Positions 1-45,969 of a DNA stretch of 45,969 bases are shown here, piece after piece (the stretch's first letter is position 1; the number at the start of each line of letters is the position of its first letter). The position numbers and the translations under genes were made by a program. The notes beneath the pieces are model-generated. The model searched no databases and was not told the origin of the DNA. It saw nothing but the letters and a program-made list of their open reading frames with translations. Source of the DNA: a virus (taxonomy: Duplodnaviria; Caudoviricetes); IMG/VR virus record IMGVR_UViG_3300029822_000019, positions 1 through 45,969 of that record. One strand, 5' to 3'.

Positions 1-100
1 ACCACAATGCATTGTTTACATTGTGTACAATTGTGGACAGAGATGAGGCCCTCCAATTAGTACCCAAAGATGGATTTGAAGACCTGCCCGATCGATCCCC
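1..100 (+). repeat. Terminal direct repeat, copy 1 (probable circular-assembly overlap)
   Basis: 1-98 identical to 45870-45967; single difference at position 99. Confidence 0.95.
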
Positions 101-389
101 TCAGGATCTCATCACTTTTCGAGGCTTGGATATTCCGCCCTAAAAAATGGACCTTATACCCGGCGGATTCAATTCTCTTCAGTTGGTATTCCCTTTTTGA
201 CAATTTGGGCCTCTCCATTGTGAATTTAGGGTCTGAGTCCTCCAGGACCAATTTGATCTTATCCAGATTCTGCCTCGTGTGACCATACCTCTCAGACCAT
301 AGGATCACGATCCCTTCCACAAAATCAATTTGTCTTATCTGATGATAAGTCTTTGTTTCAATGTCAAGTGCTCTCATACTATTACGCAA
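57..389 (-). CDS. Hypothetical protein (N-terminus weakly YopX-like)
   Basis: 110 aa ORF, last in the minus-strand run; overlaps the upstream ORF end. Confidence 0.6.
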   Translation of the reverse strand: MRNSMRALDIETKTYHQIRQIDFVEGIVILWSERYGHTRQNLDKIKLVLEDSDPKFTMERPKLSKREYQLKRIESAGYKVHFLGRNIQASKSDEILRGSIGQVFKSIFGY

Positions 390-589
390 TAAAATGGATT
401 CTCTTGTGCTCCATCCTTCTGATCGAACAACTCAAGTACTATGCCCTCCGGCCTTGTTTCCTCCCTACCTTTGTAGGTCATTCCTGTTTCTATCCCAAAG
501 AAGGATTCAGCCAATCGAGTCGCTTCATCCCTGCTTTCACACAGGACTTCACCCGCCATTCTTAATTCGTGATCCTGAAATATGCTCAT
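374..589 (-). CDS. Hypothetical protein
   Basis: 71 aa; ATGA overlap with the exonuclease stop codon. Confidence 0.6.
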   Translation of the reverse strand: MSIFQDHELRMAGEVLCESRDEATRLAESFFGIETGMTYKGREETRPEGIVLELFDQKDGAQENPFYCVIV

Positions 590-1170
590 AATTCAATGTC
601 TAATCCGGTTACTATCCTATAAATTCCACGTGTCAATTCAACGTCGTATGAGGCGTCATGCAGGCGATCCTCATTGACCACTATACCGAGTTCCCGTGCC
701 ACTCGGTGCTGTTTGAAGGAAGGCATGGACGCCCTTCTCTGAATAAGGTATTGAGACGCCAGGACGAGTGTGTCAAGCGTATCAGTCCAGAACCAGGAAC
801 CAATGAACTCATCCCCATTCTGTTTGAACCAAGCCCGCAGGAACACATCATCGAAATACCTGTTGTTGAATCCCACATTCCAAGCCTTTTGTTTGGTATC
901 AAAAGGATCGATATATTTGCCCAATACGGCCTTAAATTCTTTGTGGGCATCTTTCATATCCTGATAAGACAAAAGTTCCTCCTGTGTCTTCCTACAGGTC
1001 CGTAAGGCCCCTTCATCGATGATGGCTTTGGGATGAGGTCTGGAAAAGATATTGAACTTGTCCACAACCTCATCGTTGATCTCAATCAGACCTGCGATCT
1101 GATGGATTGAGTTCTTCCGAACATCTACCCCCGTTGTCTCCAGGTCATAAAACACTTTAATTATGTCCAT
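586..1170 (-). CDS. DEDDh 3'-5' exonuclease (DnaQ/epsilon-like)
   Basis: ExoI FYDLETTG, ExoII GFNNRYFDD, ExoIII HDASYD. Confidence 0.9.
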   Translation of the reverse strand: MDIIKVFYDLETTGVDVRKNSIHQIAGLIEINDEVVDKFNIFSRPHPKAIIDEGALRTCRKTQEELLSYQDMKDAHKEFKAVLGKYIDPFDTKQKAWNVGFNNRYFDDVFLRAWFKQNGDEFIGSWFWTDTLDTLVLASQYLIQRRASMPSFKQHRVARELGIVVNEDRLHDASYDVELTRGIYRIVTGLDIEL

Positions 1171-1303
1171 CTTGTTTTTGTTTTAAAAATTTGAAATAGT
1201 CGTCAATGGCTTTATCCCAAGCCTTATTGGCTTTGCCTGCACCATAGATGAAGGCAAAGACCAATAAGTTGAATAATACTATTGCACCTATTGCGTACCA
1301 CAT
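1157..1303 (-). CDS. Small membrane protein (48 aa, not in ORF track)
   Basis: Hand translation MWYAIGAIVLFNLLVFAFIYGAGKANKAWDKAIDDYFKFLKQKQDGHN; fills the gap between neighbours; one hydrophobic helix. Confidence 0.6.
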   Translation of the reverse strand: MWYAIGAIVLFNLLVFAFIYGAGKANKAWDKAIDDYFKFLKQKQDGHN

Positions 1304-1306
1304 AAC

Positions 1307-1726
1307 TTATGAATTTAGGATCATGTTGATGGGTTGCAGAGGAGTGCCGAACGTGGCTGTCGTGATCCATATCTTTCTGCTCTTCTTCAGCGCCTGGATA
1401 TTGATCGGGTAGAGATCAATCTCAAAGGTCGCCGGTGATTCAGGACCTTCACCCCATGACTTAGGGTTGCAGTGAAATTGACCTTTGTGTGTTACTGGAA
1501 ATGTAGGCTCTACAGTAGTGACACGGATCGGCTGAGCAGAACGTCCGAATGTGAGTACAGTCAGTTTCAAGATCTTGGTCTTTTTGACTGCCTCGAGTTC
1601 CTGGTCGTCGAGTTCCATGCAGAAGGTTACGAGTCCATTGTTCTGAGCGTGAGCCGGCAATGGCAAATACTCTTTTTGGTCTTTAGCGAAGACCACGTTG
1701 TGTTGTTCGAATTCAATTGCTTTCAT
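1307..1726 (-). CDS. Hypothetical protein with internal duplication
   Basis: Two copies of TF-x-(M/I)-x-L...KK...T..TFG...QPI. Confidence 0.7.
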   Translation of the reverse strand: MKAIEFEQHNVVFAKDQKEYLPLPAHAQNNGLVTFCMELDDQELEAVKKTKILKLTVLTFGRSAQPIRVTTVEPTFPVTHKGQFHCNPKSWGEGPESPATFEIDLYPINIQALKKSRKIWITTATFGTPLQPINMILNS

Positions 1727-2240
1727 TTACTTCAATTTTAGTGTTATTAATATATTGCCAAGAATATCCTTTGTGAGCGGTTTTTATACCATTACAACAA
1801 TCACATACATGCCCTTGATGGAACCCTGCTTGTTTTACTGAATGCGTACTTTCGAATGTTATTGTCTCCCCTGTTTTGAGATTAGTTCCCCGCACAGGGA
1901 AAGACAATTTTTTAGAGACTTTCTCATTTCGAGTTCCGAAGTTGTTATTATAAGAACTTCCACACCATTCGAGATTGGTCCATACGTTATTTGTTCTGAT
2001 TTCATCCTTATGGTTTATCTCAGGAAGACACTCCGGATTCGGAATGAATGCCTTTGCTACGAGTCTATGAACAAGTCTGTTCCATTTATCGGGGGATTTA
2101 TACAGAATCAAACAAGGGTAACCTTTTCGATTCAAGGAAGAGCGAAGAATTCGTTTAGTCTTTGAATTCCTTACTCTCCCAAGATCACTTACTTCATACA
2201 GTCCTGAGAATTCTTCTATATCTCTCCATTGTTCTTCCAT
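1713..2240 (-). CDS. NUMOD4-HNH homing endonuclease
   Basis: EQWRDIEEFSGLYEVSDLGRVR (NUMOD4); VHRLVAKAF...INHKDEIRTNNVWTNLEWC (HNH); C-terminal NUMOD1-like segment. Confidence 0.9.
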   Translation of the reverse strand: MEEQWRDIEEFSGLYEVSDLGRVRNSKTKRILRSSLNRKGYPCLILYKSPDKWNRLVHRLVAKAFIPNPECLPEINHKDEIRTNNVWTNLEWCGSSYNNNFGTRNEKVSKKLSFPVRGTNLKTGETITFESTHSVKQAGFHQGHVCDCCNGIKTAHKGYSWQYINNTKIEVNESN

Positions 2241-2488
2241 GACCGAATTGACTTAATTGTTGATTGAACAAGGTTGTAAGTAATGGCCCATCCAAGTCCT
2301 GACAGAAAGAATGTGAGCAGTCCAGTGAGTCCGATCTTCCAGGCCAAAGCCCCTCCGATCCATATCCATATAAATATAGAGGATATGATCCCGAGTAAAC
2401 CCAGGACCATAAGAATAAGCATGCAGGTGAATAGCACCTCTGAAAATTTAAGCTTACGATTAAGCTTATTGATCTTCTTCGTCTTCAT
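2216..2488 (-). CDS. Membrane protein (2 predicted TM helices)
   Basis: Basic N-terminus followed by two long hydrophobic stretches. Confidence 0.7.
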   Translation of the reverse strand: MKTKKINKLNRKLKFSEVLFTCMLILMVLGLLGIISSIFIWIWIGGALAWKIGLTGLLTFFLSGLGWAITYNLVQSTIKSIRSWKNNGEI

Positions 2489-2512
2489 TTTGATTGATGT
2501 TTATACGTGTTG

Positions 2513-2520
2513 CAAATTTA
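2513..2520 (-). promoter_or_regulatory. Possible Bacteroidota -7 promoter element
   Basis: TAAATTTG on the minus strand, 24 nt upstream of the ATG at 2488. Confidence 0.4.
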
Positions 2521-2529
2521 ATTAATTAA

Positions 2530-2730
2530 TTATTCGACTATTTTTTGAATCCAGCATCTCGGTTGAGTAGGATGCGGAACTAAAATTGTTTTCTTACCTT
2601 TCATTTCCTTGTCATGCTGAGCCTTCAGCTTCTGTGCATTCTCCAGGGGAGAAAGAGCCTTCTTGCGAAGGTTCTTCTCCTTCCTCTTTGCGTCATATTT
2701 TCTCATTCCCATATTCATATTATGCTTCAA
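2530..2730 (-). CDS. Basic hypothetical protein
   Basis: 66 aa, overlaps the helicase end. Confidence 0.55.
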   Translation of the reverse strand: MKHNMNMGMRKYDAKRKEKNLRKKALSPLENAQKLKAQHDKEMKGKKTILVPHPTQPRCWIQKIVE

Positions 2731-4198
2731 AATCGATTATGAATCCCAAGTGGTGTTTTGCCCTGGTGTAGGCTACATACACGAGATTTGATTCTTGTTC
2801 AGCCATCCATTCGATTGCCATTGCTCTGCGGTTGTAGAGTTTCTCCGGGCAGGCAATAAATACTCTGTCGGCCTCCAGACCTTTAGACTTGTGGATCGTT
2901 GAGAGGCAGATCCCGGCACGGTTCCCTTCATTGAATATCTGTTCGATACGAGAGACTAATTGGCGTGTCTGAGTCAGTCCTTCAGAAAGGACCTCGATCG
3001 CCTTGATCTTATCTTCATAGATGGTGTATTGATTGCTGAACTTTGCCTCGGCCAGGCTGCACTTTTGCTGAGATGAAACTCTCTGAGCGATCTTGTTCAA
3101 TTCCTTATCCAGGATCGAGAGAGCGTCCATGATATTGGTCCGTTTAGTCTTGTTCAGGAGGTTGATGAGGTTAGTCCCTATGTCTTTGCCTTTGATGTAA
3201 GCCTTGACGCCCTGAGCGATGTATTTCATACAGAGTTTGGCAAGGGGAGCAGTAACACGACAGAGGATCATGTCCCCATCCTGAACGTCTTTGATACTGG
3301 CTTCGTGGTTGACAGATCCTTGAGGAGCATTGTCTCTTGCCTCTATCTGAGGAACCAGGGACTTTGCCAGGTCAATGATGTCTGAGTCACACCTGTAACA
3401 AACAGACAAAGGAAGTTGAACCGTGTTCGGAATAGCCTTCAGGAGGTTGAACGATTTCACGTCCGCTCCGGCGAATCCATATATGGCTTGGCGAGGATCT
3501 CCTACAGCGATGAAACGACCTTCAGGCTTTACACACTTAAGGAACATTTCCCTCTGAGCAGCGTTGAGGTCCTGACACTCATCGATGAACACCCAATCGT
3601 ATTGGGGCATCCGGATGTTCTTCATATTGGGGAAGTATATCATGTCAGTGAAGTCAATTTGACCCATTTCCCTGAGCCCCCAATTGATCGCCTTTTTGGC
3701 AATATCCATTTCATTGTCTACCAAGTCCAGACCATGCTTGTAGACGAGGTCGTCCATATCAGAACCGGAGTTGCAAAGGTTCACACGGAAGAGATCAATC
3801 AACTTCATGATGTTGGCTTTGTACTCAGAGAGTTCTTCGTATTCGAGTTCCATGAGAGGTTCGATCCCCCCGAACTTAAGACCTGTATTGACCCATGTAC
3901 GATATTTGTCCGCCTGGATCTTGGTCTGGATCTGATTCATAATTGATGAAGCTCCGAGACTGTGCAGGGTCTTAACCTCAACGTTGCGGAGGTTACCGAC
4001 CTTGATCTTCAGTTCTTCCACGATAGCCTTATTGAAGGCAAGGAAAAGAACCGACTGAGTCTCGGGGATAAGCTTCAGGGCGTTCACGATAGTGGTTGAC
4101 TTACCTGAGCCGGCCACTGCGTCTATGACTGCGTTCCCGGTTCCGTCCTGAATGAAATTGTAAATTGCCTGTTGATATTTTGATGGAGTAAAAGCCAT
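2720..4198 (-). CDS. SF1 UvrD/Rep-like helicase
   Basis: AVAGSGKST, FIDECQD, VGDPRQAIYGFAG, STIHKSKGLE, YVAYTRAK. Confidence 0.92.
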   Translation of the reverse strand: MAFTPSKYQQAIYNFIQDGTGNAVIDAVAGSGKSTTIVNALKLIPETQSVLFLAFNKAIVEELKIKVGNLRNVEVKTLHSLGASSIMNQIQTKIQADKYRTWVNTGLKFGGIEPLMELEYEELSEYKANIMKLIDLFRVNLCNSGSDMDDLVYKHGLDLVDNEMDIAKKAINWGLREMGQIDFTDMIYFPNMKNIRMPQYDWVFIDECQDLNAAQREMFLKCVKPEGRFIAVGDPRQAIYGFAGADVKSFNLLKAIPNTVQLPLSVCYRCDSDIIDLAKSLVPQIEARDNAPQGSVNHEASIKDVQDGDMILCRVTAPLAKLCMKYIAQGVKAYIKGKDIGTNLINLLNKTKRTNIMDALSILDKELNKIAQRVSSQQKCSLAEAKFSNQYTIYEDKIKAIEVLSEGLTQTRQLVSRIEQIFNEGNRAGICLSTIHKSKGLEADRVFIACPEKLYNRRAMAIEWMAEQESNLVYVAYTRAKHHLGFIIDFEA

Positions 4199-4217
4199 GA
4201 TTGTAAGTATTATGAGT

Positions 4218-4412
4218 TTATGATAATTTGGTTACTGTGTGAGCTCCTCCATCTAAAATAGCGGTTTGCCCAATTTCCAGAGATCTTACTTGGTTGATGT
4301 CATCTTCATCATATCCAAGGTCTTCAGTGAAAAAAGTTATATCCTTAATAGCATCGGGGGCGTTGTTATATTGAGCAGAATCCAATTTGAGTAAAAATTT
4401 TGAGGTTGTCAT
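4218..4412 (-). CDS. Hypothetical protein
   Basis: 64 aa ORF with AT-rich leader. Confidence 0.65.
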   Translation of the reverse strand: MTTSKFLLKLDSAQYNNAPDAIKDITFFTEDLGYDEDDINQVRSLEIGQTAILDGGAHTVTKLS

Positions 4413-4427
4413 GATTTTATATATTAT

Positions 4428-4445
4428 GGAGGGCCGAAGCCCTCC
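4428..4445 (-). other. Stable C(UUCG)G hairpin
   Basis: GGAGGGC-TTCG-GCCCTCC on the minus strand; no following U-tract. Confidence 0.65.
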
Positions 4446-4460
4446 GGTTATTGGTTCGAA

Positions 4461-4706
4461 TTATTTAATCAGTTGAAAGCATTTGTTGTTGTAGTAAGCG
4501 AAGATGTCCATCTTCTGAAGTTTACCCTTTGACAGGCATTCCATTTGGCTCCTGTCATACTTAATCTCTACCCCTCTGAACTGATGAGATAATACGTGAC
4601 CCGAGCAACTGATGTATTTGTACTCGATACCTGAAAATTCGTAACCGCCTTCGATTAAGATGTTTACCACCTTTGCGAGATCCTGAAGTTTTTCTTTATT
4701 TGTCAT
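4461..4706 (-). CDS. Hypothetical protein
   Basis: 81 aa ORF directly downstream of a conserved promoter copy. Confidence 0.65.
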   Translation of the reverse strand: MTNKEKLQDLAKVVNILIEGGYEFSGIEYKYISCSGHVLSHQFRGVEIKYDRSQMECLSKGKLQKMDIFAYYNNKCFQLIK

Positions 4707-4759
4707 TGTCTTTGTTTCAGCTATGCCCTGGCTGACCGGTTTTAAATTTTATGATGGGA

Positions 4760-4820
4760 CAAATGTACGACTTCTTTTTCATATAAAAAAATTATTTCAG
4801 TGAAAAGTGAAACTATTTTT
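4760..4820 (-). promoter_or_regulatory. Conserved phage promoter/operator, copy 1
   Basis: Minus strand ...CTGAAATAATTTTTTATATGAAAAAGAAGTCGTACATTTG; ends in TAnnTTTG; five near-identical intergenic copies. Confidence 0.8.
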
Positions 4821-4869
4821 CATCTTTAACGTATACAAAAAGTGCCGGAGATCTTCCCCGGCACTTAAC

Positions 4870-5103
4870 TTATTCAATATCAATTCCTTCATCGATCTGC
4901 CTGATTCTCTCCTGGCATATATGAATGATCTTCTCGTAGTCCAATCTCCTGGGATCGGTGCCTTTTTTCCTGAGCACTCTTTTGACAATGTCTGCATCGA
5001 ACGGATTAAGTTTATATTCAATCCAAATGTCCCATGGTTGGATCTTATGCTTTGAGTAGTCAGATGATCCTACATTGTGCCCACGAACGTCACTCTTTTC
5101 CAT
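4870..5103 (-). CDS. DUF3310-like protein (putative nucleotide kinase, T7 gp1.7-like)
   Basis: VGSSDY..IQPWD.....LN.F....VK..LR..G.....DYEK pattern; coupled to thyX. Confidence 0.6.
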   Translation of the reverse strand: MEKSDVRGHNVGSSDYSKHKIQPWDIWIEYKLNPFDADIVKRVLRKKGTDPRRLDYEKIIHICQERIRQIDEGIDIE

Positions 5104-5749
5104 CTCCGAAAATCTCAGGTAGTACCTCCTTGAATATATCCCTCAAAGGGATCATCAACTCTCGCATCTGTGGATGAGCCGCAGGTGAACACCTTTGCCG
5201 GAAGATCTCCCTCCATTCTCTGAGGTTGGCAGTGACAACGATTTCGGTCTTCAAGGAATTCGGCAGAACAGATCTTGCTTCCTGAGGGTTCCAACCTACC
5301 TGGATCATACTCTTATAAATGTCCTGAGAATTCTGCATAGCATTAAGCCAAAGGATTTCACCGTGTGACTGAAGACCAAAAGTAGATTGATCCCCTTCAC
5401 CAGGTTCGATCTTTGACCAGGACGGAATAATGAAAGTAAGTTGATTGTCAAACTTGTCATTTGAGTAATTACAATATCGGGTAGACTCCTGAGAGAAGGA
5501 GGCTATCCTGTGCCGAACCAATTCATGTGAGACCCCCCTGTCACAAATGAACTTCACAGAAACAGACTGATGTTCGACCACGGACAAATGACCCCGACCG
5601 ACTATCATTTCCACAAACCTACTTGCTGAGTCCTCAGTGATTTTGTCCTCAGATTTATAGCAAGTACGACCAGCCATTTCAATGGCTTTAAGGATCTGAC
5701 TCCTATCTATAGGAGTCAAGATCTCAAACGATGGTTTTATTAGTCTCAT
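5090..5749 (-). CDS. thyX: FAD-dependent thymidylate synthase
   Basis: GHLSVVEH, HELVRHRIASFSQESTRY (ThyX signature), EARSVLPN, NLREW, AHPQMR. Confidence 0.95.
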   Translation of the reverse strand: MRLIKPSFEILTPIDRSQILKAIEMAGRTCYKSEDKITEDSASRFVEMIVGRGHLSVVEHQSVSVKFICDRGVSHELVRHRIASFSQESTRYCNYSNDKFDNQLTFIIPSWSKIEPGEGDQSTFGLQSHGEILWLNAMQNSQDIYKSMIQVGWNPQEARSVLPNSLKTEIVVTANLREWREIFRQRCSPAAHPQMRELMIPLRDIFKEVLPEIFGDGKE

Positions 5750-5755
5750 AGCTTT

Positions 5756-6199
5756 TTATTTTGTACCAGTTGAACCGAATCCCCCTGCCCCTCTTTCGGT
5801 AGACTCAGGATATAACTCACTCACTGTGTCCACCACTTCGATACCTTCATAAGATACCGGAACCAAAAGCATCTGGACCAATTTCTCACCAGGCAAAAGT
5901 TCCTGGACGTCCATTCCTATATTAGTAACATGCAGGTGTACCTCCCCCTGGTAGTCCTCATCAACTACACAGGCCCCGACCTGAAGATGTTTCTTTGTGG
6001 CCACACCTGATTTGTTCATCACGATCAAGGCAAAGCCTTCAGGAACCTGAACATGAATCCCCGATGGGATGTTTACGTCTTGACCTGGAGCAAGCCAGTG
6101 TGATCCTGGAAAGTCATTTGGGATATAGAAGTCAATCCCGGCCGATTTCTCTGTGCCCCGTGTTGGGGTCTTTACGTCTCTTACTTTAGTGATTTTCAT
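5756..6199 (-). CDS. dut: Trimeric dUTPase
   Basis: SAGIDF, KSG, VVDEDYQGE, ERGAGGFGSTG. Confidence 0.93.
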   Translation of the reverse strand: MKITKVRDVKTPTRGTEKSAGIDFYIPNDFPGSHWLAPGQDVNIPSGIHVQVPEGFALIVMNKSGVATKKHLQVGACVVDEDYQGEVHLHVTNIGMDVQELLPGEKLVQMLLVPVSYEGIEVVDTVSELYPESTERGAGGFGSTGTK

Positions 6200-6204
6200 A
6201 CGCT

Positions 6205-7524
6205 TTACTTTTTAAAAATTTGATTATAGAATAAGTCAAACACCTTGGCCTTATAAGACTCAGGGGTTTGTCTGAGTTGATCATTCTTGAGTGGAACCTT
6301 TTCACGGTCCAGGATTTCATCCGGGAGCAGACCTCTGAAGGTATCTTTCAAATGCTTCTTTTCGATCCTCTCTGAATAAGGGAGAGCCAGGGCATACTTG
6401 ACTACATCATGTGAGAGGAAAGGATTTCGTAGTTCGATGGTGTACCTCATCGAGGCCCTGTCCAGGCGAGGCAGATGATAGAATGGAAGTTCTTCAAATA
6501 CATCAGACTTCTGAGAGTCATAGGTCTTGATGCGCCTGTACCCTCCAAACAGTTCATCCGCTCCGTCTCCTGTCAATACGATCTTTTCAGGAACCACTCC
6601 CAGAAGTTTATGTTGAGGGATCACTGAACCAAGATCGACGGGGGTTTCATTCCAGAGAAAACTTTCGGCCATTTCCTGATCAATATCATAAGTCAAGTAG
6701 GTCAAATCAATACCAAGGAATTGGGCCAATAAATTGGCATATAAGGCCTCATTATTCTCCACTGAATAAAAGGTATTGGTTGAGCCCAAATCATTCAGGA
6801 TTCGGGCTATTATGGATGAATCCAAACCTCCTGAGACCAATGTTCCAACCTGATATGTTTTAGAGATCAATCTCCTTTCAACAGCCCTATATAATAAGGT
6901 CCGGAGGTCCTCCTTCGGTTGGTTCTTGGTCCAATCGAAATAAGGATACGGATCAACAATCAAGATCCGTCCGGAGACAAAAACATAGAGCCTGTTTGGC
7001 ATGATCCGGCGTACGCCTTCCCACGGTGTTCGATCGTCTGTGTTATACCCCCATTTGTAGACTGAACTCTTGTATAGTTCATCGAATGCTTGGTTCCGGA
7101 CCAAAGGCCGGATCTCTGAGCAGATTTCACCCCTTTCATTATAGTATAGTTGTTTCTTCCCTAAGGGGTCAGTGAAGCAATACATGAATCCATTTGGGGT
7201 GACGTGGACGATAGACCAAAACCCATCCCAATTGTTCGCCTCCTCCAGGATGTCCCGGATGTTCTCAGAGTTGAACAGGTCAAGCAGATACTCAACGTCT
7301 GAAGTGTATTTCATAGGGATGTTGAAGATCTCCCCATTGAAGAGAAGAAGTCCCCCATCCTTGAGCTTAAGGGGTTGTTCCCATCCATCCCCTTCAACAG
7401 TCTGGATCGGAAGGCGATGGTGCCCAAAGTAGAAACCGAACCCCTGTTCGTAATGAGATTCGATCCCCCTGTGTTTCAACAGGGGGATTCGATCAAGATC
7501 TCGTGTTATTATTATTCCGCACAT
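6205..7524 (-). CDS. Asparagine-synthetase-B-like glutamine amidotransferase
   Basis: N-terminal MCGI (Ntn Cys), HRG, FNGEIFN, DPLGKKQLYY, PP-loop SGGLDSS, TGDGADELFGGY, ELRNPFL. Confidence 0.9.
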   Translation of the reverse strand: MCGIIITRDLDRIPLLKHRGIESHYEQGFGFYFGHHRLPIQTVEGDGWEQPLKLKDGGLLLFNGEIFNIPMKYTSDVEYLLDLFNSENIRDILEEANNWDGFWSIVHVTPNGFMYCFTDPLGKKQLYYNERGEICSEIRPLVRNQAFDELYKSSVYKWGYNTDDRTPWEGVRRIMPNRLYVFVSGRILIVDPYPYFDWTKNQPKEDLRTLLYRAVERRLISKTYQVGTLVSGGLDSSIIARILNDLGSTNTFYSVENNEALYANLLAQFLGIDLTYLTYDIDQEMAESFLWNETPVDLGSVIPQHKLLGVVPEKIVLTGDGADELFGGYRRIKTYDSQKSDVFEELPFYHLPRLDRASMRYTIELRNPFLSHDVVKYALALPYSERIEKKHLKDTFRGLLPDEILDREKVPLKNDQLRQTPESYKAKVFDLFYNQIFKK

Positions 7525-7525
7525 A

Positions 7526-7750
7526 TTATTTAAGTTTTACCTGTATCACTCCTCTACCCCCTGCTTCTTGAGCTGATTCTATGAAATTCAGAGACTTTAA
7601 ATATCCTACAGCTCCGGGATTCATCCTCATATTCCTTACATAGATGGTTCTACCTTTTGCTTTCCAAATTGATCCTACGGGTTGAACTAATTGAAAATTA
7701 GGGTTACTTATACCAAGCTGAGTTACAAAGATTTGTTCTGAAGTTGTCAT
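7526..7750 (-). CDS. Hypothetical protein
   Basis: 74 aa, first gene after promoter copy 2. Confidence 0.65.
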   Translation of the reverse strand: MTTSEQIFVTQLGISNPNFQLVQPVGSIWKAKGRTIYVRNMRMNPGAVGYLKSLNFIESAQEAGGRGVIQVKLK

Positions 7751-7770
7751 ATCTATTAAGTTTGATGCAG

Positions 7771-7830
7771 CAAATGTACGATATATTTTTCAGATAAAAA
7801 AATTATTTCAGATAAAAGTGAAATTTATTT
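7771..7830 (-). promoter_or_regulatory. Conserved phage promoter/operator, copy 2
   Basis: caaatgtacg...tttttcagataaaaaaattatttcag...gtgaaa on the plus strand. Confidence 0.8.
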
Positions 7831-8322
7831 TCCATGGTTCTCGTGGTAACCATATTCGATCTCGGCTTCTTTCCTTGCTTCAACAGCTTCTTCGAAACTG
7901 GTAAACTCCCCGAGATTCTTCACCTTTCGATCTACACTTATATAAGCTTTCCATTTATTCTTCAGGGGCCTGAAGCAAACCCCGACTACCCCTGAAGTGT
8001 TATTTGAGTTCATTTTTCTGTTCTTCTGATTCTCCTTATGGGGTACGTCTCTCAGGAGGTTGATCTCATTGTCTGACTGGTCATGTTCTATGTGATCGAT
8101 CTCTTCTTTAGGCCATTCTCCGTGAATATATAACCAAGCGAGTCGATGAGCTCTGTATGGTTTCTGATCTATAGTTATTTGTCTATGTCCATACCCGTGA
8201 GTACATCCTGCTAAGTCCCCTTTCTTTGCTCTACCTCTTTGAACCAACCAATGAAAGTCTCCTGTCTCAGGATTATAAGACAGGAGTTCCTTCAATCGTT
8301 CCGATGTTAGTAGATTACCCAT
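7825..8322 (-). CDS. HNH-AP2 homing endonuclease
   Basis: LSYNPETGDFHW, AHRLAWLYIHGEWP, IDHI...DN, NTSGVVGV...KWKAYI...LGEF...EAVEARKEAE. Confidence 0.9.
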   Translation of the reverse strand: MGNLLTSERLKELLSYNPETGDFHWLVQRGRAKKGDLAGCTHGYGHRQITIDQKPYRAHRLAWLYIHGEWPKEEIDHIEHDQSDNEINLLRDVPHKENQKNRKMNSNNTSGVVGVCFRPLKNKWKAYISVDRKVKNLGEFTSFEEAVEARKEAEIEYGYHENHGK

Positions 8323-9050
8323 TGGCTCAGTTCTTTGTGATAAGCGTGGAAACTACCAGCATAATAGTTTAGAGCCCCACATTTCAATCCCGGATAAACA
8401 GATTGGAGTTCATCAACCACATATTGTTGAATGGCATGAGTAAGCCAAATGTCGATTGCGAAATGATTAAAATAATCATTGCTCCGGATGTAATACAGGA
8501 CCATCAATTTGTTGTTCCTGATGAGGAACTGATATGAGATCGAGCAGGGGATTCGGGTTTGAAACCCTGCAGAGTCTTTTGTGTCCACAGGATCAAATAT
8601 CATAACCATCGCCCTCCTGGTGTGTTCATCATCCTTCAGAGCAGCAATGGCGTTGTCCAATTGCCCCATGTGATTGATCCTTTCCGAATAGGTGTAGTCA
8701 AATTTATCCCCCTCAGCTTTCGACATTAGTTTCTGCCAAAGGTCCAGGCGTACCTTATATGAGTTCCCGGGATTGAGTCCAGCCCTGTTCAAGCGGTCTC
8801 CGAGTTCAGTCCAGCAATAGTCTTCAATGTTCTTGGCTTCATCCTTAAAGATGAATTCCAGCATCTCCTTCTTCTTAAGGAAGGGCTTGGAGATAATGAA
8901 GTTGACTCCGATCAGTTCCTTGGTGTTCTGGTTCTTTCCCTCGAGCGCCTGGTTCTGATAATGTTTCACAGGGACTGTGATCCCTGATACTTTCAATTCG
9001 CGATCCATCTCTTGGATCATTTCTAAACAGTCTTTAAATATCCGTGCCAT
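8307..9050 (-). CDS. Thymidylate-synthase-fold enzyme, predicted dCMP-specific (dCMP hydroxymethylase-like)
   Basis: YTYSER, TRRA, catalytic PC169, YQF, RSND, SFHAY; Asp200 sits at the position of E. coli ThyA Asn177. Confidence 0.8.
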   Translation of the reverse strand: MARIFKDCLEMIQEMDRELKVSGITVPVKHYQNQALEGKNQNTKELIGVNFIISKPFLKKKEMLEFIFKDEAKNIEDYCWTELGDRLNRAGLNPGNSYKVRLDLWQKLMSKAEGDKFDYTYSERINHMGQLDNAIAALKDDEHTRRAMVMIFDPVDTKDSAGFQTRIPCSISYQFLIRNNKLMVLYYIRSNDYFNHFAIDIWLTHAIQQYVVDELQSVYPGLKCGALNYYAGSFHAYHKELSQWVIY

Positions 9051-10263
9051 TTTCTTTTTGTTTTACGAGTTCACAATACTTTTTACTTCCACAAAATTGA
9101 CAGACTTTTTCCTGAGCAGAATATCCCACCATCTGGCAAAAGTCATATTTGTTTTGATCAACATAGTTGTTCGGTTTGATCAGCCGTTTTTGAGTGTAGT
9201 CCTCCTCATGCCTGTTACCTTCCAGGAAGTCCTTAATCTGCTGAGTGATGAATGTACAGAACTCAACAGGCATAAACTTTCCAGTCTGTTTGATCAGCGA
9301 TCCATATTGTTTATTAGTCTGGGTAACATTCTTGGGGAAGAATACAAAATCATCCGGGCATCCTTGGATCTTGGCCCGTTCCCGGATGGTGAACGGGTAT
9401 AAGGTGTCACTCCTGAAGTGATTATCGAAGGCAGCGCCTCCGCCGGAGAGAACACCAGCGTGACCATTTACGTCAATCGGATAGAACCCTATTCTCAATT
9501 TGCGTTCCCCTTTCCGGTTGTAATAGGGGATGATATTATTGAGAGGAAGGTCCTTCAAATACCCCTGCAGTTCTCTGAGGGTGATCCGGTTCTCATCCAC
9601 TGATTTGTCAATATAGTCGGGATCAAAGTTGTATCGTCCCCAGCCACTGTAGATTGCATCAAGATCTAATCTTTCATTGTTCTCAGCGTCCGGGCTTATT
9701 TCCTCCAGGCGTTCGATGATAGTAGTATCATGCTCGAATTCTCCAGGTATGAAATAGAACCCCAATTCTCTGAGGGAGCCAATGACGAAGAGTCGTTTCC
9801 TATTCTTCTGAAGGTTACCATAGCCATGATTGTTGATCCACTCGAAGTGAATATCATAATCGGGCAAATTCTCCATGTACCAGGCCCAATCCGCCACGAT
9901 CAGTGATTTGGGTAGGTTATCCATCACAAAGAATTTTGGCCTCAGTTTTTGGACCGCCTCGATGAACTGAGGAATGTCTCCCTTATCTCCTGCATCGATT
10001 GCATTGTTCTTGTTGGCCCGCATATTAGAGAAGTTCCCGCACTCAGTGTGCCCGATGATAAGATCGAGATCCTGACATGCTTCGAGTTTCTCCTGGTCCA
10101 GGTCCTCAAATCGATCAATCATAAAACTACCGGGGAAATTATGTTCAAACGTGCCAGTATGATAGTACTGTCTCCACTCGATATTCCCAACTATGTCATA
10201 TCCTTGGCGTTTCGCTCCTATGAGCATGGAGCCGACCCCACAAATCATTCCAAGTGCTTTCAT
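9034..10263 (-). CDS. Divergent DNA cytosine-C5 methyltransferase-fold protein
   Basis: Motif I ICGVGS, IV GHTECGNFS, VI MDNL, VIII QKNRKRLF, IX TIRERAKIQGCPDDF, X QTGKFMP, in canonical order. Confidence 0.85.
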   Translation of the reverse strand: MKALGMICGVGSMLIGAKRQGYDIVGNIEWRQYYHTGTFEHNFPGSFMIDRFEDLDQEKLEACQDLDLIIGHTECGNFSNMRANKNNAIDAGDKGDIPQFIEAVQKLRPKFFVMDNLPKSLIVADWAWYMENLPDYDIHFEWINNHGYGNLQKNRKRLFVIGSLRELGFYFIPGEFEHDTTIIERLEEISPDAENNERLDLDAIYSGWGRYNFDPDYIDKSVDENRITLRELQGYLKDLPLNNIIPYYNRKGERKLRIGFYPIDVNGHAGVLSGGGAAFDNHFRSDTLYPFTIRERAKIQGCPDDFVFFPKNVTQTNKQYGSLIKQTGKFMPVEFCTFITQQIKDFLEGNRHEEDYTQKRLIKPNNYVDQNKYDFCQMVGYSAQEKVCQFCGSKKYCELVKQKENGTDI

Positions 10264-10264
10264 A

Positions 10265-10831
10265 TTAGTAGTTTGAATTGATTCTAAATAAATTGACTTG
10301 ATACTTCAGGGACCAGAGATCACATACCTCGTCGATCGACATACCTAAGTGATGGAAGATATTAAGATATAACTCCCAGATCTTTTTGAAGCGGGCTTCA
10401 AATATGTACAGGTCTACGAGGTACTGAGACCGGCGCCATTGCCTGTTCTTCAGAAGATTTGCCGTTACACCCAACTGGTAAACAACCTTAAGGACTTTCT
10501 CATCGACTGAGCAGGAATTCAGTTGGATTGATGAAGGAAGATTCTTGAGGTTCCAGCCATAAAGCAAATAGAGTTCGATCAGGAAGTTGAACCCGTCAAT
10601 CAATTCTTCTCTGAAATGATTTTCGTTCTTGCGGTCCTCCATTGCCTCCATGAGCTCCTCTGTGATCCTCCAGCAATACCTTTTGAAAACCTCTTGATCT
10701 TCGTAGGTGTCAATATCGAAGTGAGTGAATATCTCTCTCGCCTCGGGTTCATACAGAAACTTGATTTCTTTCTGTTTCTCGAATATCGTTTCAAGACTAT
10801 ATCTTATTGGGTTGAAGTCCTCGATGTTCAT
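10265..10831 (-). CDS. All-alpha (dimeric dUTPase/MazG-like) dNTP pyrophosphatase, possible dCTPase
   Basis: IFEKQKE, TEELMEA, REELIDGFNF (ExxE...ExxD metal site), KYQVNLFR. Confidence 0.7.
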   Translation of the reverse strand: MNIEDFNPIRYSLETIFEKQKEIKFLYEPEAREIFTHFDIDTYEDQEVFKRYCWRITEELMEAMEDRKNENHFREELIDGFNFLIELYLLYGWNLKNLPSSIQLNSCSVDEKVLKVVYQLGVTANLLKNRQWRRSQYLVDLYIFEARFKKIWELYLNIFHHLGMSIDEVCDLWSLKYQVNLFRINSNY

Positions 10832-11121
10832 TCCTTATCCTCTTTTTTAGAAGTTGGTTCCACACCATTGTGGTAGTTATTCAGAGCCCCGATATAGGCT
10901 ACCGCATCCAGGAGGTTGTCCTCCTTATGAGAGTAGGCTTCACGGGCCAGCTTGAGAGCTATTTGGAAGTAGTAGATGTCCAGTGTGCTTACTTCCTTGT
11001 TGCACAGAACGGTCGCGATCTTAGCGGCCCGTTCATTACATTCAATGAAAGGCCCGTATTCTCTTTCTTTCTCTTCGGACCTTTCATTGATGATCTGGTT
11101 CGCTTTTTCCAGAATGTTCAT
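10828..11121 (-). CDS. DUF6378-like protein
   Basis: ILEKANQII..R...YG.F...A........LKLARE....KEDNLLDAVAY pattern. Confidence 0.65.
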   Translation of the reverse strand: MNILEKANQIINERSEEKEREYGPFIECNERAAKIATVLCNKEVSTLDIYYFQIALKLAREAYSHKEDNLLDAVAYIGALNNYHNGVEPTSKKEDKE

Positions 11122-11123
11122 CC

Positions 11124-11918
11124 TTATTTCTCTGTTTGAGTTTCGATTGAACCTTCTTCAGCGGGAGCAGCTTCCTCAGTAGCCGGAGCTTTTTCTTTCT
11201 TAGGAGCTTTCTCCTTCACCGGAACCGGAGCAAGATCCCCGATCTTCAGGTCTTCGGAGTCGATCCCTTTTCCGTACATGTTACCATCTTCGGCGAGGAT
11301 GCGGTACTGAATGAAGTTGTTGCGTTTGTCCAGGCGAACACCTTTGATGATGCCCTTAGTTTCTTCTTTGGTCTTGGTGCAGAGGAAAATGACCTCGTGA
11401 CCTTTGTTCTTTTCTGCTGCGTCCATACGAGGAAGGATCTCCTCCTCAGTCAATTGCTTCTTCAGGGGTTTGGGTTCCTTCTCAGCTTTAGGGGCCTTCT
11501 CCTTTTTCGGAGCCTTTTCCTTTTTAGCTTTAGGTGCTTCAGACTGAGCCTCAGCAACATCTTGGCCTGAGCCTTCAGCAGGAATGTCTTCGTCGGTCAA
11601 TGTGGTGTTCATGATTGCACCATCCTCAGAAGGATGTTCTTCAAGAGCACCGCGATCAACCAGTATCTCCTGGATCATTCTCAGTTCAACTCCTGTAGCA
11701 GATGAGCGAGATTTCTGAAGTTGTTTTGTTGACTTCCTTTTCAGGGTAGAGAGTTCGACCTCTGTCAGTTCCAGAGTGTCTACGTAGTCACGTTCAATGA
11801 CTTCAGTAACTCGTGCCACGAAGGCCTCTTTTGTTTCTCCTTCTTCAGCGAAGAATTGAACACCGTTCGACAAGCGAATTTCTTTTTCCGATTTTGATTC
11901 AAATAATTGAGCTTTCAT
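11124..11918 (-). CDS. Hypothetical protein with KEKAPK repeats
   Basis: 264 aa, low-complexity Lys/Glu/Ala/Pro linkers; directly downstream of promoter copy 3. Confidence 0.8.
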   Translation of the reverse strand: MKAQLFESKSEKEIRLSNGVQFFAEEGETKEAFVARVTEVIERDYVDTLELTEVELSTLKRKSTKQLQKSRSSATGVELRMIQEILVDRGALEEHPSEDGAIMNTTLTDEDIPAEGSGQDVAEAQSEAPKAKKEKAPKKEKAPKAEKEPKPLKKQLTEEEILPRMDAAEKNKGHEVIFLCTKTKEETKGIIKGVRLDKRNNFIQYRILAEDGNMYGKGIDSEDLKIGDLAPVPVKEKAPKKEKAPATEEAAPAEEGSIETQTEK

Positions 11919-11964
11919 CTTTTTAATTTTTTAGAGTGAAACATTATGTAATTGATTACAGAGG

Positions 11965-12025
11965 CAAATGTACGACCTTTTTTTCAGATAAAAAAATTAT
12001 TTCAGTAAAAAGTGAAAAATAATTT
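11965..12025 (-). promoter_or_regulatory. Conserved phage promoter/operator, copy 3
   Basis: caaatgtacgacc-T-run-cagataaaaaaattatttcagtaaaaagtgaaa. Confidence 0.8.
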
Positions 12026-12027
12026 CG

Positions 12028-12423
12028 TTAAAAAGGTAAGTCGTCGTCTGGAGGATTACATCCTTTGGAGCTATTTGCTTGTAAACTAAGCACTTGAATG
12101 TTTCCGATCTCATACCCTTTCCGAGGATCAATCCTATCTATAGAGGCGGATTTTTTGGTCTTCCCCTTCAATTCAATGTAGTTTGTCTCTTCACAGAAGG
12201 TCCGGAACTCCTCTAAAGTGAGATTGAACTCCTTACCCCTGCGCTTGGCGTTCTGATGCAGAAGGTTGTATGTATACCCTATGGGGTTGGTCTCCTTCTG
12301 GAACCTCGCATGATGCTTATGACAAAACCTCTTCTTCGGAGCTTTGTTCGCCATGCACCTGTACGCCTGGCACAGGTGCGGCTTCTTGTTGGTCTTGATC
12401 TGGAACATTATCAAAGTATTCAA
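12028..12423 (-). CDS. HNH-like endonuclease (SIDRID type) with N-terminal Cys/His finger
   Basis: AKRRGKEFNLT, SIDRIDPRKGYEIGNIQVLSLQANSSK; true start may be the internal ATG at 12408. Confidence 0.7.
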   Translation of the reverse strand: MNTLIMFQIKTNKKPHLCQAYRCMANKAPKKRFCHKHHARFQKETNPIGYTYNLLHQNAKRRGKEFNLTLEEFRTFCEETNYIELKGKTKKSASIDRIDPRKGYEIGNIQVLSLQANSSKGCNPPDDDLPF

Positions 12424-12568
12424 GTAGGTCCTTTTTCTTGATTCCGGTCACTCTGTAGTGCTTGTCATGAATCCGAACCTTAATTGGTTTTTTAATCTCG
12501 CTTATTATTTCTATATCGGTCTGCCCCTCCAGGAGAGCCTTCAATTGTTCAAAGTCTATTTCTTCCAT
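12317..12568 (-). CDS. Hypothetical protein
   Basis: 83 aa; start overlaps the deaminase stop codon. Confidence 0.55.
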   Translation of the reverse strand: MEEIDFEQLKALLEGQTDIEIISEIKKPIKVRIHDKHYRVTGIKKKDLLEYFDNVPDQDQQEAAPVPGVQVHGEQSSEEEVLS

Positions 12569-13455
12569 TACAGTTCAATTTTATCAACAACAATTCCTGC
12601 TTGTCTCAATAAGTCGATCCCTTCAGTGATTCGATACTCCTCCGCATATACTACTCTCTTTATTCCGGACTGGATGATCAGCTTTGAACATTCCATGCAA
12701 GGAGAAACTAAAGTGTAAAGGGTTGCATCCTTACTACTGTTAGTCGACTGAGCTACCTTTGTAATCGCGTTAGCCTCCGCGTGTAGCACGTACGGGTGAG
12801 TCTTTATATCTGTATACTTAATTGTTTGAAAGGTCCTTGGATCAACAGAGTCAAGATAAAACTGAGCTGCTTCATTTGGATCGTCGAACCTTTTATGGAT
12901 ATATTTTTCAGGAGTCCAGATTGCTGCTACCCATTTATTTCTGGAGGCGTCAAAAGAAACGCCAGGATGCTCACAAGTATTTTCCATTCTTTGACTGCGA
13001 TGAATTGAGTTGTATCTGTTTGAACACCATTCCAGATTGATCAACCTGTTGTCTTCAACATTGTAATTTATATGATTGACTTGAGTATAAAAGTCAGGAT
13101 CTGGATTTTCTACAAAGGTACTCATTATGACATGAGATACTTTCCTTTGAATCCCCATGATCTTACAACATTGATATTTTCCTGAGGTATGAAGCCATTT
13201 AGAAATTGGTTCACCGTTCTTGAAGATGTTACCTTCTGTATCTGCTTCAATTCCGAGAAAATAAGGATGAGGTTTTCTCTGATATTCAATGTACTCACAT
13301 TCGTTCTTAAACCCTGACACTGTACCATTGTAACCATCCGAGATGATCATTTGATCTTTGACTATGATAGCCCCGACTTTCAATCTTTTGGCGTAGGAAT
13401 TCTCAGACCAGATCTGAGCCATACGCAAATACTGTTTGTCAAACTTTTCCAACAT
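12568..13455 (-). CDS. dCMP deaminase with in-frame HNH-AP2 insertion
   Basis: KVGAIIVKD..IISDGYNG (aa 26-44), HAEANAI (225-231), SPCMEC (251-256); aa ~55-217 are an HNH/AP2-like domain. Confidence 0.88.
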   Translation of the reverse strand: MLEKFDKQYLRMAQIWSENSYAKRLKVGAIIVKDQMIISDGYNGTVSGFKNECEYIEYQRKPHPYFLGIEADTEGNIFKNGEPISKWLHTSGKYQCCKIMGIQRKVSHVIMSTFVENPDPDFYTQVNHINYNVEDNRLINLEWCSNRYNSIHRSQRMENTCEHPGVSFDASRNKWVAAIWTPEKYIHKRFDDPNEAAQFYLDSVDPRTFQTIKYTDIKTHPYVLHAEANAITKVAQSTNSSKDATLYTLVSPCMECSKLIIQSGIKRVVYAEEYRITEGIDLLRQAGIVVDKIEL

Positions 13456-14830
13456 ATTTCTTTATTTTAGCTTTGACTGCCTCCATCAATCCATCTTGTT
13501 TGGCGCTCTTACGATCCTGTGCCCTTATTACATCCTGATCGATTGTTTTGCAAGCAACCAATTTGTTTATGATTACTACATCTTCTTGCCCCTGCCTATC
13601 CAATCGGGCATTGAACTGCTGTTCAAGTTCCAGGGACCAAGTTTGCCCGAACCAAATAATGATGTGCCCACCTGCTTGGAGGTTCAGACCGTGACCCCCT
13701 GAAGCCGGGTGTATCATCATGACTTGAATCTTCCCTTCGTTCCAATCCTTTATATCCTTGTCAACTTTAAGTTCCCGGGGATTGTATTTCTTAAGTGCTA
13801 CCTTCAGCCGTTCCATGTCATGCCTGTAGGTCCAGGCAATTAGAACAGGTTTGCCATTCGCGTCCTCAATCAGTTCCTTGGTTGCATCGATCTTCAGATC
13901 ATGGACCACATGGAATTTTTTATTCTCATCATATACAGCCCCATTGGCAAACTGGAGCAGCTTATTGGATAGAGCAGCCGCATTCACTGCAGAAATTTCT
14001 TTGCCCTCCTCTATATCCGGGAACAAAGACAAGACCTGTTCGCGTTCAAAAGCATCGTACTTCTTTTGGATGTCAGGGGGAAATTTAATATCGATGAGGT
14101 TGTTGATCCTTCCAGGAAGTTTCAAATAGTCCTGTGATTTCATACTCATACAGATGTCCCCGATTTTTTCATGAATTCGTTGCTCACCATCAGGGGCCAG
14201 ATCATAAGAGTAAACAACAGCCCCATTCCTTTTACCGGGTTTGAAATAGTCTTCCCTGTAGTGGCTGATGAATTTTCCGAGGCGCTTTCCTCGGTCAAGC
14301 AAATAGACCTGACTCCATAAATCGATCAAGCCATTTGGCGCCGGTGTTCCTGTCAGTCCGACCACTCGTTTGAATGAGGGTTGAACTCCTCTCAGAGCCT
14401 TGAAACGAACTGACTTCGGATTCTTAAAACTACTGAGCTCATCAATTACAAGCATATCGAATGGCAGCATTGAACCGCCATATTGACCACAGAGCCAGGC
14501 GATATTGTCTCGGCCGATTGTATAGATGTGAGCCTTCTCAGATAAGGCCTTGCGTCTCTGTTTGTCAGTTCCTATGATCTTCGCCACTTTCAAATGGCTG
14601 AGGTGTTCCCATTTGTCAATCTCTGCTTCCCATACACTTTCGGCTACACGTTTAGGAGCCACGACCAGGACGCTATCAATATCCAGTTCTTCGAACATCA
14701 ACTTATTCACTGCAGTGAGAGTTGAGACTGTCTTTCCCAATCCCATTTCCAGGAACAAAGCGCAGTGGGTGTTGTCCAATATATGGTCGATCGACGTAAG
14801 CTGATAATCATGTAAGTCACTATATTTCAT
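13439..14830 (-). CDS. SNF2-family helicase
   Basis: MGLGKT, VIDELS, LTGTP, GHGLNLQ, QFNARLDRQGQ. Confidence 0.93.
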   Translation of the reverse strand: MKYSDLHDYQLTSIDHILDNTHCALFLEMGLGKTVSTLTAVNKLMFEELDIDSVLVVAPKRVAESVWEAEIDKWEHLSHLKVAKIIGTDKQRRKALSEKAHIYTIGRDNIAWLCGQYGGSMLPFDMLVIDELSSFKNPKSVRFKALRGVQPSFKRVVGLTGTPAPNGLIDLWSQVYLLDRGKRLGKFISHYREDYFKPGKRNGAVVYSYDLAPDGEQRIHEKIGDICMSMKSQDYLKLPGRINNLIDIKFPPDIQKKYDAFEREQVLSLFPDIEEGKEISAVNAAALSNKLLQFANGAVYDENKKFHVVHDLKIDATKELIEDANGKPVLIAWTYRHDMERLKVALKKYNPRELKVDKDIKDWNEGKIQVMMIHPASGGHGLNLQAGGHIIIWFGQTWSLELEQQFNARLDRQGQEDVVIINKLVACKTIDQDVIRAQDRKSAKQDGLMEAVKAKIKKYVGKV

Positions 14831-15113
14831 ATTCTCTTATTATACTTTCAATTTGTTCTGAGGTATCTACGACCTCTACTCTGAAACCTAAAGCTCTAAT
14901 TTTTCGGTGCATGAAAAGTTGAATCTTCCGGGGTTTCTTGTCCGTTGTCTTCAGTTCCACAAATAAGATCCTCCCTCCAGGAAAAAGGCATAGACGATCA
15001 GGGAGACCCGTAATATGAGCCGACAGTAGCTTCAGACACATACCTTTGAGCTTTACTTCTACGGAATTCTTCAACGAACGCTCTAACTTCTTCTCGCTTT
15101 CTATAATTTTCAT
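14820..15113 (-). CDS. VRR-NUC domain nuclease
   Basis: GLPDRL, FVELKT, Q......LGF.V.V; start set at MKIIESE (15113). Confidence 0.88.
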   Translation of the reverse strand: MKIIESEKKLERSLKNSVEVKLKGMCLKLLSAHITGLPDRLCLFPGGRILFVELKTTDKKPRKIQLFMHRKIRALGFRVEVVDTSEQIESIIREYEI

Positions 15114-15133
15114 ACTCTTCTCTTGTTTCAAAG

Positions 15134-17536
15134 TTAATCGAGCTTTCGAGCGTAATACTTCTGCTTTCCATAGATCTTGAAATTTCTGGTTGAGTTGACC
15201 TGTTCCCATTCGTCCAGGCCACGCATAATGTCATTTATTTCCCTTGTCTTGTACCTGTCCATGTCTTCCTTATTCTTCCCAAGGCATTCACACCATATCT
15301 CCGCTATGCACACGTATACACGGTCTATGGAACCTTTCTCACTCAATGGATCTTCCATGTAAGCCCTCCTCTCAAAGATGTCCAGATGTTCCCAGTTCTC
15401 AGGTAGAAGCTTATTCAAATAGGCTTCGATCAATCCCCTGCGTTCATCTGTCTCACTGTGTAGTTTCTGTTGAACTGTAGCGATCGTTTCTGCTTCCCCA
15501 CTCAGGAACAAAGTCTCACCTTTGCGATATAAGTGAACAGCCTCAGCCCATACCTGATCAATCAGGGCCTTATCTTTCAGGAATGATTTGAGCTTCTCAT
15601 TGTCTACCAGTTTTATGTTGTGGAGGTCCACGGGCATGAAACGCCTATTTCCGGATGGATCTCTGAGGAACGTACTCTCATTTGTCGTGGCTATAAAAAC
15701 ACATTGTCTGAGGTATGTCTCCGGAGTCCTGGCATAAGCAGGTCGGAACATATCCTCTTGCTTTGAGATGAAGTGTTTCGTAGCTTCTATGTCTGCCTTT
15801 CTCAATCCGGATAGTTCAGCCATCTCGATCAACCAAGCCCCTTGAAGTTGTTCAAAAGCTTCCTTGCCCTGAACTGTGAGGAAAGTATCAGAGAACCAGT
15901 CCCGTCCCAAAGCCTTCAGGAAAGAACTTTTGCCGGTTCCTTGAATGTGACTTACTAAAGTGAGTACCAGGTCAAACTTGACTCCGGGATCAAATACCCG
16001 AGCCACAGCCCCTACCAACATTTTTCTGATCGCTTCCCTTGTATACACATTGTCGGCAGCACCAAAATAATCGATCAAGATCCGATCTACACGAGGGGTC
16101 TTATCCCATTCCAAAGATCTCAGATAATCGAGGATCGGATGGAAGTGGTTTTTTTCGAATTCCAAAGCCATGGAGTCTTCGACCTTCATTGCTCCTGATA
16201 TTCCATAAATACTTTCGATGTAGTTTCTGACTCCTGAATAATCAACATTCTTGACTGGTTCTGGTTTGGTTACCTTACGCCAAGGAAGATTGCCGAACAC
16301 GTACCTCTTACCATCAAAATCATTCTGCCTGAATAACTTCTTAAGGCGATGATCGTTGGAGAATATGAGGTTCAGGTTCGGAGAGGTTGACAAATAGTTT
16401 CCCTTTGAATCAACTTCCAGTTCCTGCATCCATTCAATATCTTCGTCCTCGACTGCCTGATTCTCTTCCAGGTCTTCCGTGAAGTCGTATTTTGCTTCTT
16501 GGATATTCTCTGAGGCTATTACTTTTTTGACAGACTTATCTCCTCTCGAAAGTTCCTCCATGGCGGCAAAGCTTTTAGGCTTTTGCCCCTGATAGGATTC
16601 ATCGCTATCGAGGTGTCCGAACTTATGGATGCGCACCAGGTCGAACGCATTACAAAGCTTTCCCCCACATGGGTCTGTGCCATGATGTGAATAGGCGAAT
16701 TTATCATCATAAACAATCAATCCGGCGGCCGTGGTGCCCTTTGAATAAGTGTACCTATCATCAATATCAGTTGGTAGATAAATGTCCTCCAGGAACTTGC
16801 TAATGGCCTCAGTGATGGAATAGGTCCGGCAGAAGGCCCCAACAATACCTTTCTTGTTCTCCGGGTCTTCCTGTTTCTTGGCTGAGTCTTTTACTTCCTG
16901 AAGTTCTCGTTCGGCAGTAGGCCAAAGACTCGAATCCTTCCAATCTGAATAACTGTCCAGGATCTCATCCACATCGATCCATGGACCATCTTGAAATTGA
17001 AAGTAATACTCTACGTCTCTTGGAGAAGACGGCCAGAACATAAGCCTGTTAGTTTCGAATGTAGTCTTATCGAATAATTCGATCCCCATCAGACCTGCGA
17101 TCTGTCTTCCTGTTGCTACATATTCATCCGGAGTGCATTCTCTGGATAGTGGCATGATCAACCTGAACCTCGGGGAGGTTTCGCAGTGCTTATGTGTTGC
17201 ATGCAGAACGGCGGCGTTACTGAACTGGAGACAATAGTCTTCCCAAAAATCCTTGTGAGCAAAGTCAATGTCCAGGGTCAACAGTTGTCTGTGAACTACG
17301 TTCTCAGGCTTGCGCCTTCCATTTCTTAAGTACCCTCCGACGTAACCTCCTACGTCTTTTATTTTCAATTGTTCCTCTTTCGTGGCTGAGATGAATTCCT
17401 TCAGAGTTTCAGTTGTCCGGTTTGTTTCTTTCAATCTTGTAACAAGCTCAGACCATTGAAATTTTTTATTCTTCCAGATCTTCGATTTGGCACTCATCCC
17501 TATTGCCAAATGTATTAGCCCGTCGTTTTTGATCAT
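15134..17536 (-). CDS. Primase-helicase (AEP-like N-terminus + VapE/VirE ATPase)
   Basis: TLDIDF, HATHKH, RFRLIMPL; QGTGKS, WLIEMAEL, FRPAYAR, TTN....D.SGNRRF. Confidence 0.9.
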   Translation of the reverse strand: MIKNDGLIHLAIGMSAKSKIWKNKKFQWSELVTRLKETNRTTETLKEFISATKEEQLKIKDVGGYVGGYLRNGRRKPENVVHRQLLTLDIDFAHKDFWEDYCLQFSNAAVLHATHKHCETSPRFRLIMPLSRECTPDEYVATGRQIAGLMGIELFDKTTFETNRLMFWPSSPRDVEYYFQFQDGPWIDVDEILDSYSDWKDSSLWPTAERELQEVKDSAKKQEDPENKKGIVGAFCRTYSITEAISKFLEDIYLPTDIDDRYTYSKGTTAAGLIVYDDKFAYSHHGTDPCGGKLCNAFDLVRIHKFGHLDSDESYQGQKPKSFAAMEELSRGDKSVKKVIASENIQEAKYDFTEDLEENQAVEDEDIEWMQELEVDSKGNYLSTSPNLNLIFSNDHRLKKLFRQNDFDGKRYVFGNLPWRKVTKPEPVKNVDYSGVRNYIESIYGISGAMKVEDSMALEFEKNHFHPILDYLRSLEWDKTPRVDRILIDYFGAADNVYTREAIRKMLVGAVARVFDPGVKFDLVLTLVSHIQGTGKSSFLKALGRDWFSDTFLTVQGKEAFEQLQGAWLIEMAELSGLRKADIEATKHFISKQEDMFRPAYARTPETYLRQCVFIATTNESTFLRDPSGNRRFMPVDLHNIKLVDNEKLKSFLKDKALIDQVWAEAVHLYRKGETLFLSGEAETIATVQQKLHSETDERRGLIEAYLNKLLPENWEHLDIFERRAYMEDPLSEKGSIDRVYVCIAEIWCECLGKNKEDMDRYKTREINDIMRGLDEWEQVNSTRNFKIYGKQKYYARKLD

Positions 17537-17542
17537 ATCTGT

Positions 17543-19495
17543 TTAGTCTTTTTTATAGAACTTCGTCACATATCCGTCCGCCACGAGAGGAAGTCCCGGA
17601 GCCCATGGAACTTCTTGGCCCATTATGTATTCCATTCTTTTTAGTTGTTCATCCGAATCAATCTCAGGTACTTCGCAAATGACTTCGTCATGTACGTGCA
17701 TCACCATTTTAAAACCTGCAGACCGGAGGGCCTGCATGGAATAAGCAAGCAGGTCTCTTGATATGGCCTGGACAATGTTCTCTACCAGTTTACCCCCGTA
17801 TGTTTCTATAGAGGTCCACTGTTTAATTACTTGATCCATGCCTTTGAAGACTATGCTTTCCATTCCAAATTTATTGACCCCCATTTGAGGTTGCTTATAG
17901 AAAAGGCTCCGCCCAGAGGGGAGTTCAATCCTGAATATGTCACCATCATAGTGGAACCCCAAAGAACGAAGCCTCATTGATTTTCTTGTCTTGATAGTAT
18001 GGATTGCGCAGGTCTCTACATCAGACCAGAGTTGAACTATTTTAGGATTCGCCTTTCTCCATTTTCTTACTACCAGTTTTCTCTCATGCGCAGGTATTTT
18101 GCCCTCCCGGTCCATTTTGGCCATTGCTCCTTCAGCACCCTGATACCCGAGAGCAAGCTCGGCCGTCTTTCCTCTCTGCCTCAATTCAGATCCTTTCGTT
18201 ACTGATTCTATTGGCACTCCAAACATCATAGCCGCTGAGGCCTCATATATCTTACCATGAGTCTTGAATACATCCAGGCGCCACTCTTCTTGAGCTACCC
18301 AAGATAATACACGGGCCTCAATAGCACTAAAGTCGGAGACTGCGAATGTATATCCTTCAGGAGCGATGAGTGCGGTTCGAATGAGTTCAGACAGGACGTC
18401 CGGGATGTTATCATATAACATTGTGATCAGGTCATAATCTCCTGAGGCTACCACCTTACGAGCTTGATCAAGATCCTTCATGTGGTTCTGAGGAAGGTTC
18501 TGTAATTGGATTAATCGACCGGCCCAGCGGCCTGTTCTGTTTGCGCCATAGAATTGGAAGAGCCCGTGAGCACGTCCATCCTCGCAGGCGCAATTGAGCA
18601 TTGATACATATTTCTTTGTGGAGGACTTTGACAGTTTCAACCTACCATCGAGAACCTCCGAGACAGCCGCATCATCAGACTCATCCAGGAGTTCAAGCAC
18701 TGAATCTTTCGCCAGGGTATGTACATTTTTTCCTAAGGCATCACTCAGCCATTCCTTAAGCTGTGATGGGCTGTTCGGGTTCTCTACATCAGTAAGTTCT
18801 TTCATTCGTTCAGTGACTTCGTCTCCGAACCTATTATCAATGTCCACTGCATTTTGAGCCATCTCCAAATCAATCAAAACCCCTGCATCATTAATCTCCT
18901 GATCAATTATGTAGTTGGTTCTCTCAAAGTCAGGAAGTTCAAAGTGTCCCAACCTGTGATCTATTTCTCGTTCTGCTTCCACGTCGTTTATACAGTACAA
19001 TTTGAATTCGTCCCACTTCTCCGGATCATGCCATGGAAAGTTCCTACTTCGCATATCATTCACCTTTGTTGGTTTGCAGGGGTTGCAAAAGTACCGAATT
19101 AATGCCTTACCTGTTGATAGTTTTCCCTTCTCTTCTAACTTCAAAGCCTTTGAAACCAGGTCCAAAGAAAGCGGAAGACCACAATATGCGGCTTTCACTG
19201 CGGAACAATACCACTGATCGATTGGAATATCGTAGCCATATTGACGAAAGGCGTTACGCTCGAATGTAGCATTGTGAGCCCATTTCTGTATGGAAGGATC
19301 GAGCAGACCATCGATGAACTCCTGAGGAAGTTCTTCCCCTTGTGCCAGGTCTATGATCCTGATTGGATCATCATCGAAGGCATAAGCTACCAGGAGAATC
19401 TCGAAGTCGAGTGATTGAGTGTATTTGTAAGCTCCTGAGGTTTTAATGTCCACGGAGCTAAAGGTCTCTATATCTATATGTAATTTCTGAGCCAT
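17543..19495 (-). CDS. polA: DNA polymerase, family A
   Basis: Exo DIETFS; RTGRW, LQNLP, motif A DFSAIEAR, motif B KTAELALGY, motif C HVHDE. Confidence 0.95.
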   Translation of the reverse strand: MAQKLHIDIETFSSVDIKTSGAYKYTQSLDFEILLVAYAFDDDPIRIIDLAQGEELPQEFIDGLLDPSIQKWAHNATFERNAFRQYGYDIPIDQWYCSAVKAAYCGLPLSLDLVSKALKLEEKGKLSTGKALIRYFCNPCKPTKVNDMRSRNFPWHDPEKWDEFKLYCINDVEAEREIDHRLGHFELPDFERTNYIIDQEINDAGVLIDLEMAQNAVDIDNRFGDEVTERMKELTDVENPNSPSQLKEWLSDALGKNVHTLAKDSVLELLDESDDAAVSEVLDGRLKLSKSSTKKYVSMLNCACEDGRAHGLFQFYGANRTGRWAGRLIQLQNLPQNHMKDLDQARKVVASGDYDLITMLYDNIPDVLSELIRTALIAPEGYTFAVSDFSAIEARVLSWVAQEEWRLDVFKTHGKIYEASAAMMFGVPIESVTKGSELRQRGKTAELALGYQGAEGAMAKMDREGKIPAHERKLVVRKWRKANPKIVQLWSDVETCAIHTIKTRKSMRLRSLGFHYDGDIFRIELPSGRSLFYKQPQMGVNKFGMESIVFKGMDQVIKQWTSIETYGGKLVENIVQAISRDLLAYSMQALRSAGFKMVMHVHDEVICEVPEIDSDEQLKRMEYIMGQEVPWAPGLPLVADGYVTKFYKKD

Positions 19496-19595
19496 GCTTA
19501 AAATTTTTTATTGAGCCGTGAAGTTCTTGGGTTTTCTTCCTTCCCGTTCTGGGTGACATTTAAAAGCGTTACACCCTTTAGCTTACTCATATTAG

Positions 19596-19663
19596 TAGGG
19601 TTACCGGGAGTCGAACCCGGAGCAGTGAAAAGTCTTGAAAAACACTGTGGCCAATAAACCCTA
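19596..19663 (-). ncRNA. tRNA-like element lacking a D-arm
   Basis: TAGGGTT/AACCCTA outer stem, CAGTG/CACTG stem, T-arm CCGGG-TTCGACT-CCCGG. Confidence 0.5.
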
Positions 19664-19668
19664 TGATT

Positions 19669-19698
19669 AAAAGAGAGTGGGGATGAGCCACTCTCTTT
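19669..19698 (-). terminator. Probable intrinsic terminator after SSB gene
   Basis: AAAGAGAGTGG-7nt-CCACTCTCTTT(T). Confidence 0.7.
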
Positions 19699-19716
19699 AT
19701 TGGATCAAAAAGCGAA

Positions 19717-20259
19717 TTACATCAGATCATCCGCATCGTCTTCACTGCCGAAGTCCTCTTCAGCTGAAGCACCACCACCGGCGAGACGTTCTCCATCTTC
19801 CAGCTTCTGAAGGTTGTTCAGACCGCAGGCGATTCCTTTGCTACCATTGGAGTCGTAGGCGTAGAAGTTGATGGATGCTCTGCCGTAGCAACCTGAGTAA
19901 AACTCTGATTTGTCCATGATGGGATTAAGGTCCGCATCCACGATCCCGGGCTTGTTGGAAGAGTTGGCATTCACGAACATGGCTCCTTCGTAAACTTCGT
20001 CGTCTTCTCTTTCCTCATCACCGTCACGGAGAGGAGTCTTCAGGTTCTTCGGGAGTTTACCACCCCATTTAGAACTTTTGCCTTCTTCTGTGGCACTTGC
20101 GATGGCGGCCTTAATCTTGTCCAGTGTCTTCTTATCCTTTTTGGAAATGATCAGAGAAACGCTGTACTTGGGTGTTGAACTTTCGTTCATTGCTTTCGGT
20201 TCAAAAACCTGTGCGTAACTGAATCGCACCTTTCCGGTAATTACTTTAGTCTGTGACAT
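19717..20259 (-). CDS. ssb: DUF2815 single-stranded DNA-binding protein (T7 gp2.5-like)
   Basis: VRFSYA, PLRDGD, FYSGCY, GLNNLQK..DGE.L, acidic C-terminal tail. Confidence 0.9.
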   Translation of the reverse strand: MSQTKVITGKVRFSYAQVFEPKAMNESSTPKYSVSLIISKKDKKTLDKIKAAIASATEEGKSSKWGGKLPKNLKTPLRDGDEEREDDEVYEGAMFVNANSSNKPGIVDADLNPIMDKSEFYSGCYGRASINFYAYDSNGSKGIACGLNNLQKLEDGERLAGGGASAEEDFGSEDDADDLM

Positions 20260-20293
20260 ACTCTTATTTATTTAATTGCTTAAAATTGTTCCG

Positions 20294-20354
20294 TAAATGT
20301 ACGGATTCTTTTTCAGATAAAAAAATTATTTTAGAAAAAAATGAAACTATATTT
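20294..20354 (-). promoter_or_regulatory. Conserved phage promoter/operator, copy 4 (TACATTTA variant)
   Basis: taaatgtacgg...tttttcagataaaaaaattattttag...tgaaac. Confidence 0.7.
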
Positions 20355-21540
20355 CATCCTGGAAGTCCAGGCGAGCCTGTTCGATCCCCATTGCCGGCCT
20401 TTTATCAGACACGGGAACGAGTGCAGGTTTGCCAGGAGGGATGACAACATGTTCACCAAGGACAACAGGGAATTCTTTTTTGCCGACCAGTTTCTCAATA
20501 GCGGGAATGCCCGCCAGTTTCGAAACCATAAATTTGTCCGCAGTGTATTTCAAATCGAGTAGGGTTGTTGCGACCTGAGTCTCATCAATCCATCTCCTCT
20601 GTGATCTACCCTCGACAACTTTATATCCGGGCCATTGTTTTCCCTTCAGAGCTTCAGCCAGAAGATAATCACCAACAGCATTTGCCCAATCCTGTAACAT
20701 TGGGATCTGAGAAAACACCTCAATCAATTGTTTGTCAGTAAGCAAGTGAGGGTCTTTGAATTCATGGCGGGCTAAAGCTATATTCTTTGCAGCCAGTGTA
20801 GCACACATGGCTTTCACCTTACACCATTTGCAGTGGTCTCCGGCCTTCTGAATGCCTTTTCCTTCGTAGGCTTTAGCCGCTGCAGGCTTGACCGTTTTGT
20901 TTCCCCATTTGATCAGGTCTTCCACAGGTATCTCCCATGATGATATATGGTCCAGGCGAGGCTGTACGATCGTCATTTTGATAGTGTGGATGTCATACAT
21001 AAGTTCAAAAGAGCGGAGTGCTCCGGAACCATAAAGCATGAGTTGCGGATTCTCTTCAGCATTGACCCTGATACCTTTCCCATATTTCAAATCAATAATC
21101 TCCAAGACTCCATCAGCGATCACACCTGCATCACCTGTACCGAATCCCTGTTCTACCAGGTGTGAGAAGTCCAGGCGTTCCTCAATCATCAGAACTGCAT
21201 CAGGTGTTTTCTGTTTGGCCTCCGCGAGCGCCTCCAATACATAGGTTACATACTTGTCGACTTCGTCCTCCATATCTTCAGTATAGAGCGGATTCGATCG
21301 AAGCTTTTTGATCTCCGAGTCATACACCTTTTTAGTGAGTTGACCCATAGCGTTCCGGAGGTTAATGTCTCCGAATTCGTGTGCGAGTGTCCCCTCCTCC
21401 GCATATACTGAGGATGTGGATGGAGAGGACTCTTCGAACTTCTCTTCCAGTCTTGCACTTGGTGTACAGACCAACCATCGAGAAGCTCCTGAGGCAGAAA
21501 GCAATGCGTGCTTCCTGGCCGAGTGGTTTACGTCCGCCAT
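20347..21540 (-). CDS. DUF2800 Cas4-like PD-(D/E)xK nuclease
   Basis: HALLSASGA.RW..C, AEEGTLAH, FGTGD, IIDLKYGKG, QLMLY, HCKWC.....C. Confidence 0.9.
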   Translation of the reverse strand: MADVNHSARKHALLSASGASRWLVCTPSARLEEKFEESSPSTSSVYAEEGTLAHEFGDINLRNAMGQLTKKVYDSEIKKLRSNPLYTEDMEDEVDKYVTYVLEALAEAKQKTPDAVLMIEERLDFSHLVEQGFGTGDAGVIADGVLEIIDLKYGKGIRVNAEENPQLMLYGSGALRSFELMYDIHTIKMTIVQPRLDHISSWEIPVEDLIKWGNKTVKPAAAKAYEGKGIQKAGDHCKWCKVKAMCATLAAKNIALARHEFKDPHLLTDKQLIEVFSQIPMLQDWANAVGDYLLAEALKGKQWPGYKVVEGRSQRRWIDETQVATTLLDLKYTADKFMVSKLAGIPAIEKLVGKKEFPVVLGEHVVIPPGKPALVPVSDKRPAMGIEQARLDFQDEI

Positions 21541-21947
21541 TACTTCAAACCATTAAGGAAGTCCACGAACTCAGGATATTTGTCTTTGGCCAAAGCCGTT
21601 ACATTGGGCGCTCCAAGAGCGGTCAATTTGGTCTTGATCTCAGCCCTTTTGTTTTCAACCTTCTTTGCGAGCAGGGCTCTCACCTCTTCGATTTTGATCT
21701 CAGGTGCATCATCCTCCTGGGTTTCTTCCTGTGGTGCAGGTTCTTCCTGTTTGGTTTCTTTTTTAGGATCGGCTTTAGTCTTTTCAGCTTTTGGCTTTTC
21801 CTGTTTAGGGGCAACAGCCTTTTCAGGGGCTTGAGCGATAATCTGTGGAGCTTGATCTCCGGCCAGGGCTGCAACTAAATTGTTGAGCGCTTCTACTTGT
21901 CTTTGGTCCTGAATATCAATCACGACCTTCACTTCAATCTGTGTCAT
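21540..21947 (-). CDS. Hypothetical protein typical of APSE-like replication modules
   Basis: Charged linker plus C-terminal I.EVR...K.......I...L...GA..V..L....Y; position upstream of DUF2800. Confidence 0.75.
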   Translation of the reverse strand: MTQIEVKVVIDIQDQRQVEALNNLVAALAGDQAPQIIAQAPEKAVAPKQEKPKAEKTKADPKKETKQEEPAPQEETQEDDAPEIKIEEVRALLAKKVENKRAEIKTKLTALGAPNVTALAKDKYPEFVDFLNGLK

Positions 21948-22360
21948 ACGTTCTTGCTTTTATAATTATTAATAATAAGATCCAGTTGACTGAGATACTC
22001 ACTCACTGGTGTAGATCCTGAATGGATGATCGACTCATGAAACATAGAGTCTTTGTGGAAGATTTTAGTGACCCAGGACTCGGGGTCAAGTTCGGCCTTG
22101 AATTCACCATTTGTGAATACGTGTACGCCTTTACGAGCAACAGCCTTCCAGTTTTCCCCTGAGAACAATTCAGAGATTTGGAGACCGGACATAAGGGCTA
22201 ACTTGCTGATTTGATCAGCGTCCAGAACACTCTTCCCATTCATGACTCTGTTCAAAGCCAAGTCCGGGTACTTGTTCTTGGGGAAGAGTTGGCGGGCCAC
22301 CTCTTTAGTGTCCAGCCCCCGGGTTTCGATTATTTCCTTTACATTAATTGTTCTCATCAC
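21944..22360 (-). CDS. Putative HTH transcriptional regulator
   Basis: N-terminal XRE-like pattern (GLDTKEVARQLF...LNRVMNG...QISKLA); first gene after promoter copy 5. Confidence 0.5.
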   Translation of the reverse strand: MMRTINVKEIIETRGLDTKEVARQLFPKNKYPDLALNRVMNGKSVLDADQISKLALMSGLQISELFSGENWKAVARKGVHVFTNGEFKAELDPESWVTKIFHKDSMFHESIIHSGSTPVSEYLSQLDLIINNYKSKNV

Positions 22361-22391
22361 GTTTTAAAATTATGGATTTGAATTATAGGTG

Positions 22392-22452
22392 CAAATGTAT
22401 GGGATCTTTCTCAGATAAAAAAATTATTTCAGAGAAATGTGAAACTATTTTT
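22392..22452 (-). promoter_or_regulatory. Conserved phage promoter/operator, copy 5
   Basis: caaatgtat...tctcagataaaaaaattatttcagagaaatgtgaaactattttt. Confidence 0.8.
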
Positions 22453-22598
22453 ACGGGTAAACAATGCCACAATCCATTGTGGCAGGTCTAATCATTTCTA
22501 ATTCAGTCATTTAGGGCCGTGATTTTGGCCTGAGAAACAATAGAAACAATTTTTCCTATAAACCCTTATACGTGTTTTATCCGTTCTTATACCCCCTA

Positions 22599-22734
22599 TA
22601 TTCTCCATATTCACTTATTTAAGTCTTCTATAGGAATTATTGTTTACATTGTTTATTTGGGGACTAACCTCCTGAGGCTGAATAATTTGAATTGACCACA
22701 ATGCATTGTTTACATTGTTTACTATTGTGGTCAG
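22599..22734 (+). repeat. 136-bp origin-like repeat, copy A
   Basis: Ungapped match to 45774-45909 (17 mismatches by hand); repeated ATTGTTTA/ATTGTGG units. Confidence 0.9.
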
Positions 22735-23303
22735 AATTTTATATGCAAACCAAGTTCGACACCTTTCTTCTGGAAGTCTGTCAGGTACTTCGCCTCGAAT
22801 CCGAGGTTGTTGTAATATACACCGGCCCCAGCGCCTACGTACCCGAAGGAGTTCACAGAGGTTGACAGGAAGGGAGTGAGCACCTTTCGCCTCTCAGTAG
22901 TTATCTGTTTTTGTACAGGTGTGAAAGTATATCCCCATTTCTGCAACTGGTTGTATTGAACCTGTGCATCGACGATCATGGTCCCGAGTGTATCACTATC
23001 GAACAACGTTTCCCTGTAGCTGTTCCTTTTTATGAACTCGGCAATGATCTGAGCAGTGTCTACAACCTGAGTAATGTATTTAGGTTCTCCCGGAACCCTG
23101 ATCGTGTCCGGTTTCATAGGCAAGACAGGATCTGCCGGAACCTCTACAAAATAAGGGACCGGTTGGGGGATTGTATCATGGATTGTTTCACCTTTTATGT
23201 ACTCGATCTTTTCGATCGGTTTTGTGGTCCATCTTCCGGCCATGAATCCAAGGATCAATAAGAGAATCCCTATAATGGTCCATTTTCTATTGGTTTTGTC
23301 CAT
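22731..23303 (-). CDS. Membrane-anchored lysis-module protein (spanin candidate)
   Basis: N-terminal TM helix, beta-rich C-terminus ending in Phe; follows holin and lysin. Confidence 0.55.
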   Translation of the reverse strand: MDKTNRKWTIIGILLLILGFMAGRWTTKPIEKIEYIKGETIHDTIPQPVPYFVEVPADPVLPMKPDTIRVPGEPKYITQVVDTAQIIAEFIKRNSYRETLFDSDTLGTMIVDAQVQYNQLQKWGYTFTPVQKQITTERRKVLTPFLSTSVNSFGYVGAGAGVYYNNLGFEAKYLTDFQKKGVELGLHIKF

Positions 23304-23351
23304 GTGGCTGAATTATTTATATGTGATGAATATCTTTATATGGGTTGAAAC

Positions 23352-23379
23352 AAAATAGGGCCTTAAATGGCCCTATTTT
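23352..23379 (-). terminator. Intrinsic terminator (possibly bidirectional)
   Basis: AAAATAGGGCC-6nt-GGCCCTATTTT. Confidence 0.7.
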
Positions 23380-23413
23380 CAATCAAATCAATTAAGCGTA
23401 AGTAAGGGGTCAA

Positions 23414-23845
23414 CTATACGATCTCAATCTCAACTTCCTCTCCTTTTTTTATAGCAGACTTCAAGCGCTTGACTAACTCATTTTCATACTGAGTAGAGTT
23501 GATCACTTGGCCTTTGACTTTGTTTTCTCCTACCAAGATACATCCTGCAGAGTCCTTGGCTGTGTTACCCCGATGGATCAAGATCCCTTCAAAGTGAGGA
23601 ACATCTAATAGACGAGGAAGTTCTCTTTTAAATTTAGGTGAACGATTCACGATCACTTTATAAGTTCCAAAAGGAATAGCTGTTTTAGCATAAACCTTTC
23701 CTTCTCCCGGATCATTGAGGTCTCCATCCTTATTGTGGTCCCTGTTCTTGTCTTCCAGAGTGTCACAGAATCGGACCCCCTCAATGCTGAGAGTCCCGAT
23801 GGTGTACTCTTCAGCAAAAAATCTACGCTTCAGTTTTAACTTCAT
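23414..23845 (-). CDS. DUF5675-family putative endolysin
   Basis: TIGTL, CDTLED, AIPFGTY, ILIHRGNT..DSAGCILVG; adjacent to holin. Confidence 0.75.
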   Translation of the reverse strand: MKLKLKRRFFAEEYTIGTLSIEGVRFCDTLEDKNRDHNKDGDLNDPGEGKVYAKTAIPFGTYKVIVNRSPKFKRELPRLLDVPHFEGILIHRGNTAKDSAGCILVGENKVKGQVINSTQYENELVKRLKSAIKKGEEVEIEIV

Positions 23846-24338
23846 GATGCTTGTTATTTATTTCTGTTTCAATAGTTACTGTGGATGGTTTTTTGTCCGG
23901 TTGGTTCATATACTCTACAACAGCTTTCACTATCTCAGAAATATCATCCTTATTAGTGATGATCTTCCCGGCCATATTGGCTATACCTTCTATACGAACT
24001 TTGTCTTCAGCCTTCTCATAAATACTCTTGATCTCGATCAGGCACACGCCTATTGCTCCGACCAGAGTGATGATGGGAAAGATAGGCCAGTTGTATTCGT
24101 AGTATTTTTCTAAATACCACAGTGAACTCATCTGCATGGCGTCCACTACAGTAAGTGCCAATAGAACGTTGTAATACCTGGCTATCTTATCGACCGTCCG
24201 TTTAAAACCATAGGAGGAACGAGCTATGCCATTCTTTTTGGCCTTCCGAACTCCACTCCATAAATCTGCCATAATGGCAAGCAGGACCATTAAATAGATT
24301 CCAAACGTAATCCATAGTGTCACGACTATTTTCTCCAT
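23823..24338 (-). CDS. Holin
   Basis: Three hydrophobic segments; DLWSGVRKAK...SSYGFKRTVDK...EIKSIYEK pattern of Bacteroidota phage holins. Confidence 0.8.
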   Translation of the reverse strand: MEKIVVTLWITFGIYLMVLLAIMADLWSGVRKAKKNGIARSSYGFKRTVDKIARYYNVLLALTVVDAMQMSSLWYLEKYYEYNWPIFPIITLVGAIGVCLIEIKSIYEKAEDKVRIEGIANMAGKIITNKDDISEIVKAVVEYMNQPDKKPSTVTIETEINNKHHEVKTEA

Positions 24339-24392
24339 TTTATTTAATTAGTACGTTTATACAATAATTCTATCTATTTTTTTTTTTTTAGT

Positions 24393-24527
24393 TCAAATAG
24401 TTCTCGACCTGCGTCGATATTCTTCTTCGTAAATCTGCTCAATCTCGTTCATAATTTTTGCTACATAGATTAATCGTGACACAAAAAATACTACGCATGC
24501 CGCTGATATTATTACTAATGCAATCAT
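24393..24527 (-). CDS. Small membrane peptide (44 aa, not in ORF track)
   Basis: Hand translation MIALVIISAACVVFFVSRLIYVAKIMNEIEQIYEEEYRRRSRTI; ATGA overlap with the upstream gene. Confidence 0.5.
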   Translation of the reverse strand: MIALVIISAACVVFFVSRLIYVAKIMNEIEQIYEEEYRRRSRTI

Positions 24528-27394
24528 TTAAATTCAATTATAAATTCACCTAAATAGAACCTAGTTCGTGACTTGTCGAAACCTGTAATTACCGTTTTGC
24601 TCCCCCCGCCAGTACATACATACTCCCATGTTTCACCTTCATCTCTCGAAATGTATGTAACTCCGTAATAATCTGAACACAATAACACGCTTCCAATTCG
24701 TCGCAGTTGATACAAAGCGTTCACAGCAGGGAGCATCAACTTCGATTTGTTTCTATCGTCAATGTCTGATATTTTGAATTTCCAAATACCAAATGAGTTA
24801 GACACGAAGTCTCTGCCCCTAATTTGGGCAAGCGTGGTATAGATGGCTGGTTCGTCAGAAGCCCATAATACATCGTTGTTGCTCGTAAGGTACAAACCGA
24901 GCGTTCTTTGTAATCCATTCTCCGATGAATTAAGCCTGAATACACTATCCCGCCACAAATCTTTATTCATGTTGTTATAATCGGCAGGGGTTCTTCCTGT
25001 GTAAGGTTGAATATATACTAACCATGACTGCGGATAAAGCTCTCCCGTTCCCAGCACTATTCCGTTCCCGAATTCTGTGCAGACATGAATATGACGACAA
25101 AATATATTATTGTCCGGGTTACCAATCACGTCGTAAAGTGTTAAATTATTACCTGACTTAGAACGCACCTTAAACATAACCCCATTCCCGCCAGTTTTTG
25201 AATCTGCGGTATTATTAACATAGCGATTCCAATCCGTATTACCTGAATCACCTGTGATCACGACGGTGTCTCCGATATTAATTTCTGTCGCATCAGCCAC
25301 GGTTGCAACAGCACCGTTTGCTTTACTGAATGCCGTGATTGCCACTGCGTCCCCATAACTGAAAATATCAACTGGCTCTTTGTCAGCTTCCGATGGGATA
25401 ATATTATACCGCACCTTCAAACCTAACCCACCTGTATAATTGCCGATTATGTTAGATGTATCAAGAGGTGAGCCATAGCATATATCAGTGTGATACAATA
25501 CATTTGTGCTGCCCCCCTTTATGTAGCCGGATGAAATTCCAAATTCGTATTGAACATATACATTCTCACCGTCCTCGGTGTAGTACAAGCGCGCCGGACT
25601 TCCCGTGTCACCTAAACAATCTCCGTAAGCTGCGAACAGCAATCCTAAACCGAGTTGACCTCCAAGCCCTTCAACCCGGACAAGCCCGTTCAGCCAAGTG
25701 TAGAATGCAGAACGCTCTGAGAGATTGAGAGGCTCACGAACCCGCCACCTGGTTCCTGAAGGGTCTTTATCGTTGTCATCAGCCAGATAGTGCGTTTTTT
25801 TACCATACAGCCCCCAGATGTTGGATTGTTTCCAATTAGTAAATGTTGAATCGGTAGAGTAATAAACTTGATTTTTATTATTAAAGAACATAGCCCTCAA
25901 ACCATTACTTGTATTGAATATTACAAATCGCATCCTGACGAAATCCGCAATAAGTCCTGGAAAATTATCTTCTGAAAATTCAATGAATTTAGCCCGTTTA
26001 AAATCAAACCCTGATTGTGAATAATAAAAACCTGGGTATGGTGTTGAGTAGTGATAAAATATGCAATGATTCTCAAACATTGCTGCAATTCGGTAATCTG
26101 ACATTACCCCGTTTCCTATAATTGAAGCACGATACAAGTCATTGTCGCGAACAACTTCACCGATCGGTTCTTTGAGATAATCGTCGTACTTTATGATTAA
26201 GTATCTATCTTTTGAATAATCCCAAAGTGTAGTATGCTTGACCATTATTGCAACATACTTGCAATTTTCGGGTGTTTCGAAATAATTCTCCGAAACCTCG
26301 CCAATCTTACGCTCTGCATAATCATACAGCCACAATCGACTTGTAGAGGAGTTGGTGCTTCTACGCCCCTTGACATACGCCGTCGAGGGCTCAACAGGAA
26401 TTAAACCACTAAATATACTACCCTCCGAATTTTCAAAACTGACTCCATTGTAAGTTAATTTATTATAAATAAATTTTCCTCTGTCAATATTCATGTTAAT
26501 GGCTCGCAAAAGCTTGTCTGTATTATCTTTTATGCCTATAAACGCATCCTCCGTGTCCTTAAGTTCAATTTCTTTAAGAAAAAAGGAGTCTACAACATCT
26601 AATGTATTATTACGCAAAGTTGTCGCAATATAATGACAATTCCCAGGTGTCTTGAAAACTTTTTCAGCATTAGATGTTCCCTCAATTGTCACATTGCTAC
26701 CTATAAATTGTTCATCCTTGTCAAAATATAGTATCCTGTTATAACTATCATTTCCCGCAGCATCATTTCCCCGCTGATATACTCGTCCTGGCGAAACAGG
26801 AATAAGAGGGGTTGATACTGACAATGACGCATAAGCGTACATGCCTGTAAGTGGCTCTATTCGTACTCCACTCATGAATTTTATGCCCAACCTCTTAATT
26901 ATATCGCTTTTATATACCGTGTTTATTTCCCTATTTTCAATGTTGACATTTACACGACCACCTATGTTTGGTAAGCGTGGGGTCGGGTCGAATGACTCAT
27001 AAGCGGTGCTAGATTCACCGTATTCCAATTGCAAGACGTCGGAATACGCATTGCTGAATGTAATTCTGAACGAGTTGCAGTCAGGAATCTCAATCACACC
27101 TATGGCCGGATTGTTAATTGCTTTATCGGGAATATATACACCATCCTTGTAGAATAAAATCCGCGAAAGATCCTTGTTGGTATATATCTTCGAGAACGGG
27201 ATTACAGGAATCTTATAAGTTGTTGAATAGCCGGATGCCGAATATTCAACTCCTGTGGCAATATTCAACGCTGTGTCAACAATAACATTTTTTTTATTAA
27301 ACAGGTTTTTTCCGTGATGGAAGACAACAGGCTGGAATCCATTGTTGATGCCTTTGTCTATTCTGTTAAGAGCTCCTTGATTGATAGTTGACAT
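24524..27394 (-). CDS. Putative receptor-binding protein / tailspike with repeated N-terminal modules and Asp-box region
   Basis: Three IPVxP...R..(F/Y).....P..C repeats; Asp-box YISRDEGETW; last gene of the tail module. Confidence 0.7.
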   Translation of the reverse strand: MSTINQGALNRIDKGINNGFQPVVFHHGKNLFNKKNVIVDTALNIATGVEYSASGYSTTYKIPVIPFSKIYTNKDLSRILFYKDGVYIPDKAINNPAIGVIEIPDCNSFRITFSNAYSDVLQLEYGESSTAYESFDPTPRLPNIGGRVNVNIENREINTVYKSDIIKRLGIKFMSGVRIEPLTGMYAYASLSVSTPLIPVSPGRVYQRGNDAAGNDSYNRILYFDKDEQFIGSNVTIEGTSNAEKVFKTPGNCHYIATTLRNNTLDVVDSFFLKEIELKDTEDAFIGIKDNTDKLLRAINMNIDRGKFIYNKLTYNGVSFENSEGSIFSGLIPVEPSTAYVKGRRSTNSSTSRLWLYDYAERKIGEVSENYFETPENCKYVAIMVKHTTLWDYSKDRYLIIKYDDYLKEPIGEVVRDNDLYRASIIGNGVMSDYRIAAMFENHCIFYHYSTPYPGFYYSQSGFDFKRAKFIEFSEDNFPGLIADFVRMRFVIFNTSNGLRAMFFNNKNQVYYSTDSTFTNWKQSNIWGLYGKKTHYLADDNDKDPSGTRWRVREPLNLSERSAFYTWLNGLVRVEGLGGQLGLGLLFAAYGDCLGDTGSPARLYYTEDGENVYVQYEFGISSGYIKGGSTNVLYHTDICYGSPLDTSNIIGNYTGGLGLKVRYNIIPSEADKEPVDIFSYGDAVAITAFSKANGAVATVADATEINIGDTVVITGDSGNTDWNRYVNNTADSKTGGNGVMFKVRSKSGNNLTLYDVIGNPDNNIFCRHIHVCTEFGNGIVLGTGELYPQSWLVYIQPYTGRTPADYNNMNKDLWRDSVFRLNSSENGLQRTLGLYLTSNNDVLWASDEPAIYTTLAQIRGRDFVSNSFGIWKFKISDIDDRNKSKLMLPAVNALYQLRRIGSVLLCSDYYGVTYISRDEGETWEYVCTGGGSKTVITGFDKSRTRFYLGEFIIEFK

Positions 27395-27398
27395 AATA

Positions 27399-28043
27399 TT
27401 ATTCGTTAAATGTTATTGTTTGTGATTTAAAATCTCCAGTGCTGTTATTGTAAAAAACAGATAGCAACACGTATCCCGATGACCTGTTATACCTCATCGA
27501 TGTCACGCCATACGGACCTATCTCTACATTAGAAATAGAGCCGACATCTCCATCAGGCCACGTGATAACTCCCCCGGTCACGTTGCCAGCCCCGTCAAAT
27601 ATTGGGTCAGTTATTGAGAATGCCTCTGCCCCCGCCCATCCCAAAATATTTTCACCCGCTAATTGAACCACTTCGTCGTCGACTTGTTTCAAGGTTTTAG
27701 GGTTTGTTCCGTATCCGTGATCAGCCTTGGCGTCCATTTCTGTCTTTAGAAACTTTGTTCCGGTCCAAGATCCTGATATATTACTCAGTACAGCGAAGCC
27801 CCCATCCAATACGAATCCCCCGAAGTTAGCGTAAGTTCCTTGAGTGGATGCTATGTAAAACACAGGTCCATCAGGAGATCCTGGAGCGGTAGAAGGAATA
27901 GCCACACCTTTATAAGAGGCGTTTGCTCCAACCTGATCTATTATGGAATTAAGAGTAGACTGAAGCAAACCCCCCGTGATTTCTTGGTTTCCATTAGTCT
28001 TAATTACTGCAGCAACCGCCGCTTTTAAATCTGTCCAGGCCAT
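27399..28043 (-). CDS. Tail fibre adaptor / minor tail protein
   Basis: IKTNGNQEITG...GVA.PST.PG.PDG.VFYIA...GTY.NFGG, a motif I recognise from Bacteroidota phage fibre N-termini. Confidence 0.65.
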   Translation of the reverse strand: MAWTDLKAAVAAVIKTNGNQEITGGLLQSTLNSIIDQVGANASYKGVAIPSTAPGSPDGPVFYIASTQGTYANFGGFVLDGGFAVLSNISGSWTGTKFLKTEMDAKADHGYGTNPKTLKQVDDEVVQLAGENILGWAGAEAFSITDPIFDGAGNVTGGVITWPDGDVGSISNVEIGPYGVTSMRYNRSSGYVLLSVFYNNSTGDFKSQTITFNE

Positions 28044-28048
28044 GTCCT

Positions 28049-28903
28049 TTATATATTAAAATCGTCATTAAAATCACCATTGAAGTCTCCTTGATCACTC
28101 GGAACGAAGGTCCTTCCTATTTTCTTGATCACTGTATTACATTGAAATTCTATTTCTACAGCTGCGAGATAGCCTCCGTCTTGCCATTTAGGAGTCATGA
28201 GGAACTGATCAATGTCATAGACCATCCCCCTGCTTACAATTTCCACAGTGTCCATCATCCGGATGATACGCATAGCATCCAGGAGATACTCAGGAGCCAG
28301 GAAATTAAACTTATATGTCTTTTCACTTATTTGCTTTTCAACGAATTGAAACCCGTCCCTTTTCTCTACCTGTTCTTCGAATTCATAGTCAGGCCTTCCT
28401 ATTTGAGTAGGAAGGTAAACATGGAAGGCGAAACCATTCGAGAAGTCGATCCGGCCATTATCATACACCAGATCCTCCGAGTCCCTGTAGGATAACCTCA
28501 GGCAATTGTCTAAGGTCCTTGCCACTGTGAAAATTTCACTGTACCATGTTTCTATACCATCCGTGATTTGAAGGTAGTAGCGGCCTTCTGGTGTCTCTGT
28601 GGTTAAGAGTAAAAGGCCAGGGTAAACGATTATGTCATAACCGTACGAAGCATAAGACCGAACAGCCATTCCATTCGAAACCAACTGAGAAGTGATGTTT
28701 GCAACAGTGGTTCCCCTCATGGTCTTCAGTAGAACCGAAGTCACTGCATTTGCTCTGTGCTCCCTCAGGATTTGAAAAGGAAGTATTTTTCTGTCCGGTG
28801 TGAACAACGGGAAGACTTCACCGAAGGCATAATCTTTCCGATGGTTTTGCCTGGATAGATCCGAATAAAAGGGCAATATGGATAAGTTGTTATTCGGTGT
28901 CAT
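28049..28903 (-). CDS. Minor tail protein
   Basis: Position in tail module; C-terminal GDFNGDFNDDF repeat. Confidence 0.6.
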   Translation of the reverse strand: MTPNNNLSILPFYSDLSRQNHRKDYAFGEVFPLFTPDRKILPFQILREHRANAVTSVLLKTMRGTTVANITSQLVSNGMAVRSYASYGYDIIVYPGLLLLTTETPEGRYYLQITDGIETWYSEIFTVARTLDNCLRLSYRDSEDLVYDNGRIDFSNGFAFHVYLPTQIGRPDYEFEEQVEKRDGFQFVEKQISEKTYKFNFLAPEYLLDAMRIIRMMDTVEIVSRGMVYDIDQFLMTPKWQDGGYLAAVEIEFQCNTVIKKIGRTFVPSDQGDFNGDFNDDFNI

Positions 28904-31061
28904 ACTTCAATTCTATGTCATTCATTCGACTCTGCAAATTTATAGATAATTTTTCAATCTGTCCGTCTCCCAGGTATGTTTTTATAAGCTGTAAAGGGTT
29001 CGGATCGTCTAAAGAAGGAAAGGACACTTTTTGTTTCTTCTTTCTCTCTACACCTTGTACCCAAGAGTAAGGATCTTCGTTGATGGTTACATCCGTTGAA
29101 GGAAGATCGTAAGTCCAGAAATTCGGGTGCAGGTATATGAAACTCATCAGACCATTTTGCAACCGTAGTTCAGCCCCATCAATAGTTCGTTCAATATACG
29201 GAAGCTCATATCTGTTATTTGCGGAACTCCACACGGCCCCAAATAATGCAAAACCGTCTTGACTTATAGCCCCAGAGTTTAGAAGCATGTAGTCAATGTC
29301 TGAAGTGAAAGCTGAGATGTTTACATTCTCGATTTTTCCTCTCTGGACATATTTAGAATTGATTTCTATCGGATAACCTGCAAAACCTTCAGTCACATCA
29401 TCCATCCATCCGAACTCATATCTCTCAGCCATATCAACTTTGTCATAACTATATTTGCTTGAAACAAATCCCCATGGTTTTTTGTTCTTTTGCTGTATCA
29501 ATGCAGTGAGATCAAATGAAGTGACTGGGGTTCCAGAATATGCTCCCCCGTTCTTGAACCATGTCACGTGTTCAATTTTGAACTTATTGTCTTCGATATA
29601 CCAATAGAGTTGCATCGTATCTCTAAGCATGGCAAGAATAGCCGACAGAGTGACAGGTGCTTTCTGAGCAGGCTGATCGTATTCACCGGCGAGTATGTTT
29701 GACTTCTGAGTGATCATGATTCTGAAAGCTCCATAAGTAATCGGGTTCGTGGTTCCGTACAGAAATTGGCTATAGTCAGAAGTTCCATCGTGAGTAATAG
29801 TCGGATCGATGATATTAAGCAAAACTCTGATTGCCTCAGAGATCATCATGCTATCTTTCATCATATATGACTTTCGGCCATCTTCTTCTATGATCCAGTC
29901 AAATGCCTCAAAAGCAAACCAGATTGAACTGTAGCCCCAGGTGCTTCTGGCAATCGGATAGAACTTAGCCCCCCAAAGTGTATAAGGCATTTCATAGTAC
30001 ATCCCATCATCGGCCCTTCCGTATTTAGTCGGGTTCGGACTTGCATAGTTATAAATAGTAGCACAGTCAATGGCGTACCCAATAACTCTTTTGTAGTTCC
30101 TATTGTTTTCAACTATATCATTTGAAGGGATGGCATAGGTGTTCAATCCTGAAATAGTTGTCACGTCCAGGAGGTAGCGCATATATACCTTAAGAGGATC
30201 AAAGGCATATACATCAACAGACCCGACCGCTCCAGAACCTGCTACAGCATCCAACGTACAATTATTTGGATCATTCACGACCGAACCGTGGAACATTTCA
30301 ACACTCGGAGACACTTGAAAAAGAGAGTACTCATACACTGTGTTCCCTGTTGGGTTCCCGTATCCATCCTCTTCAGGATACGAAGATTGAGTCAAATTAT
30401 AAATGTTGTTCCGACCATAGTTAGTAGATCCTGTCTCTCTCACATAATCTCCAATCAAAAAGTTCTGAGAACCCCCAACAGTTCCTCCCCCTGATACTGT
30501 GAACCTGTACAAGGTTGAAGCCAGCGCAAAGTAATAAGTATTGACGAGTGCGGCAGTGTCAGTGATTGGCTCGTAAACATCTTGTTCCCAGGAGTTCCCT
30601 CCAAGGAAACAACTCACTACAGAGTCTCCGGGAATATAGAGTTGAATGAGAGGTCTCTTATCGATGCTCAAAGGTGTTTTCGCCGGAGCCAGTTTCAAAA
30701 GGTCATATTCCTTTTCAAGACCTGCGAGGACTTCATTATATTGATCTCTTGTGTTCAGCTTGACCTCAATCTTTTTTGAATCAAGATCAATCTGACAATC
30801 GGACCTAAAAAATGAACCCATGTAGTAAGCATTCCAAGTCAATCCCCCATCATTACTTTTTTCCACCAGGACAATGTACTCGGTCTCGAAGGACTGTGCC
30901 ATGATCCAATCAAAATCAGCCTTCAGGAATTTCAAAGACCCCGACAACTCAGCTCTATAGAATCGTTGTTGCGGTTCCAGTGCGTAATCTTTGGCAAGAT
31001 CCTCCTTATATCCCGGACTCACTGAGTGACCATTGATTGAAAATCTGTACTTAATTAGCAT
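28890..31061 (-). CDS. Tail tip / baseplate protein
   Basis: 723 aa beta-rich protein immediately after the tape measure gene. Confidence 0.6.
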   Translation of the reverse strand: MLIKYRFSINGHSVSPGYKEDLAKDYALEPQQRFYRAELSGSLKFLKADFDWIMAQSFETEYIVLVEKSNDGGLTWNAYYMGSFFRSDCQIDLDSKKIEVKLNTRDQYNEVLAGLEKEYDLLKLAPAKTPLSIDKRPLIQLYIPGDSVVSCFLGGNSWEQDVYEPITDTAALVNTYYFALASTLYRFTVSGGGTVGGSQNFLIGDYVRETGSTNYGRNNIYNLTQSSYPEEDGYGNPTGNTVYEYSLFQVSPSVEMFHGSVVNDPNNCTLDAVAGSGAVGSVDVYAFDPLKVYMRYLLDVTTISGLNTYAIPSNDIVENNRNYKRVIGYAIDCATIYNYASPNPTKYGRADDGMYYEMPYTLWGAKFYPIARSTWGYSSIWFAFEAFDWIIEEDGRKSYMMKDSMMISEAIRVLLNIIDPTITHDGTSDYSQFLYGTTNPITYGAFRIMITQKSNILAGEYDQPAQKAPVTLSAILAMLRDTMQLYWYIEDNKFKIEHVTWFKNGGAYSGTPVTSFDLTALIQQKNKKPWGFVSSKYSYDKVDMAERYEFGWMDDVTEGFAGYPIEINSKYVQRGKIENVNISAFTSDIDYMLLNSGAISQDGFALFGAVWSSANNRYELPYIERTIDGAELRLQNGLMSFIYLHPNFWTYDLPSTDVTINEDPYSWVQGVERKKKQKVSFPSLDDPNPLQLIKTYLGDGQIEKLSINLQSRMNDIELKYDTE

Positions 31062-34000
31062 TGTATATTCGTCTTAAATTTTTATATGTCTCTATGATGT
31101 TTCCCTTCCCATCAGTGAAATATCGGCGCTCACCCTGTTCCTTGATCTCCCGAACATCACCTTCCAAAGTCCTGAGGTCCGCCTGAGTGTTGAACATACT
31201 CATGCTCATGCCCCCTGTATCGTAAGCCCCAAGATATTTCTGTTCGAAAGTTCCTTTGTTCAGGGAGTCGATTATTCCAGGAAGTAGCTTTCTATATTTA
31301 CGAGTCTGGGACTTCCGGATGATTGCCAAAGCTTCACCCCCTTCGGCCCTTCTGTCTTTTCCATCCCTTGTATATCCGATCGGGATGTCATTACCTGAAG
31401 CATGTGAACCTCCTTGGAGAAATTCCAAGCCCCCTTCACCATATTCTTTTTTAGTAAGCTGAGAGGCTTTGATCTTGGCAGCGGCGAATGATCCCCACAT
31501 TAGAGCGGTTCCTGCGATTGCCAGTGCTACGCCCCATGGACCGGTTCCGGCGAATGATTTCCAGATCCCTGCAGTGGCTGTAACAAGTGAGGAGACCTGT
31601 TGTAAGGTATCAATAGCCTTCTGAGCCTTTTGAGCTTTCTCCTGTTCCTTCAATGCTTTCTCCTGGTTCTTCTTGGCGAGTTCCAATTCCTTCTGAGCCA
31701 TCGCCACATTGGATGCGTACCCCTGATTTCTTGCTTCGATCTCTGCGTCCAGTTTCTTCTGTGAAGCATCAACCTCTACATTGGCAGCATCTACAGCCGC
31801 CTGAGCAGCATCCACTTTTGCCTGAAGGAAATTTTGAACTTGATCAATTGCGAAAGCCGTACTCTCTTCGATCGCTGCTTTCTGATCATCATCAAGGTTC
31901 AGACCCACCATCGAATAAATATCAAAATTATCTTTCCTGGATTTTTCCATCTCCTGGTCAATCGCCTGAATCGTGTTCTTGAGGGATTGGATCTGGATTG
32001 CAGAAAGCTGAGATTCCCCTCTTGTGTTTAGTTCAAGAATTTTTTTCAACCGATCTTTTTCGGCTTCCATCCGAAGCCTTGTCTTTTCAGCTTCGGTTGT
32101 CTTCAGGATGTCAATCTCTGTCATACGAAGATCAAATTCATCCTCAATGTGATTTACCTTAGAGTCATATCTTTTTTTAGACTCGGCCTTCTCTGTTTCG
32201 ATAACTTTGAGACGGTCTGACTCTTCTTTATCCCTGTATTTTTTATTTATGGATTCGATCTGTTTGTTCTTCCACTCCTCAAGTTTTACAAGGTCTAACC
32301 CGTAAGATATAAACATCTTCTTTTTCTCCTGGTAGTTCCGTTCAAGACCATCTAATTCTTTTTGGTGCCCCTCCTCTTGTATTTCATAGAGAAGATCACT
32401 CTTCCTTTTTTCTATATCTACTTGTTCCTTAGCTGCTTTATCTGCGGCATTGGCCCCCTCTTCATAAGCGTCCTCGATCTCTTCTCCGATTATTCTCACC
32501 GCTCCAGATTGCCTTTCAAGCTCTTTAACTACCTCCCCGGACTTCATCATGTATTTATCCATGTTCTTCCCGGTATAAGCATTTGCAATATTCACACCTA
32601 CATCTTTAGCCCGTTGTCCAACTTCTACAAATCCATTTACAAAACTATTTTTTATTTTATCCCACCCAACACGAGCCCCTTCCAGATCTCCTGTAAATAT
32701 TGATTTGATAATTTTCCCCACCCCAAGGAGAGAATCCACGAAGGACTTTATAATTGTGGCTATGTTCCCGAAGGTTACTTTAAAAACGGATTCAATTGCT
32801 ACGATCGATAAACGGAATATCCGGCTTTGTTCGATCATATCATTCCAGTTTTTAATGTACCACTGTTTGAAGTTTGCCATAGCATTCAGAATCTTTGTCA
32901 AGATCTGAACAAAGAATCTACCTATTTTAGTCAGAACCCCTCCCCCATCCTCTACGGATAAGAAAAGACCTTCCCATGCACTTTTGAGAGCTGTAACATC
33001 ACCCTGGAGGTTATCTTTCATTGTATCTGCCGTCCTGTTTACAGCCCCCTCTGCGTCCTCCAAGGATTCTGTCAAGGCATCGATTTTGGTAAGATTATCC
33101 GCAATAACAAGTCCGGCTACTGCCCCCCTTTTCCCAAATAGTTCCAGAGAAACCCCGGCCTTATCTTGGGAGGAATTTATCTTTTGCATGGCTTGTTCAA
33201 AAGTCAATCCCTGTTTTGAAAGTTCAAGAAATATATTTCTTAGTGAAGTCCCGGCAGTGGATGCGTCAAGACCTGCATCTGAAAGAACTCCCAACATTGC
33301 CGTAGATCTCTCCAGAGATACATCGTAGGTTTTAGCTACAGGAGCAATCTGGGCCATGGCTGTTTCAAATTTTCCGAGATCGAGAGCAGATTTATTGAAA
33401 CTCATAGCCATTACGTCTGCAACTCTTTGAGTCTCTGATGCGTCCAATCCAAAACCCCGGATTGTACTTGCTGCAACCGTTGCACTTCGTGCAAGGTCCT
33501 CCTTTGTAGCTTCAGACAGAGCTATGATTGCGTCTGTGGCATCCAGGATCTCAGTAGTGGTGAATCCTAATTTTGCAAGTTCTGTTTGTAATTCCCCGAC
33601 CTCAACAGCTGTCTTTGTCGTGGTCCTCCCCAGATCTTTGGCGCTCTTACTTAAGTGGTACATCTCTGTTGCAGAAGCCCCTGTGATAGCTTGTACCTTA
33701 TCCATCTGTGCCTCAAAACCTGATGCGGTTGATATTAATTTTTTTATAGCTACCCCTGCAGTGACAAAAGCGGCCAAAATAATCCCTACAGGTGTGGCGA
33801 TAAAAGCTTTTGCAGCCATGGTCATAGTTCTGAACCCTGTTACCACACGCCCCATAGGCCCTGGCATCATAGTGAATTGTTGACTCATTCCATAGAGACC
33901 TCTTTCATATTGACCCACCTGAAGTTGACTTTTCCCCGTTGCTTTCTGCAATCGATTCATTTCCTCGTAGATTGCTTTAGTCGATTTTTCCAGTTGCTGC

Positions 34001-34443
34001 CCTGTAGTAGTCCCCTGTCTCTGTGCTTGACTCATTTGATTCAATCGAATCTTGTTCAATGAGTATTGAGCGGAAAGTCTATTGTATGATCCTTCCGCAG
34101 CAGAGTTGAGTTTAGCAGTCAGTTTATTTATATTGTTCTGTTCCTGTTGCTGGATCTTCAGATTTGCCAATTGCTTGGCCGTCTCTGATTGGGATTGTTT
34201 TAAAGCGTCATAACTTTTAGACAAACGTTCCGCTTCAGTAGCGCCTCGCTTAGTTGTCTCTTGACCCTCTGATGAGGTATTGTTCACCTTTTTCATTGCT
34301 GACTCCAATTCCTTGGCGGCATTTACAATATCGTCCCGCATCTTTGAATAAGTAGACTGGACTTGTTCAAGCTGTTTGATCAGGCCCGAGATACTTTCAT
34401 CAGGTTGGATGAAGTCACTATATTTAATGGGATTGTCTGCCAT
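31051..34443 (-). CDS. Tape measure protein (TP901-like core)
   Basis: 1130 aa helical; FEAQMDKVQAITGA...A..LG.TT..TA.EV...LAKLGF, AGTSLRN. Confidence 0.92.
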   Translation of the reverse strand: MADNPIKYSDFIQPDESISGLIKQLEQVQSTYSKMRDDIVNAAKELESAMKKVNNTSSEGQETTKRGATEAERLSKSYDALKQSQSETAKQLANLKIQQQEQNNINKLTAKLNSAAEGSYNRLSAQYSLNKIRLNQMSQAQRQGTTTGQQLEKSTKAIYEEMNRLQKATGKSQLQVGQYERGLYGMSQQFTMMPGPMGRVVTGFRTMTMAAKAFIATPVGIILAAFVTAGVAIKKLISTASGFEAQMDKVQAITGASATEMYHLSKSAKDLGRTTTKTAVEVGELQTELAKLGFTTTEILDATDAIIALSEATKEDLARSATVAASTIRGFGLDASETQRVADVMAMSFNKSALDLGKFETAMAQIAPVAKTYDVSLERSTAMLGVLSDAGLDASTAGTSLRNIFLELSKQGLTFEQAMQKINSSQDKAGVSLELFGKRGAVAGLVIADNLTKIDALTESLEDAEGAVNRTADTMKDNLQGDVTALKSAWEGLFLSVEDGGGVLTKIGRFFVQILTKILNAMANFKQWYIKNWNDMIEQSRIFRLSIVAIESVFKVTFGNIATIIKSFVDSLLGVGKIIKSIFTGDLEGARVGWDKIKNSFVNGFVEVGQRAKDVGVNIANAYTGKNMDKYMMKSGEVVKELERQSGAVRIIGEEIEDAYEEGANAADKAAKEQVDIEKRKSDLLYEIQEEGHQKELDGLERNYQEKKKMFISYGLDLVKLEEWKNKQIESINKKYRDKEESDRLKVIETEKAESKKRYDSKVNHIEDEFDLRMTEIDILKTTEAEKTRLRMEAEKDRLKKILELNTRGESQLSAIQIQSLKNTIQAIDQEMEKSRKDNFDIYSMVGLNLDDDQKAAIEESTAFAIDQVQNFLQAKVDAAQAAVDAANVEVDASQKKLDAEIEARNQGYASNVAMAQKELELAKKNQEKALKEQEKAQKAQKAIDTLQQVSSLVTATAGIWKSFAGTGPWGVALAIAGTALMWGSFAAAKIKASQLTKKEYGEGGLEFLQGGSHASGNDIPIGYTRDGKDRRAEGGEALAIIRKSQTRKYRKLLPGIIDSLNKGTFEQKYLGAYDTGGMSMSMFNTQADLRTLEGDVREIKEQGERRYFTDGKGNIIETYKNLRRIYNAN

Positions 34444-35182
34444 GATTCTTGCGGTGTTTCTTTATATATTCAAATGAGTTATAGAATTGAAGGACTGAGA
34501 GCTTATCTATATCCAACGATAATTCGTGAGATAGGAACAGGCACATGTCCTCAAATTGTCTGTCATATTTGATTTCTGTACTCTCTTTGCCCGAGAAGAC
34601 TTTTGGTTTAGCCAACGTAAGCAGGAAATCATCTATTTGATCGATCTCCTGCTTGTGGTCGGCATTACGTATGATAGAGTCAAGTTGAAAGAGAATTCGG
34701 AATCTCAATTTGTCATGATATTCCTTCACTGCAGCATCATCGAATTGACCTGGAAAGTAGAGGTTTATCTCGTTATCAATTTTTTTTTTAACCGACTGGA
34801 GTAGCCGGTTGAAGAAACCTACAGATGTCTCACCCAGTTGTTTTTGTAAAAATCTTAATTTCTCATCCGAAAGATCAGAGTTCTCAACCCCATCTACTGA
34901 CTTTATCAACACCATGAGGGCTAAATGTCTTACATTAGTTCCTTGGGACACTAAATATAAGGCTTGCCTGAGGTTTTCTAATTCCATGTTGGCGTTGACC
35001 TTATCAGACAGCTCCACAAATCTCATGATCCTCCCTATTTTCTCATTGATGTCATTCAGGTCACTTCCGACACCGGCATCAACGAGGAGGTACTTATTGA
35101 ACTTATGAAACCGCTTGATCGGGAGTTCGTCAATCGAATCATAAAGCTCTACCTTATATTTTCCTATTTCTATCGTCTTCAT
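34424..35182 (-). CDS. Probable tail assembly chaperone
   Basis: Directly upstream of TMP; start set at MKTIEIG (35182, overlapping the upstream stop); internal A10 run. Confidence 0.6.
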   Translation of the reverse strand: MKTIEIGKYKVELYDSIDELPIKRFHKFNKYLLVDAGVGSDLNDINEKIGRIMRFVELSDKVNANMELENLRQALYLVSQGTNVRHLALMVLIKSVDGVENSDLSDEKLRFLQKQLGETSVGFFNRLLQSVKKKIDNEINLYFPGQFDDAAVKEYHDKLRFRILFQLDSIIRNADHKQEIDQIDDFLLTLAKPKVFSGKESTEIKYDRQFEDMCLFLSHELSLDIDKLSVLQFYNSFEYIKKHRKNHGRQSH

Positions 35183-35430
35183 ATTAATAGTCTTACAATG
35201 GGACTTGCGAAGATGGGATAGAATAGTACAATCCAATCTCCATCCCCAAAAGTAAATAAAAGAACTGAGAGGACAAAGCAGATCCAGAAAGAAATACAAA
35301 AGTCACAGTTGAACATCTTTGAGATCAATTTAGGACCATATATTTGCCCTTTTTCCCTCCACCCCAATTTGGTTATCAGGAGAAGAATAAACGTGGCGGA
35401 TAGGGCCAAAAGAATCACACTCTCGATCAT
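35179..35430 (-). CDS. Small membrane protein with CxxC
   Basis: Three hydrophobic segments, CDFCISFW. Confidence 0.65.
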   Translation of the reverse strand: MIESVILLALSATFILLLITKLGWREKGQIYGPKLISKMFNCDFCISFWICFVLSVLLFTFGDGDWIVLFYPIFASPIVRLLI

Positions 35431-35431
35431 A

Positions 35432-36001
35432 TTAGCACCCTCCTTCCATGAATAACATTTCTCCTTCGAATCTCATGCCCCCATAAGGTTGCATCATGTA
35501 TTGACTATCGATTTCCTTCAAGCTGTAGCCCTTATAAACGTTCTCAGGCTGTTCGAATATCTGCCGGATGTCAATTCTTCCTGTAGTGAGCCGAAGCTCT
35601 CTTGTGATCACTTTTACGATCTGCTCCTTTAGAGCTTCAGTGTTCCGGTCCTTCTCACCCGGAAAGATCTTATCAAGGTTGAACCAAAATACGATCGAGT
35701 ATTTCACCTTCACGTTGTTTTGGGTGTTTGGCCTGAAGTCCACACTCTGAGGATCATCCACAACCACAAAGGAATAGTTCCCCAATTTTTGATCAGGGAG
35801 GACGTTGATATAAGTTCCTTTGCCGATATGCACACCGGGATAAAAGTAGTTTTGTTTCCCCTTCAAAGTGACTAACTTCTGAGCTCTCCCAAATGAGTAG
35901 TTCAGCCACGAAAGTTTTGCCTTCAGACCATCCTGGATCTGAACCACTAACTTATCAATGAATGCCGGATCTTCCGGCTTTGGAACTAATGGTATATTCA
36001 T
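35432..36001 (-). CDS. Virion neck / tail-completion protein (putative)
   Basis: Size and position between head and tail genes. Confidence 0.5.
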   Translation of the reverse strand: MNIPLVPKPEDPAFIDKLVVQIQDGLKAKLSWLNYSFGRAQKLVTLKGKQNYFYPGVHIGKGTYINVLPDQKLGNYSFVVVDDPQSVDFRPNTQNNVKVKYSIVFWFNLDKIFPGEKDRNTEALKEQIVKVITRELRLTTGRIDIRQIFEQPENVYKGYSLKEIDSQYMMQPYGGMRFEGEMLFMEGGC

Positions 36002-36438
36002 AATCTTTTAAGTAATTCGTTTAGTGCCGGCTTGACATAGTCAACGGCGAATTCATGAAAATTTTCATCAGTCAATCCGAGGATGTCTTCCCCATACCCA
36101 AACATCAGTTCTTCAGTCTTCCAGTCAGAAGCTTTGACCTGGAACCCATCAGCCTGGAATTCAATGTAGAATGATCTGTGGAAGTCTCCTTCGTCCCTGA
36201 GTGTCACACGGGATGTAGGTTGACCTTTCAATTTCTTGATCTCCACAGTGAGAGCAGCATAAGGGGCAAAGCTTGCTATCTCAACCCCTTTCCTCGTAAT
36301 ACCTTTTTCAAATAGTTGATCCTCGGCGTTCATATCCAGGATGATATTGTCATTCTCTCGAACAACCTCTTCGATGACTTTTGCTATTTCGTCTTCGAAG
36401 CTTTTCAACCTGGATATGAGTTCGTCAAGTTTTTTCAT
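35998..36438 (-). CDS. Virion morphogenesis / neck protein (putative)
   Basis: VTLRDEGDFHRSF...YGEDILGLT; position in the head-tail region. Confidence 0.55.
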   Translation of the reverse strand: MKKLDELISRLKSFEDEIAKVIEEVVRENDNIILDMNAEDQLFEKGITRKGVEIASFAPYAALTVEIKKLKGQPTSRVTLRDEGDFHRSFYIEFQADGFQVKASDWKTEELMFGYGEDILGLTDENFHEFAVDYVKPALNELLKRL

Positions 36439-37742
36439 TACACAGTTCTGAATCGGACCCCTTTATTGTTGCAAGGAAAACAAACCTTGCTCATATTTGC
36501 AGTATCAAGTTTGACAGCTTCCATCGCTTTCCCGAAGTTGTAGACCAGACCACTTTTCTTATAGCCCTGACTGTCCCCATCGATCTCATACATGATGTCT
36601 TGACGGGAGAAGTTTTGTTGGGCCCTGCCGATGTTGAAGTTTGGATTGTAGGCCATTTCTCTGAGCATGTCAATTCCTACCTGAAGACCAATGATGTTCT
36701 GGAAGGCTCTCCTCTGCTCGAGAACAAGATCCGTGATGTCGCATTCGATTGAGATCTGTAGGTTGATTCCCCAGTTTTGAGTATAAGTATAAAGGTTCGT
36801 TGCTACGTCCCAAAGTTCCGGTTTATCTTCCCCATCAACTTCAAACTGACTTGTCTTAAAAGGATGGACTTCCAGGAACCTGCTCCACACTCTCCAGTTT
36901 GCAGTCTCTGAGGCATCGCAAGTTGAACAAGGTTTAGCGCTCCAGTCTTTATTCTTATTGATCGCCTGAACTGTTGGATCAAGATCCATTTGTTTGTAGA
37001 CCAAGTACCACGAACCTCCTGCATCAGTTTCATCACTGAGGTATGGAAGGAACAAATCATCTTGGTCGAACCATTGCATGCCTGAATTGCGGATTCGGTC
37101 CAGTGTTATGATCCTCACAGGATCTTTTCGGCTCGAGTGCATCAGGTACAAAGTCACAGGACCTTGACCCGTCATTTGCAATCCGATCTTTTCGATCTTC
37201 AAAGTAATACCTTGAGCTCTGATCGGAACCAATTCAAAACCTACCAAGTTTGTACCTGAAGGGATGAGGTCCGTGATCCTTCCTGTGCCATTAAATAAGG
37301 TCTTACTCTCAAGGATGTTCTTTGCTGTCTTGTCTGACATTTTCTCATCCCAGAAGGTCCTGATGGCCTTCAGGATGCTTGCCTGAGTCTTTTGTTCCAA
37401 CCATTCAGAGAATTGATCGAACCTCTCCCACTCAGTTGTATGAGTCTCAGGACTCAGACCAATGTTGGCCATTTTTGCCCTGTAGTGTTTCCCTGTATCT
37501 GTCACCCGGTCCCCGATCCGGTATTGAGTCTCAACGTCCCAAGCAGGATAAGTGATGAGATCAAAGTTCGGAGCAATAGACTTTATATTGGGGAGAGTCA
37601 ACAGAGGATGGATCTCCTGGAAGTATTGACCTGTTTCACTTTGAGTCAAACTATCTGAGATAGTGAACTCAGACACATCATGGTGCTGCCTCCACCCCCA
37701 TAGGTGTGAGAGCCCTGTTTTTATTTCTGCCGGTCTATACAT
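36438..37742 (-). CDS. Structural protein (head-tail connector candidate)
   Basis: 434 aa, after MCP; contains a short W....Y..GD.V...G..Y module resembling a small carbohydrate-binding domain. Confidence 0.55.
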   Translation of the reverse strand: MYRPAEIKTGLSHLWGWRQHHDVSEFTISDSLTQSETGQYFQEIHPLLTLPNIKSIAPNFDLITYPAWDVETQYRIGDRVTDTGKHYRAKMANIGLSPETHTTEWERFDQFSEWLEQKTQASILKAIRTFWDEKMSDKTAKNILESKTLFNGTGRITDLIPSGTNLVGFELVPIRAQGITLKIEKIGLQMTGQGPVTLYLMHSSRKDPVRIITLDRIRNSGMQWFDQDDLFLPYLSDETDAGGSWYLVYKQMDLDPTVQAINKNKDWSAKPCSTCDASETANWRVWSRFLEVHPFKTSQFEVDGEDKPELWDVATNLYTYTQNWGINLQISIECDITDLVLEQRRAFQNIIGLQVGIDMLREMAYNPNFNIGRAQQNFSRQDIMYEIDGDSQGYKKSGLVYNFGKAMEAVKLDTANMSKVCFPCNNKGVRFRTV

Positions 37743-37759
37743 ATAGCTTTTGTTTTAAC

Positions 37760-37792
37760 AAAAAAGGGAAGGGCGCCATGGCCTCTCCCTTT
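37760..37792 (-). terminator. Intrinsic terminator after capsid genes
   Basis: GGGAGAGGC-6nt-GCCCTTCCC followed by TTTTTT on the minus strand. Confidence 0.7.
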
Positions 37793-37820
37793 CTTAATGA
37801 TTCACAGACTTATTAGTGTA

Positions 37821-38105
37821 TTACTCTGCCGCCTCTGTCGCCAAAATTCCATTTGCTCTGAGAGCCGCAAGAATGTTATTTACAACGGGGGCAACCAGAT
37901 CGACCGTAGCTTCCGGCGCCAAATCAGCTATAGCTGTTTGGGGAGTAATCACAGCTCCAGCTGCTGCCTCAGCTTTTGAAGTGGCTACTGATTCAATATA
38001 ATTGTCAACCAGTTCTTTAAGAACGGGACCGGGTACGGAGACTGCACCCTGTTGGGTGCAATCCTTTTCAATAAGGGCTTGCAATTGTGCTTTGTTTAGT
38101 GCCAT
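37821..38105 (-). CDS. Head fibre / decoration protein (putative)
   Basis: Q.AIADL.......V...NNILAALRANGI motif; follows MCP. Confidence 0.6.
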   Translation of the reverse strand: MALNKAQLQALIEKDCTQQGAVSVPGPVLKELVDNYIESVATSKAEAAAGAVITPQTAIADLAPEATVDLVAPVVNNILAALRANGILATEAAE

Positions 38106-38125
38106 TGTATTACTGTTTTAAGAGG

Positions 38126-39235
38126 TTAGACAACTTCTTGAGTAGGAACAGGGTTCGTGTCAGTGTTGGCGATAACCACCTTAGCAGCATCAGCAGCAGT
38201 CTCAGACAAGATTGCAAACTTCATGATCGGCATAGCGATCGATGCGGGAGCAGAGTTGTAAGGAGTGATGAAAGCCACGTCAACAGCAAAACCGTAGTGC
38301 TCTTTGCGAGCTCTGGTAAGGTCAGCCGTAGCAGCTCCGGCGATTGCGTTGTAGTCACCTTTACTTTCGTAGAAGTAAGTACCAATCGGGAAGTTGAGCA
38401 TTGGCAGTGTATCTATACCCCATTCAGTACCATCGGCCATACGAGTGTTGAGCAAAGACTCACGTTCGAATCTTGTCAAGATACCAACAGAACCACCTTG
38501 AACAGCGAACAGGTTTGCGAACTCACCTACACCATTTGCCACTCTTGTTGAGAAGTGCAGGATCTTGTCACTGTACTGAAGCGTTTTGTTCTCAGCGTTG
38601 TAGAGGTCTTTCTCAGCCAATTTGCGGATGATCGACTCAACTCCGGCGTTCCCCAATACGTGGATCTCTCCGAAATGGTCGTTTGCGGCCATCATCGGGT
38701 TGATGTCTCCGATAAGGTTCTCGCGTAATTTCCAAGGAGCCTGAACTACGTTTCCGGTTTCAGTGTACTGAAGCAGATCAGCAAAGACCTGAGATTTGGC
38801 AGCCGTAAGGGCAGCCACAGCAGCGGCGTCCAGGGTTTCGCCGAACTTGTACAGGTACTTATTGAACTTACGTTCGAAGTCCTGTTGCATTGAGATTTCA
38901 TTGTTCATGAACATTGCCGGAACAATGGTGAATCCCCATGCGTAGGTCGCGAATGTAATGGTGAACATCTGAGAGGTGTTCTCGCTGTCTGCGATAGTCA
39001 CCGATCGAGTGTTCCCGATTGTTACCCCGCCGTCGTAATCGATTACAGGGGTCTGTAAGGTATTGCCAATTGAGCTCTCGGCCTTGGTCTTAAGCTCATC
39101 GGTCAAAATACCGGCAGGGTCTTCGGATTGCTGCATGAACAAATTCAATGCACCATAACGGCTGGGGCGCAATTCATTTTTGTCCAAGTTCCCTTTAGCC
39201 CTGATGTTTTGGATTCTTGTGTTAATTAAAGACAT
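38126..39235 (-). CDS. Major capsid protein
   Basis: 369 aa downstream of portal and scaffold; resembles, from memory, the MCP of Bacteroides phage B40-8/B124-14 types. Confidence 0.85.
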   Translation of the reverse strand: MSLINTRIQNIRAKGNLDKNELRPSRYGALNLFMQQSEDPAGILTDELKTKAESSIGNTLQTPVIDYDGGVTIGNTRSVTIADSENTSQMFTITFATYAWGFTIVPAMFMNNEISMQQDFERKFNKYLYKFGETLDAAAVAALTAAKSQVFADLLQYTETGNVVQAPWKLRENLIGDINPMMAANDHFGEIHVLGNAGVESIIRKLAEKDLYNAENKTLQYSDKILHFSTRVANGVGEFANLFAVQGGSVGILTRFERESLLNTRMADGTEWGIDTLPMLNFPIGTYFYESKGDYNAIAGAATADLTRARKEHYGFAVDVAFITPYNSAPASIAMPIMKFAILSETAADAAKVVIANTDTNPVPTQEVV

Positions 39236-39305
39236 AATCTAAATTTTTAAGTTGTTAATGATTGCGTGTTACCCTTGCACGTTATAATCTTCTTCACAAA
39301 TGTAA

Positions 39306-39701
39306 TTACTTTTTTCTGAATAAGGAGAATATCCATTCAATTATTTTCGTATCAGCCACCCCGTTTGCAGCTAAAGAAGCTCCAAATCCATAAATGAGGG
39401 CCCAATACCATGTCAATCCATCCAGAAATCCTAAATGCAGGAACCAGCCAAACATTGTCATGGCAATACCAGTTACCCAAGAAAGTAATTGAACCAACCA
39501 GTCTGGTGTCTCCTTTGTCTTTCCAAATAGGTTCTTCAGGAACTCAACCACTACAGGGATGGCGGCCACAAGAGCTACGAAGGTAGTGAATGCAGTTTCA
39601 AAGGCTCCAGGTATTTCTCCCGAACCATCCTGAGCAAACAACAGAGTTGTGGGCAGGAGCATGATCACCATAAGCATTAAGATTTTCATAAAAGTTTTCA
39701 T
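39306..39701 (-). CDS. Membrane protein (signal peptide + ~3 TM, holin-like)
   Basis: LFA|Q cleavage-like site, hydrophobic segments, GASLAANG. Confidence 0.7.
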   Translation of the reverse strand: MKTFMKILMLMVIMLLPTTLLFAQDGSGEIPGAFETAFTTFVALVAAIPVVVEFLKNLFGKTKETPDWLVQLLSWVTGIAMTMFGWFLHLGFLDGLTWYWALIYGFGASLAANGVADTKIIEWIFSLFRKK

Positions 39702-39730
39702 TGATCAAATCGTTTTTAATTTATTACAGT

Positions 39731-39754
39731 GGGACCCTCCTCTCAAAGGGTCCC
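39731..39754 (-). other. GNRA-capped hairpin after scaffold gene
   Basis: GGGACCCTTT-GAGA-GGAGGGTCCC on the minus strand; no U-tract. Confidence 0.5.
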
Positions 39755-39760
39755 GTTTAT

Positions 39761-40705
39761 TTATCGAATAGGAAGTTTAGCAACTCCGTTTTCTTCTCTC
39801 AATTTCTTCTGCTTCTCAGCAAAGGAGGCCGAACCTCTTGTTTCGCCGTTCTGCATCAGATATTTGACAATGATCTCGTCTGCTTGTACCTGAGTTTTAG
39901 CTCCGGCAATATCGACGATTTCAATTGTATCTACTCCACCCTTTCCGGGTTCTTCGGTTCCGGTTCCTGTGGACTTCTTTCCTGGATCGAGAACCTCCTT
40001 CAGTTGTTCACTGATAAGTTCCTGAGCAGTGTAAGGGTTGAGCGAGTTCGCTTTGTTACGAACGATCTCCCCTTTCTCATCTCTGAAGACCATGACTCTT
40101 GATCCTCCAGCCTCCACCCAATCGGGTTTGTATGTTTTCAGGATCGCGGACTTAGCGGATGAAAGCAATGTCTTCTGAACGCTCTCAGGATAACCGGCTT
40201 TGAACTTCAGGCCTGCAACAGCTTTTTCAAACTGTGTGTCAACCTGGATGCTTGTGATCTGCTGAGAGAATTCCTTTTCCTTATTGCCCCAGGCCTGTTT
40301 GTCCGTGTCGTACTGAGTTTTCAGTGTGGCCAATTCAGTTTGAGCATCTTTCAGCTGTTGGCGGATGACCTCATCCCCTTTCCCTTCTGAGATCTGTTGT
40401 TTCAGATTTGCGATCTCGGTTTCATATCCTGTGATCTTGTTCTGGAGCTCAGTGGCTCCCCCGATCTTAGCTTTGAAATCCCCGAGGACACGCTTCACAT
40501 AGTCATAGGATTTTTCACCCTGATTCTTTTCAATACCAGTGACAGCTTTTACATCCTCGTCATAACGACCGTGGAGTTCTCCGATTTTAGTATTGATGAC
40601 CTGGTTCTCGTCATTCACTGACAGAGTGGCGATAGCAGTCAATTGCGCTTCACTGAGTGTGGCAAGATCTGCATTGGCTTTGATTACTTCTGGTGTAAGT
40701 GCCAT
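39761..40705 (-). CDS. Capsid scaffolding protein (putative)
   Basis: Coiled-coil, charged; between portal and MCP. Confidence 0.65.
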   Translation of the reverse strand: MALTPEVIKANADLATLSEAQLTAIATLSVNDENQVINTKIGELHGRYDEDVKAVTGIEKNQGEKSYDYVKRVLGDFKAKIGGATELQNKITGYETEIANLKQQISEGKGDEVIRQQLKDAQTELATLKTQYDTDKQAWGNKEKEFSQQITSIQVDTQFEKAVAGLKFKAGYPESVQKTLLSSAKSAILKTYKPDWVEAGGSRVMVFRDEKGEIVRNKANSLNPYTAQELISEQLKEVLDPGKKSTGTGTEEPGKGGVDTIEIVDIAGAKTQVQADEIIVKYLMQNGETRGSASFAEKQKKLREENGVAKLPIR

Positions 40706-40744
40706 AATTTTTACCCTTTAAATTATGATTAATAAATATGGTTT

Positions 40745-41218
40745 TTACAACTTCAGTGCTTCAGGGTTCCACATGATTTCCATCGTGTAGCCTAAGCCTG
40801 AACTGTTCTTCACGAATGAATTCCATTCAGCTACTGTGAATTTCTGGATGTACTCCTTTGAGAGTTTCTTTCCCGACTTCGGATCGAATGCGGGTTTGTC
40901 CAGTTTTACATGGAAGATATCTCTCTCAGATTCTTTAGGGATGTAGGTCCCATTCTGAGCGGCCTTCGTACGTGCCTGATTCTCAGCCTCTACCTTCTTC
41001 AGATAATCGGCTTTCAAATCATCAACGGATTTCTGAGCGGCCTTAATACCCGCTTTGTCCTCCGGTTTCACTCCTTTCAAAGTAGCTTGAGCCTCCAAGT
41101 ACTTTTCCTTGGCAGTCTCAGTAGCACCTTTGGCAGATTCATACGCCTTTTTGTTCTTGGCGATCTCTTCAGCCTTCTGGGTTTGTGCCTCCGACTGGGT
41201 TGTCTTGTTCTCTGACAT
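40745..41218 (-). CDS. Hypothetical protein
   Basis: 157 aa; helical N-terminal half; in head module. Confidence 0.7.
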   Translation of the reverse strand: MSENKTTQSEAQTQKAEEIAKNKKAYESAKGATETAKEKYLEAQATLKGVKPEDKAGIKAAQKSVDDLKADYLKKVEAENQARTKAAQNGTYIPKESERDIFHVKLDKPAFDPKSGKKLSKEYIQKFTVAEWNSFVKNSSGLGYTMEIMWNPEALKL

Positions 41219-42899
41219 ACTCTTTAAATTTTTCGTTTATAATACTGATTTTTTTATCGAAGTCTAATTGAGAACCGAACTCGATGATGTTCATGTTCTC
41301 CCTTTCGAACCGATCCACAAATGTAGAAAAATTAATTTTAATTTTAAGTGAATCCAGGTTTAAAAGTTGCTTATCCTGAAGTTTCATAAGCTCCTCGAAA
41401 GTGAAATGCCTGTACGGTTCAAGATGCTTCAGAATGAACATTCTTTGCATCTCCTGTTCGTCATTCCTGTACTCGGTCTCGATGATCTGATTTTGAATCG
41501 AATCCAGGATGGCGTCACTGGCACCATTTTCTTTGGCCTGTTTGTACTGAGCATAGAGGTCGTCAACTGAATAGATATAGAACTCAGTGCCCATTGAAAT
41601 GGAACTACTCAGGAAGTTCTCCCCATACCTTAATAGACAACAGGTGTCATCTACGAATTTACGGGCAGCTTCCAGGTTACCCTTCAATGAATTCAGAACA
41701 CTAACTCTACTTTCAAAGTTGGCTGTGACCTGCATCTCATTGATGCTCTGTTTCTGGTTAACGTCTCCGCCTGTTCCTACCACTGAAGTAAAGACCTCAG
41801 ACTTCAAACGATCCACTTCCTCAACGTTGTAATCCAGGGAGGACTTATCAATAGTAGTGATCTGCACTGGGTTCCTGAGGTCCGGATCATTTCCGGTTGG
41901 TACAGGTACCTCAATGAATGATCCCACTCCTGCAAGTCTCTTATTGGCACACACAGGACATTGTTCTACGGTTCCATCTCTCAACACCTTGTAGTGTTGA
42001 TCCTGGTTCCTTAAATATCCCCCATCGCAATAGTCTCCCGTTTCGTTGTTCTGGAAATCACAGTCGGCCTCGTACGCGCTATATATAGGATATGGTGCGT
42101 AAAGGTCCAAATGCCTTTTACTGATTGAGAAGAAAAGCAACCAATCTAAGTTGGCTAATTGTGGAGACAGAGGAGACCTTTTAAGCTCCGGTTGATTCTG
42201 GGTCAATTCCGTAGACCAGAAGAATCTGGCCGGGCAATAACCCAATCCATGCTCGCGTTCAATAGGATCGCCGGAGATGTTCCCATCTTTGTCCAGTTGT
42301 ATGGTCCTGTAGTAGGTATCGTCAAAACAAGCAATCTTATTGCCTGGTTGTCTGAAGATGATCCACTGCAGAGCCCCCTTCTTGAACTCGTAATCAATTA
42401 CATGCTCAATCCCCAGAAAATAAAAGTAAGGGTCTGGATAGTCCCCTTTTTGTTCCTCAGGCAAATCAACTATCAACACTGAGTTGATTGCTGTCTTGAC
42501 TGCGTCCCATCCTTTCTTTCTCCAGATCCCAGGTTCTTTGAGGATCTCCTGTCTGTACCACTCCCAATCATCCTTATAGGTCGCATCAGTAAACTGATAA
42601 TTGACAGAAGGATTCTTTCCATCAAATACCCGTTCCAAGTCATTGAAGATCGAGTTCGTGAGTTGAATGGTCGGTGTAGGAAATTGGAAGAGACTCACAA
42701 ACACTTTGAACTTGTCCTTCGGGATCAAAGTTTTCACCCAATCCAGAAAGACAGTCAGTGGCTGTGATATTTCCGAAGGCTCCATAAAGCTTTCGGCATG
42801 GAACCGTAACCGGTTCTCATGCCTGATCGCTTTCTTAATCGTTTGAGTCTTCTTCGGACCTTTTATTCTTTCCCTTATTTCGCTTACTTGTAAGGCCAT
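41169..42899 (-). CDS. Portal protein
   Basis: 576 aa, downstream of terminase and upstream of scaffold/MCP. Confidence 0.75.
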   Translation of the reverse strand: MALQVSEIRERIKGPKKTQTIKKAIRHENRLRFHAESFMEPSEISQPLTVFLDWVKTLIPKDKFKVFVSLFQFPTPTIQLTNSIFNDLERVFDGKNPSVNYQFTDATYKDDWEWYRQEILKEPGIWRKKGWDAVKTAINSVLIVDLPEEQKGDYPDPYFYFLGIEHVIDYEFKKGALQWIIFRQPGNKIACFDDTYYRTIQLDKDGNISGDPIEREHGLGYCPARFFWSTELTQNQPELKRSPLSPQLANLDWLLFFSISKRHLDLYAPYPIYSAYEADCDFQNNETGDYCDGGYLRNQDQHYKVLRDGTVEQCPVCANKRLAGVGSFIEVPVPTGNDPDLRNPVQITTIDKSSLDYNVEEVDRLKSEVFTSVVGTGGDVNQKQSINEMQVTANFESRVSVLNSLKGNLEAARKFVDDTCCLLRYGENFLSSSISMGTEFYIYSVDDLYAQYKQAKENGASDAILDSIQNQIIETEYRNDEQEMQRMFILKHLEPYRHFTFEELMKLQDKQLLNLDSLKIKINFSTFVDRFERENMNIIEFGSQLDFDKKISIINEKFKEYVREQDNPVGGTNPEG

Positions 42900-43044
42900 T
42901 CATTTCGTCCATTTGATAGTTTGAATCTTCCGGGAGGTGCCACCCTCCATTGTCTGGCATTCTCAGAATTCGCTCAGCATGATTGATCTCGAATTCCTGT
43001 TTCTTATCTCCTACCTGGAGAACTACTCTATTCGTTCTTTCCAT
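42835..43044 (-). CDS. Hypothetical protein
   Basis: 69 aa, QEFEINHAERILRM...GGW.LP. Confidence 0.7.
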   Translation of the reverse strand: MERTNRVVLQVGDKKQEFEINHAERILRMPDNGGWHLPEDSNYQMDEMNGLTSKRNKGKNKRSEEDSND

Positions 43045-43054
43045 GGCTCAAAGA

Positions 43055-43699
43055 TTAAGCAGGTGTTGCAAGATCAGTCAAAGCGTTGAAGTCGTCCGGG
43101 GTGATCAGATGCAAATTGTCTGACCAGTTAGGGAAGAACTTCCATGAGATGACGTTCATGTCTGGAGCCTCGAAGCCTCCTAAAGTTTTATCGCCTACGA
43201 ACAGAGACCCAATTGGAATGGGGCTAAATTTAGTAGGTGCTGAAAGGCTGTCAACCAGACCAGCAATACGACCGAATTCATCCACCAGGTAAACACCAAC
43301 ATTCTCACACATGTACTGCTTAAGGGCAGCTATAGTGGCCTGAGAGGTACGAAGGATGTTTGCAGTGAAGGAAGTAGGTTCGCGGCCGATGATCAGTTCA
43401 ACGCCTCCGAGAGTTTCGTTCCCTCCGCCATAAGTACGGGCTGCACCAGGTTCAGTGGTTGGAGCCTGAAGATATGGAGATTGAACGACCTTGGTGCCAT
43501 CAGTCGCAGCTAATAGCGGAGTCCAAGATGCTTTCGTGTCCGGATCGGCCGTGGCGATCACGAACTCATTTTTTGTGTTCCCCGTTGAAAAGATCCGTTG
43601 AAAGATAACTTTCTGAACCTGTCCAAGGGACTCAGGGCACTCGCTCAAAGGAATGCTCGGAAGAGCAGCGCCAGTCGGACAATTACAAAGTAAGCTCAT
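43055..43699 (-). CDS. Probable major tail tube protein
   Basis: C.C......P...C.ESLGQVQKV.FQR N-terminus; beta-rich 214 aa; no other tube candidate seen. Confidence 0.5.
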   Translation of the reverse strand: MSLLCNCPTGAALPSIPLSECPESLGQVQKVIFQRIFSTGNTKNEFVIATADPDTKASWTPLLAATDGTKVVQSPYLQAPTTEPGAARTYGGGNETLGGVELIIGREPTSFTANILRTSQATIAALKQYMCENVGVYLVDEFGRIAGLVDSLSAPTKFSPIPIGSLFVGDKTLGGFEAPDMNVISWKFFPNWSDNLHLITPDDFNALTDLATPA

Positions 43700-43732
43700 T
43701 GTTCTACAGTTTTAAAATTAAACATTGATACG

Positions 43733-43772
43733 CAAATATAATCCATCTCATCTGAATTACTTTGCAAAAGTA
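43733..43772 (-). promoter_or_regulatory. Bacteroidota-type promoter(s)
   Basis: TACTTTTG and TATATTTG on the minus strand between terL and the next gene. Confidence 0.5.
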
Positions 43773-43783
43773 TATATAAATTT

Positions 43784-45037
43784 CTAATTACGCCGCTTAA
43801 TTCCCCGTTTTTGTTTGTGCTTACTCATTTTTGAAGTAGCCAAATATCTCATTGGGTCAATACAGTGGTTGAACGCATCAACAGGTTTATTCAGTGTCTT
43901 GCCTGTTTTGTCCTTATCCCACATATATTTCCGAAGTTCCTTGATCATATTGGTACTACGTTTTGTGACGTAGAATTCTTCTTCCTGGAGCACATCAATG
44001 CCGAAGTTCACGGAGTCAGGTCCTTTGTCTGCAGGTTTGATCTTGAACCCATATCTATTGATCTCAGCGATGGACTTCGGCTCTGCAGAGTCTGCAATGA
44101 TGTAGTCAGTACCTCGAACCCCCAGGGACTTCATCATGTTGGCTATATCCCCGTTAGTCATACCTGTCTGGAAGATCAGCTCATCCCAAATGGTTTTGCC
44201 ATTCCAGTGATAGGCAGCGATGAGAGTAGTAGGGTCATTGGTATATCCAAAGTCGATCGCATAGCCAATAAGTCTGGCCTCCTTTGGTATATCATCCACC
44301 TGCCTCCAGTTCGTGAAGATAACACCCTCTAAAGTACCAACCAGACCAAGTCCGTAGACCTTCCACCAGTTGTGCCAGTAGTAGTTCTTTATATTGGATA
44401 TGTTCAGGAGGTCAGGCATCTCAAGGTTGGGATCAAAATAAGCCTTATCCTTGGCCTTCTCGATCTCCCTGATGATTGACTCAGATAAGGCCTCATTATC
44501 CCTATAGGTCAAGATCAGTTCTTCGAAGTCCGGATCATCATGGATTTCTGTATGATACCAGAATTCATTTGATGGATTGAAGTCAAGCCATATCGTATCA
44601 CTCGTACGTATGGACAACTGATGATAAGTCTCAAAGGGGATGTTGCTACACTCGTTGATGTACAGGATATTTCGTCGAGGTCCTCTCACTTTGCCTTCCT
44701 GATCGGCCGAGAAGAATTCAATATAGGAACCGTTCGCGAACGTGTACGTGAGGAGAGTCCTGTTGTAGTTGGCGTCGTTGTATCTTCCTGTCGCTTTCAT
44801 GATCTTGAGGAAGTCCTTCAATGCCCCTTTCCTTAAGTGCGGGATTGATTCAGATACGACAGAGATTTCAAGGCCCGGAGTCCTTGCAGCCTGATCGATC
44901 AATATGGGCAAGATCCCAAATGTCTTTCCTGCTGAAGTACCTCCAGGAACACCACGGATTCGCTTCTTTAGCTTCCGAAGCTTTTTGATTGCCGTGGTGT
45001 ACTGAAACCCATCGATCTTATTAATCGTCTTCGCCAT
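43784..45037 (-). CDS. terL: Terminase large subunit (PBSX-like)
   Basis: GGTSAGKT, YINEC, DFNP, IDFGYTNDP, ADSAEPK, NHCIDPMRY. Confidence 0.93.
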   Translation of the reverse strand: MAKTINKIDGFQYTTAIKKLRKLKKRIRGVPGGTSAGKTFGILPILIDQAARTPGLEISVVSESIPHLRKGALKDFLKIMKATGRYNDANYNRTLLTYTFANGSYIEFFSADQEGKVRGPRRNILYINECSNIPFETYHQLSIRTSDTIWLDFNPSNEFWYHTEIHDDPDFEELILTYRDNEALSESIIREIEKAKDKAYFDPNLEMPDLLNISNIKNYYWHNWWKVYGLGLVGTLEGVIFTNWRQVDDIPKEARLIGYAIDFGYTNDPTTLIAAYHWNGKTIWDELIFQTGMTNGDIANMMKSLGVRGTDYIIADSAEPKSIAEINRYGFKIKPADKGPDSVNFGIDVLQEEEFYVTKRSTNMIKELRKYMWDKDKTGKTLNKPVDAFNHCIDPMRYLATSKMSKHKQKRGIKRRN

Positions 45038-45512
45038 TTCCGAATAGGGGTTGTTCCTCTGTCACTCTGATCTGGGACTTATCAGCAAGGCCAAGATCTC
45101 TGGCAATGATGTTGGCGTTGAAAACTCCTGAGGCAGCTCCTTCGAACTTTTGTGAGTAGATGACAGAATCTATCGAGCGTATGACGTCGACAAACTCTCC
45201 ATATCTTCCATCTCGATTTAGTTTATAATCATCGATTCTGGCGATCCATCCTTGCTCACTTAAGTAGTCTTCAAAGCCCTGCCAGGTGAATGGTCTCATC
45301 TGTTTCAGCTGAACGATAGTTCCAGCCATCTCACCCCCTTTGATAAAATCCTGTTTGTAAAAATGGTTGTTCCGGGTGCGTTCAAAATACTCACATGCCA
45401 ACTCCCAAAGCTTCTTGGGGGTGAATGTTTTCGGCCTTCCTACAGGAGGATTCTTGGCCCTCCATTCCCAGTAGCCTTCGTCCCATGGATTCAATGTATT
45501 CTTCTTTGCCAT
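45021..45512 (-). CDS. terS: Terminase small subunit (P22 gp3-like)
   Basis: GRPKTF.P..LW....EYF, RPFT..G, QKFEGAA.GVFNANIIARDLGLADK. Confidence 0.85.
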   Translation of the reverse strand: MAKKNTLNPWDEGYWEWRAKNPPVGRPKTFTPKKLWELACEYFERTRNNHFYKQDFIKGGEMAGTIVQLKQMRPFTWQGFEDYLSEQGWIARIDDYKLNRDGRYGEFVDVIRSIDSVIYSQKFEGAASGVFNANIIARDLGLADKSQIRVTEEQPLFGNGEDD

Positions 45513-45537
45513 GATTTTACTATTATAAGTTTATTCG

Positions 45538-45545
45538 CAAAAGTA
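45538..45545 (-). promoter_or_regulatory. Possible -7 promoter element for terS
   Basis: TACTTTTG 25 nt upstream of the terS ATG. Confidence 0.5.
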
Positions 45546-45608
45546 CAGAATCTCTCTGAAGAAACTATGTTTCACGACCAATTTCCTTACTCCGTCCCCC
45601 TCCAGAAC

Positions 45609-45654
45609 CATTGACCACAATAGAAACAAAAATAAACATGTATTGTGGTCAATG
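45609..45654. repeat. Perfect 14-bp inverted repeat
   Basis: CATTGACCACAATA-18nt-TATTGTGGTCAATG. Confidence 0.85.
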
Positions 45655-45773
45655 TAACCTCCTGAATGTCAATTCATTTACCCCCTCTGTAAACAATGCC
45701 ACAATAAAAATGCCACAACATATATACACGTGAGCACGCGCGCACGCGTGCTATGCACCTAATTATTCCTATT

Positions 45774-45909
45774 TATTCTCTATATTCACTTATTTAGGTC
45801 TTCTATAGGAATTATTGTTTACATTGTTTATTTGGGGTCTAACGTACTGATTCACTGAGATTTGGATTGACCACAATGCATTGTTTACATTGTGTACAAT
45901 TGTGGACAG
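45774..45909 (+). repeat. 136-bp origin-like repeat, copy B
   Basis: Ungapped match to 22599-22734. Confidence 0.9.
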
Positions 45910-45969
45910 AGATGAGGCCCTCCAATTAGTACCCAAAGATGGATTTGAAGACCTGCCCGATCGATCCTC
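45870..45969 (+). repeat. Terminal direct repeat, copy 2
   Basis: Matches 1-100 except one base. Confidence 0.95.

Follow-up and report, generated by a model that had tools for sequence, protein, structure and literature searches.

Which base does a phage make that encodes a thymidylate-synthase-fold enzyme (TS), a C5-methyltransferase-fold enzyme (MTase) and an AsnB-like amidotransferase close to each other? The question is raised by positions 4,870 to 13,455 of a viral DNA of 45,969 nucleotides, which was analysed at full length and is referred to as the window. The phage is uncultured and likely infects Bacteroidota, and its gene set, which is common to dozens of other uncultured phages, likely substitutes an amide-bearing base, so far undescribed, for the cytosine of DNA. 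The present analysis established gene content, motifs, folds and co-occurrence, and the chemistry of the module is predicted from them. The literature searched, mostly papers outside subscription, contained neither a characterisation of the module nor a report of modified bases in phages of the Muddy type.

Gene content and conservation of the module

All ORFs that a sequence-only reading had named in this block are present on the minus strand. Four of the genes are tightly packed, as had been noted: the gene of the small DUF6378 protein (10828-11121, Pfam), which is recurrent in the module, overlaps that of the all-alpha dimeric dUTPase_2-family pyrophosphatase (10265-10831, Pfam PF08761, 4e-8) by 4 nt, the pyrophosphatase and MTase genes (MTase 9034-10263, Pfam 2e-23) are 1 nt apart, and the MTase gene overlaps that of the TS (8307-9050, Pfam 9e-11; RSNDYFNHFAID) by 17 nt. 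A free-standing HNH endonuclease (7825-8322, Pfam), not found at the same place in relatives, lies between the TS and the compact AsnB-like class-II glutamine amidotransferase (6205-7524, Pfam Asn_synthase 4e-37 plus GATase_7), next to which a trimeric dUTPase (5756-6199, Pfam; 10 of 71 loci) and ThyX (5090-5749, Pfam 1e-49) are encoded. The block also holds a second HNH-type gene (12028-12423), a dCMP deaminase with an in-frame HNH+AP2 insertion at about residues 57-217 (12568-13455, Pfam), additional ORFs of 74, 264 and 83 aa, and a 77-aa protein (4870-5103) that had been called DUF3310-like; the latter has no Pfam match, and DUF3310/SaV is a lead from the Atlas only (0.96; DUF3310 on 28-43% of the members of the nearest clusters). 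The common orientation of the block, noted earlier, is uninformative because annotated genes throughout the window sit on the minus strand.

The TS, MTase and AsnB genes recur together in other phages, beyond what chance would give. Among 71 MTase-anchored loci, the window included, the TS cluster is found in 61, the deaminase in 51, AsnB in 50 and dUTPase_2 in 32. The nearest relative, G015, is 98% (MTase), 97% (TS) and 98% (AsnB) identical, and it has neither ThyX nor the deaminase, which is also missing in G006 and G001. ThyX, dUTPase and deaminase have an accessory role, presumably in dTTP supply; ThyX and the deaminase are dispensable for the module. Apart from dTTP supply, the sequence-only reading had seen a separate modification module here, and this is borne out: it is conserved, apparently uncharacterised, and contains a rewired MTase-fold enzyme. 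The pyrophosphatase has conserved residues (E58/E59/E62, KN..W, K..VN..R) and is predicted to clear dCTP/dUTP. A dNMP kinase of the neighbour family, carried by 33 of 78 loci, was not found in the window's genome; the step would have to be done by a host kinase or by another route.

Several palindromes are depleted in the genome (both strands, observed versus expected: GGATCC 0 vs 31, CATATG 0 vs 21, GATATC 2 vs 31, CTAG 4 vs 125); GAATTC, CCGG and GATC are over-represented. As evidence on complete substitution the continued avoidance of C-containing palindromes is equivocal, and a comparison of palindrome usage by module architecture gave no clear signal.

The TS-fold enzyme

The TS contains the catalytic Cys169 and, corresponding to N177D, Asp200, i.e. 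the two residues that mark dCMP-directed TS homologues; both are present in 59 of 59 MTase-anchored sequences aligned. Asp192, the equivalent of the folate-binding D169, is kept. At the position of E. coli L143, three residues before the Cys, the enzyme has Arg166, and Arg is found there in all 59 sequences. Further residues are specific to the family (Q32, R86, N93-P94, Y121-x-E123-R124); the pocket residues of both TS and MTase were placed by sequence alignment and with reference to known structures. The AF2 model has a pLDDT of 92, and matches in the PDB comprise MilA, T4 gp42 and AfhB. The L143 position is D/E in hydroxymethylases and L in ThyA, and hydroxylases carry D169N (PMC13326640). 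At this position the TS is unlike T4-type dCMP hydroxymethylases, and the hm/m-dCMP product earlier proposed for it finds no support, because hydroxymethylases have Asp/Glu and ThyA Leu where it has Arg; the order of that model, with the TS first and the MTase-fold enzyme later, fits the data.

The TS is the constant partner of the MTase. Of 45 well-flanked MTase loci, 42 encode it nearby; of the other three, L053 carries a TS elsewhere in the genome, and the MTase of L074/L075 has lost its His (seen in L074). No covariation of the TS with AsnB or with the type of enzyme in the MTase slot was detected at catalytic positions (best p 0.005).

The C5-MTase-fold enzyme

The MTase has the C5-MTase fold with a catalytic Cys (AF2 pLDDT 96; top Foldseek matches all C5-MTases), but it belongs to a distinct family, defined by GHxxC, DNL and an exchange of Asn for Lys in motif X, which looks viral. 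In place of the canonical motifs FxGxG, PC, ENV and GN it contains ICGVG, EC, DNL and GK, and it scores 61 bits on TIGR00675 with a cut-off of 100.65. Its characteristic elements are G71-H72-x-E74-C75, D115-N-L (for ENV), Q152..R155-x-R157, G328-K329 and a C-terminal 4-Cys module (C376/C388/C391/C397). In an alignment of 120 homologues the F18/P80/E119/N304-type residues are lost family-wide, and SPPC is replaced by GHTEC (His in 119 of 120). The position of K329, which is Asn in HhaI/HaeIII and Arg in CmoX, is occupied by Lys in 117, by Arg in 2 and by a gap in 1. The Cys matters, since it is kept in 119 of the 120 homologues and intein-like insertions are located at its site in two loci (L072, L162); the label 'intein-like', like 'MazG-like' for cluster 14, was given by inspection rather than by a library scan.

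The best of 24 INPHARED matches to the family in cultured phages are ordinary methylases of 21-29% identity, and among the 78 GTDB loci listed, five MAG contigs have 31-45% identity, the rest being ordinary MTases. A predicted MTase-AsnB complex scored 0.00, its controls not being folded, and counts neither for nor against an interaction.

The AsnB-like amidotransferase and the proposed order of the pathway

The AsnB-like protein possesses Cys2 at its N-terminus, R37, N63-G64-E65, D76, the motifs SGGLDS and GDGADE, and K409, i.e. the N-terminal Cys, Gln-site residues, PP-loop and catalytic Lys of class-II glutamine amidotransferases. It is not asparagine synthetase B proper, as it reaches 177 bits on TIGR01536 (cut-off 267) and the aspartate-binding TTxR motif is replaced (DLGSV for DITTVR). 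Its best match in a cultured phage, TurkishDelight, is 26% identical. An NPPY N-methyltransferase accompanies AsnB in 21 of 21 loci and is found in 0 of 45 AsnB-less well-flanked loci. Because this methyltransferase occurs only with AsnB, which keeps its catalytic residues and has its free-Asp motif replaced, we infer that the product is an amide.

AsnB and the MTase can each occur without the other in complete genomes. The MTase is found without AsnB in G009, G011 and G006 (absence search with positive control), and AsnB without the MTase in the complete genomes G001 and G005 (positive control G011 positive). Among 78 dereplicated loci, 4 lack the MTase yet carry AsnB, be it alone or alongside the N-methyltransferase, and 29 of the 33 AsnB loci contain both AsnB and MTase; some MTase-less AsnB genes look eroded (R37W and Q304E in L085, a broken motif in L090). 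As AsnB occurs without the MTase, a carboxylate should be available in the absence of the MTase. Moreover, residue 74, directly before the catalytic Cys of the MTase, is acidic in 43 of 43 AsnB loci versus 1 of 13 AsnB-less loci (K 7, S 3, Y, P, D). The switches are nested (L012/L014 and L015), and of four independent pairs three change the same way, none the opposite way and one is unchanged (p 0.25). Thus, the MTase pocket tracks the presence of AsnB, which points to AsnB acting upstream and suggests that the MTase acts after amidation; the covariation fits a base-borne and a donor-borne group alike.

These results speak against the earlier proposal of carboxymethylation by the MTase-fold enzyme followed by amidation by AsnB: five of five phage genomes lack CmoA, each enzyme occurs alone, and the pocket tracks AsnB. 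Nor would that chemistry be undescribed, as it is known from CmoX/CmoY (PMC12783734). What stands of the sequence-only reading is a conserved cytosine-modification module and the order TS before MTase.

Discussion

Taken together, we propose, with a probability of about 0.4, that the TS-fold, AsnB-like, pyrophosphatase and C5-MTase-fold enzymes build a C5-substituted, amide-bearing cytosine, acting in the order TS, AsnB, MTase, as judged from their sequences. In the first step dCMP would be held by Asp200 and methylene-folate by Asp192, and the TS would make the usual exocyclic methylene. Arg166, at the position where water or hydride enters, would then hold an anionic nucleophile, for which an acidic amino acid is our preferred candidate; this would yield a carboxylate-bearing 5-substituted dCMP. 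We know of no amino-acid-adding TS. AsnB would adenylate the carboxylate and amidate it with glutamine-derived ammonia, and in relatives the amide would be methylated by the NPPY N-methyltransferase. By lowering dCTP, the pyrophosphatase would let the phage PolA build the modified nucleotide into DNA. Finally, and this is the weakest step, the MTase-fold enzyme may flip the already substituted base, Cys75 attacking C6 and the side chain being held by Lys329 on one side and by residue 74 on the other (Glu in the case of an amide, often Lys with a free carboxylate); the finishing reaction would most likely be a SAM-dependent alkylation of the side chain. A simple side-chain methylation does not require an invariant C6-attacking Cys, which counts against this step. 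The 66 of 82 unlabelled neighbours scanned, the remaining 16 being judged replication or recurrent genes, included no glycosyl-, carbamoyl- or PLP-enzyme. It is conceivable, if rather doubtful, that a TS fold conjugating an amino acid to dCMP feeds a modular line of amidation, N-methylation and, once in DNA, tailoring by a C5-MTase fold which has ceased to methylate C5, giving amino-acid-amide cytosines never seen in DNA.

In other loci the MTase slot is occupied by u0, itself a TS-fold protein (hhalign P 90%) that misses the folate Asp; it is present in the cultured phages Muddy and PMBT14, and never together with the MTase or AsnB. The two slot enzymes have retained both a catalytic Cys and an acid that reads cytosine, they are mutually exclusive among 78 loci (u0 26, MTase 43, both 0), and their states are interleaved on the TS tree (seven independent pairs, about four the same way, none opposite). 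This would be accounted for if the TS made plain 5hm-dCMP and the slot enzyme re-formed the exocyclic methylene via a C6-Cys adduct and attached an amino-acid-type nucleophile, AsnB amidating the nucleophile or donor before transfer. C5-MTases can couple thiols to 5hmC. They are also reported to be capable of dehydroxymethylating it (PMC11347137). Such an exchange explains the invariant Cys and His72 of the MTase, and the residue-74 covariation fits its donor-borne group equally well. Nevertheless, we regard it as unlikely: in 9 of the 78 loci both slot enzymes are missing, and 4 of the 9 carry AsnB (no third slot enzyme was found in loci without MTase and u0, 66 of 82 candidates having been scanned), Arg166 of the TS is left unexplained, and OH is a poor leaving group, with no neighbour-family kinase in the window's genome.

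Two further readings stay closer to known chemistry. The Lys-type MTase might carboxymethylate C5 on DNA with Cx-SAM and AsnB convert the product to 5-carbamoylmethyl-C, the TS working in parallel on other cytosines. In accordance with this, K329 (117/120; R in 2) takes the place of R350 of CmoX and of the engineered N374K in M.MpeI, a glutaminase-bearing AsnB cluster is reported beside CmoX (PMC12783734), and the MTase is present in 29 of 33 AsnB loci. Lys is not the Arg350 of CmoX, but it is still basic, so that this residue alone does not speak against a CmoX-like way of working. However, CmoA is absent from five of five phage genomes, from the neighbour clusters and from the 66 neighbours scanned, and it occurs in only 7 of 151 Bacteroidota, the likely host group. 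Moreover, the MTase lacks the SPPC and ENV motifs and matches CmoX less well than HaeIII (1e-6 vs 4e-26), the TurkishDelight pair scores 40 and 160 bits versus family ranges of 122-655 and 364-585, AsnB is found without the MTase, whose pocket varies with AsnB, and the near-obligate link to the TS is left unexplained, which makes this reading improbable. Slightly less probable still is an ordinary outcome, in which the TS makes 5mC or 5hmC as in Xp12 or T4, the MTase methylates specific sites and AsnB is an unrelated metabolic add-on. An Asp-type TS with deaminase, pyrophosphatase and PolA is a published 'modified-C' neighbourhood, and five of seven such TS genes tested are reported to have given 5mdC (bioRxiv 10.1101/2024.12.05.627091); these five MetaGPA genes, shown to make 5mdCMP, might belong to the TS(Arg) family, which would count against the amide-bearing base. 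The persisting avoidance of restriction sites is also in line with an ordinary outcome. Against it, the MTase family has lost the F18/P80/E119/N304-type residues and tracks AsnB, AsnB has no free-Asp motif, no DHFR match was obtained in the loci (BLAST with the Xp12 DHFR as single query), and the window carries its own ThyX.

If the proposed amide-bearing cytosine is real, it would be a new DNA base made by new chemistry on two textbook folds, TS and C5-MTase, which would widen the known anti-restriction repertoire and provide enzymes with which DNA could be labelled; with its four genes the core is compact enough for expression in E. coli. Cultured phages, the therapy phage Muddy among them, have the same TS core, with a second TS fold replacing the MTase; were cytosine modified in a clinically used phage without this having been recognised, its engineering and its dealings with host defences would be affected.

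Among known systems, CmoA/CmoX/CmoY of Synechococcus phage S-B43 and the TurkishDelight-type glutaminase variant (PMC12783734; PDB 8YF3) share the C5-MTase fold, a basic residue at N304 and an adjoining AsnB-like amide ligase. The module differs in having GHxxC/DNL/GK instead of SPPC/ENV/GR, Lys instead of Arg, an extra 4-Cys module, near-obligate TS and pyrophosphatase partners and no CmoA, and its proteins form separate sequence families. The hmC pathway of T4 (gp42/gp56/gp1) and MilA have in common with it an Asp177-type TS with folate Asp, an all-alpha dNTPase, a deaminase and, in many relatives, a kinase, which is missing in the window's genome; the module, however, has Arg instead of Asp/Glu at L143, MTase-fold and AsnB partners and no glycosyltransferase. 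The flavin-dependent 5-hydroxy-dCMP synthases RB69 gp48, DLP3 gp80 and HY126 AfhB (PMC13326640; PDB 9iqc/9iqu) are the best PDB profile match of the TS family (6e-19) and a precedent for new chemistry on the TS fold, but their diagnostic D169N is missing, Asp192 being present in 59 of 59 sequences. The 5-methylcytosine phages Xp12/PaMx74 and the MetaGPA TS+deaminase neighbourhood (bioRxiv 10.1101/2024.12.05.627091; PMC8670742) share the Asp177 TS, an in-cis deaminase, pyrophosphatase and PolA. The Xp12 dCMP methylase does not belong to the same clade: it has Asn at Cys-3 and falls outside the TS family, with 53 bits on the family HMM, near a ThyA at 47, versus 221-296 for cultured members; its gene adjoins DHFR, whereas the window's phage has ThyX and no DHFR. 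Finally, the TS(Arg)+u0 cassette of the cultured phages Muddy, Cleo, Serbin, PMBT14, Strzyga, Zuko, Huwbert and CPD4 shares the TS family with Arg at Cys-3 and the layout kinase-dUTPase_2-[slot]-TS-(deaminase)-PolA, but its slot holds the second TS-fold protein, and neither MTase nor AsnB is present.

Gene block and genome

ORF and Pfam analysis recovered from the minus-strand block at 4870..13455 every gene named in the sequence-only reading, i.e. those for ThyX (5090-5749), trimeric dUTPase (5756-6199), an AsnB-like amidotransferase (6205-7524), a thymidylate synthase (TS)-fold protein (8307-9050), a methyltransferase (MTase)-fold protein (9034-10263), a dUTPase_2 pyrophosphatase (10265-10831), a DUF6378 protein (10828-11121) and dCMP deaminase (12568-13455), and the junctions confirm that the DUF6378, pyrophosphatase, MTase and TS genes overlap or abut. 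That inventory had overlooked two genes of HNH type and, inside the deaminase, an HNH/AP2 insertion of ~160 aa that leaves the reading frame intact; a DUF3310-like gene is present, its DUF3310 identity not extending beyond an Atlas lead. The insertion occupies the loop that precedes the HAE motif, shows no evident intein ends, and is common to the related loci L009 and L011 but missing from L010 (the deaminase has 295 aa in the window vs 136 aa in the L010 orthologue). Upstream of DUF6378, 11124-11918 (-) encodes a 264-aa acidic, low-complexity protein without family match, conserved only within the close clade (7 loci).

The virus record of 45,969 bases has an estimated completeness of 100%, and its other genes encode PolA, VapE primase, SNF2 helicase and proteins of head and tail. 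The portal shares 65% identity with that of Croceibacter phage P2559Y, and about 95% of portal matches (73-74/77) bear Bacteroidota genus names (Flavobacterium, Bacteroides, Parabacteroides, Croceibacter, Elizabethkingia, Alistipes), i.e. the host is probably a member of the Bacteroidota.

A conserved core with optional layers

The co-occurrence of TS, MTase and AsnB in other phages, which the sequence-only reading had proposed as a check, is conserved: 71 MTase-anchored loci contain TS in 61 cases and AsnB in 50, besides deaminase (51), dUTPase_2 (32) and P-loop kinase (27). TS lies near the MTase in 42 of 45 loci with sufficient flank; in one of the remaining three it is found elsewhere in the genome. 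A TS search gave 507 relatives, from which 80 were selected; pooling with the MTase-anchored set, dereplication at 90% TS identity (144 to 107) and removal of 29 short-flank loci left 78. These comprise 26 loci with only u0 (a second TS-fold protein in the slot of the window's MTase), 14 with MTase only (including L069, where a partial AsnB appears at a looser threshold), 16 with MTase and AsnB, 13 with both plus an N-methyltransferase, 2 with AsnB and N-methyltransferase, 2 with AsnB only and 5 with none, frequencies that are biased towards MTase, so that the exclusions carry the weight. Among the 78 loci u0 never occurs together with AsnB or MTase. The N-methyltransferase, of NPPY type, is always accompanied by AsnB (21/21). 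As whole-genome searches with positive controls found AsnB without MTase (G001, G005 and the incomplete G002) and MTase without AsnB (G006, G009, G011 and the incomplete G013), the core consists of TS and pyrophosphatase, AsnB and MTase each being an optional layer.

Cultured phages bear the TS+u0 form, and none was found with the MTase form. TS(Arg) plus u0, a divergent second TS fold (PHROG 13667/34294, unannotated), is present in Muddy (gp47/gp46; L237:5033-6702) and in loci L238-L242, L076, L079 and L080. In the u0-type gut phage L077 (8151-9771) an IspD-like cytidylyltransferase and a LicD-family transferase directly 3' of TS are possibly a further tailoring layer.

The TS-fold and MTase-fold proteins

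According to PMC13326640, Asp at the N177 position denotes dCMP as substrate, hydroxymethylases carry D/E at the L143 position, and D169N marks flavin hydroxylases. By these criteria D200 points to dCMP, and the retained D192 excludes flavin hydroxylases. C169, R189, D192, D200 and R166 are invariant in the alignment of 59/59 MTase-anchored copies. Arg (R166 in the window) occupies the L143 position in 144/144 TS genes, but since the TS-anchored search pattern demanded it, the unbiased count is that of the 59 MTase-anchored copies alone. In the Xp12 methylase, which falls outside the family, this residue is Asn. The TS gene of the related locus L036 (13024-14472) carries a large endonuclease-like insertion.

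The MTase-fold protein has 256 homologues at E <= 0.001; in the aligned best 120 of these, His72 and Cys75 are each kept in 119 and Asp115 in 118, position 329 is Lys in 117 and Arg in 2, and the C-terminal Cys residues, four in all, are conserved in 113-116. HPEC, DNL and QTGKFMP align with GPPC, ENV and MIGNAVP of HaeIII, placing Lys329 at the position of the canonical Asn, where CmoX has Arg350 (PMC12783734). Among the matches listed in the fold search, the AF2 model (pLDDT 96) retrieved C5-MTases throughout, with CmoX at rank 14. Because CmoX matches the family profile far more weakly than HaeIII, and MTase and AsnB of phage TurkishDelight score under the ranges of the respective families, the MTase-fold family is, judged by sequence, a lineage separate from CmoX/TurkishDelight. 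The retained ribose-binding Glu29, motif-VIII arginines and TRD-like VLSGGG segment suggest a base-flipping DNA enzyme.

Intein-like insertions lie exactly at the catalytic Cys (HPE|C...KN|C) in relatives L072 (10001 region) and L162, and Lys-type MTases are naturally fused to the NPPY N-methyltransferase in L017, L038, L059 and the sequence P0090 (712-863 aa). Locus L108 (4911-9206) combines two TS genes, a basal MTase (SPSC...GKGV) that may form an evolutionary bridge to enzymes of the SPPC type, and a 271-aa protein that is glycosyltransferase-like by eye and has no Pfam match.

Order of steps and rival explanations

In 56 dereplicated MTases (4 without AsnB and with short flank left out), residue 74, N-terminally adjoining the catalytic Cys, is Glu/Asp in 43/43 of those that have AsnB but in 1/13 of those that lack it, Lys being the most frequent residue in the latter group. 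Shifts also affect residues 7, 30, 33, 34, 142 and 331. Close to the window's clade, AsnB was lost in two nested cases (L012/L014, L015), and both show the switch; the degenerate copy L074 does not; on a tree built without the trait columns, 4 independent pairs gave 3 concordant and 0 opposite cases (p 0.25). At the catalytic positions of TS no covariation with AsnB was detected. As an enzyme acting before amidation need not track AsnB, the MTase is tentatively placed after AsnB, and this covariation is suggestive of a pocket that may encounter the group once amidated.

It is quite likely that the block makes an undescribed modified cytosine. We favour, with a probability of roughly 0.4, a pathway in which TS would equip C5 of dCMP with a side chain bearing a carboxylate, AsnB would turn that group into an amide, the pyrophosphatase would remove dCTP and the MTase fold would tailor the modified base on DNA. 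That the side chain might be Asp/Glu is a long-shot guess by analogy with alpha-glutamylthymine. Against this pathway count the lack of a kinase in the window's genome, the erosion of AsnB in some MTase-less loci and the persistent avoidance of some C-containing palindromes. Over the whole window CTAG, GGATCC, CATATG, GATATC and AATATT are strongly avoided, and GATC and GAATTC are over-represented.

A 5hmC handle with an exchange catalysed by MTase or u0 is rather unlikely, and ordinary 5mC/5hmC improbable. Carboxymethylation and amidation as by CmoX/CmoY, the MTase-AsnB order considered in the sequence-only reading, is improbable as well: the Cx-SAM synthase CmoA was found in 0/5 phage genomes searched, the window's included, and in 7/151 Bacteroidota genomes, so that this route would need a rare host. 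Scores over the CmoA family cut-off were obtained for these 7 and for genome G018.

Comparison with known systems

In the literature searched, including the available parts of PMC8670742, bioRxiv 10.1101/2024.12.05.627091 and PMC11347137, no characterisation of the module was found. The supplement to the bioRxiv study contains TS sequences that are possibly relevant to the TS product. The gene module itself is real. It would work like the pre-replicative pathways of T4, RB69 and Xp12, yet the defining tests of each place it outside them, and it has the MTase-AsnB pairing in common with CmoX/CmoY, but is set apart from that system by its defining tests.

Follow-up and report, generated by a model that had tools for sequence, protein, structure and literature searches.

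CmoX, the carboxymethyltransferase of the CmoA/CmoX/CmoY system of Synechococcus phage S-B43, carries R350 in place of N304 of M.HhaI, and this residue contacts the carboxymethyl group of carboxy-SAM (PMC12783734). The available text of that report counts 4,257 CmoA sequences alongside 5,615 CmoX candidates in a survey that required SPPC and R350, and it also describes an amidase-bearing ligase cluster (PMC12783734). The M.MpeI N374K variant is likewise in print (PMC13288465), so two of the precedents that a first-pass annotation of the locus studied here had named, i.e., this engineered enzyme and a natural phage carboxymethyltransferase, can be traced to publications. Among thymidylate-synthase (TS) homologues, N177D makes dCMP the preferred substrate and, according to the accessible parts of the two papers, an acidic residue at L143 marks hydroxymethylases, a hydrophobic one marks methylases, and D169N marks flavin hydroxylases (PMC8670742; PMC13326640).

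The window (the whole stretch of DNA analyzed here) comprises an entire phage record (45,969 bases; completeness rating, 100%). Among the 77 phage records matched by its portal protein, phages of Flavobacterium (32) and Bacteroides (31) predominate, followed by those of Parabacteroides (5) and Croceibacter (4), which points to a host that probably belongs to the Bacteroidota. The subject of this work is a 409-aa ORF matching PF00145 (E 1.7e-23), whose translation places ICGVGS at residues 7 to 12, TEC at 73 to 75, DNL at 115 to 117, RKRL at 155 to 158, and KQTGK at 325 to 329, each exactly where the first-pass annotation had read it (Table 1). An AF2 model built from 112 sequences reached a pLDDT of 95.9, and its best Foldseek matches are C5-methyltransferases (C5-MTases), including M.HaeIII, M.HhaI, and CmoX (8yf3; rank 11). 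Profile and fold, together with the catalytic Cys and the RxR of motif VIII, place the enzyme in the C5-MTase superfamily, and a target-recognition-sized region is kept between motifs VIII and IX of the model. The hallmarks of canonical 5mC methyltransferases, namely PC in motif IV, ENV in motif VI, GN in motif X, and the Phe of motif I, are absent. GKFMP of the enzyme falls on GNAVP of M.HaeIII in a profile alignment, with K329 on the Asn, and on GRMVP of S-B43 CmoX in a direct alignment, with K329 on R350. Judged from these alignments, K329 therefore occupies the motif X position claimed for it, and the enzyme shares with CmoX a cationic residue at the place of HhaI N304 (in the family mostly Lys, not Arg). 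A motif X Asn-to-Lys change in E. coli Dcm (N436K) is also said to permit the use of carboxy-SAM.

Table 1. Coordinates of the enzyme, its key residues, and the neighboring genes in the window
Feature	Position	Strand	Remarks
C5-methyltransferase-fold enzyme	9034..10263	(-)	409 aa; rebuilt motifs R31, H72, C75, D115, R155/R157, K329, and C-terminal four-Cys motif
K329 codon	9277..9279	(-)	Counterpart of CmoX R350 and of the Asn that canonical C5-MTases have in motif X
Catalytic C75 codon, motif IV	10039..10041	(-)	Invariant in the family
C376-x11-C388-x2-C391-x5-C397	9073..9138	(-)	Candidate metal or Fe-S site (putative metal binding); absent in some subclades
Thymidylate-synthase homologue, dCMP-type	8307..9050	(-)	C169 (=C146), D200 (=N177D), D192 (=D169), R166 (=L143R); near-obligate partner
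AsnB-like glutamine amidotransferase	6205..7524	(-)	MCG start, SGGLDS loop; optional partner, also found without the enzyme
dUTPase_2/MazG-like NTP pyrophosphatase	10265..10831	(-)	Predicted to clear a canonical dNTP; putative dCTPase
DUF6378 protein	10828..11121	(-)	Never together with the module's nucleotide-kinase-like gene in the examined loci
dCMP-deaminase homologue	12568..13455	(-)	In-frame HNH-containing insertion
Trimeric dUTPase	5756..6199	(-)	
ThyX	5090..5749	(-)	Separate dTMP supply
Free-standing HNH endonuclease	7825..8322	(-)	Inserted between TS and AsnB
Family A DNA polymerase	17543..19495	(-)	Would incorporate the modified dCTP (putative role)

Conservation was counted in a close set, comprising the best 120 of 256 homologues, and in a distant set of 50%-identity representatives (the profile search returned 143 proteins at E<=1e-30; of 150 representatives listed, 5 canonical-looking ones, among them P0218 with Arg at motif X, were set aside before counting). 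Some of the locus scans relied on the motifs themselves, which makes conservation there partly a matter of construction, and the counts given come from other searches. Position 329 of the close set is Lys in 117 proteins, Arg in 2, and a gap in 1 (K or R in 119/120), and the 123 distant proteins covering it have K103, R12, N3, and 5 other residues (K or R in 115/123). GN and ENV, whose predominance the first-pass annotation had named as contrary to its interpretation, are thus not the prevailing motifs of the homologues. The catalytic C75 is kept in 119 of the best 120 of 256 and in 122/122 distant representatives, and the motif VIII arginines R155 and R157 are kept in 125/126 and 126/127 of the latter. 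The proposal of re-specialization instead of decay is supported. The expected conservation of EC, DNL, and GK proved true of GK (as K or R at 329) and of D115 (D118/E2 in the best 120 of 256; D102 and E25 of 127 in the distant set), but not of the Glu: position 74 of the distant set varies (E43, D21, S19, K11, N10, P8, and A6 of 122), so that EC is no motif and the shared feature is the loss of Pro. Similarly, the reported absence of the motif I Phe describes most members, although 18 of 120 close homologues retain it. Further features, which the first-pass annotation did not contain, are R31 (near-invariant, 107/108 distant representatives), H72 (94/115), and a C-terminal four-Cys motif, which 113 to 116 of the 120 close homologues share but some subclades lack, and the CxxC-x5-C spacing of which presumably resembles that of Fe-S loops. 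The E29 position is Glu or Asp in 107/108 distant representatives.

The family shows several insertions and rearrangements. The enzyme of locus L159 (5905-8256) contains an intein (Hint plus endonuclease), and several representatives (P-id proteins of 530 to 810 aa) are interrupted exactly where the catalytic Cys lies (profile position 74), which suggests a recurring insertion site. Loci L025 and L046 each have two copies of the methyltransferase-fold gene.

An ordinary 5mC methyltransferase with drifted motifs would agree with the Pfam, PHROG, and Atlas labels of the enzyme, with the fact that engineered Lys/Arg variants still methylate with SAM, and with the few members that keep Glu and Asn together (2 of 108 jointly covered). 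One of these few, encoded in L065 (8829-9950), has a motif VI Glu, a motif X Asn, and the same TS next to it in a locus lacking AsnB; it provides a natural control for K329. We nevertheless regard drift as highly improbable: the TIGR00675 score of 61 lies under the cut-off of 100.65, the changes are fixed family-wide in four motifs at once, and the enzyme is tied to a dCMP-modifying TS.

The 155 family loci form 110 groups at 90% identity, 50 of which are flanked by 5 kb or more on either side. Among these 50 well-flanked groups, TS lies inside the locus in 47, and a dCMP deaminase, a MazG/PRA-PH pyrophosphatase, and AsnB are present in 44, 43, and 38, respectively; a kinase-like gene accompanies 21, and an N6_N4-type methyltransferase-like gene 17. 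Whole-record searches were directed at 44 loci on longer contigs and covered 43, leaving out L074. The family genomes are related, and these counts are not independent events; the unpublished L158 (genome G072) contributes one TS alignment row and one locus to the tallies, and none of the conclusions depends solely on it. Across the 155 loci, 42 have only the kinase-like gene, 29 have only DUF6378, and 0 have both, a pattern of mutual exclusion suggesting that DUF6378 may be a substitute nucleotide kinase. The in-frame insertion in the dCMP deaminase spans ∼160 aa with an HNH motif and matched neither an Rfam intron nor an intein family; the deaminase of the relative L010 is uninterrupted (136 aa) and 77% identical in the C-terminal part. 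A 77-aa ORF at window positions 4870-5103 (-) has no Pfam match at E 0.05 and, to the eye, resembles DUF3310/T7 gp1.7-like proteins. Bacteroides phage BF503P2 (L336), which has a related portal, encodes a carbamoyltransferase along with two TS homologues that belong to another type, so that this phage group swaps cytosine-modification cassettes.

The TS homologue is present in 43/43 family genomes searched, including 18/18 near-complete ones; the TS model was built from those loci, so its E-values are circular and presence is not. The 10-kb flanks of L074 contain no TS, and the partial locus L160 lacks one as well. Of 83 distinct TS sequences, the 77 covering the relevant positions all have C169, D192, D200, and R166, which correspond to E. 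coli C146, D169, N177, and L143, and the equivalents of the folate-site Glu/Trp/Asp are kept. The partner thus carries the Cys146 and N177D signature of dCMP-specific TS (77/77), lacks the acidic L143 residue of T4-type hydroxymethylases (Arg in 77/77), and lacks the D169N of flavin 5hodCMP synthases (Asp in 77/77). By these residues, it is of the dCMP type and matches none of the described product signatures. ThyX as a separate source of dTMP is consistent with a TS homologue that does not make dTMP. In phylogeny, the partner forms a clade (98/96) separate from T4 gp42, Xp12/PaMx74, RB69 gp48, SPO1, and ThyA, several of these landmark branches being long. In fold, the MilA and T4 gp42 hydroxymethylases come closest to it. 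The same Arg-type TS occurs in the cultured phages P21, KimJongPhill, and Huwbert, between kinase, pyrophosphatase, and Pol A, and the slot of the enzyme is taken in these phages by an unannotated ORF (4871-5932 in L334, 4527-5555 in L335, and 6205-6954 in L331) with no Pfam or NCBIfam match. By eye, the Cys and Arg spacing of two slot ORFs resembles a degenerate TS fold, making them possible functional analogues of the enzyme. TS of the Arg type is also encoded by the Streptomyces phage Zuko, beside the Streptomyces phage KimJongPhill, and by the Microbacterium phage Triscuit, beside the Microbacterium phage Huwbert. Since the dCMP-type TS is the partner in 43/43 genomes, usually with the pyrophosphatase and the deaminase, cytosine C5 is probably occupied before replication.

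AsnB is found in 35/43 family genomes and in 15/18 near-complete records. The N-terminal Cys glutaminase and the SGGxDS loop identify it as an AsnB-type glutamine amidotransferase; 90/106 cluster ORFs start with MCG, 1 starts with MSG, and 15 have neither motif. Scanning with the AsnB alignment yielded 516 confirmed stretches. A methyltransferase-fold gene lies within 5 kb in none of the AsnB-selected loci L259-L330, although a few close relatives (e.g., L235 and L237) do have one. A PF00145 gene was found in 0/15 AsnB-selected viral records, 4 of them near-complete, and the PF00145-free AsnB records tested have TS in 5/5 and CmoA in 0/5, with an R/D/D signature identical in the TS of AsnB-selected loci (19/19). 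One such record, G056 (36 kb, with terminal repeats), shares the replication backbone with the window phage and has the order DUF6378-MazG-TS-AsnB-dUTPase, with no other recognizable modifier among 41 ORFs. Because AsnB occurs in complete genomes without a C5-methyltransferase, it needs no product of the methyltransferase-fold enzyme; it is an optional neighbor, not necessarily downstream of it. K or R at 329 is also kept where AsnB is missing (loci L015, L060, and L070; genomes G015, G042, and G048). Asparagine-synthetase-family enzymes act on carboxylates, for which reason the carboxylate used by AsnB probably comes from the TS branch, and R166 of TS may bind it. The N6_N4-like gene accompanies 17/38 groups that bear AsnB versus 0/12 that lack it (Fisher p=0.004, kinship not being corrected for), and in several loci it is fused to the enzyme. 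An NPPY-type amino-methyltransferase-like domain is fused to the C terminus of the enzyme in L017, L038, L059, L090, L112, L114, and L126 and, as a separate gene, occurs almost only where AsnB is present.

The first-pass annotation had proposed foremost that the enzyme may be a carboxymethyltransferase acting on cytosine. In its CmoX-like form, this reading would have carboxy-SAM from the host used on residual unmodified C, with AsnB making the amide of 5-carboxymethyl-C. It draws on the equivalence of K329 to CmoX R350, which mirrors M.MpeI N374K, on the intact glutamine-dependent AsnB of most family genomes, on the amidase-bearing ligase cluster in the accessible part of the CmoX paper, and on a possible source of the cofactor, since CmoA scored over the cut-off in 11/301 genomes sampled from the likely host phylum (the phylum to which G070 belongs, Saprospirales being the title of its locus L156). 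However, CmoA is thereby rare in that phylum and is encoded in 0/44 family genomes (0/1 own, i.e., the complete window genome, and 0/43 relatives), in a search that detected the S-B43 CmoA control at E 2.5e-34, which bears out the earlier remark that the phage lacks a CmoA-like carboxy-SAM synthase and contrasts with the CmoA and CmoX counts in the portion of the survey cited above. SPPC and the active-site Glu of motif VI are also lost, being replaced by GHTEC and DNL; by its demand for SPPC and R350, that survey, as far as its text is available, would have excluded the present family. SpCmoX branches with the canonical MTases and not with the enzyme family (quick tree, SH-aLRT 99; SpCmoX is a long branch). 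AsnB and TS persist in complete genomes that have no PF00145 gene, and TS and the pyrophosphatase, if they supply modified dCTP, would leave C5 occupied and block CmoX chemistry. The carboxy-SAM reading is thus weak, the CmoX-like scheme quite unlikely, and the enzyme probably does not use carboxy-SAM on plain cytosine; the headline claim gives way to the alternative offered beside it, action on an already modified base, which the TS association supports.

We consider it rather likely that the enzyme acts in some way on a pre-modified base. As a tentative preferred reading, to which we give somewhat less than an even chance, it would be a post-replicative C5-MTase-fold enzyme that exchanges or extends the side chain of a 5-substituted cytosine originating from the TS homologue and adds no first C5 group. 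The TS homologue would make 5-CH2-X-dCMP, the pyrophosphatase would remove dCTP, and Pol A would incorporate the modified nucleotide. The enzyme would then flip the modified base, and C75 would add to C6, aided by D115 and R155/R157; the invariance of C75 and the near-invariance of both arginines argue that covalent C6 chemistry is probably retained. Departure of X would leave an exocyclic methylene, to which an anionic co-substrate would add that K329, perhaps together with R31, would hold in the former SAM pocket. The anion would be bound by K329 at the place that the carboxymethyl group takes in CmoX, and E29 still suggests that the ligand contains a ribose. AsnB would act as a separate and optional step, its probable substrate being a carboxylate from the TS branch that it amidates. 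In vitro, C5-MTases can couple thiols to 5hmC in DNA, e.g., M.SssI with cysteamine (PMC7176277), so that exchange at the 5-methylene has a precedent. With the Pro of motif IV gone and Glu shortened to Asp in motif VI, there would be room for the side chain, a geometry argued from the alignment and the M.HhaI structure. In M.HhaI, the Pro next to the Cys crowds a C5 substituent, and Glu119 is reportedly essential. Against the preferred reading, some C-containing sites are strongly depleted in the window (CTAG, 4 versus 125 expected; GGATCC, 0 versus 31; both strands counted), which full cytosine replacement would not obviously require; unmodified C may therefore remain, and replacement may be incomplete. 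In the whole window, again with both strands counted, CATATG occurs 0 times of 21 expected and GATATC 2 of 31, and CCGG, GGCC, and GCGC are not depleted.

Covalent activation of C6 on a 5-CH2-X cytosine would allow side-chain removal as well as methylene exchange, and C5-MTases can remove 5-hydroxymethyl and 5-carboxyl groups without a cofactor. The enzyme could accordingly be an eraser that strips a hydroxymethyl or carboxyl side chain at chosen sequences to plain C, with K329 stabilizing the carboxylate, a role with which its eroded adenine-binding motifs would agree. We hold this to be very unlikely, as E29 and GxG are conserved, restored C would re-expose the DNA to restriction, and a fused methyltransferase-like domain points to building and not to removal. 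The retained GxG and ribose-binding E29 speak for alkylation of the side chain without exchange, by which SAM, carboxy-SAM, or an aminocarboxypropyl arm would be transferred to O or N of the C5 side chain while K329 holds the carboxylate. The E-to-D change and the Pro loss would shift the base in a compatible manner, and so would the fused amino-methyltransferase-like domain of several loci fit. Such chemistry does not need the catalytic Cys that is invariant here (122/122), and its carboxy-SAM version has no source; we deem it unlikely. A bolder version of the preferred exchange reading, which we put forward as doubtful, is that the enzyme is no longer an alkyltransferase at all: Cys-C6 activation would swap an anionic metabolite onto the 5-methylene in one optional branch of a widespread, hitherto undescribed TS/AsnB/NPPY pathway, wherein the Arg-bearing TS would make a carboxylate-bearing dCMP, AsnB would amidate it, and the NPPY methyltransferase would cap the amide.

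Collectively, these findings define a variant of the C5-MTase fold that is real, conserved, and undescribed and that forms part of an uncharacterized cytosine-hypermodification module. Our literature searches, whose coverage of subscription journals is thin, found no paper on the enzyme family or on the TS-AsnB core. The module is common in uncultured phages (∼110 distinct members at 90% identity in the fetched loci), the TS/AsnB core is far commoner than the methyltransferase-fold family, and together they predict cytosine bases hitherto undescribed; the gene set is small, and the same TS type is carried by cultured phages whose hosts are non-pathogenic laboratory organisms. If the exchange reading is true, a side reaction that C5-MTases are known to perform only in vitro would occur as a pathway in nature, and labeling of modified cytosines would be a candidate use of the enzyme. 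The wider pathway, if true, would imply a family of new DNA bases.

Compared with canonical C5-MTases (M.HhaI and M.HaeIII), the enzyme shares the fold, GxG, motif II Glu, Cys nucleophile, motif VIII RxR, and motif IX, but PC has become xC, ENV has become D[N/D]L, GN has become GK, the Phe is mostly lost, and R31, H72, and the four-Cys tail are gained. The engineered carboxymethyltransferases M.MpeI N374K and M.CviPI Y205K/R have Lys at the equivalent position; unlike the enzyme, they retain the canonical motifs everywhere else and have unmodified C as their target, according to the available part of that work (PMC13288465). With the S-B43 system (PMC12783734; PDB 8YF3), the locus has in common, as far as the accessible text goes, the C5-MTase fold, the cation at the motif X Asn, the Cys, and a nearby asparagine-synthetase homologue. 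It differs in having no CmoA, no SPPC, and no motif VI Glu, in being only ∼21% identical to CmoX over the C-terminal part with a separate place in the quick tree, in its ties to a dCMP-type TS, a pyrophosphatase, and a deaminase, and in an AsnB that has a glutaminase domain and occurs without the enzyme; in its working, the likeness to CmoX is limited to the cation at motif X. The flavin 5-hydroxy-dCMP synthase RB69 gp48 and the Xp12 5mdCMP synthase share the TS fold with N177D (PMC13326640, in the part available), whereas the present TS keeps D169 (77/77) and thus lacks the D169N hydroxylase signature of gp48, and it lies outside the Xp12/PaMx74 clade. The T4 5hmC pathway (gp42/gp56/gp1 plus glucosyltransferases) likewise combines a dCMP-type TS, a dCTPase, and a kinase with a subsequent DNA-level tailoring enzyme, and the MetaGPA hmC carbamoyltransferase system follows the same two-stage logic in the accessible portion of its description (PMC8670742). 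In contrast to the T4 pathway, the present TS carries L143R in place of the acidic residue and makes up a separate clade, and, in place of the glycosyl- or carbamoyltransferases of these two systems, the tailoring enzyme here has the C5-MTase fold.
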